Translations under genes and position numbers: made by a program
Assembly: GCA_964106645.2 (NCBI GenBank)
Contig: OZ067046.1
DNA: 64,000 bases
Origin: Podarcis pityusensis
Taxonomy: Eukaryota
Reading direction: 5' to 3' (one strand)
Part shown: positions 1-64,000 of the stretch, one piece after another
Numbering within the stretch: the first letter of the stretch is position 1
Layout of the letters: every line of letters starts with the position of its first letter
Notes under the pieces: model-generated
Told to the model about the DNA's origin: nothing
The model's database searches: none
The model's input: only the letters and a program-made list of their open reading frames with translations

Positions 1-256
1 CTGCAAGATTAAATGTGGTCTCTGAAAGGATAAGGTTTGCTATCAATTTATCCTTTTCTTGCTCCTGGCAATAAACCACAACTACAGAAAACCATTCCAC
101 ATTTGCTCGCAAAGCTGCATGCATAATAAGACAAGCAACTTTATTTTAAGGCAGCTACTGGGACCATATAAACCTGGTCAAAACTATTTTAAATAGTAAC
201 TCTGCAGAAGGTGAAATCCTACAAAACAATGATTGACGCATGTCCTCCAAACAATC

Positions 257-821
257 TGTGCTGGTCCCGGGGGGTTACCGTGAGGCATGGTCAGTCCTGG
301 GCCGAGGGTCTGGAGACTGTCCACCAAGGGGGAAGTGGGGTCCAAAGCAAGAAGCCGGGCATGGTCGGGAACTCCAGAAAAACAGGTCTGGGTGCTGGCA
401 GAAACAGATTTCCAACGTCGTTGCTCCTGCAACCTGGGACTGGACTGACTGGCCTTTATCTCCTCTGAGGCCAGGGGTGGTCCCAGCCCACAGGTGACCC
501 GCCTCTCCTGGCCTTAAGGTGAACACTCCTCCTGAGAGAAACCAGTTCCCTCTGCCTCTCTGCCCTGAGCCTCTGCAGCACTGGAGAGGCTGGAGGGTTA
601 CTGGATCCAGGGGGAGGCTCACCTTCCCCTGCCAGGGCTGGGAGAGGCGCACCTGCAGGCAATGGGTCCTCAATCACCTCTGGAGCCAGAGTGGATTCAT
701 CTGGTGTCTACTCCCGAGGACCCGGCACAGGTGCTGGCTCAGCCGGCCCTGGAGGTGGGGACTCCTGTGCAGCTGGGACTCCTCAGACTCAGCTTCTGAA
801 TCAGATTCCCAGGCCATCACA
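257..821 (-). mobile_element. Solo LTR-like element, family A copy 1 (565 bp), with a degenerate internal ORF
   Basis: Ends TGTGCTGG...CCATCACA (imperfect 8-bp inverted termini). Exact 5-bp TSD CAATC at 252-256 and 822-826. Aligns end to end with 3660-4267. Confidence 0.85.
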
Positions 822-3659
822 CAATCAGTAGAAGCTGGTGTGTATAAGTGGGAGGAGGGGAAAGTGACAAAGTTGAATTCAAGTAGTAAAAATGGACCCA
901 TAAATGTAGACAGTGTGGAAAATGACAATGGGGAAACTGTAACAAAGGATGGATCTCCGCAAATATTCTGGCATGTACTTAGGCTTCATTGCAGTTGTGA
1001 ATGGGATCTGAGAGAAGTTAATGGTTTTGGCGCAGAGTTCTTGGATGTCTCCCGATGACTTGTTTATTGAGCATTTCTCCTGATTGATTTGCATGGTGGT
1101 TACATTACTTCCCGACACTTTCCTTGCCGCAAAAAGTCCAGGTTTTTCTAATTTGGTCCATTGCCACAGGAATGCTTTAATTGCATGAACCTAAACTGTC
1201 AGTATGCAACCAAATCCCTCCTGCAAAATAGCGACAGTCTGGATGGGGCCCTAAATATTGGCAAGAGAAAGTGCTCTAGTCAAAAGCAGTGCGTGACTAG
1301 AGCATAAAAAATATTTTAGTTGAGGATATGGAAAGAAGCCATAGATTTTCATAATGGATAGGGAGACAGAATAGATCACGCCTGGGGGACAAATGTGACC
1401 CTTTAGAATTCTGGCCAGTGGAACACACACTCTCCCTATACTCTCACTGGTCCTCTAGGCACTCCAAATGTTTTTGCCAAGCTGAAATAAGACTTGATTC
1501 AAGTTTAGCAGGAGCTGCTGGCTTACCCATGTGATGAGGTATCAGAAATGCAGCTTGGAACATCTTCCTTGCAATGGTATATCCCCACGCTCTGCCTACC
1601 CAATGCAACGTGGCCGTTGGGCTCTCCTGGCCAAGAAATTGTATAGAAGACTTCTGGTTCAGGCTGGGATTTTGTCTGAGGAACACGGTCTTCCTCAATT
1701 AGAGGGGTTTCTGTATGTCCCTCCACTGCTGACTCCATAGCCCAGTATTGAAACATAGATTAAAGAATAGGAACAAATTAGAAGAAATAAAGGGGGAGAC
1801 CTGAAAGCTTTCCTGCCTAATCAACAGTCCAAACTGGTATGTTGATGAGTATAAAGTGTAGTCAAGGACAGAAGAGCTGATGAGGAAATATGTGCTGCTC
1901 ATTCTTAAGCAAAGTGTTGGGGAGGAGTTCAGCCTCCCCAGAAAGCAACATGTCATTGATGCAATAATAGTGTATCAGTGGTGAATTTATACTGGACTGT
2001 CCATATGTCATTCAGCTTTCTTAGTTCTGCCACACATGCCCAGGTTACAGCATTATTGCCATCTGGTGTGGTAATCTTGTGCTATGAAGCACAACCAAGG
2101 CGGGACCAAAAATTGTGTCTGTGGTATATAAAGTTACAGGATTTCAGCAGGACATTGTGGGGCACGCACTGTTTGGAAATGAAGCAGTATGTCCACCCCA
2201 ATAACATAATGAAAGCTGAATTAAAAGGATGCTTGGAGGGTCCCCTAGTAACTGCTCACACCTCCTTTTAGGTGCACATCTCAGAAAGCCATGGGTAAGA
2301 GCAATTCGGCACATCTGTGCATTCAAGAAAAGAAACAATCTGTTCAGCCACTTCAAAGAGAGCAAGTATCCCTACCCCCCACCCGAAAACCACAAAAGCA
2401 AAGGTGTAAGAACCTAGCCAATAGTTTGTATACAGTGACGCCTATAATTACAATTGTATTTATAGGTCTATAGGTCTCACAACCTTAGACACAGCACGAT
2501 TGGTTGGAGAACTTAACAGCACACGCTTAACTTCCACTCCAGCGGTGTTGCACAGAAGTTACCCTGCTCTCATTTGGAGCTCTCTGTATTTTATTTCTAT
2601 AGGTTTCTAATTCTTCTGTGCTAGAGACCTAATGCATTTTATTCATTCTTCCCGCGGCTCAGTGCGGCCACTTTTTGTTCTCCTTTTACATTCTGTGTAT
2701 ACTTAACAGCTACCAACTGCTCTGTTGGAATGAGGATGAGAGTTTGTAAGGAGTCTCTCCTCTATTACCGCAAACAGCTCTCTGGTCTTCTGCCAGCGTC
2801 TTTAAGGCTACCCCACTGTGCTCAAACCACTTGTGTTTCAGATCCTTTAGGTCTCTCCTTGGCTATCCAATTCCATGCACTTGCTTCCTAGCAAGGCCTC
2901 CTAACAACATGATAGCACAAAGCTGAGCCCTGGGACTTTAAACAGTTAAAAACAGGTCCTCTTATCTTAGCATGAAAACATTTAAGGAGTGAGGATATTG
3001 GCAGTAGCTTCTGGTCTGGTAATTTCATTTACAGAGATCATGGAACGAGTATCAGTTTTACAGCATGGCTTATAACTGAGGATTTTCCAATGAGCGGATA
3101 TTATTCCAGAGAGAATGAAACACCATCAACATAAAACAGTGATGCCTCATAGTTTCTTTTGTCGAAAATCTCCATATGAACTAGTGAGCAGGGTTTATGT
3201 TTGCAAAGCATATTTGGGATGCATTCCAGAAGCCACTTACTTAAGAGGAGTCCAAATGACATCAGTGGGACTCCTTCAGATTAAGCGGCTTGTGGCTTTC
3301 ATTGCTCTCCATGCCTGCATATGCTATACACACTTTGTCAAAGTTGTGTTGGTGGTTTCTGTCTTACAAAAATCACTCATATTTTAGTTCAATAGCTATT
3401 TAAGACATGCTATACAAACAAAGAGGAATGCTTTGAAGAAGAAGATACCTTGAATTAATTTCTTCTAATAGGCAAATCCCAAAAATTCAAAATGTCTAGA
3501 AGAAGAGGGGTTATTACATGCGCCCTAACTTGAAGATTATAACCCCAAAGTGCAGTATGAAATTATTTCCAACAAAGCACCATAAGTTAGAGATGCACCT
3601 AACTCATGATTATTAAGAGGGGAAGATGTGAAGGCAATAAATGACTCTTGGAGCCACAT

Positions 3660-4267
3660 TATGCTGGTCCCGGGGGGGGGGGTGTTTACCATGAGGTGTG
3701 GTCAAAGTCCGGTCCTGGGCCGAGGATCTGGAGGCTGTCCACCAAGGGGGAAGCGGGGTCCAAAGCAAGAAGCCGGGCGTGGTTGGGAACTCCGGAAAAA
3801 CAGGTCTGGGTGCTGGCAGAAACAGGTTTCCAACGTCGTTGCTCCTGCAACCTGGGACTGGGCTGACTGGCCTTTATCTCCTCTGGGGCCTAGGGCGGTC
3901 CCGGCCCACAGGTGACTCGCCTCTCCTGGCCTTAAGGCGAGCACTCCTCCTAGGAGAACCTAGTTCCCGCCGCCTCTCTGCCCTGAGCCTCTGCAGCTCA
4001 GGAGAGGTTGGAGGGTTACTGGACCCAGAGGCAGCCTCACCTTCTCCTGACAGAGCTGGGAGAGGAGCACCTGCAGGCAATGGGTCCTCAATCACCTCCG
4101 GAGCCAGAGTGGATTCATTTGGTGTCTGCTCCTGAGGATCCGGCACAGGTGCAGGCCCATCAGATTCAAGGCCCTGCCCCGGCTCAGCCAGCCCTGGGGG
4201 CGGGGACTCCTGTGCAGGCTGGGATTCCTCCGGTTCAGCCTCTGAATCAGATTCCCAGGCCATCACA
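3660..4267 (-). mobile_element. Solo LTR-like element, family A copy 2 (608 bp)
   Basis: Ends TATGCTGG (TG mutated to TA)...CCATCACA. Exact 5-bp TSD CACAT at 3655-3659 and 4268-4272. Retains more CpGs than copy 1. Confidence 0.85.
3874..4263 (-). CDS. Putative LTR-encoded 129-aa disordered protein (acidic N-terminus, Pro-rich middle, Arg-rich C-terminus with RRSARL)
   Basis: ATG at nt 5 of the element (TGTG-ATG-GCC-TGG). Open frame MAWESDSEAEPEE...SPELQRLRAERRRELGSPRRSARLKARRGESP...QRR*. The same frame in copy 1 differs by one 1-nt frameshift and one in-frame 27-nt indel. Expression unknown. Confidence 0.45.
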   Translation of the reverse strand: MAWESDSEAEPEESQPAQESPPPGLAEPGQGLESDGPAPVPDPQEQTPNESTLAPEVIEDPLPAGAPLPALSGEGEAASGSSNPPTSPELQRLRAERRRELGSPRRSARLKARRGESPVGRDRPRPQRR

Positions 4268-4807
4268 CACATGTAGAAAGCCCTACCACCCAGCCTGATA
4301 GCAGCTCATATCCTTTGGCAATCCAAACCCAACATGCAGTAGCTTGCAAACAACCTGTGTGCTACTCACAGCTTCATTGGATGGAAGATATGCTATGCAA
4401 CATCCTTGTTGCCTGGGTCATTCTAACCTTATCTTCCTGACTGGTTGAGCACTCCTGCATATGAACAATGGTGGCAACTCTAGCTTCTCTGTCCTGCTGG
4501 ACAGCTCCTCTGTCACAGCGATGTTTAAAAAAGTACAGTTATCACCAGAATTCTCACTTGTGTGCCCATAGTTCTGTAGAGATAAGGGAAGACTGGTGTA
4601 ACCCTATTTGCATTTTTGAGCTGTGTTCCAATGTTGGGGCTTATATACTCCTGGCGTCATGCTATGATTAGCTATCGAGTTAGTCAGAATCCTATTTTCC
4701 AATGAAGGCGGCAGGGAAATAACAACAGGAGGCTCCTCATGGCTCCAGAGGAAGAGTTCAACTTATCCCTTCTGCCACTCAAGTATATACTCCTCATCTT
4801 TATCTTC

Positions 4808-4833
4808 TTCCTCCTCCTCCTCCTCCTCCTCCT
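4808..4833. repeat. (TCC)n microsatellite
   Basis: Direct tandem TCC run; it produces the spurious poly-Arg in ORF 4684..5034. Confidence 0.9.
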
Positions 4834-6029
4834 TGCCATCATTACCACCCATGTCAGGTGAATCAGAGGCCTCGTCAAAAACCAAATCCTAGTAGTCAAT
4901 GCACACTGTCCATTTTTAGCCAACACACACAATATGCAGTCATGTAAGTGGATGGGTAGCAGGCAGGTAAGGGAGAAAGGTGTTACTATCAGGCTCATAT
5001 TCAATTTTGAGCCAGAGAGGAACTTACAGGGCAATAATGCTCACCGCATTTTCCAGGCAGTCTTTACAAAATTTCCAATTCTTGTATTTCGTACCAAAAA
5101 ACTCGGCTGACATTATTATATAAAATGCATGTAGCAATACTGTTCTGCCCTCAACTAGGTCTAATCAACTAGGGTTGATGCTAGAATTAGTTTGCTAGTC
5201 AACTAGGGTGGGCAGGACTACTTTTTGTTTCTTGTAAATTGTTAAAATTAGCTGCAGTGCTAACTTAGACGCTAGGTAGAGTTGATTTTACATTGCTTCA
5301 TTACATTGCTTGTGTCTACATTGCTTCAAAATCTTTTTCATACAAGACTGTACTGCTATTCATTTTTGAGCTGGCAAAGCATAGTGGTCAAGCCTGAGCT
5401 AGGAACCAGAAAGTTCCTTGCTCAGATTTTACTTTCTCCACAAGCTCTCTAGGCAGAGGCTATTCTCTTAGTCTCAGCCCCACAACTACTGTGTGAAGCT
5501 AGCCTTACCATGAGCCATGCTCAGCACAGATCAGCAGTGGTGGCAGTTTGGATGCTTCTCACCTACGGTCTGCTGGGCTGCCCACAAGAGTGGCAACTGA
5601 CTAGCCAGTCACCTGACCATTGCAGCAGCCAACTGCTTCTCCCCACTCCTGCTGATGCTACCGCCCAACTGATTGGCTGTCAGCAAAGCAGTGGAGACAC
5701 AGACACTCTCAGGAAGGTGTGATCATGCCCATTGTTGCTGAGATCACCTTGGAAAACACCTGTGCCACAGTTTCTTTGCTGCAGTGGCAGCAAATGCTAT
5801 TTAAACAGCATTTTAAACAGGCACAGGGTGACCTTGTGCACAATGCCTCACCCTGAGGAAGGACCCCAGAACATTGCGTTGGCCTTGCCAAAGGTTGTAA
5901 GACAGAGGAGAAGAGGGCACTGGGCTGTTCTGCCCAGCTCAGGCAATGTGATGCCTGGTGCAGACCTTGGTGGAGATAATCATGCTGGCCTTCCATGCTC
6001 CAACCCTTTGTAAGAATTATTGAGATGAA

Positions 6030-6155
6030 GTAAGTCGGAGTTGGACAATCTGTTTCTGGACTCCAGCACCCATTAACCCCAGTCAGCACGGTCAGTTCGG
6101 GATGCCAGGAGTTCATACCCAAAAACATCTGGAGGCCTACATGATGCCCAGCCCT
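6030..6155. mobile_element. Degraded hAT-type MITE, same group as 17970 and 18941
   Basis: Shares ...cccat(c/t)a...aacatctggagg motifs with the better preserved copies. Boundaries approximate. Confidence 0.5.
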
Positions 6156-7565
6156 CATATAAGAAAAGCATTTGAACACTTGAAATATGTTATATTACTC
6201 AGAAGTACTGCCATTTAATGCACATTTGCTTTTAGCCCACAAAGTTTTTGTGCTTCCCTCCCCCCAAATGAAGACATTTGCAAAACCATTTTAAAAACAA
6301 CAAAATGATTCTCTACACTGATCGTCCTAAGAACATCCAAATCTAAATTTATGGATTGACTCACTAAAAGCTACAATGCAATGACTTTAAGAAGAAAGTT
6401 TGTTCCTTGCCCAAAGACTTTAGTGGTGCATTATGGACGACATGGAAAATGTAGCTTTTAATGGAAACTGCAGCTAAACCATGTACTATTAGCACTGCAA
6501 ATGCCATACTTTGATAAAGGATCTGTCACTTCCTGAATGAACTGTCTGCGATGTCGTGTTGAAGGAATCAGTTGTTTTTGTACGGTCCCCTCCCGAACTG
6601 AAAAGAAAATCAACAGATTGCTTTGGATGAAAAGCATAAGAATTGTCAGCATGAATGTTGTTATGATTCTTTTGTGACTAGAAGTTATATAAGAATATTT
6701 AGTACACATTTTCAAGTAGCTGGCAAATGGCAGAGCAAGCCTCTTTTGAGAAAGAATTATGATGCAGATCTCTAGATGTTTAATTACCGTTACCGTATTC
6801 ATATAAGGAGACAGATGTTTCCCATCAGAGATGAGAAGAGGTGTCTAGGAAGGAAAACGTATTTCCTTGTAAAGCATGTAATGAATGGCAAAACATTCAC
6901 ATGAATGAACATGTTAGACCCAAGTGTTTCTTCAGTATCCAAATCAGGGTAGGATGCTTCCATACCTCCCTTCCTCCCTTTCTGAATTCCCTCCTGGATT
7001 TAACAACTCAGATCACCTTGGCCTGTTGTATAGCAGCACCAACGTACTGTATTACTTCAAACTTAAATTTCCAGATTTTGTAAAGCAGGTGTGATTTGAT
7101 GGTTGCTTCTTAAACTCCTTTCCCGTCCTCAAAATCCCATGTGAAAATTTCACAAGAATCTGTGAATAATAAATTGTCTTCCTGAAATTTCACTGCAAGT
7201 TTTTAAAATATAAAGTATTATGATGAAAATTAACCAAAATGCACATAAAAGACTCCCCCCACCATGTTAGGTTCACTGGCTGCAGCTTATTCCATTTCCC
7301 AGACATTTCCTATCTATTAATTTCTGCATTGCATTTGAGCTTTCACATGGTGAAAATCATGGGAGTAAAGTGACAAAATTTGGGGTGGCATACAAAATTT
7401 GGGGTGGCATATAGTTTTCCAGCTGCTTTCTTGGGGGAATAATGGGGGAAGAGAAGTATGCATGTACTGAAAAAGTGAAGGAGGAGTGATGTTGTCCAAT
7501 GATGTTCATTGTTGTGTCACACTACGGCAACTGCTGTGAATGAAATTTAGCATGACATGCTGGTA

Positions 7566-7807
7566 CAGTGGTACCTCAGTTTAAGTACTTAATTCGTTCC
7601 GGAGGTCCGTACTTAACCTGAAACTGTTCTTAACCTGAAGCACCACTTTAGCTAATGGGGCCTCCTGCTGCCGCCGCGCCGCCGGAGCACGATTTCTGTT
7701 CTCATCCTGAAGCAAAGTTCTTAACCTGAAGCACTATTTCTGGGTTAGCGGAGTCTGTAACCTGAAGCGTATGTAACCTGAAGCATATGTAACCTGAGGT
7801 ACCACTG
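7566..7807. mobile_element. Tc1/mariner (pogo/Tigger-like) MITE, 242 bp
   Basis: TIR CAGTGGTACCTC...GAGGTACCACTG, TA duplication on both sides, internal TAACCTGAAGC repeats. Same family as the inverted copy at 20989. Confidence 0.92.
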
Positions 7808-8552
7808 TATATCAAACAAAAAGCTAGTTCCATAATACTACAGGCACTACAATGTGAAAGGAACATTCAAAAACAGGACAGAAGCACTAACATTACAATC
7901 AGGAAAACTAATGTGCTATTCCCCATGTCAGAATGCACCCCATGTCTTCTTTTCAATTCAGTTTACACGCAGGTCCCGCTATCAGAACGCTTATTATACA
8001 CAAATTCAGTTATCTAAAGATAAAGAATTATGCCTACACATACATCTGATTCACATATCCAAACAAGCTGAGTTTCCCCACTTGCTTACTTGTTTGTGCT
8101 TTTCTGGACAACAACAGCCATTTGGGGGCAAAAATCATGGAGAACGGGAGCGGGGAGAGAGATTGCACAAATCAGGGATCTGGAGAGATCAGACAAATCA
8201 GTTTTTCCTTTGTCTCTATTTGGCTGGTTGCAGCAATTTAGGAAGAAACCCTGGAGGAAGAGTGGAGAGAGATCATGGATTAGAAATGTTCCCATAGGAA
8301 ATAATGGAAACTGTGGGCTCTTTATGCAAACACTCATCCAATGAACAATTTCCTAGGAATGCATTGTGTTTGGAAAGCGAGACCTAAATGCATTTTTAAT
8401 AAAATGCACCCAACTTTTGGTCTAACATCTTCTTCACAGAAGTGCTGACAGACATTAATGCTGTTGTAGAAAAAGAAAAAGAAAAAGAAAAACTTCAGGG
8501 AAGGCTGGTGATCTGCTGCTGCTGCCAGGCTTCAGATTACTGCTGCCCCTCT

Positions 8553-9070
8553 TGTGCTCTCCCAAGCCAACATTCCCAGCATGTCTGTACTGCTGTCTGA
8601 GCGACATCTACACAGGCTTGGTCATGTCCACGGAATGGAAGATGGCAGGATCCCCAAGGATGTGCTCAATGGGGAGCTGGCTCAGGCACCAGGCCCATTG
8701 GCAAACCAACTCTGTGTTATGAAGATGTCTGCAATCGTGACATGAAGGCCAGCAACATCAACCTTCTCATGTGGGAATCCCTTGCAGACTACTGCAGTGC
8801 CTGGAGACAGGCAGTCAGGTTGTGCAGCCATAGCAGTGACCAGAGGAAGAATGACCACTGGGAGGAGCACACAGGGAAGAAACACCATGGTGCATCTGCA
8901 GCAGTACAACCGGATGCCTTCATCTGCCCTAGCTGCAACAAAACATGTCTCCCCCATGTTGGTCTCTACAGCCACTGCAGGCACCGCAGCCTTCCAACAG
9001 TTTGACCTTACCCCTAAAGGCTCACTCCTCCATTGTCTCCCAAGACAGACAGATTCCAACAACCAACAAC
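8553..9070 (+). mobile_element. 5'-truncated RTE-clade LINE 3' end (post-RT region, C2H2-like finger, 3' UTR, (CAA)n tail)
   Basis: Frameshifted peptides VLSQANIPSM...LGHVHGMEDGRIPKDVLNGEL and AWRQAV...FICPSCNKTCLPHVGLYSHCR, typical of RTE C-termini. Ends in caacaaccaacaac. Confidence 0.85.
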
Positions 9071-9599
9071 ACACACAATAAACAAAACAATACTCCCACT
9101 CACCAACTAGCAGATAAGAATAAAAGGATATTTTAAAACAACAACAACAACACTGGATTTAAACTCACATATGTAAAATAATTCAAAGTTAATTCTCTCC
9201 CCGCACTTTTTATTGAACCAACATTTGCAAGTTCACAGAAGCCCCAATATATGGCAATCTATGACGCTGCCCTGTAAATGTCATTGCTTTATATCATCTG
9301 TTGTGGTAAATATCTTACTAGTGTTTGCAAAAGTGGATTTGTGCAGTGGGGTGTTTATGTGAGCTGAGTAGCAGCATCCATTAGTAGCTGTGAATTTACT
9401 GTTATTATACTTCGTAAAATAGATGCAAGCAACTTTGCCATTGCCATCAAAGGTGAATGATGCCCGCAGTGCAGTGAGGGGTGAACCATAGAAATAAACA
9501 CAGGAGATTTGTATTGGGTTGAAATAGAACACAACTTTTTTATCGCTTACAGATGAAAGTAGGTTTTGACTAAGGCATTGGGTATGGATCCAGTATCAA

Positions 9600-10140
9600 G
9601 CAACCCACACGCTGGTTGATAAATAAGCTGGGGTCAACCCAGAGCTAGAGAGTCACCCCTGACATACACCAGATGCTATGATCTTGCTTGGGCTGCCATT
9701 GGAAGAGGTGCTATGGCCCATTGGCTCCCATGTGGATTCCCAGTCAGAGATTCCCCTCCCAGACCCCTGAGCAGCTAAGGATCCAACTCAATGCCTTATG
9801 TTCCCACCTGAGCCAGACCCCACCTCGGCCAGCTCACCACCAAACCATTCACACCTGCAACCAATCCCCAAGCTCCTTGGCCACCTCCTTCAACCAGAGT
9901 CCGTTCCCTGCATGTCATGGACAGGCTGAATGCAGAGGAGTGGTGGGAGACACAAAAGATCTCCTTCTCTGCTGCATCCAGAGATTCTTCCTCAGATACC
10001 AACACTTGGGACCATTTGAGAAGATCCTCAGGATTGTTCTGAGGGGCCCTACCTACCCATCAGGGTCCTTGACCTCTGGGGTGTCCCTTTCATCCTCCAA
10101 GGACTCTATTCCTGTCACAAGGTCGGGACTAGACATGACG
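9600..10140 (-). mobile_element. Degraded or composite LTR-like fragments
   Basis: Minus strand begins CGTC-ATG with an acidic frame. A + strand TGTC-ATG-GAC-AGG-CTG...GAG-TGG-TGG-GAG start lies at 9913 and a CCCCTGACA terminus at ~9656-9664. No clean TSD. Confidence 0.4.
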
Positions 10141-10464
10141 GACCCATTGGAACACTTTGTTCAAAATGAGGGGGAGGGACTATTGTAAGAGAAGAGCTAT
10201 TACATGTTATAGATTAAAAATGAATATAAATTGATTTTGATTAAAATAGACTTGTTATGTTATGAAGACTGAATGTAGTTTAATTAATACTAATGGGTGT
10301 TTGGGTTAATTTTTCATTGTTCTACTCAACTGTATCTTAACCCATGGAACTGGATATAGATTTTATTTTTGTTTTTCCTTTTCTAGTTCATCTTTTTTCA
10401 TGATTGCCTTCTTTCCCTATACAGTGATTTATTAAATAGAGGAGGGGAGGATCCAAAGTTAACA

Positions 10465-10918
10465 GACCTCTGTGGGTTCAACACTCAAACAGACAGTTTC
10501 TGCATGTGCTGTAGAGAGAAATGAGGGGCAGATGGAGTTCACCAACCTGGGAAGGTAGCTCATCTAGAAGGAAAACTCTGGTCCTAAACCTCTGCTGCCT
10601 TGTAGGATATCTTCAGGAGAAGAAAAGGTCAAGGAGTAAACCCTACACAAATCCAGAGTGGAGTCTCTATGACAGTTGGATGGTGCCTTGTACACCTCCT
10701 TCTGGCAACTCCTGCAGCCAAGCTCGTACCACAGGTATTCTCTGCTTTCCTTTGGACCAGATCAGTGAGGCCGAGAGGAAGGTCTTGTCATCTGGGCACC
10801 CCAAGACCTCCATACACACTGCGCAGGCTTGCACCCTGGGGAGGTCACTTTGGTGCTCCTAACACAGCGGTTTGTCTTAGAGGCACACTCCATTGTCTCC
10901 TGAGATGCCAACAACAAT
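10465..10918 (+). mobile_element. Non-autonomous RTE-related retroposon
   Basis: 3' end (gcggtttg...agaggcacactccattgtctcctgagatgccaacaacaa) matches the 3' UTR of the RTE at 8553-9070. Body matches the inverted copy at 30880-31200. No recognisable coding region. Confidence 0.7.
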
Positions 10919-10920
10919 TA

Positions 10921-11163
10921 CTGTACTGGCCTGAATATAAGCCTCACTTTTTTTCCAAATTCTGACTGTGAAAAGTTAAAGTGCAGCTTAAATTCACGAC
11001 CTTACAAAAATTGGCTTTAACGATATCGCTGATGAAACAGACATACGATAAAACAGAACAGGTTTGAGTGCCTGTGGAATTTTAAGGGAATGGCTTATAT
11101 TTGGGTATTATCCCCCCCCCCCCCGGAATTTTAAAGGGGCAGTTTATATTCGGGCTAATACGG
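10921..11163. mobile_element. Tc1/mariner (Tc2/pogo-like) MITE
   Basis: TIR CTGTACTGGCCTGAATATAA / TTATATTCGGGCTAATACGG, with TA on both sides (10919-20, 11164-65). Confidence 0.85.
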
Positions 11164-14100
11164 TACAGCTGATCTTATATGCTGGCATAAGAGCTGCTGA
11201 GATAATAAATCTGTGGTGCTTTGAAGACTTAGGGAAAGGATTATAAGCCACCCTGAGAGCTCAGTTTGAGTCCCTTAGATGGGGTACATTTTTAACATAA
11301 CTAGATATGTAACAACACAGAAGTCTTAATGGGTAAGCTGAATTCTTCCTATTTAACCTCAAAACCTAGGAAGCACTTGCTCTCCTTTAAAACATGCAAA
11401 CACTTCAGCATTCCATGACAATCATAATTCCAGCTCAGCTATCAAATTGTGCTGGAATATATGATTGGCATTTGCTGACCTCCTAACTCATAACTGCTGC
11501 AAGAGTTTCTCTCGTTTTCATTCCGCAGCACTTGCCAAATGATGTTGTTTCCCAGTTCTAAATTATTACAGTTTTAATAAGGCCAGTGATTTAGTGTCTG
11601 CATTTTGATATTCGCTTAGCTACAATTTCTGTATTCCATCATCTGTACAACAGTCAAGTTGTGTGTCGGGGCAAAGATGGATGTGGGAAGCATCAAGGCA
11701 TCCCCTCTAAAATTATCCACAAGAGGGCTCATTGTGAGCCGTGTATTACTAGCAGTCTGGTAGCAAACATCAAACAAATGAGGAAATGGAGGGAGAGCCC
11801 ATAAAACATCCCCATTTGGTTGAATGGCTTTTTAGAAAATTGAAAACTGAAACTGCCATCACCAGAGCTGACAACTTTCCTATCTGCTGCTTACAATCTA
11901 AGGGTTCTTCATATTACCTGCTTATTGAACATTCATCCTGATTTGCTTCCAGAAAGCCTACGCAGTAGTTACTGGTAGATTATGTCCAATCTTTACTGAG
12001 CTTTCATTCCTATTTGTTTACAGGGAAGGTTATATGACAATGAACATTCATCCTGATACACCTGTTCATCATTCGTTCATCCCATACTTTGCAGTGCTTT
12101 CTCCCCTTCACTTTTCTAACTGCAAAAAGTTTTCTTTTGTTTTGTTTGTTTTTAAAGTAGATGTGTTGTGTTAGGGCGGTAGAGCACTTTAATCCACTTT
12201 CATTGGGCAAACCTAAATGACCAGTATGCACTTGAATAGCTCCTGCAAGCTTTTGATGGTCTGGAAGCACCCTAAGCCAATGGGTGTATCATCCTGTTCC
12301 CTGGAAATGAGAGCTGGTCACAGTTCCATAGGCAAGTCTCTAATTGTTTGTACTTTTCCTGTGAATTGCTTTGAGACCATGTATGTACAGTATATGCAAA
12401 AGAAGTGACACACACATAAAGTCATTATGACTTTATAATATGCCCTGAGCAAAATTGCCACCATGTAGAGCTCTGTTAGCCTACTCTGTAGCCACTTTTC
12501 AAAGTAACACAGGAAGTGACCTAACCCTACCACCCCCATCTCTCAATCGTATCTAATCCCTTTCCTTTCAGTCTAACTAAAATGGAAGAGCAGATACAAG
12601 CCACAGCAGAGATCATGGTGCATCTGGGAGCTGAGTCGCTGTACGATTAGTTACCATTTAATTTCTCTCTCACTCCCACTCCTTTTATGGGCAAGTGAGG
12701 CACAAACACTTAAGTGATTTTCCTTAATGTACAATTCATGCCATATCTTCTTCTGTGACAATGGCAAACAGCACTAAGCAGCACTGATTCCTCACTTCAT
12801 TCTTTTATTTCCTTTGCACAGAGTGGAGGGGTTGGTTCTGGAGTTGTGTCATTTTCTAGGCCAGTCCCAAAGCAAACACACCATCATTTATTAATATATA
12901 GGCCATCACTGGGAAACATGAACAATGACTTATTGTGTAAGAGACTGTTGATGCATCAAGTTCAAGCCCCCAGAATTCCTCCTCCTGGGCCCACAATTGA
13001 CCCATAGGATCCCTTCAATTCCATTGAGAGCCCTTTGTTTTGTATTTCTATTAATAATTATGTTGGGCGTACATATTTGCATGCCTGTATACCCAGAATG
13101 CACTGTGCTTTTTTTTTTGTTTTTTTTACAGATACTCCAAGGCAAAGCTGTTGCAAATTCTAGACTCAGAGTTGAGAGGACTCCAGTTTCCCTCCTCCAA
13201 AAATATATTTGGGCAACGGGGTAATGAAGACCACTTCTCCCCCGTCATTCATTTTATATATCCCAGACTTACCTCTTTAGAGTGTGCAGAGTGATTAATG
13301 TAAGTGTGAAATCCTTTTTAATATCCTTTCTTGAAAACCTTTGGAGGTGTAGGGTTTCAGCGCAGCACTCTTCTCTGTAATTCAAACTGAGTACTAACTT
13401 GTTATAGCAAGTGTGCAATAAATAATGGATTTTACTTGGAGTGAAATCCTGTGCGTGATGGACTTGTTGTATTACAAAAAAGCTTTATAGGAAGGACTTG
13501 TATTTATTTCATTGCTGAAAAGCTTTGCAAATGCATATTTTGGCTTTTTACCTGGAATCTTGGATAGCACCCCCTCTAATAAAAAATAATAATACTTTTC
13601 TTCGGCTACTGACAGTGGAATTAGAATTCCACTTAGCAGCAGTGTTGTGATTTTGGACACACATGAAAAAAGGGAAGGATGCAGGACTACCAATGTCCAG
13701 AACCAGATGGTTATCTCTGCAGCCAAGGTCCTTTGCTGTCTCTGGATACTTTTTTTGTACTGTACTTCAGCAAACACTTGACCTGGCTTTTGTGTAGATT
13801 CACAAGCTGTCCCTCCAAACAGCAGGAGATTTATTATGTCTTTAACTTTTAATTTCCTTGCTTGGATTGTGGAAATGATGTGATGTGTGAGTCCGATGGT
13901 ACTCCTTAAACAAATGCTGCCAGTATTTTAAACAGAACAAATAAGTTTGTTTCGGAATAAACAGGGTGTTGGGGGAATTAACTTTTCTTAAAACAGCTTT
14001 CAGGATTTACTGCATGTTGAGCCATCATTCTCTTGGCAAATTTTACTATGGAAGGAGAACAAATTTAAAAAACACACTTTTGTGTGGGTGTACAAGTCAA

Positions 14101-14320
14101 CACACACCACTGAACAACTTTCATCTTAAAAGTGTTTGGAAATATCTGGAGACTAGGACTTTCGAACCCTTACATGCCTATTCTCAAGATGCTATTAGTT
14201 GTCAGACTCTTCGCTGGAAGGTCTTGTGCTGATGTTATTTTGCTGAGCGAGGGAGTGGGATATTTAACCTTACAATTCATTCAGGATAGAAGAAGGAACC
14301 ATGCCAAAATGAAGGGCAAT

Positions 14321-14768
14321 TGTCAGACGGCAGTGGTGGTTGTTCTTGAGTAATCAGTCGGGACTCAGACCTGTCTTTTACAGGGTTTATTTTGGTGCAA
14401 AACTATTTACAGTGCAGAGCCACAAGTTCATGTCTGCCTCAATCGCTAGCAGAATCCAGGAGTAGTTGTTTCCGGGACCTCCCTCAACATAAGAGCTTCA
14501 TCACCCCCAGCCTTTTCCTTCTTTCTTTGTGTTTTACACCTCTGCGCAGGGTGCACGACGGAAGGGGTGTGCTTCCCTCCTGGCTGGCTTGGCCAGGAGT
14601 GGTGCTGAGGCTCCCAGCAGCATCCTCTGGTCCTTTCCCCTCTTCCCCACTGGAGTGTGGCTTTCCTCGCCATAGGAAGAGGAACTGCTTCGTAAGAGTT
14701 TCAGAGGTTCCCTGTAACCCAACTGCCCCTCTGATTCCCTACCCTGTTCTGATAGCAGTACCCTGACA
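14321..14768 (-). mobile_element. Solo LTR-like element, family B (448 bp)
   Basis: TGTCAG...CTGACA inverted ends. Exact 5-bp TSD GCAAT (14316-14320, 14769-14773). Minus-strand AATAAA at ~14386-14391, about 65 bp before the end. Confidence 0.88.
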
Positions 14769-14906
14769 GCAATGAAGGAAAGTTGCTGAGAATCCAGAAA
14801 GTAGATTTCTGACTAGCCATAACTGGTGTGCCCCATCCTGCTTCAGAATAAGTTGCATGAGGAGGGGAACAGTCCTTACAAAATGTTGCCGTCAGACATT
14901 GCAAAC

Positions 14907-15147
14907 TAGGGTCGCCATATTTCAAACAGTGAAAATCTGGACAGAAAAGTTGTTGATTTGCAAAATAGCAAAAAAAAATATTTTTTTTGCTGTTTTTGAG
15001 CTATTTTTATGGAAAATTGGCACTGCTGACATGGGGTGCCGTTCGTACGGATTTTCCTGGACATTTTTACTGATTTCTGCCTGGAACCTGCTAGAGACGG
15101 CAGTGTTCCAGATATGTCTGGGAAATTCCGGGTATATGGCAACCCTG
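14907..15147. mobile_element. hAT-like MITE
   Basis: TIR TAGGGTCGCCATAT / ATATGGCAACCCTG. TSD not preserved. Confidence 0.7.
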
Positions 15148-15224
15148 TAAGAAGCAACGAGGACCAGAATCTTCTAGGTGTTCATATCAGCAAGGAAATC
15201 TGACTTAATAAGCTTTTGTATACC

Positions 15225-15357
15225 AGGGATAGCTCGGTTGGTAGAGCATGAGACTCTTAATTTCAGAGTCATGGGTTCAAGCCCTACATTGGGCAAAAGA
15301 TTCCTACATTGCAGGGGATGGACTAGATAACCCTTGTGGTCCCAACTCTATGAATCT
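15225..15357 (+). mobile_element. tRNA-Lys(CTT)-derived SINE with CR1-type tail
   Basis: Head tagctcggttggtagagcatgagactcttaatttcagagtcatgggttcaagccctacattgggc matches tRNA-Lys(CTT). CR1-like tail ...gtggtcccaactctatgaatct follows. Confidence 0.85.
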
Positions 15358-17969
15358 GTAGGTCAGGACCTGATTCACACTGGCCTATAGCTGTGGTTGC
15401 CCCTATGTGATGAAATGCTCTTCCCTCTGTGGCAGCCACCAGTTGCTTCAGATATCATGTAAAACCTTCTCCTTTTGCCCAGGCTTTTCCTCATTCGTAA
15501 GACTGGACCTTCTTTGATGTGCTTGACTCCCTCGAACTTATTGTTTTATTTGCTTTCACATGCTTTGGCGTGCTTTTAGACTACTGTTCTAGGCTGTATT
15601 TTTTGCTTAAATAATATTGTTTGTTTTTAATATTGTATCACTGCTTAGACTTTTCTTTCTTTTCTAACGTTAATCAGAATGTAAGTGCTCTTAAATAAAC
15701 AAAATAATGAACAAGGGATGTCCTTGGTGGTGAGGCCATTTATCTTGAAGTTCCCTCTGGCTATCAGCGGCCTGAGTCCCTCCCTGCAGCCTCTCTCAAG
15801 TTACCATTTCAGTCTTGCCCACCGCATTGAAATAAATGTCACAAGCACACAAAATTCACTTGCACGTACTGATGTTTCTTGCTACTGTTTGATGATTTGC
15901 GGTGCTCATGCTCGGTGGTGTCTTCTCTTTGATGCCAAATAACACAAATGGTTGGTTAATCTCCGGTTCCTTTAAAAAAAGAGAGAAGTTCATCTAATGT
16001 TTTGTCTGACAGTCCTCTCAGAATTAATGGGGGGCCGCCAATGGCATTCCACAGCTGTTGTCCCTGTTTACAAACTGTAACACATGAGGACGTTCCCATT
16101 GTGGGGCATATGGAGCATGTACTGTATGTTACGTTTAGCATTCTGCGATGTCTTGTTAAATCTCAATTTTACGGCCTTACCCTGTAAGGCTTTTCTGAAT
16201 GAGAGACAGACAAGAGAGACAGGTGTGTCACAGATTCAGCTTGGTGACAAGTTTTCAAATTCAGACGCATTCTTTGAGCCACAAAGTAAAGGAGCAGCTG
16301 GTGGCTCAAGGGCCTATCTGATTCTGTTGGAATTTTTGTGGCAGAAAGAATGAGCTGTTTTGTACTGCCTGAGAGCAACACCAGGCACATTTCTGTGGAG
16401 ATACGATTTGTGTTTGATCTTGTCAGGTGGACTTTAGCCTTCACTAGTGGTCTGGCCATTATCTGTTCAGCTCTAAACAGTGTCTTGTGCTGGGGTTTGA
16501 ATATTCTCAGCTTCTATTAAGATCAAAACTGTCTGAAAGTGCTGAGTGCGTCTGAATATACAGGCCTCATTATTTATCAAAATGTGACACGAAGGAAGAG
16601 AAGACTGTATGGGTACTGCGATTACATATACAAGATCATTTATGACAGTAATTTTAACACCATTGCTTTCTTACTAGAAGGAATACTGTCGGTCCAGAGT
16701 TGGGATGCAGCTGAGGAAAAGGCAGAAAAGCATAAAAAAGCCAAATGGTGCTGTTAAAGGCAGATCAGTAGTTGGGTTCTGGAACACAGAGACAAGGATG
16801 CAAAGGACCAGAAGTAATAATGGTGGAGGAATTGAGGTTGTATTCGGCCTCAGAGTAGACCCACTGAAATTAATGAATCTAAATTAGCCATGTCCATTAC
16901 CATCAATTGGTAATAGGACTAGCACTGAATACCACTCTGTTTTTTTGCAGATATCAATGCAAACTGTCCTGATCCACACATCCTGGTCTCCCTCAACAAG
17001 AGCATGATGTACCCCCCACCAGAGGTAGTACTACCCTTCCCCTAACACTGTTGAAAGCAGAATAATGTATACTCACCCAATACCACCATGAACACACAAT
17101 AAAATCTGGAGGGGCCCATGTGTGTTCATCTGATCAAAAGAAAACATAATTTTTCCGAGCAGTTCTGGTCATGTTTATTTAAATCTAATAAGATGCTTTG
17201 AGAATATAGCATTATCAGTGCTCAGCTATTTCAGTAAGTAACACAAGAGCAAAATAGGAAAATGCAAACATTTTGTGCTTAAGAGTTGTATGATAAACCA
17301 GATTACCTCATCATATTCTTCCTCTGCTTTGCTTTGCCAAGCTTTCTGATGTCGGGTTCCCATGTATACACATGTAGCACTACAACTTTTCAAAGGCCCC
17401 TTGAGTAATTATCCTAAGATATTTTCAGAGGTAGGCCAAGAGGTTCCATGTGAAATTTCCTGGAGATGTTAAATGGCCATAAAGTAAAATTGAACATAGG
17501 TTTGAGGAATGTGCATTGCAATTCAATATGGCAAGCAAAGATCTATATAACAGAGGCAACATTTTAAATAATGGTCTCTTTGCATGGGGAAATAAGAGAT
17601 CTGGGTATCCCTGCCACCCGATCATTATAAACATCAAATGATGTTCATGTAGTCAAGGTGCTTCGAATTATATAATTTGTAATTATGAAGTAACATTGGG
17701 GAAGCATCACAGAAGCATTGATTATTCACATGTTTGAGCCGAAGATGATATCTTTCAGAGCATAGATTCCATCCAGTGGTGAAGAAAAAAACACACTGAT
17801 CTGTTTGTTGTTTAGCTTGGAAGAAGTCAGAAATTCATCATTCATTCATGCCAGGAAATTGGCTCAAAACATTTTTTAAAACAGAAAATGACATTCAGGG
17901 TGTATGTATACCTCTCTGAGAAGGGCATGTAAGGAATTCCCTTGACAATTTATTCCTCATTCACTGGGC

Positions 17970-18107
17970 CAGGGATAGGGACTATGTGGCCCTTCAGATG
18001 TTGTTAGACTTCAGCTCCCATCATCCTTGACCTTTGGCCATGCTGGCTGGAACTTGTGGGAGCTGGCATCTAAGAACATCTGGAGGACCACAAGTTCCCC
18101 ATCTCTA
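17970..18107. mobile_element. hAT-type MITE (degraded)
   Basis: Imperfect fold-back cagggatagggac...cagatgtt / aacatctgga...gttccccatctct; related to 18941. Confidence 0.65.
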
Positions 18108-18313
18108 CATTAGGCTGCCTCATTTGTTGCAACTCCAGATGTTTGAGTTTTGTCCTACTGTCACTTGGACCTGGCCTACGATGATCTCTTTTGTAAAGTG
18201 AAGCAGCTGAGTAAAGTTCACAGACACTCTGTCTGCAATCCTATACACACTTACTTGGGAGTGAGCCCTACTGAATCCAGGCGTGAGCTACACATACAGC
18301 AGAAAAAGGTGGC

Positions 18314-18811
18314 TGTCCTGAACCCCTGGCCTACCTGGCAGCAAGTCAGTATGTCATGCTCGAAGTCCAGGGGTTAAGCCACACAAGCAAAGTTCAAATC
18401 CAAAGTCCAAAGGTCAGGAAACACAGCATCTGTGCTAGAGGAGACATGTGACCCTCACCTGTCCTGAGCCTAATCCATCTGAGGAATCACACCCCTCCTC
18501 CCAGAGCTAGCAAGCCCCATCTGGCTAGCTTGTGGACCCTTGCCTGCCTCAGCCTCCTGGAGCATCCCTCCTGGTGCTCCCTACACCTCAGTGCCTGCCA
18601 TGTTCATGGAGACAGGGGCCCCTCTGGCTCTGGTGATGGGTCCTGCTGCTCTGGTTCCTGTGCACTGACCTCCATCCCCTTGTCATCCTCCATCACCATG
18701 TGAGTACTTCCTCCCCCATCCCCAGCTTGCCCCAGTGTGTCCCAGTCCTGGCTACACCACTTGCTGGGATCCTCTTCCTCCTCTTCCCTGTCGTGCTGCC
18801 ACTTTATGACA
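18314..18811 (-). mobile_element. Solo LTR-like element, family C (498 bp), with a decayed ~106-codon frame
   Basis: TGTC...GACA ends. Exact 5-bp TSD GTGGC (18309-18313, 18812-18816). Minus frame 18807-18487 has a single internal TGA. Confidence 0.8.
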
Positions 18812-18940
18812 GTGGCAGAATGGGCTGTGCCACATCAGTTTCAGGATGAAGGAAGAGAAAGGAAGTAGGACAATTCCATTGGCTCTGCCTTTAGACCTCC
18901 CTCAGCTGCCATTCCATCAGGCTACCTGAACTGCTTACAT

Positions 18941-19076
18941 CAGGGATGGCCAAACTCGGCCCTCCACCTGTTTTGGGACTACAATTCCCATCATCCCTGA
19001 CCACTGGTCCTGTTAGCTAGAGATGATGGAAGTTGTAGTCCTAAAACAGCTGGAGGGCCAAGTTTGGCTTTCACTG
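18941..19076. mobile_element. hAT MITE, 136 bp fold-back
   Basis: CAG...CTG ends, near-palindromic body, exact 8-bp TSD GCTTACAT (18933-18940, 19077-19084). Confidence 0.92.
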
Positions 19077-20988
19077 GCTTACATCATAGCTGATCATTAT
19101 TAAAAACTTTCAAGCTTTAAGAACTAGTGCTTGAGTTTGCTTTTTTCCACCTCCCTTCCCCTTCCCCTTTCCCTTTTGTGTCATATCCTTTAGACTGTAA
19201 ATTTGAGGGTTTATCTTTTTTTTTTTACTGAGTGTATTCTGCTATGGGAGTCTACTTGACTGAATAATGGGGCCTTGTACTTGACTAAATAAATAAGAGC
19301 ATCTTATTATATGAAAACTATCATCTCAGAATCAGCCCTAAGCAACTCCTATAACAGTTCAGGATGGTGGGTTTTTCTGAAAACCTACTTTATTTAATGT
19401 GATATTTTTAGCATTAAGAAACGAACAATTGCATGCACAAGATGGGGTCTTTTTTTAAAACATGGAAATGAAACAGAGAGAAGGATGAATAAGGTTTTGG
19501 TTACAAACCCAAGAGAAAGGACAGGGTCCAAGAGGAAAAATTCCTGCATTGAATTAACACATTTTACAATCACGTTGCCGTCCTTCTCTGCAAGACAAAT
19601 AAGGAGACTGAAAGAGACACTTGGAATGTAAACCATAACTGCATAATTTTCCTTGTCAGCTGATGCACACTGAAATTCTTACAATAACATAATAATACAA
19701 AATTAGGGACAGGTTTTTTTTCCTGTTTTATGAGTGTTTCCCTTTCTGCATATTAAAAAGCCATTGTTTCTTTATTTATCCCTCTCTGTGGTAGGGTTTT
19801 CTCCAAAGAAATCTATGTGCCATAATACAACCTTATCCTTCCTTCTTATTTTAGTTGTTTGTAAAGGTTTGGAACTGGAGCCTTTTCTTCTTGTTTTATT
19901 AGCAGTGGATGCCTTTCCCACTTCCAAACACTAACAGTATATTTTGGCCACGTGAGATGAAATATTCTGGTTCTTACGGAGCTGTTCATATGTGTGGCTG
20001 TCTTCCCTAAAGCTCCCCTTTTCCTCCCTTCCTAAGAGCAGCAGCTGTGACCCATGCAGTCGCCCAGTGGATGAAAGGACAATAAAACTCTGAAGTGACA
20101 TAGTTGCTTGGTAACCACCTGCCAGGAAGCACAAGAATGGAACATATACAGTGCCCTGGAGACTGAGGGCATCACGTAGACAAATGGGTGCCATGCAGTT
20201 GGCCTGAGGATCAGGAGTGTTGAGCATGAATATATCCTACAAGGCAGTCTCACGCTATACGCACTGAACATAGCAGCACCTCAACTGCATCATATTATAG
20301 CCACAGCAAGGATTATTTCTTAACTATGACAACAGTCTTGGACAACTTTACCATATAAGTGCACAGAAAAATATCTAGAATTGGAAAAGAGATGACAGAA
20401 TGGAAAAGCACATGTAATTTAGCCAAGCATTTCTATTTAAATACAATTAAAATAGTTAATCTTGTTTAAATTTTGAGACATTTGCATTCTTTGCTGTGGG
20501 TCAAGGCTATGGACTTTGGACGCGCATCAGAATCCCAGATTAGGTTAGCCACGGTTTGTGCTCAGAGTAAAAACAAAATAGCAGGCCTGGCTGCATTTGA
20601 AGTAAGCAGAGCTACAATTCTGGGAGCTGCTTTCCCAGATGTTGAGTCACAAATGCCAGCCATCTTGAAGTAGATGATCTTGCGTAACTTAAGGCTTTCC
20701 CCATGAGATTATGTCCGCGTTGGCCTGTGACTTTAAAAGAGATCACTTTCATCTGGATTTTGTCGGCCTCTTCCAACTTTGGAGCAAACCTGGAATCAGG
20801 ACAGGACTGAAAGACTGATCTCTGATATAATTTTCTTTTACACAGTTACCCAATGGAAAGCATTTGCATGTTTAATAGCCTATGCGGAACTGATATGTAT
20901 GGCCCCATTACTACATGTTGAAATTAGAGTGTCATGCATTTACAGAAGACTGTCCTCTACCTGAATGGCTGTTTGAAGGAGTCCTTTA

Positions 20989-21230
20989 CAGTGGTACCTC
21001 GGGTTACAGATGCTTCAGGTTACAGAGTCTTCAGGTTACAGATTTTGCTAACCCAGAAATAGTACCTCGGGTTAAGAACTTTGCTTCAGGATGAGAACAG
21101 AAATCGCACAGTGGCGACGCAGCGGCAGCGGGAGGCCCCATTAGCTAAAGTGGTGCTTCAGGTTAAGAACAGTTTCAGGTTAAGTACGGACCTCCAGAAC
21201 GAATTAAGTTCTTAACCCGAGGTACCACGG
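20989..21230. mobile_element. Tc1/mariner (pogo/Tigger-like) MITE, inverted copy of 7566-7807
   Basis: TIR CAGTGGTACCTCGGGTTA...TAACCCGAGGTACCACGG, TA TSD, same 242-bp length. Confidence 0.92.
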
Positions 21231-21440
21231 TATATGACAGACTGCCCAGTCCAAGTCCATTTTGAAAGTAAACCTTAGGACATCTAGCTATATGACTGTG
21301 GATTGAACTGGTTTGCATGCATGCTATGCTGAGGGAAGAATGGGTGGACTTCATACATCTGACTGAAGTCATTTTAAAATCTGTACTTCTAATCAAGTGT
21401 GGAAACCTGATCTGCCTCCATGAGTTGTATCTGCACACGA

Positions 21441-21684
21441 GAGCCAGTGTGGTGTGGTGGTTAAGAGTGGTAGTCTCGTAATCTGGAGAACCGGGTTTGC
21501 GTCTCTGCTCCTCCACATGCAGCTGCTGGGTGACCTTGGGCCAGTCACACTTCTCTGAAGTCTCTCAGCCCCACTCACCTCACAGAGTGTTTGTTGTGGG
21601 GGAGGAAGTGAAAGGAGAATGTTAGCCGCTTTGAGACTCCTGAAGGGAAGTGAAAGGCGGGATATCAAATCCAAACTCTTCTTC
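21441..21684 (+). mobile_element. tRNA-derived SINE (Squam3-like)
   Basis: A/B-box head gagccagtgtggtgtggtggttaagag...gggtttgcgtc, CORE-like gctgggtgaccttgggccagtca, (CTT)n tail. Confidence 0.8.
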
Positions 21685-24326
21685 ACACACATAACCAACT
21701 CAGCCCTTGGAACTAAAAGCTAAAAATCAGCCTAGGCTGGCCAGTAAAAATCACGCATGCCGCAGCTTGGAAGTGTCATGTGCACTGACCCATACTAGCA
21801 ACAGATCAGAATGTCAGCTACAATTGTCAGAGTCGTGTCTCTGAAATAATGGCACAAGCATCATGTTCTTTTGTGGATCTTTTGATGATGCCTGTACAAA
21901 ATATATGCTGGTGGAATGTGCTCCGTGAGAGAAAAGGGAGTGCAACATTATTTCGTGTATATGGTTGCTCTACAGCATTGACGTGTCTTCTTCTCCCCGG
22001 ATCACCTTTCCGGATGCAAAAAGTGTAGCTGTTCTGCTGTTCATGCTAGGATAGGCAGGCTACTGGTATTTTGACTATTCCTGCAGCTGAGGATGTGATG
22101 AGTGAGCTGTCACGTTTTGAGGAGGAGGGGATTTAAAGGAGTGGACTGGAGAGAGCAGGAAGCCCTTAAAGAATTAGCTCATGCTAAACCTTTCCTCGCA
22201 CGGAGCACTGTGCGTCTCCTTTAACACATTTTAGCTGTGCACTTTCCAGTTTAGAATTCAGCTGCATGGGAATGGCAAAGCAGGGGAGATTATTTGTTTT
22301 CAGGAGGATAACAGCCCACCTTCTACACAGATTAGGATTTGGATTTCAGTCCTGAAGCTACCGCTTGTCACCGATGATATTTTCATGAGTGTTTTCCTTC
22401 TGTGGGCAACATGAAGATGATGGTGGTGCATGATTTGTATCAGTAGAGATGCAGTGATTCAGGTGCCTTGGAAAAATGTGGTGGTTCAGTTTTGACCCAT
22501 CGTAGCCTCCACTTTGATGTCTTCTTCTGTCATAGGGTAATCATGACCTTTATAACCAAGATCATACTGCCCTTACATTTCTGAAAAGAGATATTAATTT
22601 CATCTATGTCCTGTCTTTTTCCTTACGCTGACAATAAAAGGGATATTGAAAACCTGGGCTATATGATATGGACATGTTGACTTCACTGCAGCGTCAACAC
22701 TGCCATTTCTGTGTGTGGCTCACTGATGTCAATGCTGCCTCTTTGCTTGTTAGTTCACCTTTCATTGGTCATACTGTAGGGTACATTTCTCAAGCTCCAC
22801 AAACTGAATGTATCTCCCTTTCCTGGGAATAGATATATTTCCAAACTACACAAAATAACTAACGATCTTATTTTGTCATGATCCACTCTATATTTTTCAG
22901 AAGGGATAATGTATTCTCTTTTTATTGCTTCTTCCTTTTATTGCCAACAGTTAGTAGGCCGCAAGAAGAGGGGAGCAAGTGACCACTTTCTTATCTCTAA
23001 CATTCAATTGAAGAACAAATAATTTTGGCCAACAACTCGTGGAGCAGACAATGGAAAATAATTGTGGGAATTAAAAACATATTGTTTACACAATTCAGGG
23101 CTGACCAGGCATGTTATGTAAGAAACTTATGAATTATGATTATATCTTGCAGTAATCATGAAGTGAAAATGTGAATATTATAAAAGCTGAGAAATACTGT
23201 ACTCAAGTCAAGCGCTGAGATGTATTGCATTTGGTTTTAGGTGGATTCCAGCAATATAACTGAAGAGCCTCAAGAGCAATAGTTTGATTTGATACGTAGC
23301 AATGATTAATTTTCTCTCAGTCTTTCCCTTTCTCTGATGTCATTTTCAATTTGACTTTCATTTTGCTTTTACAGGTCAATTGTTGACTTAGTCTTAGGCT
23401 TATATCAAATAGTGTCCATCTACCAAAAGGAGCAGACATTGAAACAGCTTCCCCCTTCCTGCCTATGTACCCAAATTTTCCTTGGGAGACTGAAGGAGCT
23501 TGACACTATCTCACAAAGACCCTGCTCCACTGAACTGAAATTTCAGCCTTCACGACATAGGAAAACGGCCAAGTAAACAGCTATTTTTGTGGAGGAGGGT
23601 CAAGATATTAACTGATATGCATGAAATTTCATATATAGCTATATAATCCCTAGTGCAGTAAGATAAGACCATTGGAGCAGGCATTAAAAAAAAGTTTTTT
23701 TAAATGAACCGCCCTAGTAGGGCAGTAATTGTTCCTTGATAATTTGTCACCCCCTCTGTGATGGCACCAGGGGCGGACCCCCCCCTGCCCCTGCCTCCTA
23801 TGCCCCTGCCCCCCCAACTCACAACTATAGTCACTTTTTAAATAGCTGAACAGGCCACTGAGCTAGCAAGATAAGCACAGCCTTGCATGTATTGTCAATG
23901 TCAGGACCTGGGACCCACTATTGGGACCCATGTCTGGGGTGCTTTCCTCAGCAGTTGTAGTGCTTTTGCAAGTTATAGGATTTCTGGCCATCAGGTTACC
24001 TTCTCTAGGCCTTGATTTCACACATTAGGAGCAGCCATTTGCCCTCCTCCAGTTTCCCCTTCCTATGTGTTTATTGAAGTCACCCTTCACAAAATGGATG
24101 CATTGACACTGTTGCGAAAATTATTCCTAAATGTGGAATTTTTTGCTGCTCTTGGCCTCTAGGTCTTGACCTCCACTCCCAATTGGTGTATAATTGTCTT
24201 CTCCCTAGCATTAGGCTGGAGCTACATGCAAATGTCCCCTCCCCATAGTGTGGAGAATGGTTGATAAAAACCTCCATAAAGGAAGGATCTTCAACTGATC
24301 TCTGCTAATTCACATCAGCTGTGCAT

Positions 24327-24330
<4 letters not shown>

Positions 24331-24367
<37 letters not shown>
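24331..24367. repeat. (TC)n microsatellite
   Basis: Perfect TC run. Confidence 0.95.
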
Positions 24368-24371
<4 letters not shown>

Positions 24372-25052
24372 TTAAGGAAAGAATTATGCTGGGGCAGGAA
24401 CTGCAAGGTCAGCTACCACAGCTATCTGCAAAGACGCCAGAAAATTGTCATGTGCTGCCAAAAATGTTTTCTACCTCAGTATGCTGTAAATCTGACACAG
24501 GAAGGTTGCATGCACTTTTGCAGACAGGGGATAGTCATTTATTTCCCCATTTAACATGCTTTATTGAGTTTAGAATCAAATAAAGAGGCTATATTGCAAG
24601 AAAAGCGTGCTTCAGAGTTAAATGAGTTCTGTCAGTTTATGAAGTCTGAGGACCTTCCTCACTATGAATTGGTCTGTTTTCTTGGTCTATCATTCAAATG
24701 GGCAACAGTATCTGGAAGGAGGGAAACACTCTTTTGGGCATTTTGTTTTTCTTAAGTAGAGATCTATCTTCCACGGATTCCACCAAGAATGATAAAATTT
24801 GGAGCAGTGCTACACTGCTATATAGGAGGGTGAAAAGATGGATTCCCTTTAGAATTATTATTTAATAAGTGCCCTAGTAATAAGACAGCAAAAGCATAGA
24901 TAGCTGTGGTATGGTGTTGATCCATAGAATTTTAGTAATGTAGATATCTGGAGCAAGCCTTCCTCATCATCTTACTACTTACTACATCTTACTACTTTGG
25001 ATATGGAGCATTCACTTGCCACTCAGAATTAGCAGAGGGCTACTTCAGCTGT

Positions 25053-25364
25053 GGGACCCGGGTGGTGGGCTTGCCGATCGGAAGGTCAGCGGTTCGAATC
25101 CCTGCGATGGGGTGAGCTCCCGTTGCTCGGTCCCTGCTCCTGCCAGCCTAGCAGTTTGAAAGCACGTCAAAGTGCAAGTAGATAAATAGGGAAGGTAAAC
25201 GGCGTCTCCGTGCGCTGCTCTGGTTCACCAGAAGCAGCTTAGTCATGCTGGCCACATGACCCAGAAGCTGTACGCCAGCTTCCTCGGCCAATAAAGCGAG
25301 ATAAGCACTGCAACCCCAGAGTCGTCCGTGACTGGACCTAGTGGTCAGGGTCCCTTTACCTTTA
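25053..25364 (+). mobile_element. Sauria SINE (deletion in head)
   Basis: GGGAC start, B-box GGTTCGAATCC, (ACCTTT) tail, 12-bp TSD TACTTCAGCTGT (25041-25052, 25365-25376). Homologous to 55803-56158. Confidence 0.93.
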
Positions 25365-26514
25365 TACTTCAGCTGTGACTTTCTTACAATATGGATTTTT
25401 AATACCTTTTTCAGAAATAAGGGAGTGACCATACAGACATTGCATTTACCCCTGGCACATACATTAGGGGAAGCTGATATCTTTCTCAATTAATATAAAT
25501 CAGGATCCATTCACACATTCTGCTGTGAACTACTGTCTGCACCTGGACAGAGGCCCCCATTAAAGCCCCTGTTTTGTTCATTTGCGGAAGTGGTGAGGTT
25601 TTGCCTAAAAGAAGGTGTGGGGTTTTTTTTAAGATGGTGTGACTGTGTGTGGTAAAAGGCATTCTTTACAATTTCTCAGTTCCCTGAAAGAATTGCATCA
25701 ATAAGCAAAGGGTTTATTCATAAAAATCAGAGCATGTAGTCAATTGCAAAAGCTCTTCCACCCCCATTCCCCCTTCTGTGGTTCAGCACGGTTAGAAAGG
25801 AAACATAAAAGGACCAGGTCTACAGAGAATTTCTACGTGGTAGGTTGATAATTCACAGATGATGTGGAGTTTTATGGATTAAGATGCAATTAACCCCAAC
25901 AGCTGGATTTGCCTTACAGTTGAGTGCTTGGAGGTATAATCCACAAGTGTAAATAAGAAGTTTGGAAATTCAGATTTCCACTAGGCAATGCAGAGATCAC
26001 GTTCGTAGTTTGTAGCTGGAAGCCAATTCATTTGGGTGCCTTCAAACCTAGCAGTTGTGACAATCATAGGTGCTTAATCTATAGGGATGGGATGAAAGAA
26101 GTTAACACCAATAAATTCACCTGCATTCATGGCACATTGCTATACCTGACATGGCCATTTAGTGTATTGTATTATTTCAGCATTCCTCTCCCTTTCCCCG
26201 TAACCTTCCACCAAGGTGCTCATTAGCTTAGAGAGCAAAAGCAATACATTATTATTTCAAATATTCTTGCCAACTTTTGTATATTATTGCAACAGTAAAC
26301 AGCACTGTATTGAAACAGTTGATTTTTCATAGGTCACTACTTATAACAAACATGCAAGGAACATCCCCTCCTCCCCGCTCCCACTGAATACATTTCCAAT
26401 AACACATCATCGGGGAAGCAAATTTTGAAACAAATATAAGAATGCTTAATATTAGAAGTGTAATATTACAAGTATCTGGGCAATGCAACCTATATTTTTT
26501 TCCACGGTCACTAG

Positions 26515-26980
26515 GAAAGTTCTTCTGAATATCAGTTGCTGGAAACCACAGGAGGGAAGAGACCTCTTCTGCTTGAATCCTGCTTGCTGGTTTTCCACAG
26601 TTCAGCCACTGTGAGAACAGGATGCTGGACTTGATGGGCCATTGGCTTGGTCCAGCGGACTCTTCTTGTATTATTCGGAGTACCAGCAACTTATATGAAA
26701 GTCTATTAAGAACAATAGAACCAAAATGATTGATGATGTTATTGTATTATTTGTTTATTTATTGCAATTGTCTCCTGCCTTTCCTCCGTGGAGCTCAGTG
26801 TGGTGTACTTTGTTCTTCCTCTTCCCATTTTATCTTCACAACAACCCTGTGAGGGAGGTTAGGCTGAGTTACAGTGATTGGCCAAAGGTCTTCCAGTGAG
26901 CTTCATGGCTGAGCAGGCATTTGAACCATTGCCTCTTGGGTCTTCGTCCAACGCTCTAGTCACTATATCACTCTGGCTCT
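26515..26980 (-). mobile_element. Two old adjacent SINE fragments (tRNA/CORE-type)
   Basis: aacaggatgctggacttgatgggcc motif, also seen near 34860. cacaacaaccctgtgagggaggttaggctg...tttgaacc motif, also seen at 35140-35355. Boundaries approximate. Confidence 0.55.
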
Positions 26981-29663
26981 ACATAACAGAACACCATAAG
27001 TGTGCCTGTCGCTTTACATGAGCTAAAATTCCACATGGGGAAACAGAGAGGAAAGTGGGGGTGGGCAGGAGGGGAGGTAAATGAAGGAAGGGGTGAATAG
27101 GCTTAGATATAACAGGGCATGGGGAAAATACATGACTTGTTTATCTCAGGTGCATTTAATGTGTACTGAAAAATACACAGGGCACGTTCACCCAAAGCTC
27201 TGTAAATGAATAAGCAAGAACATCCACCAAATCTGCCTGAACAGAAAGCAAGCGAACAAGAAGGCAAAATCCCCTACTACTTGATTTCCTTTTTCTCCCC
27301 AACGAACTGTGCAAAAACCACAAAGAAATACAAAGTTTCTTATTGTAGAAAAGCTGTTTCTAGCATCTACTAAAAAAAAGAAGAAGTCTAATTTCATTCT
27401 AAGCATATGGTTGGCTATTCCAGGGGGTAAACTTCCTAAAAATTACTTCCAGAAGAGACACTCACATAACAAAATCACATCGTACAGATGATGAAACCTT
27501 GGCAGAAAGACATTTCAGCACTGCTGCCAGAGAGAGGAGTTTCCAACCATGTAGGCAAATTCACTTCCTCAGTGATGATTGATACTACCATTATGCCTTC
27601 TTCTTGGTAACTTTTCAGTATCTGTTATGTTCCATCAGCCTAACCATTCTCACTGCTTATCTTTTTAGCTAAAGAGCAGAGTGAAGATGCTTTCGTTTAA
27701 ACCAGTCAATAGATTGTTTACAGTGGCTGTGCCTTCTGCTTTCTTAGGCTAATGTCTGGGCCAGTCGGGCAGCGGCTTGAGATTCTTGAGCATGCCAGCT
27801 CCCCCGCCTGTCATGTGCAGCCACTGCCACACGCAGAACTGAGCTTTTTGCACATAACTGCTACTGTCATTTCTCTAAGTATTTGCAGATGCAGGCAAAA
27901 CCTTGATTCTGCACGGGGCAGCAGTCACACATGGCTGGATAGCAATGGGCAGGGAGTCAACCTGCAGAGCAATTTCAAAGCGTTACCACGTACCTAGTGG
28001 ACATGTGAGAAGATCCAAGGTTTTAATCGGATATGACTGGTAACAATTAGATGTGCTCTGTAGATGTGAGGGAGCTGTGCAGTGTTGTCCTTTGTACAGT
28101 ACCATCAATGTGCACGGCGCTTTACAATGCTGGTGGGCAAATTGAAGGCTGCATTCCTTCAGGGGAAATGTTTGGGTGTCTCCTACCAGTGATGGGTAGG
28201 GCCAGCGCTGGCGGTGATTAGGAGCAAAGCCAAAAGATGGGGATAAAGCTATATAGAAACCTCTTACACCTCATCCCACGTCATTCATTTTCTCTCTCCC
28301 TCTCCCTCCCTCCCTTCTCTCACCCATCAGAAGAGGATAGGTCCCTACCATGAGAGACCTGTAATATAAAATATGATTTAACAAGCATAATCTTTTTGTT
28401 TGAGCCATTCATGTTTTATTCATCTGATCACTGTACTTGCCAATTATTCCTAGCTCTCAAACAGCATTCAGTGGCATTTTCTTTCTTTTCTTTTCTTTTT
28501 CTGGAAGCTACTAAATGATGCTATACAATTCTATATGCCCTTCATGTGGAAGTCATAGCCGGATAATCTGTTCCAGTGCAATATTATCACCCATTCTCCT
28601 GCTGTAACATTATATAAATCTCAGTGCAAAACCTTGTAATTCCCCAAGCTCATCATACAGGGAGCCTAATATGAAGTGTTTGATCAGATGCACATGGGGG
28701 CATTCACATGTCCCAAATGCCCACACATAATCTTGGTCTCGTGAAGCAATGGAGACAGCTTTCAAAGCTGATGTTCATGTGTTCCAGCATTATTTTAGAA
28801 GGCTGGAGACCAGAAAGATCAGCTCAATTGTGGGATCATTAGCACCAAGGAATGCCTTGGAGACCTGTGACATCACAGGTATTCCTTCTCCGCATGTGAC
28901 CATTTCTGTTCTGTGTTGCAAATGTCCTCTTTCATAAGGTGAGTCAAGTGAAGGTCTTAGCCTGCAAAATACAAGTGAAGGCCTTTGTCTATGAAAGATA
29001 CAATGTATTGCAGTCTACACCCTCTCACAAACAAAAGCAGGCTACAGATAACTCTTTATCTTCGCCTTCGTGTTTCCACAAACCAGAACCTAGAAGCAAT
29101 TTCAGTAAAAGCTAAGTTCTTGTATCAAAGAACAGAAATATTGCTGAGACACAGTGCCAAGAGTCTGGTAACTCTGTACAAAGGACCTCCATCCCAACAA
29201 ACACTAACCACCCTGGCCACATTAAAGTAGGGAGGAAGCAACAGAAAATGAATAAGAATTTTAGAGGGAGGGACTAGGCCAGGTAAACATACTTCCTCTC
29301 TGCAATCAGGACCAATTCTAGTTTACGCTTGAAAACATTCCCTAAAAAATAAACATAACTGCTAGAGCTGTTGCAAGCAGGCGCATAAATGCGACCGGAT
29401 TATTATCTTAGATGTCATATTTATACCCTGCTTTTCTATTGAAATAACACTCAAAGCAGCTTACAGTACAAAGCAACAGAAATGTAATATAATAAAAGAA
29501 AATATTAACAACGACAACAATTATATTATTCATACACCTCCCATCTGGGTGGTTTTCCCTGGTTTGAAACTACATTTTCAATATAATATCAATAAATTTA
29601 ATGTGGGTCTATCATCTTTTTTGGTATTATGTTATGCATTTTGTGTATGTTTGTGTGTGTTTA

Positions 29664-30109
29664 TGTCAGCAGAACAAGATAAGGCTCCTTTTTAGCATGA
29701 GGGTAGCATTATGGAATTATTCTACGGCTTGGGTTGTGATTGAACTGTAGTTTTCTTACAGTCTTTTGTATAGAATTCCAACATGTTGAGATTGACTGTA
29801 ACATTCCAGCAAGTGGCAGGCAGGGAAGCCTACAGTGATATCTCCCCCCATCACCACTAATCTCATCAAACTAGGTGAAGTAAGTGGGGAAGAAATTGCA
29901 GGCAGGCTACAGTGGTGTGTGGGTGGAGGCTAGAGGAATTGTATCAGACACCATTGTGCCTCTGGATATAATTGCAAGTATGTCCAGGTCTGAATTGGGG
30001 TTAGAATTAACCGGGCAATTTTCAGATGTAAAATAATAACCATAACTTGGTTTGTTGAGCCCAGTTTTAAATTAGCATTGGGGATGAGGTTGCTCAATGT
30101 TAGCTGACA
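29664..30109 (+). mobile_element. Possible old solo LTR
   Basis: Perfect 7-bp inverted ends TGTCAGC...GCTGACA, 446 bp long, TATAA at ~29967 and an A-rich polyA-like signal at ~30030. No matching TSD. Confidence 0.3.
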
Positions 30110-30299
30110 CACCAAAATACTTGGTGGGCAGGCAAGAGAACTGACAGGAACTGAGGAGAGTCTGGTTTGGATCAAATGTTCCTGGGATTACGATTTTAAA
30201 AAATGATGAAAATTTAAATGGGAAGAGCATAGAACTCGGCAATAAGAATGCAAAGACATAGAATAGCAATTCAGAGAGGCTGAATTATTACAGGCCAAA

Positions 30300-30440
30300 A
30301 ATAAAGAGCCAAAGACACTGTATGTAAATGTTTATATGCTAATGATGGAAGCCTCTAAGCTAAGATGGACAAACTGGAGTTCTTGGTGTTAAGAGGACAA
30401 AACTGATATAATGAACATAACTGAAATCTAGTGGGATGCA
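30300..30440 (+). mobile_element. CR1 LINE endonuclease fragment (decayed)
   Basis: Reads approximately LYAN-GSL-AKMDKLE-LV...DI--ITE--WD, the N-terminal AP-endonuclease signature of CR1 ORF2, with stops. Confidence 0.6.
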
Positions 30441-30879
30441 CTTTTCCCTTTTGCTCCAACTAGTCAGTATAACTACATATGACTAGAGCTTGATTGGGGT
30501 GAAATTTTATTGAGCGGTGCTTGTAGGCAATGAAGCTGCCAGTACAGAGAAACATGGGAGCATTGCTGTAATTGGGACAATGAAGGACTTAATTTTCCCT
30601 CAGTGACATGAATACAGATCCGAATCTGATTGGCTATGTGATGCCAGGACATCATTGTATTTATTACGTGATTGCTGATTGGCTTGGATCACATAGTGGA
30701 GAAATGTTCAAAGTAAAAAGAATGGCACCAAAGCAGCCGTAACAGCACTGCAAGAAAACCATCGCTGCAACAGGTGCAAAAAAGTGGGAAGCAGTTTTAT
30801 GTCTTCATCACTTTTTGAGTTCAACATGCCAACTTGTGTATCAAAAACCCAACCTAATAAAATTGTCACAACACAAACT

Positions 30880-31200
30880 GTTGTTATTATTGTTGTTGAC
30901 ATTCATCTGTCTCAAGAGACAATGTAGTGTGCCTCTAGGGGTGAAGTCAAACCGCTGGTTAGCAGCACAGAAGTGACCTCTCTAGGGCGCAAGTCTGGCA
31001 GTGTGTATGGAGGTCCTGGGCTGCTCAGATGACAAGACCCCCCTCTTGGCCTCGCAGAGCAATACATTTGGCATGAGCTTGGCTGTAGGAGTTGTCAGAA
31101 AAAGGCGTAAAAGGTGCCATCCAACCAACTTAGGGACTCCACTCTGGATTTCTGTAGGATTTACGCCTTAGCCCCTTCTCCTAAAGATTTCCCTCAAGAC
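30880..31200 (-). mobile_element. Non-autonomous RTE-related retroposon, second copy
   Basis: Reverse complement ends ...agaggcacactacattgtctcttgagacagatgaatgtcaacaaca; matches 10465-10918. Confidence 0.7.
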
Positions 31201-34200
31201 AGGGAAAGTTTAGGATTTAGAACTTTTACTTAAATGAGCAATTGCTTTAATTGGAATGGTGATATGAAGGAAGGGGGTTGTGTGTGCATAAATATTTACA
31301 AAGTGAGTATCGTACATTTAAATCCATTGGCACAAAAATGGTCTATGAATGATGTTTTTCACATATAACATAAGAAGATAGAAACAGAAATAATTTCCAT
31401 TACCTAAGTCACCCTGTCAAAAACATGTTTTGGCTACCTCTGTAGGAAAACATAGCAAAGTATATGAATTGTCTTGCTGGATAAGAACCAAACATCCATT
31501 TATTATTTTATAGTCGTCTCCTAAGGCTTCCTCCATAGAGATGTTGTGTTGTGTCCCTTACCGTTCATTTTAGTTGCTCTTTTATGTGTTTATTTTTGCT
31601 ATATTGTATATTTTAGAATTGCAATAATTACCAAATCCCCAACAGATAATCCATTTATTTCAATAACATAGAAATGTGACCAGTATTCTGAATGTGGTTA
31701 TATTGTACAAACTGTACACTTATGATACTTTATTATCCTTACTGCTCTATTTGCAAGAGTGAAGATTAATGGCAAATAATGCATGTTTAATTTAAACAAT
31801 CTCTTTCTTACCTTATGGTGGTAGTCACAAGGGCAGCAACTAGCAACCAAGCACCTGTTCTAAAGAACTGTACAATGCTGACACTAAATACATTTTGTGC
31901 CTGTTCTTTGCTATTATTTACTGTGCATATGTTTCACTGCATAAGTAAATGAGCCCTGTGTTACTGCTTAGTATATCTATTTAAACAACAAGAGTCAAAA
32001 GTAATTTTTTCTTACTTTATACGGGTGACTAAGCTGCAGTCAGAGTAGACCCACTGGAATTAATGGATGGGTTATTTAAGTCTTCTGATTCTGGTAAGTC
32101 TACTCTGAGTATGACTCATACTGGATATCACCCTGTATTTTTCTAAATTTTGTTCCAAATGACAGAATGTCCAAATTCATGTTTGAGTCTCCAAGCAAAT
32201 GCATGGCAGATATTAAACTGCTAAAATGCCTCATGCCTTTATATGTGCATATGAACAATGAATGCCATACAAAAAGATAATGAGGTTTTTGATAAGAAAA
32301 GCAAAAACAACTGAATGTTATTTTGATTGCAAACTTTTATCTTCATTTAGTCTATCTGCACTTAAGGTTTTACAAAGTGATTTCATCAGGTGGGATAAAG
32401 AAATTCTATAAAATATATTAAAAACCAGATGGATAATCTAATAGGTTAACTGAAATAGCTGCAATTTGCAGGCTGTGACGCTACTGAAATAGTAAATGAC
32501 TCTGTACTCATGTGACCCTGTTGTTTCTGCCATTAATATTACAGGCAAAACAACCCTGGTAAGGAGGAGGAGGAAATTCAGTGATGGAAAAACTGCCACT
32601 TCCTGTTAACTTGTGCCGCCCAGGTGAGAATGTAAGGGAAAGCAGCAGCTGCTCCTTTTTCGGATTTTCTTCATTGTTGTTTTTCAAAATTCCTTGCCCT
32701 TTAACCTCAATGGAAATAAAACAAATTATGCCAGTTCCAGAAGTTTTGCAGCCAGTTTGAGGTGTGTCTGTCTGTCAGAGGACCATGTAGATCTGTAGAC
32801 CTTTGGTCCCCTGACAGGCAGGCAGATCATGTAGATCTGTAGACATGCCCTTGGAACTTTCCATTTTGGCCTCTAATGGGGCAGGATTTCTATCTGAGGA
32901 ACAGTGATGGCAGGTCTTCCTCCCTGTGGACAGAGTGGGAGGTCTGTAAGTGGAAAAGGTGGTCCATCAGAGGTGACCTGGTGTGGCAGTGGCAAGCTCT
33001 GCCACCACCACCATTCTGTGGGCGGAAACATTGCCACTATTGGAGGCCAAAACAGAGAATTCAAGGGTTGTGTCAAGACATGTCACAGGTCTGCAGGATC
33101 TTAAGCTTCCCTGTTTCCCTGACATGTTCCCAAACTGCTTCCAAAACTAAGTGGTGGTTCCTCTGCCAAAGAATCTCTGCCACCATTCAGGATTGCTGTC
33201 CATCATTTTAAAAAGAAAATATCCTGCTTTCCTGTCTGTTTAGAAAAGAGATGGCTAGATCTGCCGCAAACAAATGTGTCAATCGATGCAGTTATTGCGC
33301 ACAAAAGCTAGCACCTGAAAGACCACGGAATTGACATTAACTGATGCTTCATCTATATCACTCCTCAGCCTGTAAGTTTTGCAAAGAATCTGCTGTTCTT
33401 TTCTCCATTGCCTGGGAAAGGAACAATATATTGTGCTAGGGCTGGTCCAAGACGTTTTGCTGTCAGAGATGGAGTAGCAGCCGGTGTCCACACTCCAAGT
33501 CATGGTGCATATTCCCAAGGCCAGACAAGCTACTTTGGCACCTGGGACATAAAATCCCACTTGTGTCTCTTCCCCCGCCCTGGCAGTAAAGCTACATCAA
33601 TAACAGATTAAATAACTAACGGTTTGCTGCCATTTCATCACATCCAAAATGTGACATCCTGAGGCTGCCTCCCCATTCTGCCTAATGCTAGGACAGACCC
33701 TGATCATCATGAGCTATTCTGGTATCTCAGGCACATCTTTTTGGATGGTTTTATGGATGTGCAACTGCATTTAGGGACTATGGATAAAGAGGCACAATTT
33801 AGTCTTTAAAAAACTACCCTGGTGAGCACAACTTGTTCAATGAAATGCTAATGTAACATTTATAAATGACACTATAATGTAACTCCATGAATATACATGC
33901 ATGTATTTGTAGACAAGTTGCTTGCAGGTAGAGGCACCTGCCTATGACTGTTCACTCCTTTGTAAGGTTGTTAGGGAACCTAAGCCATGTTCATTCTAGG
34001 ACATGTGCAGCATGCACAAATCCTGTCCAGTATGGTTCCCTTTTTCAAAAGTAGAGATGGGATCCCAGTCAGGCTGTGCAGTTTAAGAGCTGTGCAGTTT
34101 CATTCTGTTTGCGGTCTACAAAACTGTTCCCTCACTCTTCTTGCATGCTAATTAATTTTTATTTTTGCTTTAGATGTTGAAAATTAGCATTAAAATGTTA

Positions 34201-35931
34201 TAAATAATACAGTCTGTTAGAAAGCTCGGCTTTTCTGGTATTTTATCCTCTCATTTCCTATTAATATTACATTAACCTGTCAGGGACCCCCCCCTTCATT
34301 TTAGGCTTCCCACAACAAATATGGTGTCTGATGATGACTTCTCAGATGCTGTAGACTAGCTGTATACAGCTACAGTCCATAAGGCAAATCTATCCAGCTG
34401 CAATGTTCAACACTCATATTAAAACAAATTGCAAAATATTAGGTGCAAAAGATTGTCAACATATCTGACTCACTGGTGGCTCCCAAATCTCTTTTAGAAT
34501 GAATATAACAGATGAATTTTCTTATCCATTCATTCATTTTCAGAATCATAATCCACTTCCCAGAGAAAAACTACTGAGGCAGTGTACAATAAGATAAGAA
34601 CAAAAGTTTACAAACTCAGCAAATTAAAAGCAATAATAATACTTCTACAATTCTATAACTAATGTTCCATAAAATGATTGGGATCCACATCTTAAATAAA
34701 AAAATATCTTCAGTAGCCTTCACCATGCTTTTCTCTGCCTCCCAAGATCACAGGCAGCATACTTTTGAATACTAGCTGCTGGGAATCGTGGGTTGGGATA
34801 GTGCTGTTGCAACCAGGTTTGGCTTGCATGCTTCTCATGGGCAGCCATTTGGCCGGTGCAGGAACAAGATGCTGGACTAGATCAGCCTATGGCTCTTATC
34901 TCCTTACTGGCCACCCAATATTAAGATGGTAGGCTTTTGTCTAATTTCAGTTGGTAACTGATTCCAGAGGACTAGAGCCGCAACACTAAAAGCCCCGATG
35001 TCTAGTAAATATAAGAACACCCAGTCTGTTCAGTGCTACCCAGTTATGTGTGTATCTGGAAAGTATGTCTGTGTAGATGCTGCTAAACCTATTTAGTTAA
35101 TTTCTACACAAGCATGAAATATACAATGCATTTGAGCTATTATTTATTTATTTATTACATCTATATTCTACCTTGCCTTCGAGGAGCTCAATGCATGACT
35201 TCTCCACTCTTTCCCTATTTTATACTGCCAACAACTTGTGAGGGTTAGGCTTAGAGGCAGTGACTGGGCCAGGGTCACTCAGGAAGTATTATGGCTGGTG
35301 GGGGATTTGAAACCTAGTCTCCCAGATCCTATTTTGACACTCTTAATCGCTGCAGTACAGTGATCCCAAATAAGACAATTGGTTATCACGATCCTAAAAT
35401 GATGAACCAGTTGTAGACTATCATCCTATCTTTAGCACAAACCAGCACAGCATCACTGGTCATGACCTAGCTGCTTTAATACTCCATTCTCCTTATTTCT
35501 TAGCATGGTACGTTGCATAGCATCAGGCTCGGGCAGAACCATACACCATACATTTAAAGCACATTCAACACATATGGCTTCCCTCAAAGAATCCTGGACA
35601 CTGCAGTTGGTTAAAGAGGCTGGGAACTCTGCCTACAATTCCCCAGGGGAAGCCATGCACTTTAAATGCATGTTGAATGTGTTTTCTTTGTATGGTGGGA
35701 GTCTGCTGGCTGCGCCTGGAGTCATTTGCATTCTGTTAAGCAGCCAGAGGGCACCACTACAAGATTGTTGTGTGGAGGGCAACACAGGAGAGGCAGTGGG
35801 TGTGGGTGTGAGGATACACACCAAATAAGTTGCCTAAGGGCCCTGGAAGAAAGATTTTGTAACATTTATGGATTGTAAAATGTTTCAAACTGATGTACAA
35901 AAAGAGTAACAACAATTGAAACATTCACAGT

Positions 35932-36186
35932 CATGGGTGTAGCCAGGATTTTTGTTAGGGAGCCTCCAAAATGTTGTTGAGCTAATTTTGGGGAGATCAC
36001 GGGTAACACCCCCCCCCCACACAGAGCACATTATGGGGGGGCAGGCTTTTGTTTCTTGGGAGGGCAGGCTTCTGCTGGGGGGCGGAACAGAACCTCAGTT
36101 AATTGAGTATTTTTTAATGCTTTTCAATACTTTTAGAGGATTTAGGGGGGCAACTGCTCCTTACCCCCCCCCCGTCTACGCCCACG
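35932..36186. mobile_element. hAT-like MITE immediately upstream of the promoter
   Basis: TIR CATGGGTGTAG / CTACGCCCACG. 8-bp TSD TTCACAGT / TTCACAGG (one mismatch). Confidence 0.8.
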
Positions 36187-36289
36187 TTCACAGGGTGGTA
36201 CATTGCGATACACTGAAGCACTGATAAAAACCGAGCAACCTTTCTACCTGAGCTGCCTAAAGTTCCGGGACCGATTCTGAACGTAGGTA

Positions 36290-37500
36290 CCTCTTTGCGC
36301 CCCCTTGAAACTCCTGCTCCTTCGCCGACCTGACCTGTCCCTCTTGCCTTCCTCGCACACTGCAGTTTAGAAGCGATCCCGATCCCCCGAGCCTGGGAAA
36401 GCAACGTGACGCCGCGGCGCCGGGGGGCTTTGCATATATTATGCAAATGCCCCTCGAACCCCCCAGCCTCCTCTCTCTCTCTGGGAGCGCGCTGGGCGTC
36501 CGCCCCTCGGTCTAGGTGAATAAATTATGCTAATAGGCTCCCGCGGTTCTGGCAGGCGCTTGGAGGCGGCGTGCGCTGTGCTGAGTCCAGAGAAGAGAGC
36601 GCGAGGCTCAGGAGTCGCTGCCGCCGCCGCCGCCGCTACTGTTCCTGACAGCCGCTACCGAAGGCGCCTACGCAGCCAGGGGGCTGCAAACACGCTCCGG
36701 GGAAAGGAAGAGAACCGCTGCTCGCCGCTTCCTGGGGTCCCCTCGCACTTGGCTTGCTGCCGAAGTGACCCGGGCGCTGCGTAAAAGCGCACCGAGGAAG
36801 CCTGAGGAAAGCGGTGCAACAAGTCTCCGCTCCGCGCCGCTGGGTGGGGAAAACGGCTCCGGGGAGCACCTGGGAAGGTTGTCGGGCTTCGCTGGAGGGA
36901 GAATATTCCGCGGAGGCGGCGTGTTGACCGTGTGGATGGCAGTTTTGAGGGGCGCCCTGAGGAAGCTCGCCATGGTCTTTCTGCCTTGAAAGCCCCGCTC
37001 GCGCTTTGGCAAGCAGGCAGGGGGGTCTAGACTTGGAGTTTATTTTTGTCGCGAGTGGGGGGCGCGTGTTCGCGTTTCTGGGGGCGGGCAGCTTCGGGCC
37101 AAGTGTCCCTCCTCCCCAGAGGAGGAAAGGGGATTTCGCCCTCCGCCTGTGCCAGCAGCCCAGCATGGTGGGGAAAAGCCCGGACGCCAAAGGTCAGGGT
37201 GCCAACGGGGAGGCCAGCTGCTGGGGAGGACAGCGCTGCTGCTCCGGCAGGACGGCGCCCCCCAGCTCGCTGCTGGCTGCCCTGCTGCTCTCGGCGGCGT
37301 CCATCGCTTCCTGCGTGTATCTGGGGATGAAGACCAGTGACCTTCAGGCCAGGGTCTTGGCCATCGAGACGGCCCAAGGGGACGGATCTGCTGCTGCTGC
37401 TGCTGCTGCTTCCTACCAGCTGCTGCCCAGCTACTCTTTGGATCAGCTCAATGCACTGATGAAGGAGAACGTGGAGCGGCTTCTGGCTCAGGTGGGGTGG
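36290..37500 (+). promoter_or_regulatory. CpG island: COL25A1 promoter and 5' region
   Basis: Abrupt GC/CpG enrichment, GC-box-like CCGCCC (~36500), TGACG half-CRE (~36407), octamer ATGCAAAT 36441-36448, (GCC)5 at 36620-36634. Overlaps the first coding exon. TSS not determinable. Confidence 0.85.
37165..37491 (+). CDS. COL25A1: Collagen XXV alpha 1, first coding exon (cytoplasmic tail, type II TM helix, NC1 coiled coil)
   Basis: MVGKSPDAKG...LLAALLLSAASIASCVYLGMKTSDLQARVLAIE...LDQLNALMKENVERLLAQ resembles recalled human COL25A1 (...SCLYLGVKTNDLQARIAALE...QEKVERLLAQ). 109 codons, phase-0 donor CAG|GTGGGG. Confidence 0.95.
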
Positions 37501-37868
37501 CCTTGGGAGGCTGAGGGTGGGACTCCCAGGAAGAGACAGTTAGCCAGCCATCTCAGGAATGCCTCTCTGTTTACTGATGGAGGCCAGTTGCATGCGTAGC
37601 CCAAAATCGAAGCCAAAGGCAATAGAAGAAAAGTAGGGGGTTCGTGCAGGCATGCTTTCAGCAGAAAGAGAGAGAAACTGGGTAAATATTAGGAAAAGAG
37701 TGTGTGAAAATAGCCAAACATTTTTGTGTGGCTGAATGACTTTTAGGACTAAATTTTGCTGGGGGTAATTTGGGGGTAATTTGCGGACAGGGCTCCCCGT
37801 GGCTTAGCCCTTCAGTTGGCTTTGAATTCTACAGAGACACACTCTTCATTATTGTTATTCACAGAGAA

Positions 37869-38011
37869 ATAGAATCATAGAATTGCAGAGTTGGAAGGGA
37901 CCCTCCAGGTCATCCAGCTCAAACCCTAGAAATGTAGGAATGCTGTCCACAGCCATCCCTGGGTGGGCTCAAATCACCAGCCTTCTGGTTAACAGCCAGA
38001 CACACTACTTT
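37869..38011 (-). mobile_element. tRNA-Asn-derived SINE with CR1-type tail
   Basis: Reverse complement ggctgttaaccagaaggctggtgatttgagcccacccaggga resembles tRNA-Asn(GTT). Tail ggtcccttccaactctgcaattctatgattctat. TSD ACAGAGAA (37861-37868, 38012-38019). Confidence 0.82.
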
Positions 38012-38987
38012 ACAGAGAAGCAATAATAATGAAGAGGGTGCCTCTGAGCATGTACAGTGCGCCTTTCTGTTTTAACATTAGAAAGGAAAGAAGCCATACA
38101 AACCCCAAACAGGGTGCTGTCTAGACAGACTTGAGCTTTGAAACTAAATTAAGCCTTGGGCAGCAATTGCTTGAACAAGATGTTAAAAATCAGGATGGCC
38201 ACGTTGCTCTATGAACTGTGTTGCTCTGTGGGCATGGGATAAAGGCACAGTCTTACGAGACCTGGGATAGCTTGAAAAAAAAGAGACATCTGTATTGTTA
38301 TATCAGGACTGTTCCATGTGTATTTCAAAGTGATGCCGTTCCCACCGAATGGTAGAAGAAATCCCTTTTACTTTAGTGTTGTGGCTCTTAAAATGCTTTT
38401 ACTGAGATCTTTTGGAAGATAAAAATGTTCCAGACTTGAGGCTCAACAAGAACCCATACAGACATGTGGCTGTAAAATGTGGATCCAAGTTTCAGTGGGC
38501 TGCCAGGACCTGTCCCTAGTGACCATTTGGCAGCAGCCAGAATCCAATTGGCAGCGGCTGCTCCTATAATTGTGGTAGCATTTGACCTTCATATATAAAA
38601 TATTCATTACTCTCTCATCTCTAATTTACAGATATTCACTCAAACCCAAGTTTTCTGCATTATTTTGTGCTCCACAGATGTGGGAAAGGGTGGGTGACTG
38701 TGTTCACATGAACAGGTAAAAAAACGTGCGCAAGGATGATTCAAGTGAAAGCCAGTGTGTGTGACCATTTAATCCATTAGCTATTGTCGGGGTGAACAAG
38801 TGATGTGAGTTGACTGAAATCCAAGTTTAGAGACCGTTGTAACTTAAGTAGGATATTAAACAGAGGTAAATCATAATGCAACACAGATCCACAGAATGTT
38901 TAACACCAGCTCTCTTAATCAGTTTCTCCTGCAAGGGACTAACATGCTGCTTACTGCTTTTTCTATCTTTACCTCTCCTCCCTACAG

Positions 38988-39057
38988 AAGTCCTATGAGC
39001 ATATGGCAAGAATCAGAATAGCAAGAGAAGCTCCTCCAGAATGCAATTGCCCACCAG
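38988..39057 (+). CDS. COL25A1: Collagen XXV alpha 1, second coding exon (70 bp: furin site, CxC)
   Basis: Polypyrimidine tract with TACAG acceptor. Encodes KSYEHMARIRIAREAPPECNCPP(G), versus human KSYEHMAKIRIAREAPSECNCPA(G). Donor AG|GTAAAT. In frame with the previous exon. Confidence 0.97.
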
Positions 39058-39659
39058 GTAAATGGCAGCAGCCTGGACAGTTCTAACTGTTTTTGTTTAA
39101 TGTTTGTACATGGTTTCTTTGATTAGCTGATAGTGCTGAAGAAAGGTTTGAGAAAGGCTTAACAAGCATATCTCCTGTCTTCTGAAGTTTGAGATTAACA
39201 GAGGGGGGAAATGTTAATTAATATAGCAGAACAGCCTTAAACTTTCTAAGTAAAGGTCAGTTTTACAGAAATAAGTGGAGTTTTCTTCCATGTACAGGTA
39301 ATTCACAATTTACACACATTTAATGTGTGTGCATTTAGCTTTACATGCTTGGTAATCAGGAAAAAAATTAAAAAAATAAAGAGCGGGTGAAAAGGGGGGG
39401 GGAGACATCTGGGAAAAAAGACTTTGGCAATCCCACCTGCCACTGAAGCCAATGTGTTTTGACTATACACAATCCCTGTGTAAGTTGATAGTCACCTGTA
39501 ATTGCAATGTGTGTTAATATTTTGCCTCTTAAGTACTTTTAATCTGTGCTGTGTGTGCTTGCCAAAAAAATTAATTGCATTGTATTCATTTGGACTTATC
39601 CTCTATTAAATCAAGTCTACAGCCATTGGCCTGCGGGTAAGTCCCTTTGAACTCAGTGG

Positions 39660-39826
39660 CAGGGGAGTCAACTTGAATTAAAAAGGGGGGCGGGTAAACC
39701 CCACCCTGCATGATCACAAAATGCAGTGCACCCACCCATCATTTGAATGGCAATGCCCACAAATTCTGTGGGGGGAAGCCTCCCTAAATATTTTATTGGG
39801 GAGGGGTTGAAGAAGTTGGCTTATAT
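39660..39826. mobile_element. hAT-like MITE, related to 41733-41918
   Basis: CAGGGGAGTCAACTTG start and shared ccatttg(a/g)atggcaatgccca core; ends ttggcttatatg. Confidence 0.6.
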
Positions 39827-41732
39827 GCTCAATGGACTTCCTTCTGAGCAGAACTGTACAGGATTGCACCATGAGCCTGCAATCCCAGGCACAGTTGCTT
39901 GGTAGTAAATCCCGCTGGAAGCAGTGGTATGGACTAATGAACAAAATGCATCTGATAAGGTTATAAGGCTGCAATCCTAAGATTTAAATCCCATTTAATT
40001 CAGTGGAACTTACTTCTAAGTTAATATGCATAGGCTCAAACTGTCAATCCACTTATTTTTTAAGTATGATGCATTCAGATCAGTGGGATTCAATTCGAAT
40101 AAATGTATTTAAGAGTGAAGTGCTAGAAATGTGATTGAATGTATTCGTGTAGCAGTACAAGCTTTACAGAGATGTTTGTGTTTAACGAGCAGCAGCACAC
40201 ATTCTGACATTCTGTAGTGTAGGATCGCATCTGTGAGCAGTTCTGTGCAGCTGTTTGGCTCTTCTGAAAGGAGCAAGTATGTTAAGTACATCAGACAGTT
40301 CAAAAAACAGATCCAAAAATAATTTTAGTGTTTGGTTTCAGTTTGCATTAAATAATACATAAACTTTTGGGTTACTGTTTCCTTACTGTTTCCTTCATCA
40401 TTGTAAAGGGATATTTTACCAGGTGACTGCATGTCTCCTGTTGTATATTATTATAAGGGATATGAGTTCACTACTGAAATCCATTAACTTCACTGGACAT
40501 TCTTTGCAAGCAAACCTTTAAGTGGTGGATTCTATGACAACGGGGTCAATAATGTGTGAAATGCTATTATCCTTGCAGTCTATTTTTTTGAAAAGGCTAG
40601 TGCTGCTTAGGTAACTTACCTTAATTTTTTTTTATAAGTTATATATGAAGTTTTGCTGTTTTATGTTGGGCATCTTGAAACTGGAATGTGTTACAGGATG
40701 AGGGACTGCTGTAGGTATTTATGTAGGGTGCACACCTTAAGCAAAATGCTATTAATTTAAATATTAATGTGGGATAACAATGAGTAAGCCATTTAACTCT
40801 CGGTTTTGAAAAGTTGCTGGTTTGCCATTATAAGGCACAAAGTATCTTAGCCTGGTAATTAGTACATTAGATACACTTAAACATAAGACCCTCCCTTTCA
40901 CATATATACTCATGTGAAGTAGGCATCAAATGATTACTGGGGAGCAGTTCACATTCCCGGGGGAAGCATTGGGCATTCTGCCTAGCAACCCCTCCCCCCA
41001 GCTGACCATACAGTAGTGTGGCCTTCTGTGATGAATGCACAAGTACCTGCTCATGCAGAAGTTTCATGCAACTGGGACACTTGATCGCAGAAGTGTCTTC
41101 ATGGTAGGAAAGTCTGTGCACATGCAGGCTTTTTCACTGCAGATGACCATGCTAATGTAAGGAGTCTGGAGTCAGGGCCAGGCAGGAAGGCTGATGCTGC
41201 GGGTGGGGCTGGAAATGTGGTTGTACTCTTCTGTAATTGAGTTATGCATGAAAAGGGCTTTAGAGGATGACTGAACCTTGGAGCTAAGGTTCATTACTCA
41301 GAGACAAATCCATGTTTGCCACTGAGTGTATTATCAACAGATATGTGCATTTTTTTAAACTGCACTTCAAATATCTTGGATTATATCTAAAAAGAAATAT
41401 CTGAACAGGCTTGCTTTTCACTGTGATGATTAGTAGTACAGAGCTCTTTATCGTCTTCTTCAACAGCATTGACGGCTAAACTGGCATTAAACCAAAGAGC
41501 TGCTAAGGCTTTGGTAACCATTTTGGCTCTCTAGAACAAAAAGCATGGTGCAAATGAGGCGATACCATTTATTAACCCAGGAAATGTTCAAAATGTGAAA
41601 CTCCTCTGCAAACAGAGTAGTCCGAAACAAACATTGGATCATATTACTCCAGCATTGTTGAGTGGTTTGTATATAATAAAAAGCATGGCTGGCTGTTGCT
41701 TTAAATAGCCATGTCTGAAGAAGTATTTTCTG

Positions 41733-41918
41733 CAGGGGTGCCAACTTGTATAAAATATGGAGAGGGCAGCAAAGCCCCACCCACATAATTGATCACAAGA
41801 CATGGCCCATACACACCATTTGGATGGCAATGCCCATCAACTTTGCAGGGGGCAACCCCCTTAATATTTTATTTGGGGAGGGGCAAGGGACCTCGGCCCC
41901 TAGGATTTGGCTCCTATG
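41733..41918. mobile_element. hAT-like MITE
   Basis: CAGGGGTGCCAACT...TTTGGCTCCTATG imperfect TIRs; homologous to the 39660 copy. Confidence 0.65.
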
Positions 41919-44316
41919 ATTCTGTTTGACCTTAAGACGCACATTAAATTTGTAAGAGCAGAGGTAATACACAACAACAACTTTTCTTCTTCAGGGGAGA
42001 TACACAAACATTTTGTCAGGCTTTGGCTAATACGTGTGTGTAGCAAAATTTTGAGCTTTTAGTAGGCATGGTTTACTACTTTCTTAAGTGGTATGATCCA
42101 ACATGCAGATGCATTCTATGAAGCTGAAACTCAAATATCATGCTCTCCATGATATTTGTTACTGTAAATAAACACTATAGTTGCTTCATAAGAATTCCTG
42201 ATCTACTTTCAAGCTTAGACACAGCCTCTTCATACAGCTGCACTTATTACACATGCTGCTTTTCTTCTTTGCTGCCACTAGAGCTCCACATTATACCAAC
42301 TATTACCTGAGCATCCTTTCTCTCTGTCTTTAGTATTGTGTTCCATTATATTGAAATTGACTGGATTTGTAAGTACACTGGAAGACATATTCCAACATGC
42401 TGAAGAGAAGCACGTGTTGAAATGGCATGTGTCAGGGATAGAAAACTTTTAAAATTAGATGAGATTAATAGAATGTGAATTATTTTTTTTAAGGACTTAA
42501 ATTGTCATGCGATGAAAAAAGCAGACCCCACCTTTTGATCAATTGTCGCTCTGAATAAGATATTGAAGAGTGATCATATGTATGATTACTGCATCTCAAA
42601 ACTTGTAAATTAAATTTTAAATCTCAAAATTGAAGTGATCTAAAAATGAAATATTTGAGTTTCCAGTCAGGATAAGAATTTAGGAAATATTTAAATAAAA
42701 CTACAACAAACAGTTAAAGATAATCTTATACAGCCACTGTCCACTCCTCATACCTATTCCCTGCACAAACCCTCTTGCAAATCCATCAGTCAAAGTATTT
42801 CATGTGTTCTGAGTTTGCTTGGAAGTTAGGCTTCCATTTAGTTACAGATTTGCCTGTTGCATGATCAAATACTAGTACTAGATGCTTGTATTAGCATATT
42901 ACAAGCCATGCCAGTCTGTGCATCAAGTTAATTCTGACACTGTGTTAGATCAGGGAGCTTTCAAAGGTAAAAAGAACTTGGTCAGTGTGTCATAGCTGCT
43001 CATCAAACTCAAGCTGAAATCTTTGTTCAGTTATGAAGATCATTAAATGGCTATGAACATGTAGTTAGCCCCAGAAGGTTTATGTATATGAGTCTAAACT
43101 TCTGATTGTAGAACAAGCAAGTAGATAACAGCAACAACAACAATTTTTGTGGGAAAGGCTGTTGACACCAGTTTGTGCAATGCAACAAAAATGGGGCATG
43201 CTCAGCCAGAGTAAGAGTTTGAACCATAATGCTTTAAAGTGATCTTATGTATCAATTCTCACATATGCCTTACTCTATCAGCTGTTTTTTATTATCGCAA
43301 AGTGGTCAGTTTTAAGATTTATTTAAAGCTCCATAACTTTCTGTTAGCATCACGTGGAAACAGAGCAAGTAGGTCTTGAAATTGTTTATTTAGAATACTT
43401 TGAACACAATTTTCTATTTTTGTGGCCATTGAAATGCTCAGGTAAATAGAGATGGAGCTCTGGGGACTAGGGTCGTTTGATGCCATTGTGGTTTAATTCA
43501 CTGAATTTATTTATTATCAATTCACACAACTGAACGGAGTCCCAAAGCAATTTACAGGAAACATAAAATACAAAATTGCATAATAAAACATTCATGAAAA
43601 CAATACAAATATACTAAAAGTGTTCATAAAACACACACACCACCTAGTATGATATATAATTTTGATTCATATGTGTAGACTGTGTTCTCAAATTGATTCT
43701 TTTCTTTAAAACTCCAGTGTGGTTTTATACTTTATGATTACATTACTGCGAGTCAGGATCAGCACTGGATTATTTGAATGGCTTTTACAATAGCTGTTGT
43801 TGTTGTTGTTGATGATGATGCAAGTACTGTGAAATGCTCCTAGCTTCCATGTGACTAGTGACATTCTGCTGGTCCTTTATGAACCCTGTTAAAAATAGTT
43901 TGTTCCATTTTCTCCTTGGCAAACTGCAATCTCTTGGCCGTTTAGGAAGCGATCTGATCTCAAACATTGAAGTGCAGTAAGTGTGATTCTGATTAATGTG
44001 AGCTAATCACTCCCTTGTGGTTCTCCATGGTAGGATTCTGCATGGCCAGAGAGGTTTCTTAAAGGCTTGGTCACTGAGAGAAGCCAGATTCATGACCTTC
44101 CCTGGCTGGCCTGCCAACATGCATGGGATTCCTTTTAACCAAATGGAGTCTTTACTTCCCATCCCTTGTCTAGGGTAAATAGGGTTTTCATTTCTTCTTA
44201 CGAAGAAACTTCTCCAGACTCTGAAATCTGGGTTTCCACCAGTAATGTATGTCTTGTTTATTGGCTGCTTCCTTTTCTGCAGTGACATGCAATGAAGAGT
44301 CTGTTTTAATCAAATA

Positions 44317-44544
44317 CAGTCGTACCTCATTTTGTGGCTGGCATCCGTTCCGGAGCCCCGGCCGCTAGCCAAAAAGGATGCAGGGCAAAGTGCTGCGTCT
44401 GTGCATGTGCATGGAGTGGTTTGTGCTTCTGCGCATGCGCGAGTGGCAAACCCAGAAGTAACACGTCCTAGTACTTCCGGGTTTGCCATGGACGTTCGCC
44501 AGAATGGACGCTAGACAAGGCGGAAGTTCGCGGAGGTATTACTG
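44317..44544. mobile_element. Tigger-like MITE with internal palindrome
   Basis: TA|CAGTCGTACCTC...GAGGTATTACTG|TG; internal GCGCATGCGC and ACTTCCGGG. Confidence 0.8.
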
Positions 44545-46919
44545 TGATTGTTGGGTTCCCCCCCACTTTTCTAAGAAGCCATAAGCCTCATGCTGAAAGA
44601 AAGTCAATTGAAAAAGTCTCTGAGGCTACAATCCAATGCATGCTTATTAGAGAGTAACCACCATGAACACATGGTAAAGGGCATATATAAATAATAACAG
44701 CCATTCATTATTATTATTTTTGCACCATATAGCATGTAATAGATACTAAACTTTTGCCAAATGGAGTTTTATACCTTCGTGTATAAACAAAAATGCTATC
44801 CCGTTCAGGAATGGGCTGCAAACTGGAGTGCGTAGCCTTCAAGATGTTTCATTTTGATTCTTTTCCTCTTGTAGACAAGGCTTTTCTCAAAGATGGAATT
44901 ATTGTTCCAACTGTCACAATATACGGTAATCTGTGTTTCAATCGGAGTTTCAGTTAATGCTGGCAATTAAAACTGCTTAAACTTTTTTTAGACTGAAATC
45001 CCTTGCCCACTTACCTGGCTGTAAGCCTTATTGAACACAATGGGACTTAACTCTGAATAAACATGCATAGTATTGAACTACAAACATGAGCTGTCTGCAT
45101 GAGAGCTCCATGATGGGTAGAATTTGACGGATGAAAAATTGATTTTTGCCTGCAATGCAGTTGTTAAAGACACAGACCTTCTAGTTTTGATAAGGAGTCA
45201 TCCCTGAGCCTGCTCATAGCCATGAAGGTTTTAGGAGATGGTAGCTGAATGTAGGGTGTAAATATAATCCAATTTCAACATTCAAACCATCTGTTTTGAT
45301 GTGAAAGGGACCAAATTAACTTAAGGCTAATATTTCATGCTGATTCAATACAGTAATCAAGCCTACATTAAATGAAAAATGAATAATTTTAGCAGAGAGA
45401 AATGAATTTTAAAAAAGTTTATTAACATAATAGATATATTTTCCTTCATTACATGGTAATCCAAGGAGGGTTTCCAATAAAAGTTTAGAATCATAATAAG
45501 TTTTACTGTCTAAAAATACACATAAGATAAATCCAATAAAAACCATTCAAATTAAACTGAATACCTTGACATGCAATTAACAATTTGACAATGACACTAT
45601 TTTGCAAGGTTCTGAAAAGATATAAAAGGGGGGGAACCCCCCCTTTTTTTTTGCTGGGGTAGCGAAGAGAGGGGGAAAGAAACAGCACAGTCCTAAGCAT
45701 GTTTACTCAGAAGCAAGGGCTATTGAGTTCAGTGGGGTTTACTCACAAGCTTGCTTAGGATTGCAACTTTAGTTGGATAAATTCAGTTTTAAGAATTCAG
45801 TTTTATCCAATAAGGACCAAGTGAAACAGGCAGAAAGATTAGTAACTGAATGTAATGTAAGCTCTGGAAGAAGCATGGAAAAGGACGTATCCATAAATCA
45901 CCAGTGCAATAAATTTATTTTGCAGAAGTGAGGAACTTGGAATCTACTATTATATATAGAAATGACACTGTCGTAATTGATATCTTTATGTCTGTTTTGG
46001 TTGTGCTGAGCTCAACAGCAGAACACCTATTGATTTCAGTGGAAACAATTGCACAGGAAGTTCACCTAGCATATGAACAAAACTTTGAACGTTCTCTCTG
46101 TGCTGATGGTATTTGGCAGAAAATAAACAACCTTCAGTGATGAATGTTTGTCTTTTTGAGGGTTACAGCCAGTTTGAAAGGAAGATAAAAAATGTGGGGA
46201 CACTGACATGAGATGAATCGGTTTGCAGTAAATATTGAAGATTCAGTATGTGATCACTTAGCTTAGCAGCTCTACAAAAAGCTTTTATATAGCAGGATGA
46301 GTAACGTTTTGTACAGTTCATTTGTTCTGTAACTTAAAAAAATGTTCATTTTAGACTTTGAACTGTAGGGTGATCTACGAGTTTGTTTGGCATGTTATTG
46401 TTTGGATAGCTTTCCTTTTCCCATGCCAAGTCAGTTGAACAACACCAGCATTTTCAGAACCTAACTTGATATTTCTAGACTTTTTTTATTATTATTAAAG
46501 AAGCAGCAACACCTGTGGTTTGAAATAATTTCCAGTCTGTGGGTGCTGTCATCATTCTGAATTGCCTCTTTCTTCCTTCTTTCACCATCTGCATCTATTT
46601 TGTGCTGCTCCTCCAAGAGTCCCATAGTTTTCCATCTGAAGTGTTCTCATGCTTACTGTGCAAATTTGCCATGGTGAGGCCATCAAGTCTGCTTCAATGC
46701 TGTTGTGTGAAAATGTGTAAAACCAAGTAAATGTTACAGGCGAGGCAGACTTGAAATGTTAGCCTGGTATGATCTGTATCCATAGTTTTGTTTTAGCTGG
46801 TGTTATGAAGATGCTCCATTAATTAATTTATCTTGTTGTGGCTCGAATCAGTAAAACGTTTCATTATTTGTCATGATTAATGCCATCAATGTAAGTGGTG
46901 CCTTATAGGGTTTTATAAC

Positions 46920-47905
46920 CTCAGTAATGGGCTGGATGAGAGCCAGCAAACTGAAGCTCAAACCAGATAAGATTTAGGCACCTAGACTGGATGGATAGGA
47001 GGTTGCCTGCTCTTGATGGGGTTACACTCCCTCTGAAAGAGTAGGTACATAGCTTGAGGGATATTCCTGGATTATTTGCGGTCGTTTGAGGCTCAAGTAG
47101 TTTTCCAGTGTTTTCCATCAGCTTTGGCTGGTGGCCCAGCTGTACCCCTATTGGACAGGAACAGCCTAACTCCTATTGCCCATGCTCTGGTAACCTCTAG
47201 GTTACTGTATTTTTCGCCCTATAGGACGCACCGTCCCATAAGGCGCACCTAGTTTTTTTGAGGGGAAATAAAGGAAATTTTTTTTATTTCCCCCCCAGGT
47301 GTGGAGCTGGGGCGGGGGGAGCCCGAGCTTCCCCCGACCCCAGCCCCCAGAACAGGCAACTCTCCGCAAGCCGTGGGAGCCCGGCGCCGGGCTCCCGCGC
47401 CTTGCGGAGAGCCGCGCGAAGTCTGGGTGCGCTGAGCGCAGCGCGCCCAGCCTTCGGCATGCAGGCAACTCTCCGCAAGCCGCGGGAGCCCAGCGCAGGG
47501 CTCCCGCGCCTTGCGGAGAGCCGCATGAAGCCTGGAGAGCGAGAGGGGTTGGTGCGCACCGACCCCTCTCGCTCTCCAGGCTTCAGCGAATGCCTGCATT
47601 CACCCCATAGGACGCACACACATTTCCCCTTCATTTTTGGAGGGGAAAAAGTGCGTCCTATGGGGCAAAAAATACGGTAAATTACTGCAATGCTTTATAC
47701 ATACAGCTGCCTCTGAAGATAGTCTGGAAACTTAAGCTAGTGCAAATTCAGCAGCCAGGTTACTCACTGGGGCTAATAGTTTGAGCATATTAAACCAATC
47801 CTGGCCCAACGGCATTGGCTGCTAATTAATTTCCAGGGCCAATTCAAAGTGCTGGTTTTGACCTATAAATCCTTAAATAGCTCAGGACAGCAATACCTCA
47901 AGGAC
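46920..47905 (+). mobile_element. Decayed L2 LINE fragment interrupted by a MITE
   Basis: WMRASKLKLKPDK..., HALVTSRL / YCNALY and AQFKVLVLTYK motifs, as in the L2 at 57594. Confidence 0.8.
47205..47677. mobile_element. Young Tc1/mariner (Tc2-like) MITE with GC-rich palindromic interior, nested in L2
   Basis: TIR CTGTATTTTTCGCCCTATAGGACGCAC / GTGCGTCCTATGGGGCAAAAAATACGG, TA TSD. It splits the L2 codons for SRL|xYCN. Confidence 0.92.
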
Positions 47906-50900
47906 TGAATAACTGTGGACAAGTGAAGTGACTAAGGTGCGAAAAGGGAAGACCTGAGATAAGAACAAAGTGCTAATCAAGCAGGGAATGGAGCAGAACA
48001 TGAAATGTCTGTTTAGATGAGGAGGTGGAGAAGTACATAAGTAGACATATCATGATTTGGCAACTGATGTGCATCAGGCTGATGTAGTAATGTTGCTTGG
48101 CCAGAAAAATAGTTGGGAAGGAAAAGGAGAGGAATTTTCAGCGAACGAAGTCAGCAGGGCCTTTTTATTTCCTTCAAAGGCATTATTTCCGAAGTACTGC
48201 AAAGGCTACTTTAATTTTGTTATGAGATTAGGGGCTCACTTAAGGTGCAGTGCTTAACTGGGATATACACAGGGACATAATGTTGATGATGCAATACTAT
48301 AGCAACACATTTCTAATTTTCAGTGTTCCATAAAGATTGCTTCCTGAGGCATTACAATTAGGGAAGCTCATACAAGAGAGAATAAATCAATTTCAGGGAT
48401 TAAAACAGGACTGAAATTGATATCAGCAGGGTGTTACTGCTTTATTATGACCAAAGAGACTGTGCGAAAGAAGAGATGAATAAGGAGTTGCAGGAACCTG
48501 GAAGGAAAGCTCAGTTTCACAAAACAAATGAGGCATTGCACTGTCTGCCTTGCTTGTTGACAGGGCTGTTCCAGTGCTGTTCCTCCTCCCATTCTTAGAT
48601 GTTAAGTTGTAATGCTGTCCCTTAATTTTATGGGGTTTCCCCCTGTCAGTGCTTTTATGCTCCCTACATAAAGATGTTTGCTGAAGTGCAGTAGCATACA
48701 GGCTTTTCCTTAATCTGTTTAAGGTTACTCAGCCTATCCCCTACAGTAGAAATAAATGAGTTTTATTGGCTAAGATAAAACCTTTTAATTCTGTTCGCCA
48801 TGGGGGACCAATAAAGTTGAAAGGGATGATACAGATGACTAAAGATGACCTGATTGAAAGCTTTAGGTTTAGTTATGGCGTGACACTTGCTGTCTACTGG
48901 GAATTATACCCAAAGTAGTTTTGGCTTAGAATTAATACAGTACTTCATCTGGTTGAAATCTGGTTAATATTTGGTTGAAATCTTTTGTATGTGGTAGGCA
49001 GATTTTGAAAGGCAGTTACAGCAGAATCCTATTCATGTCTACTCAAAATTAAGTTCCATTGGGTGGTATTCAACTAAGTTTTACTCAGAGTAGACCCATT
49101 GAAATGAATGAACCTAACTTAGTCATGATAATTAATTTAAATGAGTTTTCTATGAGTTAAACTTTTTTCTGGAGGTCCTTCTTCTGCCTTGGTTAAGAGG
49201 AAACCTATTTTGAAGTGCTTCTGCCCATCATTGCCAGTGCATTCATGTAACACAAATAACTCTGGTATGCAAATTGCCCTTATCTCAAGAACAGCCCTAT
49301 ATGGTGGAGACAGACACAATATAGTACTTAGTCTGCCTGCTACTGATCATGCTCAGGAGTTGAAGTGGATCTGTTATTCTGTTTAGCCTAATCAAGCACT
49401 ATTAATAGCTCTTGGATTGGGAGTAATGGGTCCATGATTGTTCAGGCTCTTTGGGAAAATTCATTTTGGCATTAAAGAGCATTTGTTTCCAGCTGAAGGC
49501 AGATTTCCCCTCCCCAATAATTTTCTTTCTTTCGGGTGCCTGAGCACACTCAAATTAAACTCACTGGAAGTCCTTTGATTTCAATGGGTCTATGACATAT
49601 TTTGATATCACACAATGTTTGTACGTTTTTATTTCTGATTGTTTGCAAACCACCCTCAGATATCACCTTATATATCAAAAGCAGCCAATCTAAAGAAAAC
49701 AGCATAAATTCAGCAGCACAGATAGAGCTGGGGGGGGGGGAGGTGGAGTTTTTTTTGCCTGGCACTTAAATAACATCAAATGGATGCCTGATAAGTCTCT
49801 TTGGAGAGCGACTCTCCAAACTCTGGGTTAGCAGTGTTGTCCATCAGGTCCATGCTGCCACCAGCCTGGAGCTCTCCTAAACTAGCTGCAACCACTTCCA
49901 TCCTGGTGAATTCTGCATCACTGCTGTTGCCCCCTCCCCTCATGCACCACTGATGTCACCAAAAAAGCAGTTTCCCTGAAACTTCCCTCCATCTTTCAGA
50001 GGTACTCAGAGAAGAGCCTCTGTTGAGCATATTGGTCTTGAGTGTGTAGACAGGGACAGGTGGTTCTTCAGGTACCCCACTTCAAACTCTTAATTTGATT
50101 TGTGAGAAAATGAAATAAAAGTTGAGAAGGGCCTATGCATTTCTGTCTAATCAATATTTTAATCTAGTAAGAGCTGTAGTATATGTCTCACAATTGGTAA
50201 TATATATTGTTAATAGAAACTTTATACATTTGTTTTGTAAGTCTGAAGTCCAAAAATGTGACACTTTCTTCCTTGATTCATTGCACATTTCTGAACAATG
50301 ATCGGTAATTTCATTGAGAACGTCTGTTGGAAAGCTCAGCATCGTGAAGATAAATTATGATGTTTGCAGGATTTCTGGTGATTATACTTCATCAAAAGTA
50401 ATTATCTGTTTCCTTAGTGACCTTCCTGATCAGTGCTTTCCCTCTTCCCTACCGCATAAAAATAAATAACATCAGATTGCTAGTATAAATAGTTCAGCAT
50501 CATTTTACTGCTGAGTTTGCTCTTTATTTTACTAACAAGCTAAAAGGGAAAAAAATAGTGACCAGGTTTTAGTAAACTAGTATAGAAGCAAGATGCCAAA
50601 ACAGAGGCACAAACTGTCATTGAAAGTAATTATGCTACTTATGAATGAAGAAATCTTACAGGAAGTTGGGTCTTTGGTGCAAATAAGTCTTTACAAAAAT
50701 TGCCCCTCTAGTCACAAAAATAACTAAAATATTTTAAAGAATTCTTTATTTGAAAAAAATAAAAATAAAATTTACACCAGGACATTCAAGCTTGAAGTGT
50801 GCATGTCATGATACAGTTTTTGCTCCTAGCTAAAGGCTAAAGGCACAGAGTTCTTTTGCATGTCCATCTCTTTTGGAGTAGTATATTAGGAGGCTGGATA

Positions 50901-50999
50901 GGTGCCACGGAACCACCCTCCCATTGTTTGCCTGTGTGAGATACCATGTTCTTATAGCCCCAATTATTGGAGCCTTTGGTTGATCTGTTTGACATCCTA

Positions 51000-51165
51000 T
51001 ATCCTTTTAAAATGTGGCTGTTTTCTGGGGTGTGTGTGCGTTATTGGGTTGTTGTTTTTATTCTGATTATATAAGTTGTGATCTTTTCTGTGAACCGCCC
51101 TGAGACCTCCGGGTATAGGGCGGTATATAAACTCAATAAATAATAATAAATAAAATAATAATAAG
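51000..51165 (+). mobile_element. L2-type 3' tail
   Basis: tgtgaaccgccctgagacctccgggtatagggcggtatataaa followed by (AAT/AAAT)n. Confidence 0.65.
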
Positions 51166-52281
51166 GATCAGGTGCACAGTTTGGAGGTGCTCTTAAAACT
51201 GGCTTTGTTCCTGGAAGTTTAGGTGGCAGCTGTAGCTCAGCCTTTTACTAACTTAGGTTGCTGTGGCAACTGTACCACTTCTTGAGTATCATAATCTCTA
51301 AGGAGAGTTATTATTTTGGTGAGTGTATTCTGTGGGTTGCATCTAGCATTGCAACAGAGGAATTCTGCTAGTTCAATAGAACATCTCTTTCTTCTTCTGC
51401 TCCTCCTCCTCTGCAGTGCACCACCAACACCCTGGAACTTATTTTGAGGGGGCAGGGGGAGCTGAAGGGGACAGAAGAGGAAGAGGAGGCTCCATTGTGC
51501 GCATAGAAGTCTGTTGTGCCAGTGGAGTTGATGTGTTTGATACAGCCCTGTGGTGTGTGGTGTTTTTTTAATAAAATGAGTTTTTATGATATATTGTATG
51601 TTGCATTTGATATATTTCAGTGTTATGTATATGGTTTGTTGAATTATTATTAGCAGTAGTGGTTTTGAATGTTGAATTTATTTTGTATTTCCCATATCGA
51701 TTCCTTTGTGTTGTTATTTGTAAACTGCTCAGCGTGTATACATTAACAAAATGCAAATATATACACATGAAACAGGCTGTAGTACATCTTTTCATCACTA
51801 TGGCAATTGTTGAATTAAGCAACAAGTTAGCAATTTTGTATAGCTCACCAATCATATCCTGAAATCCTGATCACTGAAACACCAAAGAGTCTTGTGGCAT
51901 CTTAAAATTTAGCAAATTTTTAGAAAAAAGCCAGAATGTTTTCAAAATAAGCATGTTGACTCTTAAAAGCATTGACAGGTGATAGAACAAGTACATTGGA
52001 CATGCTTATTGTATTTTCCATCTATTCTGTTGTTAGGGGGATCAGTGTGTATATTTTACATATAGGCTAGCTCTATTGAATTGTCAGTCTAAATACATTT
52101 TTCATATCCTTCCCTTCTGACCGCAGTGCTTACTCAGTGCTGACCTCAGTTCAGGATTGATGCATCTAACGAAGAAGATTTTAGTTCACAAAAGCTAATG
52201 CCACAATAAAATTTCTTAAACCTGTTCAGAACCACACCTGCCTTTGGTACCTATGCATTATATAATTACTGCAAGGAAGTA

Positions 52282-52528
52282 CAGTCATACCTCTAGTTGC
52301 ATTAGGTTCAGGTTGCAGATTTTTGGGTTGCGAATGTGGCAAACCCGGAAGTGGGTTTCTGGGTTTCACCACGCGTGCATGCACAGAAGCTTTCTGCATG
52401 CTTCGCACATGCACAGGAGCGCTCTATTGTGTCACATGCATGCGCAGAAGCGGCACTCTACTTACAGACTTTTCAGGGTGCGAATGGCACCCCGGAACGG
52501 ATCACGTCCATAAGCAGAGGTACCACTG
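52282..52528. mobile_element. Tigger-like MITE
   Basis: TA|CAGTCATACCTC...GAGGTACCACTG|TA; internal CCGGAAGT and GCATGCGCA motifs; related to 44317. Confidence 0.85.
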
Positions 52529-55500
52529 TACTTCACACAGGCCCTTCTGCACTTCTTCTTGGTTAGAAGAATGCTTGATGATGTCTTCCTGCAAATAAAA
52601 AGCAATGGAGATTATTGCACAGCCACCAGATTTTTCACACAGATCCTTGTTTTGGATCACCTTTGAAAGTTGGGATGCATTCATCGTATGGTATGCCATA
52701 TGCATGAATATGTCAGTTGCATTGTCTGATACCCTACGATTATAAATGAAATGCCCCTTCAATTTGTCTTATGATGCAGAGAGAAATGTATGTCTCCCAA
52801 CCACTATCAGGGCCAACTGAGCATGATTACACCCCCCCCCCACATAATTCATTGCTAGTGTTATGCAACACATTGTTGTATATGATGGTCTTTCAACTGG
52901 GTCTCTAGTTTTGAAGTCTGTTGGACTTCCTTTGGGGAAACTAGATCAAACCACCCTTTGACTGCAAGATAAACAAACAAAATGAGAACCTGTTGTTGAG
53001 AGCTAATACCTAGAGTATTGGTGTGTGTGTGTTTCTAAACAAGGTGGCTTATACATTTTTAATATAGCTTGAATGATTATGGTGCTAATGAATATGGTTT
53101 CATTGAAATAAAACTGAGCCTTTAGTTCGCTTCAGAATAAGTTGCTGGGTTTGTTCTCTCTGAAGAACAAAGCCAAGATGGTGGGCGGGATTTTGCATGA
53201 CCGTGCCACTTGTCCCATGGGCTTGATAGGCTTTTTCAAAAGATGGAGCTGTATCTATTAACCTAATTAACTAAATTTTAATATGAGCAACTGAATTATC
53301 TCAAGTTCTGCCTCAATTCAAGCCTTAGCTGGAAGTTCAAACAAATAAAATACTGTAAACACTTCCCATACAACATCCATCCTTGGTTTTTTCTCTTTTT
53401 CTTGTTTCTTTATAAATAAGATTAACATTTCCCCCGGGAGTAAGTAAGCTTCTGTTTGGCCTCATTAAATGTACCTTTTGGCCTTTGCTCCCCTGTGGTG
53501 ATGAGAAGCTGTTGGAAAGATTTTGATGGTGATTTGTATGAAGGAAATTTAATTATTATCTACATTTTGTGGAAGCAGCATGCAGGCAGTTTTCCTTTCA
53601 AGAGAGAGTGGAGATGTGTAAAAGTTATATGAATTGTGGGCTTAAGGAGCATAGTTTGCTTTTTTTTAAAAAGTGAATCTAATAACTTTTTGAGATTGAA
53701 GACAACACATTGAAAAGCAGCAACAAATAACAGTCTAGCACACAATATCCCAAATAATTTTGTTGGGCAGGTTATTCATAATTCAGTTGCAAGTGTAGAG
53801 GTTTTGAACTTGTAAACAGCACTGTTTCCCCCTCAACAGCTAAATTTGCAAAAATGGAAGCAAATAGCATTAAGGGTTACTAGATTTTTACTCCCCCAAA
53901 TCTGGGCAACCCTATCTGCATATCATGCAAATGGTTTGCTGATTATTATAAAGATCAGACATGGGTGGCATGGTCAGTATCAGGACAAAACCAGGCCAGG
54001 GTGGCTGTATGGCAGTTCTGCTAGAATTCAGAGTAGCAGGTTTCAGGTCAGTTAACTATGAAATGGTTTTCCATATCATCTCTCTCCCTGTGTAATGCTA
54101 GAGAAATCACATTTCTACCGTAATCCTAAATGTATTTCTGTGGAAGACAAATTTCAGTTCAAAAGAAAGCTTGCTAGGCTTACAGTTGCATTCACATGTC
54201 TTTTAAATTCATTTTTTGTTACTGAATATCAGAGCCTAAAAATACATGCTATCATTGATCCTAAGTGTATTTATAAGGAAGCAAGCTTCACTGAAGTCAA
54301 AAAGTAATCATCTTAAAATCAGGATTCCAAGCCCTTAATGTATTTATAATGTCCCAAGACATAGAGTACAGTGTTGTAACAGTATCAGAACTGACCTGAT
54401 AACACAATTCCTTTCTACTAAACATCTTTCCTACTAAAGGTTGTTCCTTTTTCACACTGAATGTTTGCTATAATATTATCACCTTTACATTACCTTACTG
54501 CACTGGATCATTAACTTTTATAAGGCAATAATTATTAACTGTGCAAAAAACAATTTCCATTTATAGCGTATGTAATTTCAATGCTATCAGATGCTATATT
54601 TTATACATGCTCCATATAAGGAACCTACTTTGGTAATTCTAGGAGAATTGTAAAATACTAAGAAATAATAACACTGGAGGTGGGACACAACTTCTTGCTT
54701 TCATGCAGCGTATCTATACAATGTCAGGGCACCACTGAACATGTTAGCATGCACCTTGCCTCTCAGTTTACTAACATTGGTTTTTCCAGTTGATGGTTGC
54801 TTAAATGTCTCTTGCTGCATGAAAATATGTGTTGTAACTGGATGGGCTTTCCATGTTGGGAGATAAGGCAACTAAAATGGGTGTGAGAGGATTTGGTTCA
54901 GGCCTTCACTATTTTATTATTACTACTGAAATTGTCGAGCTAGCTGTCTTTCTGCCAAGGTGATCAAGGAGAAACACAGGAAAGCCACTTTGATAAGCAT
55001 TGTGGCTAGAAAGTAGTATGTGCTATTATAAATACACATATAGTAAAAACAAAAGCAACAGCAGAAACACATCAGACTCCTCATGGTTCGTGTCATTTTT
55101 CCATAGCATCTAATACATTCTGAAACATTCTAACATGGCACTTAAAAGTTCTACACCTCTGGCAAATCATATGTGTGAACAAGGCCCAAGAATCAACATT
55201 GTGGGAAGGTGTATTTGTAGAAACCCATGCAGAGGGTGGTTGATAGTTTCCTAGATTTGGGAGATGAGGAAAAGTGGAAAATGCTCAGATTTAATTTGTG
55301 CTATGACAAGGACACTTTGAAGCTTAAGACGATTCAGTGAGAGGAATTGGTTAAAGCTGTAAGGAGGAGGCCATTCCAGGACAAATGATTTGCTTTACGA
55401 ATTTTGTATATCATTGCAAATTAATAATGAATTCATAGTACATTTCATAAATGGTCCACTGGTTACCCAATAGTTAGTGTGTTGGACCAGGACTGGAGAA

Positions 55501-55802
55501 ACCCAGGTGTCATAAGTTCACTGAGGTCACTTTGGGTCAGCCACTATCTCTCAACCTCACCTACCTCTATGAGGATAAAATGTAGAAGGAGAGCCATATC
55601 TGTTGCCTTGAGCTCACTGGAGAAAACGTGGGATATAAATCATAAACACATTGATGAAATTGTTTATCTCTGATCTAGAACACATATTGCTAATCACATT
55701 GACAGTGCTAAGTAGATGAATAATGGCTAGGTTTATCCTTCACGTTAACTCAGTCAACAGTTTAAAAGTGTAGCCAAGATGTTCAGCCCTCATGGTATGC
55801 TA

Positions 55803-56158
55803 AAGGTAAAGGTAAAGGGACCCCTGACCATTAGGTCCAGTCGTGACCGACTCTGGGGTTGCGGCACTCATCTTACTTTACTGACCGAGGGAGCCGGCGT
55901 ACAGCTTCCGGGTCATGTGGCCAGCATGACTAAGCCACTTCTGGCGAACCAGAGCAGCGCACAGAAACGCCGTTTACCTTCCCGCCAGAGCGGTACCTAT
56001 TTATCTACTTGCACGTTGATGTGCTTTTGAACTGCTAGGTTGGCAGGAGCAGGGACTGAGCAACGGGAGCTCACTCCGTCGCGGGGATTCAAACCGCTGT
56101 CCTTCTGATCGGCAAGCCCCAGGCTCTGTGGTTTGACCCACAGCGCCACCCGCGTCCC
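55803..56158 (-). mobile_element. Sauria SINE, full length
   Basis: (AAAGGT)n tail on the + strand, head ending cgcgtccc, TSD ATGGTATGCTA / ATGTTATGCTA. CpG-rich, so relatively young. Confidence 0.94.
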
Positions 56159-57593
56159 ATGTTATGCTACTTTCAGTTTTATTTTGGCCATTTTTAATTT
56201 GAAATCATGATCTAAGCATCAGGCCAAGAACATTAGCCTAAATTCCAAACACCTTGGAGCAATTCATTCTCAGAACGCTAGCATGGGCTAGTGGACGATA
56301 AAGACATACAAAAATAGCTTAGACCTAAACTACTGATTTTCAAATTAAACTGGAATGCTATTGGACCTTTTCTGAAATGACTAAATCACAGGCTTCTCCA
56401 TCTTAGTGACATCGTTAAAATTGGAAACATCAAAAATGTCACAGTGTGATGTTGATGTATGAACACATGCTCTAATTTTATTCCGCTTTTAAAAAATGGT
56501 TCCACAAATGACCAGATTAATTTTAAATTACGATGTTCTTGCCACTCTTGTATGCATTCTGCAGTGAATCATGCTGTTTGCTATACACTTTCACATCCCT
56601 CACACAGCAGAGACTTGTAATTTACATTGAATTATTAATTGCATTTCACCACGAAACACATCGGAGATGGAGTTGTGACTAGACAATAGACAAAAGCAAT
56701 TTTTGTACAGTCCAGCAGCAGTTCTACACACACTTATTGTGAGTAAGTTCCAGTGAACTCAGTAAATTTAATTCTGTATAGGATTGTACTACCAGGCCTG
56801 GCATTGTACCATACCAAGTACCGTACCTGAGGTGAACCACAAAATAGCACTCACCCTCCTGTCTACATCAGGAAAAAGGGAGGAAGATCTACATTGGGAA
56901 CAATGGGGGAACCAAATCAACCTTACCCAAAGGTTGAAGTGGGAATCCATGGCCATTGTGGGGGGCGGGGCAGGGAGGAAGGGATCTGTTCTGAAGCAGG
57001 CTAGGCTACTGAACGTGTGGATTTTGGGTGCAAGGACAGCAGGTGAAATACAGTGTCTATTGTTGTAGAGGTTTGGGTTTTTTTTGTCACTGCTTCCCAA
57101 AGGTTGATAGAATTGGAATTTTCATTGTTGTTTTTCTTAATATAGAATTGTGGGGTTTCTGCTATCCTTTCTTTTAATAGTTGGTTGGCCACTAAAATAG
57201 ATTCAGTGACCATGATGGCAAGGTTTGGATTTCATTGCTCAGTTGTAAGGTCACTTCTACTGGAGCATGATCAGTGATCTTGATGTTGCCAATGTTCACT
57301 GATTGCGTGAAGGGAATTAACTGTGGAGTGAGCAGTAAAAAATCTAATCTGGATTGTGAAAAATACTAGCTTGAATGAAACGTAATACTGAAATCATTTG
57401 GATTTTCTTCACTCTATATATTGTATAAGCCCCATTTTTTAAAAAATTGAAGGAATTCATATTCATATTTGTCTTTATCTTTAAAAAAAGTTCCTCCAGG
57501 TGGCACCCTTAATTATTTAGAGAGACTCCTTGCACACATTAAGGTTGACGTCACCCCCAATATGGTTTCTTCCTCAGCAAATTTATTGAATTC

Positions 57594-58472
57594 GCGGTTG
57601 GAGGATGGATGGCGGCTAACAGATTGAGGTTGAATCCTGCCAAGACAGAAGTACTGTTCTTGGGGGACAGGGGGCGGGCTGGTGTGGAGGACTCCCTGGT
57701 CCTGAATGGAGTAACTGTGCCCCTGGTGCGCAGCTTGGGAGTCATTTTGGAGTCACAGCTGTCCATGGAGGTGCAGGTCAATTCTGTGTCCAGGGCAACT
57801 GTCTACCAGCTCCATCTGGTATGCAGGCTGAGACCCTACCTGCCCGTGGACTGTCTCACCAGAGTGGTGCATGCTCTAGTTATCTCCCACTTGGACTACT
57901 GCAATGTGATCTGTGTGGGGCCACCTTAGAAGGTGACTTGAAAACTGCAATTAAACCAGAATGCAGCAGCTAGGCTGGTGACTGGGGCCGGCCACTGAGA
58001 CCACATAACACTGGTCTTGAAAGATCTACATTGGCTCCCAGTACATTTCCGAGCACAATTCAAAGTGTTGGTGATGACCTTTAAAGCCCTAAATGGCCTC
58101 GGCCCTGTATACCTGAAGGAGTGTCTCCACCACCACCGTTCAGCCCAGACACCGAGGTCCAGTGCCGAGGACCTTCTGGCAGTTCCCTCACTGCGAGAAG
58201 TGAGGTTACAGGGAACCAGGCAGAGGGCCTTCTCAGTAGTGGCGTCTGCCCTGTGGAACACCCTCCCATCAGATGTCAAGGAAATAAGCAACTCTCTAAC
58301 TTTTAGAAGACATCTGAAGGCAGCCCTGTTTAGGGAAGTTTTAAATGTTTAATGCTGTATCATGTTTTTAATATTCGGTTGGGAGCCACCCAGAGTGGCT
58401 GGGGAAACCCAGCCAGATGGGCGAGCTATAAATTTATTATTATTATTATTATTGTTATTGTTATTATTATTA
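57594..58472 (+). mobile_element. 5'-truncated L2 LINE (RT C-terminal region, 3' UTR, (TAT)n tail)
   Basis: Peptides WMAANRLRLNPAKTEVL...VHALVISHLDYCN and LKDLHWLPVHFRAQFKVLVMTFKALNGLGP...RAFSVVASALWNTLP, with stops and frameshifts. Confidence 0.92.
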
Positions 58473-60489
58473 AATTACATAAAATGTTTTTAACAAGGTC
58501 AAGTTGTTTCAAGTTTGATGCCTCCTTCCAGCTGCCTGGAGCCTGCCACCATGAGGCCACTGCCTCACTTCTCTCCACAAGTGGACAGACCCTGATAAGG
58601 ATCATGGCTCAGTAGTACAGAAGATGCTTTGCATGCAGAAGGTGCCAAATTCAATCCCCAGCATCCTAAATCTGTATACCCTGGAGAGTGTAGACAATAC
58701 TGAGCTAGACAGGGGAATGGTCTGACTAGGTGTAAAGGAGTTTCTCAAGTCCCTGTGGGACACAAGTGGACATACATTTGCATGCCTTCCTTACATTTAA
58801 GTGGTTCTAAAGCAACAATCATTCCACCATGTGCAACTTTTCCTGTTTTTACACACAGTAGAGAGCTGGTATAATGATACAGAATAATCCCTCCTCAAGT
58901 GTACAGTTGTCTACCATAATCTTGTTCTTTCCCCCCAGTTGATCTGTTTAAAGCAGGTAGCCTACCCTTCAACTTTGACTCATAGTCCTCTGTGTCATCT
59001 GATTTACCCTTAACAGAACCTAATATCTCGCTTGTATTCTATTGCAATGTGCCCCTAAGTTCCATTCCTTAGTATATCTTGAGTGCTTGAGCATAGGCCA
59101 GGCTTTGTGATTGGTAGACTCTGTTATTAAATTGCTTTAAGTGAAGTGTTCCAAAAATGCATTGTGTTGCCTTAAAAAAAATCATAATGAAGAAAAGCTT
59201 TGTTGCTCGTCAGGATTCTTTAGGTGGGGATGGGGGTGGGTGGGAAAGAAGCATTATGGAATAGCTTTCAAAATAATAAGTCCTTCTGAGCTGATTGTAT
59301 GTGTGTAAGTGAGAAAGTGAAAGATAGAAAACATTGGATTGCAATGTGAACTTCCAACATCTATGAGATGTGTTCTGGAAGGAAGGCAATGAAGAAATAG
59401 GTAGCAAAGGAGCTAATAGAAAGAAGTAATTTTTTTTAAAAAGGGTCTAAGAGGTCCATGCACTTGTGAAGTTGATGTGGCTCTTATGTATATTGTACTT
59501 GGGCATATTAACTTACCATTATCTATACATGTGTGTTGAGATGTTTCAAATTATCATAGCAATTTTGTTTCATAAATCCATGTCAATGCATATATATTTC
59601 AATATTGGGCTTAAAAAACTGAATCATTCTTTCAAATAATGTATAATTTGGATAATAAAGCAGGTAGTAAGTACCCAATAATCAAATTCTAACTAAATCT
59701 GCTGAGACCACCACACCATTTATGATGTATGACTTTGCTTCTTTTCTTGCTCTGTGACAAGAATTTCATGGGCTTTTTCAATGTAATTATTGCAATTTAT
59801 TGTGAAGGGTGTGAATGATGAATCTGTGGCAAGTTTAGTACCAGTGTCAGTGGAAAAACTGCAATCAATTCATCATCAAGAAAAAGCAACAACTTCAGCC
59901 TGATATTTTGAAGACAAGCTATAGATCAAGTGGCCAAAATTGATTATTTTCTAATGATAAATATATCCCTTAGCTTAATGTGAGACCACTTAGTGAAGGA
60001 TTTAGAAAATATATTGAATTTTGCACTAACATTTTTTCTGCCTTAAATTCTTTCAATGAAACTATAACCTTTTGGCCATAGTCAGTTTCTATCAGAAGTC
60101 TTTGATCTTGAAGTTGGTGTCCTTAAATTGAACAAGGGATAATAAAATCATATGACTGTTTTAGGTTGCAATTTATAAAACTCACCATCTAATGAGTATG
60201 AAAGATGCATTAATATAATTGCAAAATATTCCTGACTCTCTTATTTCTTTATGTTATATATCATGGTTTTGGCAGCCCATTTTTAGACTTAAATAGGGAG
60301 CTTTGCTCTTATGAGGCAGACATTCTAGTATATGGAAGCTAGAGCTGTTGCTGCATTTTTATTTTTTTTAAAGAAAATCTTGATTTTTCTGTTCTGAGAT
60401 CTTAGACTTCTCAAGGTAGCAAGTGTTCTCTGCTTGAGAGGCTGTCCCTAGAAGCGTTAAGCAACTATCACCCTTGGAATATACTGGTA

Positions 60490-61555
60490 CTGAATATACT
60501 GGTACTGAAACATCCCCAGTTGACCTGACTGATGTCAGAACCAACTCCCCTATAACTCTCTGTGGTTTTTATACCATTGACCACAATGTCCTCCTGGGAC
60601 AGCTCTGCAGACTGGGAGTCAGTGGCATGGTACTACAGAGGTTTTGTTCATATCTATTGGGTCATTTTCAGAGACTGGTGATGGAGGACTACTGTTCAAC
60701 TCTGTGGGAATTATCTTCCAGGATTTGATATTGTTCCGTATGCTATTTAACATCTTTATGAAGCTGCTGGGAGCTATAATTTAGAGAGAGGTGTCATCAG
60801 TATGTGGATGACATTCAGTGCTGTTTTGCTGCTGCATCCTAATCAGGTGTGGCAGTACAGGGACCTGTGCTAGGAAGCCCAATAAATTAAAACTGATTCC
60901 ATACAAGATGGAAGTGTTATGGGTGATGGGTGAACAGGTCTAGGTAAGATGCTCTCTTCTGGATGGGGTTGCAATCCACTTGGAAGAGCAGGTGTGTAGG
61001 TTGAGGACCCTCCTTGATCCAGCTTTGCTACTCAAGGTACAGGGAGCTTCAATGGTGGAGAATGCCTAGGGCCAGCTTGGTTGATGTGCCAGGAAAAAGC
61101 TTGGCTATAGTTATAACATGATCAGGTAGCCTCTAGAATTGACTAATCTAATGCGCTCTGTGTGGGGCTGCCCTTGAAAATGGTTTGAAGATTGTGATAC
61201 AGAATGCAGGAGCTAGAGGTTGATGGGCACTCCTAAGCAGACAGGCATTCTTGGCTGGACTCTTGCTGCCAATTCAGATTCAAGCCCAATTCAAGGTGCT
61301 TTTGCAGAAAAATAAAGTTGTAAATGATTGGGATCTAAGTAGATGAAGGAGCACCTTCCACGCCACCAGTACATTAAGATCTGCAGATCAAACCCGACTG
61401 GTCGTGCAGCTGCTAGATTGACATGTGAAAGGAGGGCTTTCTCTGCAGCAGTGTCCCATCTGTAAATGGCATCCCCTTGGGTGTGTGTCTAGCATCAATG
61501 TTGCTGGCTTTTCATTGGTTGGTGAACATTCATATTTTTGCCCAAGCCTTTGGGA
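60490..61555 (+). mobile_element. Heavily decayed L2 LINE fragment including RT core
   Basis: TIDHNVLLGQL...LGVSG, LFNIFMKLL, HQYVDDIQ (YADD-box remnant), KLKLIPYKME and AQFKVL motifs. Confidence 0.75.
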
Positions 61556-64000
61556 GAGGGTGAGAATTCTAATAAATCACTCAGTTTGAAGCTGTCTGTT
61601 ATTTGCTACTAGATGCTGAATGGCATGTTAGCAGTATCATGAATGAATAAATATTTCTACATTTAACACAAAGTACATTTTGCACATGTGATTATAATTT
61701 AAATGCTCTTTCTGACAGATGGCACAAAAGGATAAATTAAGGGCCAGTTGATAAATTGTCATATGACCACTTCAGCATGTGAGGGTTGTTATTGAGAAGC
61801 TTGATTCAGCTGCAATTCTATGTGTGCCTAGGAATTATGTATCTGCTTTGGCTTTCCTTTGAGCAATGAGTGCAGTGCCATTGCAAAGGATTAGAAAAAG
61901 GTATTTTCCCACAGTAGCAACTGTGCATGGAATTGAATACTACAATGTAAGTACAAACCTCATTAGTCCCCAGATTCTTTGCCATATCTAATGCAAGTAT
62001 ATATACCCTTATTTGGTCCTGAGGCATCAGGTATCTTCCACCAGTAATTAGATTAAGTCTAAGGGTATGTTCACATTACCATTTACAGTGGCTCCAGCAC
62101 ACTCCCACTGCTGGTTTTTAAAGCCAGGTTCACATTATATTAGCCACAATCCTTTTGTTTCCTGTAGCTTTTAGAGAAATACTCCTCGCTGATGCACTTT
62201 AACCCAGCTTCTGTGTTATTTGAAAATGGAAGCTGTGATTATGGTGTAGAGGGAACAATTTGGGCAGCTTTTGTGCATGCACAGATGAAGGTATGCGCAT
62301 AGATGAAAGCTTCACTGAATTGGAGTTCAGTGCAGGGAAGGAAATTATTGGCTGAAGACATCCCTGCCCACACTCTGGTGTGAATAGCAGTGGAAGAAAC
62401 TTGGAAATGCAATGTTTCAAGCTGCTAAAGGAACAAACTCGATAAGTTTACTTTTCCTGGGAATCACACCACCTTTCCCCACAAGGAAAAGTAACACTTT
62501 CTTCCTTTTTACTGCCAGTCCCTTCTTTGTTTATAACATGGATCTGTTGACCCAGCCCTTCCCCTTGCTTTTTTTTTTGTTATTCCTTTCTGTAGTACCT
62601 CCTTTCTCTCCCGCTTGAGTCTAAGAGGACCTCTTGCCTCTCTTAGTCCTATATCTTTAGGGGTGTCCTTGGATACTTTTGCCAGCTCCCAGCATTCTCA
62701 CAAGCTGTTTTCTGCAAGATTCATCCCCCAAAACCATAGATGACTATGAAAAAACTCACTAATATATCTGAGAGTCAGCATGGGCAAATCTCTTCCTGCA
62801 CCATCACATGCTGAAATAATCATGAACATAGGCCCTGGGCATGTGGGTTGTATGGTGTACTGGTGTTCAATATACAGTACTTATTTGGCTTAAGCCATCA
62901 GCTCTCTCTTTTTCTCTGTCTCTCTTTGTGTTTGTGCATGGAGTGAATGTGTACAAGCCACAGATCAGCAGACACAATTGCTGCAAACTGCCCTTACATG
63001 TTTTAGGGGAAGCGAGTTTACAATGTGCATCTTTTGTTTGGTCTGGCTAATGGTGGCTCTTTTACCTGCAAAACAAGGCCAGGAGAGCCTTTGTGGGGCA
63101 TCTCTGCAATACCACCTCATTATTCTACCCTTCCTTTTCCTGTGGGGCTTGGGGCAGTCTGGTTGCAGTGCAAAGCCAAAACTAAGGGAAAGCAAAAGTT
63201 GCTCTGCAGCAGCTACTTTACAGTGGGATGGGCAAACTGGCTCTCTGCTATCACTGATCTATAGCAGGCTGGTCACCTGGAGAATATACACTATCCAGAG
63301 CAGCTTCAGAAGGATGATGTAGGAAATAAGAACACCTAGTTAGTGCATGGCTGGGGTGAGCATTGAACTGTGGATGTCCTAGCTCATAGTTACAGCCACT
63401 AGACTATTTCAATACCTTTTAATTGCTTGCAGATGTGTACAACTATATATGAGTCCAAGGACAAAAGTGTACCTCTGAACTGGATTCCTTATCAAATTTC
63501 ATCTCTTGGGGGGGGGGAGTATCTCTTTCTCTGGGTGATTAAAAGACTACCCCCCCACAAAACCAGACAAATGGTGAATAGCTTAGTTAGTAGTTCCTAC
63601 AGCTGAATTTATGAAGAGCACTGTGAAATTGGAGCAAAGCTGCAGAGATATGATAGCAGAGAATGCAGAATAAGAGAATCCCATCTCTGAAAGTAATATC
63701 CTTGTAAATAGGATGTTATTTTCCACCATTATTGCCACGGAATGGAAATGCTGTATTGAGCAAATTGTCCCATATGTTGAAAAATAATCTATCCAAAGGA
63801 ATGGAAGAGAGGCATAAGCTGCCATTCGTTCAGACCATTTACCACCTACCTGTGATATTCTTTGTGTTTTTATGTTCACACAAAAACTTGTAAGAAAGAC
63901 AGCTCTAGCACTTTCATCACAAATTGCTGGTACTCTGGATATGTCAGGGACATAGCCCACTTTTAAATCCACCTTGAATTGTAATCATTCTCATTTTTGC

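Follow-up and report, generated by a model that had tools for sequence, protein, structure and literature searches.

An open reading frame in a lizard solo LTR as the C-terminal tail of a chromovirus Pol, with a candidate HMGN-like nucleosome anchor

The window, a stretch of 64,000 nt from Podarcis pityusensis, carries on its minus strand a 608-bp solo long terminal repeat (LTR; 3660..4267) that was assigned by sequence comparison to a Ty3/gypsy chromovirus family. This element is flanked by a perfect 5-bp target-site duplication (TSD), CACAT, whose left and right copies (3655..3659 and 4268..4272) have no strand of their own. The initial annotation had described a TSD-bounded TG...CA element; the duplication is indeed there, but the window copy ends in TA, with CA being the terminus of its sibling copies. 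Solo LTRs originate from LTR–LTR recombination, and no gag or pol match was found within the 64,000-nt window.

The U3 region of this LTR is filled, as had been claimed, by an open reading frame (ORF) of 129 codons (3874..4263, read on the minus strand from 4263 to 3874), the composition of which also agrees with its earlier description. Residues 1–86 (4006..4263, minus strand) contain 18 Asp/Glu, 18 Pro, and no Lys or Arg, a composition from which they are likely to form a disordered linker. Residues 87–129 (3877..4005, minus strand) hold 16 Lys/Arg and comprise an SP, an Arg-rich stretch, and the sequence RRSARL, located exactly where it had been reported (3934..3951, minus strand). RRSARL is a candidate acidic-patch anchor of the type defined in HMGN, Dsup, and Dot5 (PMC12487698, PMC13347269). 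It had been called the HMGN nucleosome-binding core; the full core is RRSARLSA, and the ORF, which reads RRSARLKA, matches it in seven of eight positions. The TAA stop codon does lie inside a TATA-like sequence, GATAAAGG (3871..3878, minus strand), for which a promoter role is suggested by its spacing to a predicted transcript start and self-primer (3838..3848, minus strand); the latter is complementary to the non-tRNA primer-binding site (PBS) of full-length elements, with one mismatch in the window copy. An in-frame ATG within the TSD/flank could lengthen the ORF by three residues. The length of the ORF is by itself uninformative, because 14% of 2,000 resampled LTRs (62% GC) contained an ATG-initiated ORF of at least 129 aa. 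RRSARL, in contrast, is rarely produced by chance, arising in 22 of 200,000 shuffles of the ORF protein, and neither HMG14/17 nor any other Pfam family was detected in the ORF at E ≤ 0.1.

The family has another solo LTR in the window (257..821, minus strand; 85% identical, TSD CAATC), independent of the first and 3.4 kb from it in the same orientation, with its tail frame broken. Pairing of the two LTRs as the ends of one element was rejected on account of their separate TSDs and the lack of gag/pol between them.

Genome-wide counts of 3,105 exact LTR starts, 255 polypurine-tract/LTR junctions, and 278 LTR/PBS junctions mark this as a high-copy family. Among the 30 best-matching copies, window copy included, the tail frame is open in 28 (124–130 aa), a proportion biased toward open frames by the choice of best hits; a 5-bp TSD is exact in 23 of these copies, has one mismatch in four, and is missing in three. 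Four loci with a common upstream flank provided the route to full-length elements. A search for a tRNA-type PBS returned mostly chance matches, but its loci exposed the 3′ LTR junctions; a strict purine-tract pattern search gave no match. The full-length elements are ~5.75 kb long, with paired LTRs 99.1–99.9% identical, and contain frames of 307 codons for gag and 1,270 codons for Pol. In one of them, L052, a gypsy-type gag is followed by domains in the order PR-RT-RH-IN-SH3-chromodomain; the chromodomain (PF00385, E = 6.8e-15) occupies residues 1084–1131 and has the aromatic residues of EYEVE and WKGY. The LTR family is a Ty3/gypsy chromovirus. Its gag–pol junction varies between close subfamilies, one young subfamily having a single 1,623-codon frame and another being split into 307 + 1,270 codons.

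The Pol frame of the full-length copies continues past the chromodomain, crosses the polypurine tract, and enters the 3′ LTR, where it ends at the stop codon of the LTR ORF; this stop is shared with the 1,270-codon Pol frame in L052, L053, and L056, and the LTR ORF constitutes the last 116–129 Pol residues. The window ORF is, very probably, the C-terminal tail of Pol rather than a stand-alone microprotein. The fusion to pol that the initial annotation suggested looking for in full-length elements was therefore found, whereas the accessory microprotein of Sag/Nef type that it favored gives way to a Pol tail in frame behind the chromodomain. MMTV sag and HIV nef are U3-encoded accessory genes with mRNAs of their own; the likeness lies in a protein-coding frame within the 3′ LTR, and the difference in their being separate genes, while the lizard frame is continuous with pol.

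The chromodomain and the LTR ATG are in phase at 30 of 34 junctions in the set retrieved by pattern search, at only 3 of 11 older junctions, and at 6 of 12 junctions whose LTR is at least 84% like that of the window, two of these six looking like one insertion duplicated. The survey of older copies started from 42 loci, eight of which had no junction, and yielded 34 entries, four of them duplicates. Junction length in older copies is 48–57 nt, with an in-phase mode of 54 nt, and these copies differ in the length of a poly-G run directly upstream of the polypurine tract (L086, L088–L098, L197–L226), which puts the tail out of phase in many of them. In L219, the LTR of which is 91.9% identical to that of the window, one frame extends from the chromodomain to the 129-aa tail; on the simplest reading, the window subfamily descended from an in-phase parent. 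Old full-length remnants are concentrated on a single 38-Mb contig (G000:C19), which holds eight of the 11 older junction loci, as would be expected of a non-recombining chromosome such as the W.

The fused lizard Pol–tail protein is already known as a database prediction, a UniRef Pol from Podarcis muralis being 99% identical across the chromodomain plus tail. The ATG at LTR nt 5 is probably incidental to the TGTnATG sequence in which the LTR ends; it is absent from five of the six other local chromovirus families shown, and the ATG end of the window family fits, except for one letter, the TGTYANR reported for Sushi LTR ends (PMC3601003). Three Podarcis gene models (P0004, P0023, and P0059) start at the LTR ATG and fuse the tail to gag-like or apparently host sequence; these models are likely annotation artefacts. 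A common annotation trap is thereby explained, in that thousands of lizard solo LTRs resemble small genes and gene models join LTRs to host exons (e.g., P0059).

The PBS of the family is not tRNA-like and pairs over 10 bases with sequence ~29 nt downstream of the TATA-like box. This 10-bp pairing of PBS and self-primer is present in both the MFE and centroid folds, the whole fold being unremarkable (z-score 0.85), and the PBS complement also occurs in five of the six other families. Self-priming is described for the Tf1/sushi group (PMC4600332, PMC6317226). Transcription is predicted to start at the self-primer, a spacing that fits the TATA-like box, and thus downstream of the ORF; a solo LTR's own promoter should consequently not transcribe the ORF. 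The earlier idea that solo LTRs spread the ORF across the genome accordingly stands for the DNA, but not for expression from their own predicted promoter. Full-length RNA would start at the same point in the 5′ LTR, self-prime in the manner of Tf1, and carry U3 solely at its 3′ end, so that the tail would be translated only within Pol. Solo LTRs would carry the frame passively while decaying.

Production of a free 129-aa chromatin protein from solo LTRs, via host read-through transcripts or spliced RNA, would require a different route and is very improbable. Its ATG does have G at −3 and +4, and there are roughly 2,500 LTR starts beyond the 255 plus 278 full-length junctions. However, the predicted promoter lies downstream of the ORF, the ATG is missing from the five families mentioned, and old solo copies lose the motif, mostly at CpG (RRSAHL, RRSACL), and frameshift privately. 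RNA bears on both sides of the question. Four runs with the same species label, 6–12% of each sampled, gave 445, 416, 136, and 183 matching reads, many of them on flanking repeat. Reads crossing the LTR 5′ boundary into other flanks, as host read-through would produce, numbered 11, 10, and 7 in three of the four runs; U3 reads, on the other hand, matched either strand, and in the four runs, at their low depth (0–4 across the internal region), no splice joint led into the tail. In the two bulk libraries, the thin coverage of the internal region was almost wholly of one orientation, which would be sense under the usual stranded protocol. No pile of reads at a start site appeared in the four runs, the depth of which is too low for start-site mapping.

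Extension of Pol into the 3′ LTR is not confined to the window family. For six other families in the same genome (L179–L181 and L184–L186; 10 regions were examined, of which two had no LTR pair and two were mis-paired), Pol continues for 70–224 open codons into the 3′ LTR. Their Pol proteins are 49–54% identical, their tails begin acidic and end basic, and 1–11 stops occur in each of the other sense frames of the LTR. The chance of such an open frame is 0.003–0.045 per family, across seven families from at least two lineages. Because the six families form one clade, they are not six independent cases; a joint probability across all seven was therefore overstated and was abandoned, with the per-family values kept. 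The tails of the six families often carry an LL[CN]W-like sequence coinciding with the TATA-like site, and in several of them the final part of the frame includes the self-primer.

These per-family values weigh against the reading of the tail as functionless read-through, in which a GC/purine-rich U3 would keep the frame open, promoter elements would hold the 3′ part, and the tail would simply be tolerated. Frame keeping points the same way: the net length change of the ORF is divisible by three in 82 of 88 copies, the six exceptions are private, and the sole inherited indel is of 30 nt, so that the non-triplet inherited indels that could have undermined the coding interpretation were not found. 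After the stop codon, in contrast, 32 of 37 shared indel events are non-triplet and only five triplet, a count inflated by tandem repeats. The recurrence of the motif across taxa, described below, likewise speaks against read-through, which is improbable overall. Part of the support for read-through comes from substitution patterns. Pairwise dN/dS is 0.08–0.18 for Pol, 0.36–0.83 for the tail (1.44 in one pair), and 1.2–2.4 for the other sense frames, and tail values of ~0.4–0.6 were considered as proof of selection until a private-variant control was applied. Fixed changes among seven subfamilies (N/S 66/37) were not poorer in amino acid changes than private, post-insertion ones (85.5/40.5; p = 0.57, 74 copies), and the pairwise ratio is therefore largely mutation bias. 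Selection on the amino acids, a further check arising from the initial annotation, is thus indistinguishable from neutrality, and in the acidic, Pro-rich part (residues 1–86) amino acid change is near neutral. The basic core has a fixed N/S of 4/8 versus a private 19/12, which is a trend only (p = 0.17, 74 copies). Also in keeping with read-through, dS is lower in the promoter-proximal part of the tail (0.00–0.10) than in its 5′ part (up to 0.30), the LLCW/LLNW residues of other families coincide with the TATA-like site, and one old family stops 0–61 codons past the chromodomain.

Conservation of the motif within the family can be read in two ways. The codons of RRSARL have the same sequence in 58 of 74 copies and show hardly any silent change, and since the codons are as fixed as the residues, constraint on DNA and constraint on protein are inseparable here; promoter DNA could explain the fixed codons equally well. 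All three arginines are retained in 118 of 135 open copies. RRSxRL, the conservation of which had been proposed as a check, is kept in most subfamilies but is replaced by RRSARF in one young subfamily.

Of 268 database hits outside the family, 150 had a single chromodomain followed by a tail of 15 aa or more. RRS[AS]R[LI] occurs in three of these 150 tails (Anolis P0182, P0160, and P0208), at most seven residues from the C-terminus in every case, against a shuffle mean of 0.02 and a maximum of 1 in 2,000 shuffles, although the searches behind the 150 tails used motif-carrying queries. The three proteins, whose tails are known as predicted proteins, are recovered with the chromodomain alone (E ≤ 1.2e-14), and two of the tails read RRSARIAA, which is nearly the RRSARIAT of yeast Dot5. 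A motif-free homolog search returned 16 hits only and, being underpowered, no further case of RRS[AS]R[LI]. Outside the motif the three tails can barely be aligned, and a tree of the SH3–chromodomain region places them on separate branches; its backbone is not resolved, and shared origin and convergence of the motif are not separable in it. The presence of RRSAR[LI] at the end of three of 150 other tails, where 0.02 are expected, makes an HMGN/Dot5-like anchor on the integrase plausible.

An alternative accepts the tail as a real Pol extension, but takes its basic end to be a nuclear localization signal (NLS) or a general DNA/RNA-binding patch and the HMGN match to be incidental. We regard this as unlikely, without being surprised were it to prove true. 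In each of the seven local families the tail closes with S/T-P and a basic cluster, and RRSARL is absent from all six others, leaving it in just one. A C-terminal bipartite NLS following an acidic region is known from the Ty1 integrase, and the Rhineura tail ends in KRGRP; RGRP, which is AT-hook-like, is found in 16 of the 150 tails against 1.6 expected. Such a role would not, however, need the Ser-Ala-Arg-Leu/Ile spacing, nor would it account for the recurrence of exact RRSAR[LI] at the tips of barely alignable tails on separate branches. Fish-type tails (P0114, P0199, P0210, and others) carry RGRP, and several end in R.PSP[ED][FY]. The tail of Salvator merianae P0184 contains RQSSRL immediately behind the apparent start of the LTR and RRQTRL close to its own end, the latter following a basic stretch that can be aligned with that of Podarcis.

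The preferred explanation as a whole, to which we assign a probability of about 50%, combines an LTR-encoded Pol tail, left behind in the solo LTR, with RRSARL anchoring the integrase alongside the chromodomain. For the anchor itself, the motif may about equally well prove to hold the Pol/integrase tail on the H2A/H2B acidic patch or not to do so, judging from its sequence. After proteolysis, the tail would either remain attached to the integrase or be cleaved from it to give a small tether. It would form an acidic, flexible linker with an arginine anchor at its tip, such that the integration complex would read the nucleosome at two points, with the chromodomain on the H3 tail and RRSARL on the acidic patch. 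A structure prediction for the tail peptide together with H2A and H2B, in a run without folded controls, scored 0.02 (mark 0.34) and speaks neither for nor against binding; AlphaFold 3 also fails on the HMGN2–nucleosome complex (PMC12487698).

Several known systems provide parallels. HMGN2 and Dsup bind the acidic patch through RRSAR and RRSSR (PMC12487698), and RRSARIAT of yeast Dot5 has been shown to bind it as well (PMC13347269). The lizard ORF has the same RRSAR core, including the serine and all three arginines by which contact is made (PMC12487698, PMC13347269); it differs from HMGN in reading RRSARLKA, in placing the motif at the end of a retrotransposon Pol, and in that its binding is putative. 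Viral acidic-patch tethers (KSHV LANA, CMV IE1, and foamy virus Gag) similarly use an arginine anchor, and loss of tethering by foamy virus Gag redistributes integration sites (PMC9040877). These tethers sit on Gag or on DNA-virus proteins, whereas the lizard candidate is U3-encoded and sits on the integrase. The Tf1/sushi group, including the vertebrate V-clade elements sushi-ichi and Amn, has the same PR-RT-RH-IN-SH3-chromodomain order, no env, and a non-tRNA, self-priming PBS; an acidic-then-basic tail of 116–129 aa inside the 3′ LTR sets the lizard family apart, none being described in the available parts of the two sources (PMC6317226, PMC4600332). A Pol that continues into the 3′ LTR and encodes a targeting motif there is already known from plant CRM group A (PMC3059260). 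In those elements, the CR motif takes the place of a lost chromodomain, whereas the lizard family keeps its chromodomain and adds a different motif.

A broader and more tentative view, held at somewhat less than even odds, is that the integrases of chromoviruses bear, behind the chromodomain, an exchangeable second chromatin-reading module encoded in U3, giving a bivalent grip on the nucleosome. The modules would be RRSAR[LI] in Podarcis, Anolis, and two other lineages, AT-hooks in fish elements, and basic helices of other kinds in the lizard sister families. Reports of the HMGN motif so far concern HMGN, Dsup, and Dot5; on this view it would also serve retrotransposons as a targeting device. 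Among the matches listed in a literature search that covered few subscription journals and no supplements, none described a motif of HMGN type in the integrase of a retrotransposon. A motif of six residues, whose mode of binding has been solved for HMGN and Dsup, bears on how chromoviruses select target nucleosomes beyond the contribution of the chromodomain. If the motif binds, retrotransposon integrases would join the short list of HMGN-like carriers, in parallel with tethering by foamy virus Gag.

Elsewhere in the window, a GC-rich, exon-like frame with a hydrophobic segment is present on the plus strand (36961..37599). We take it to resemble the first exon of a membrane collagen of the COL13/23/25 type.
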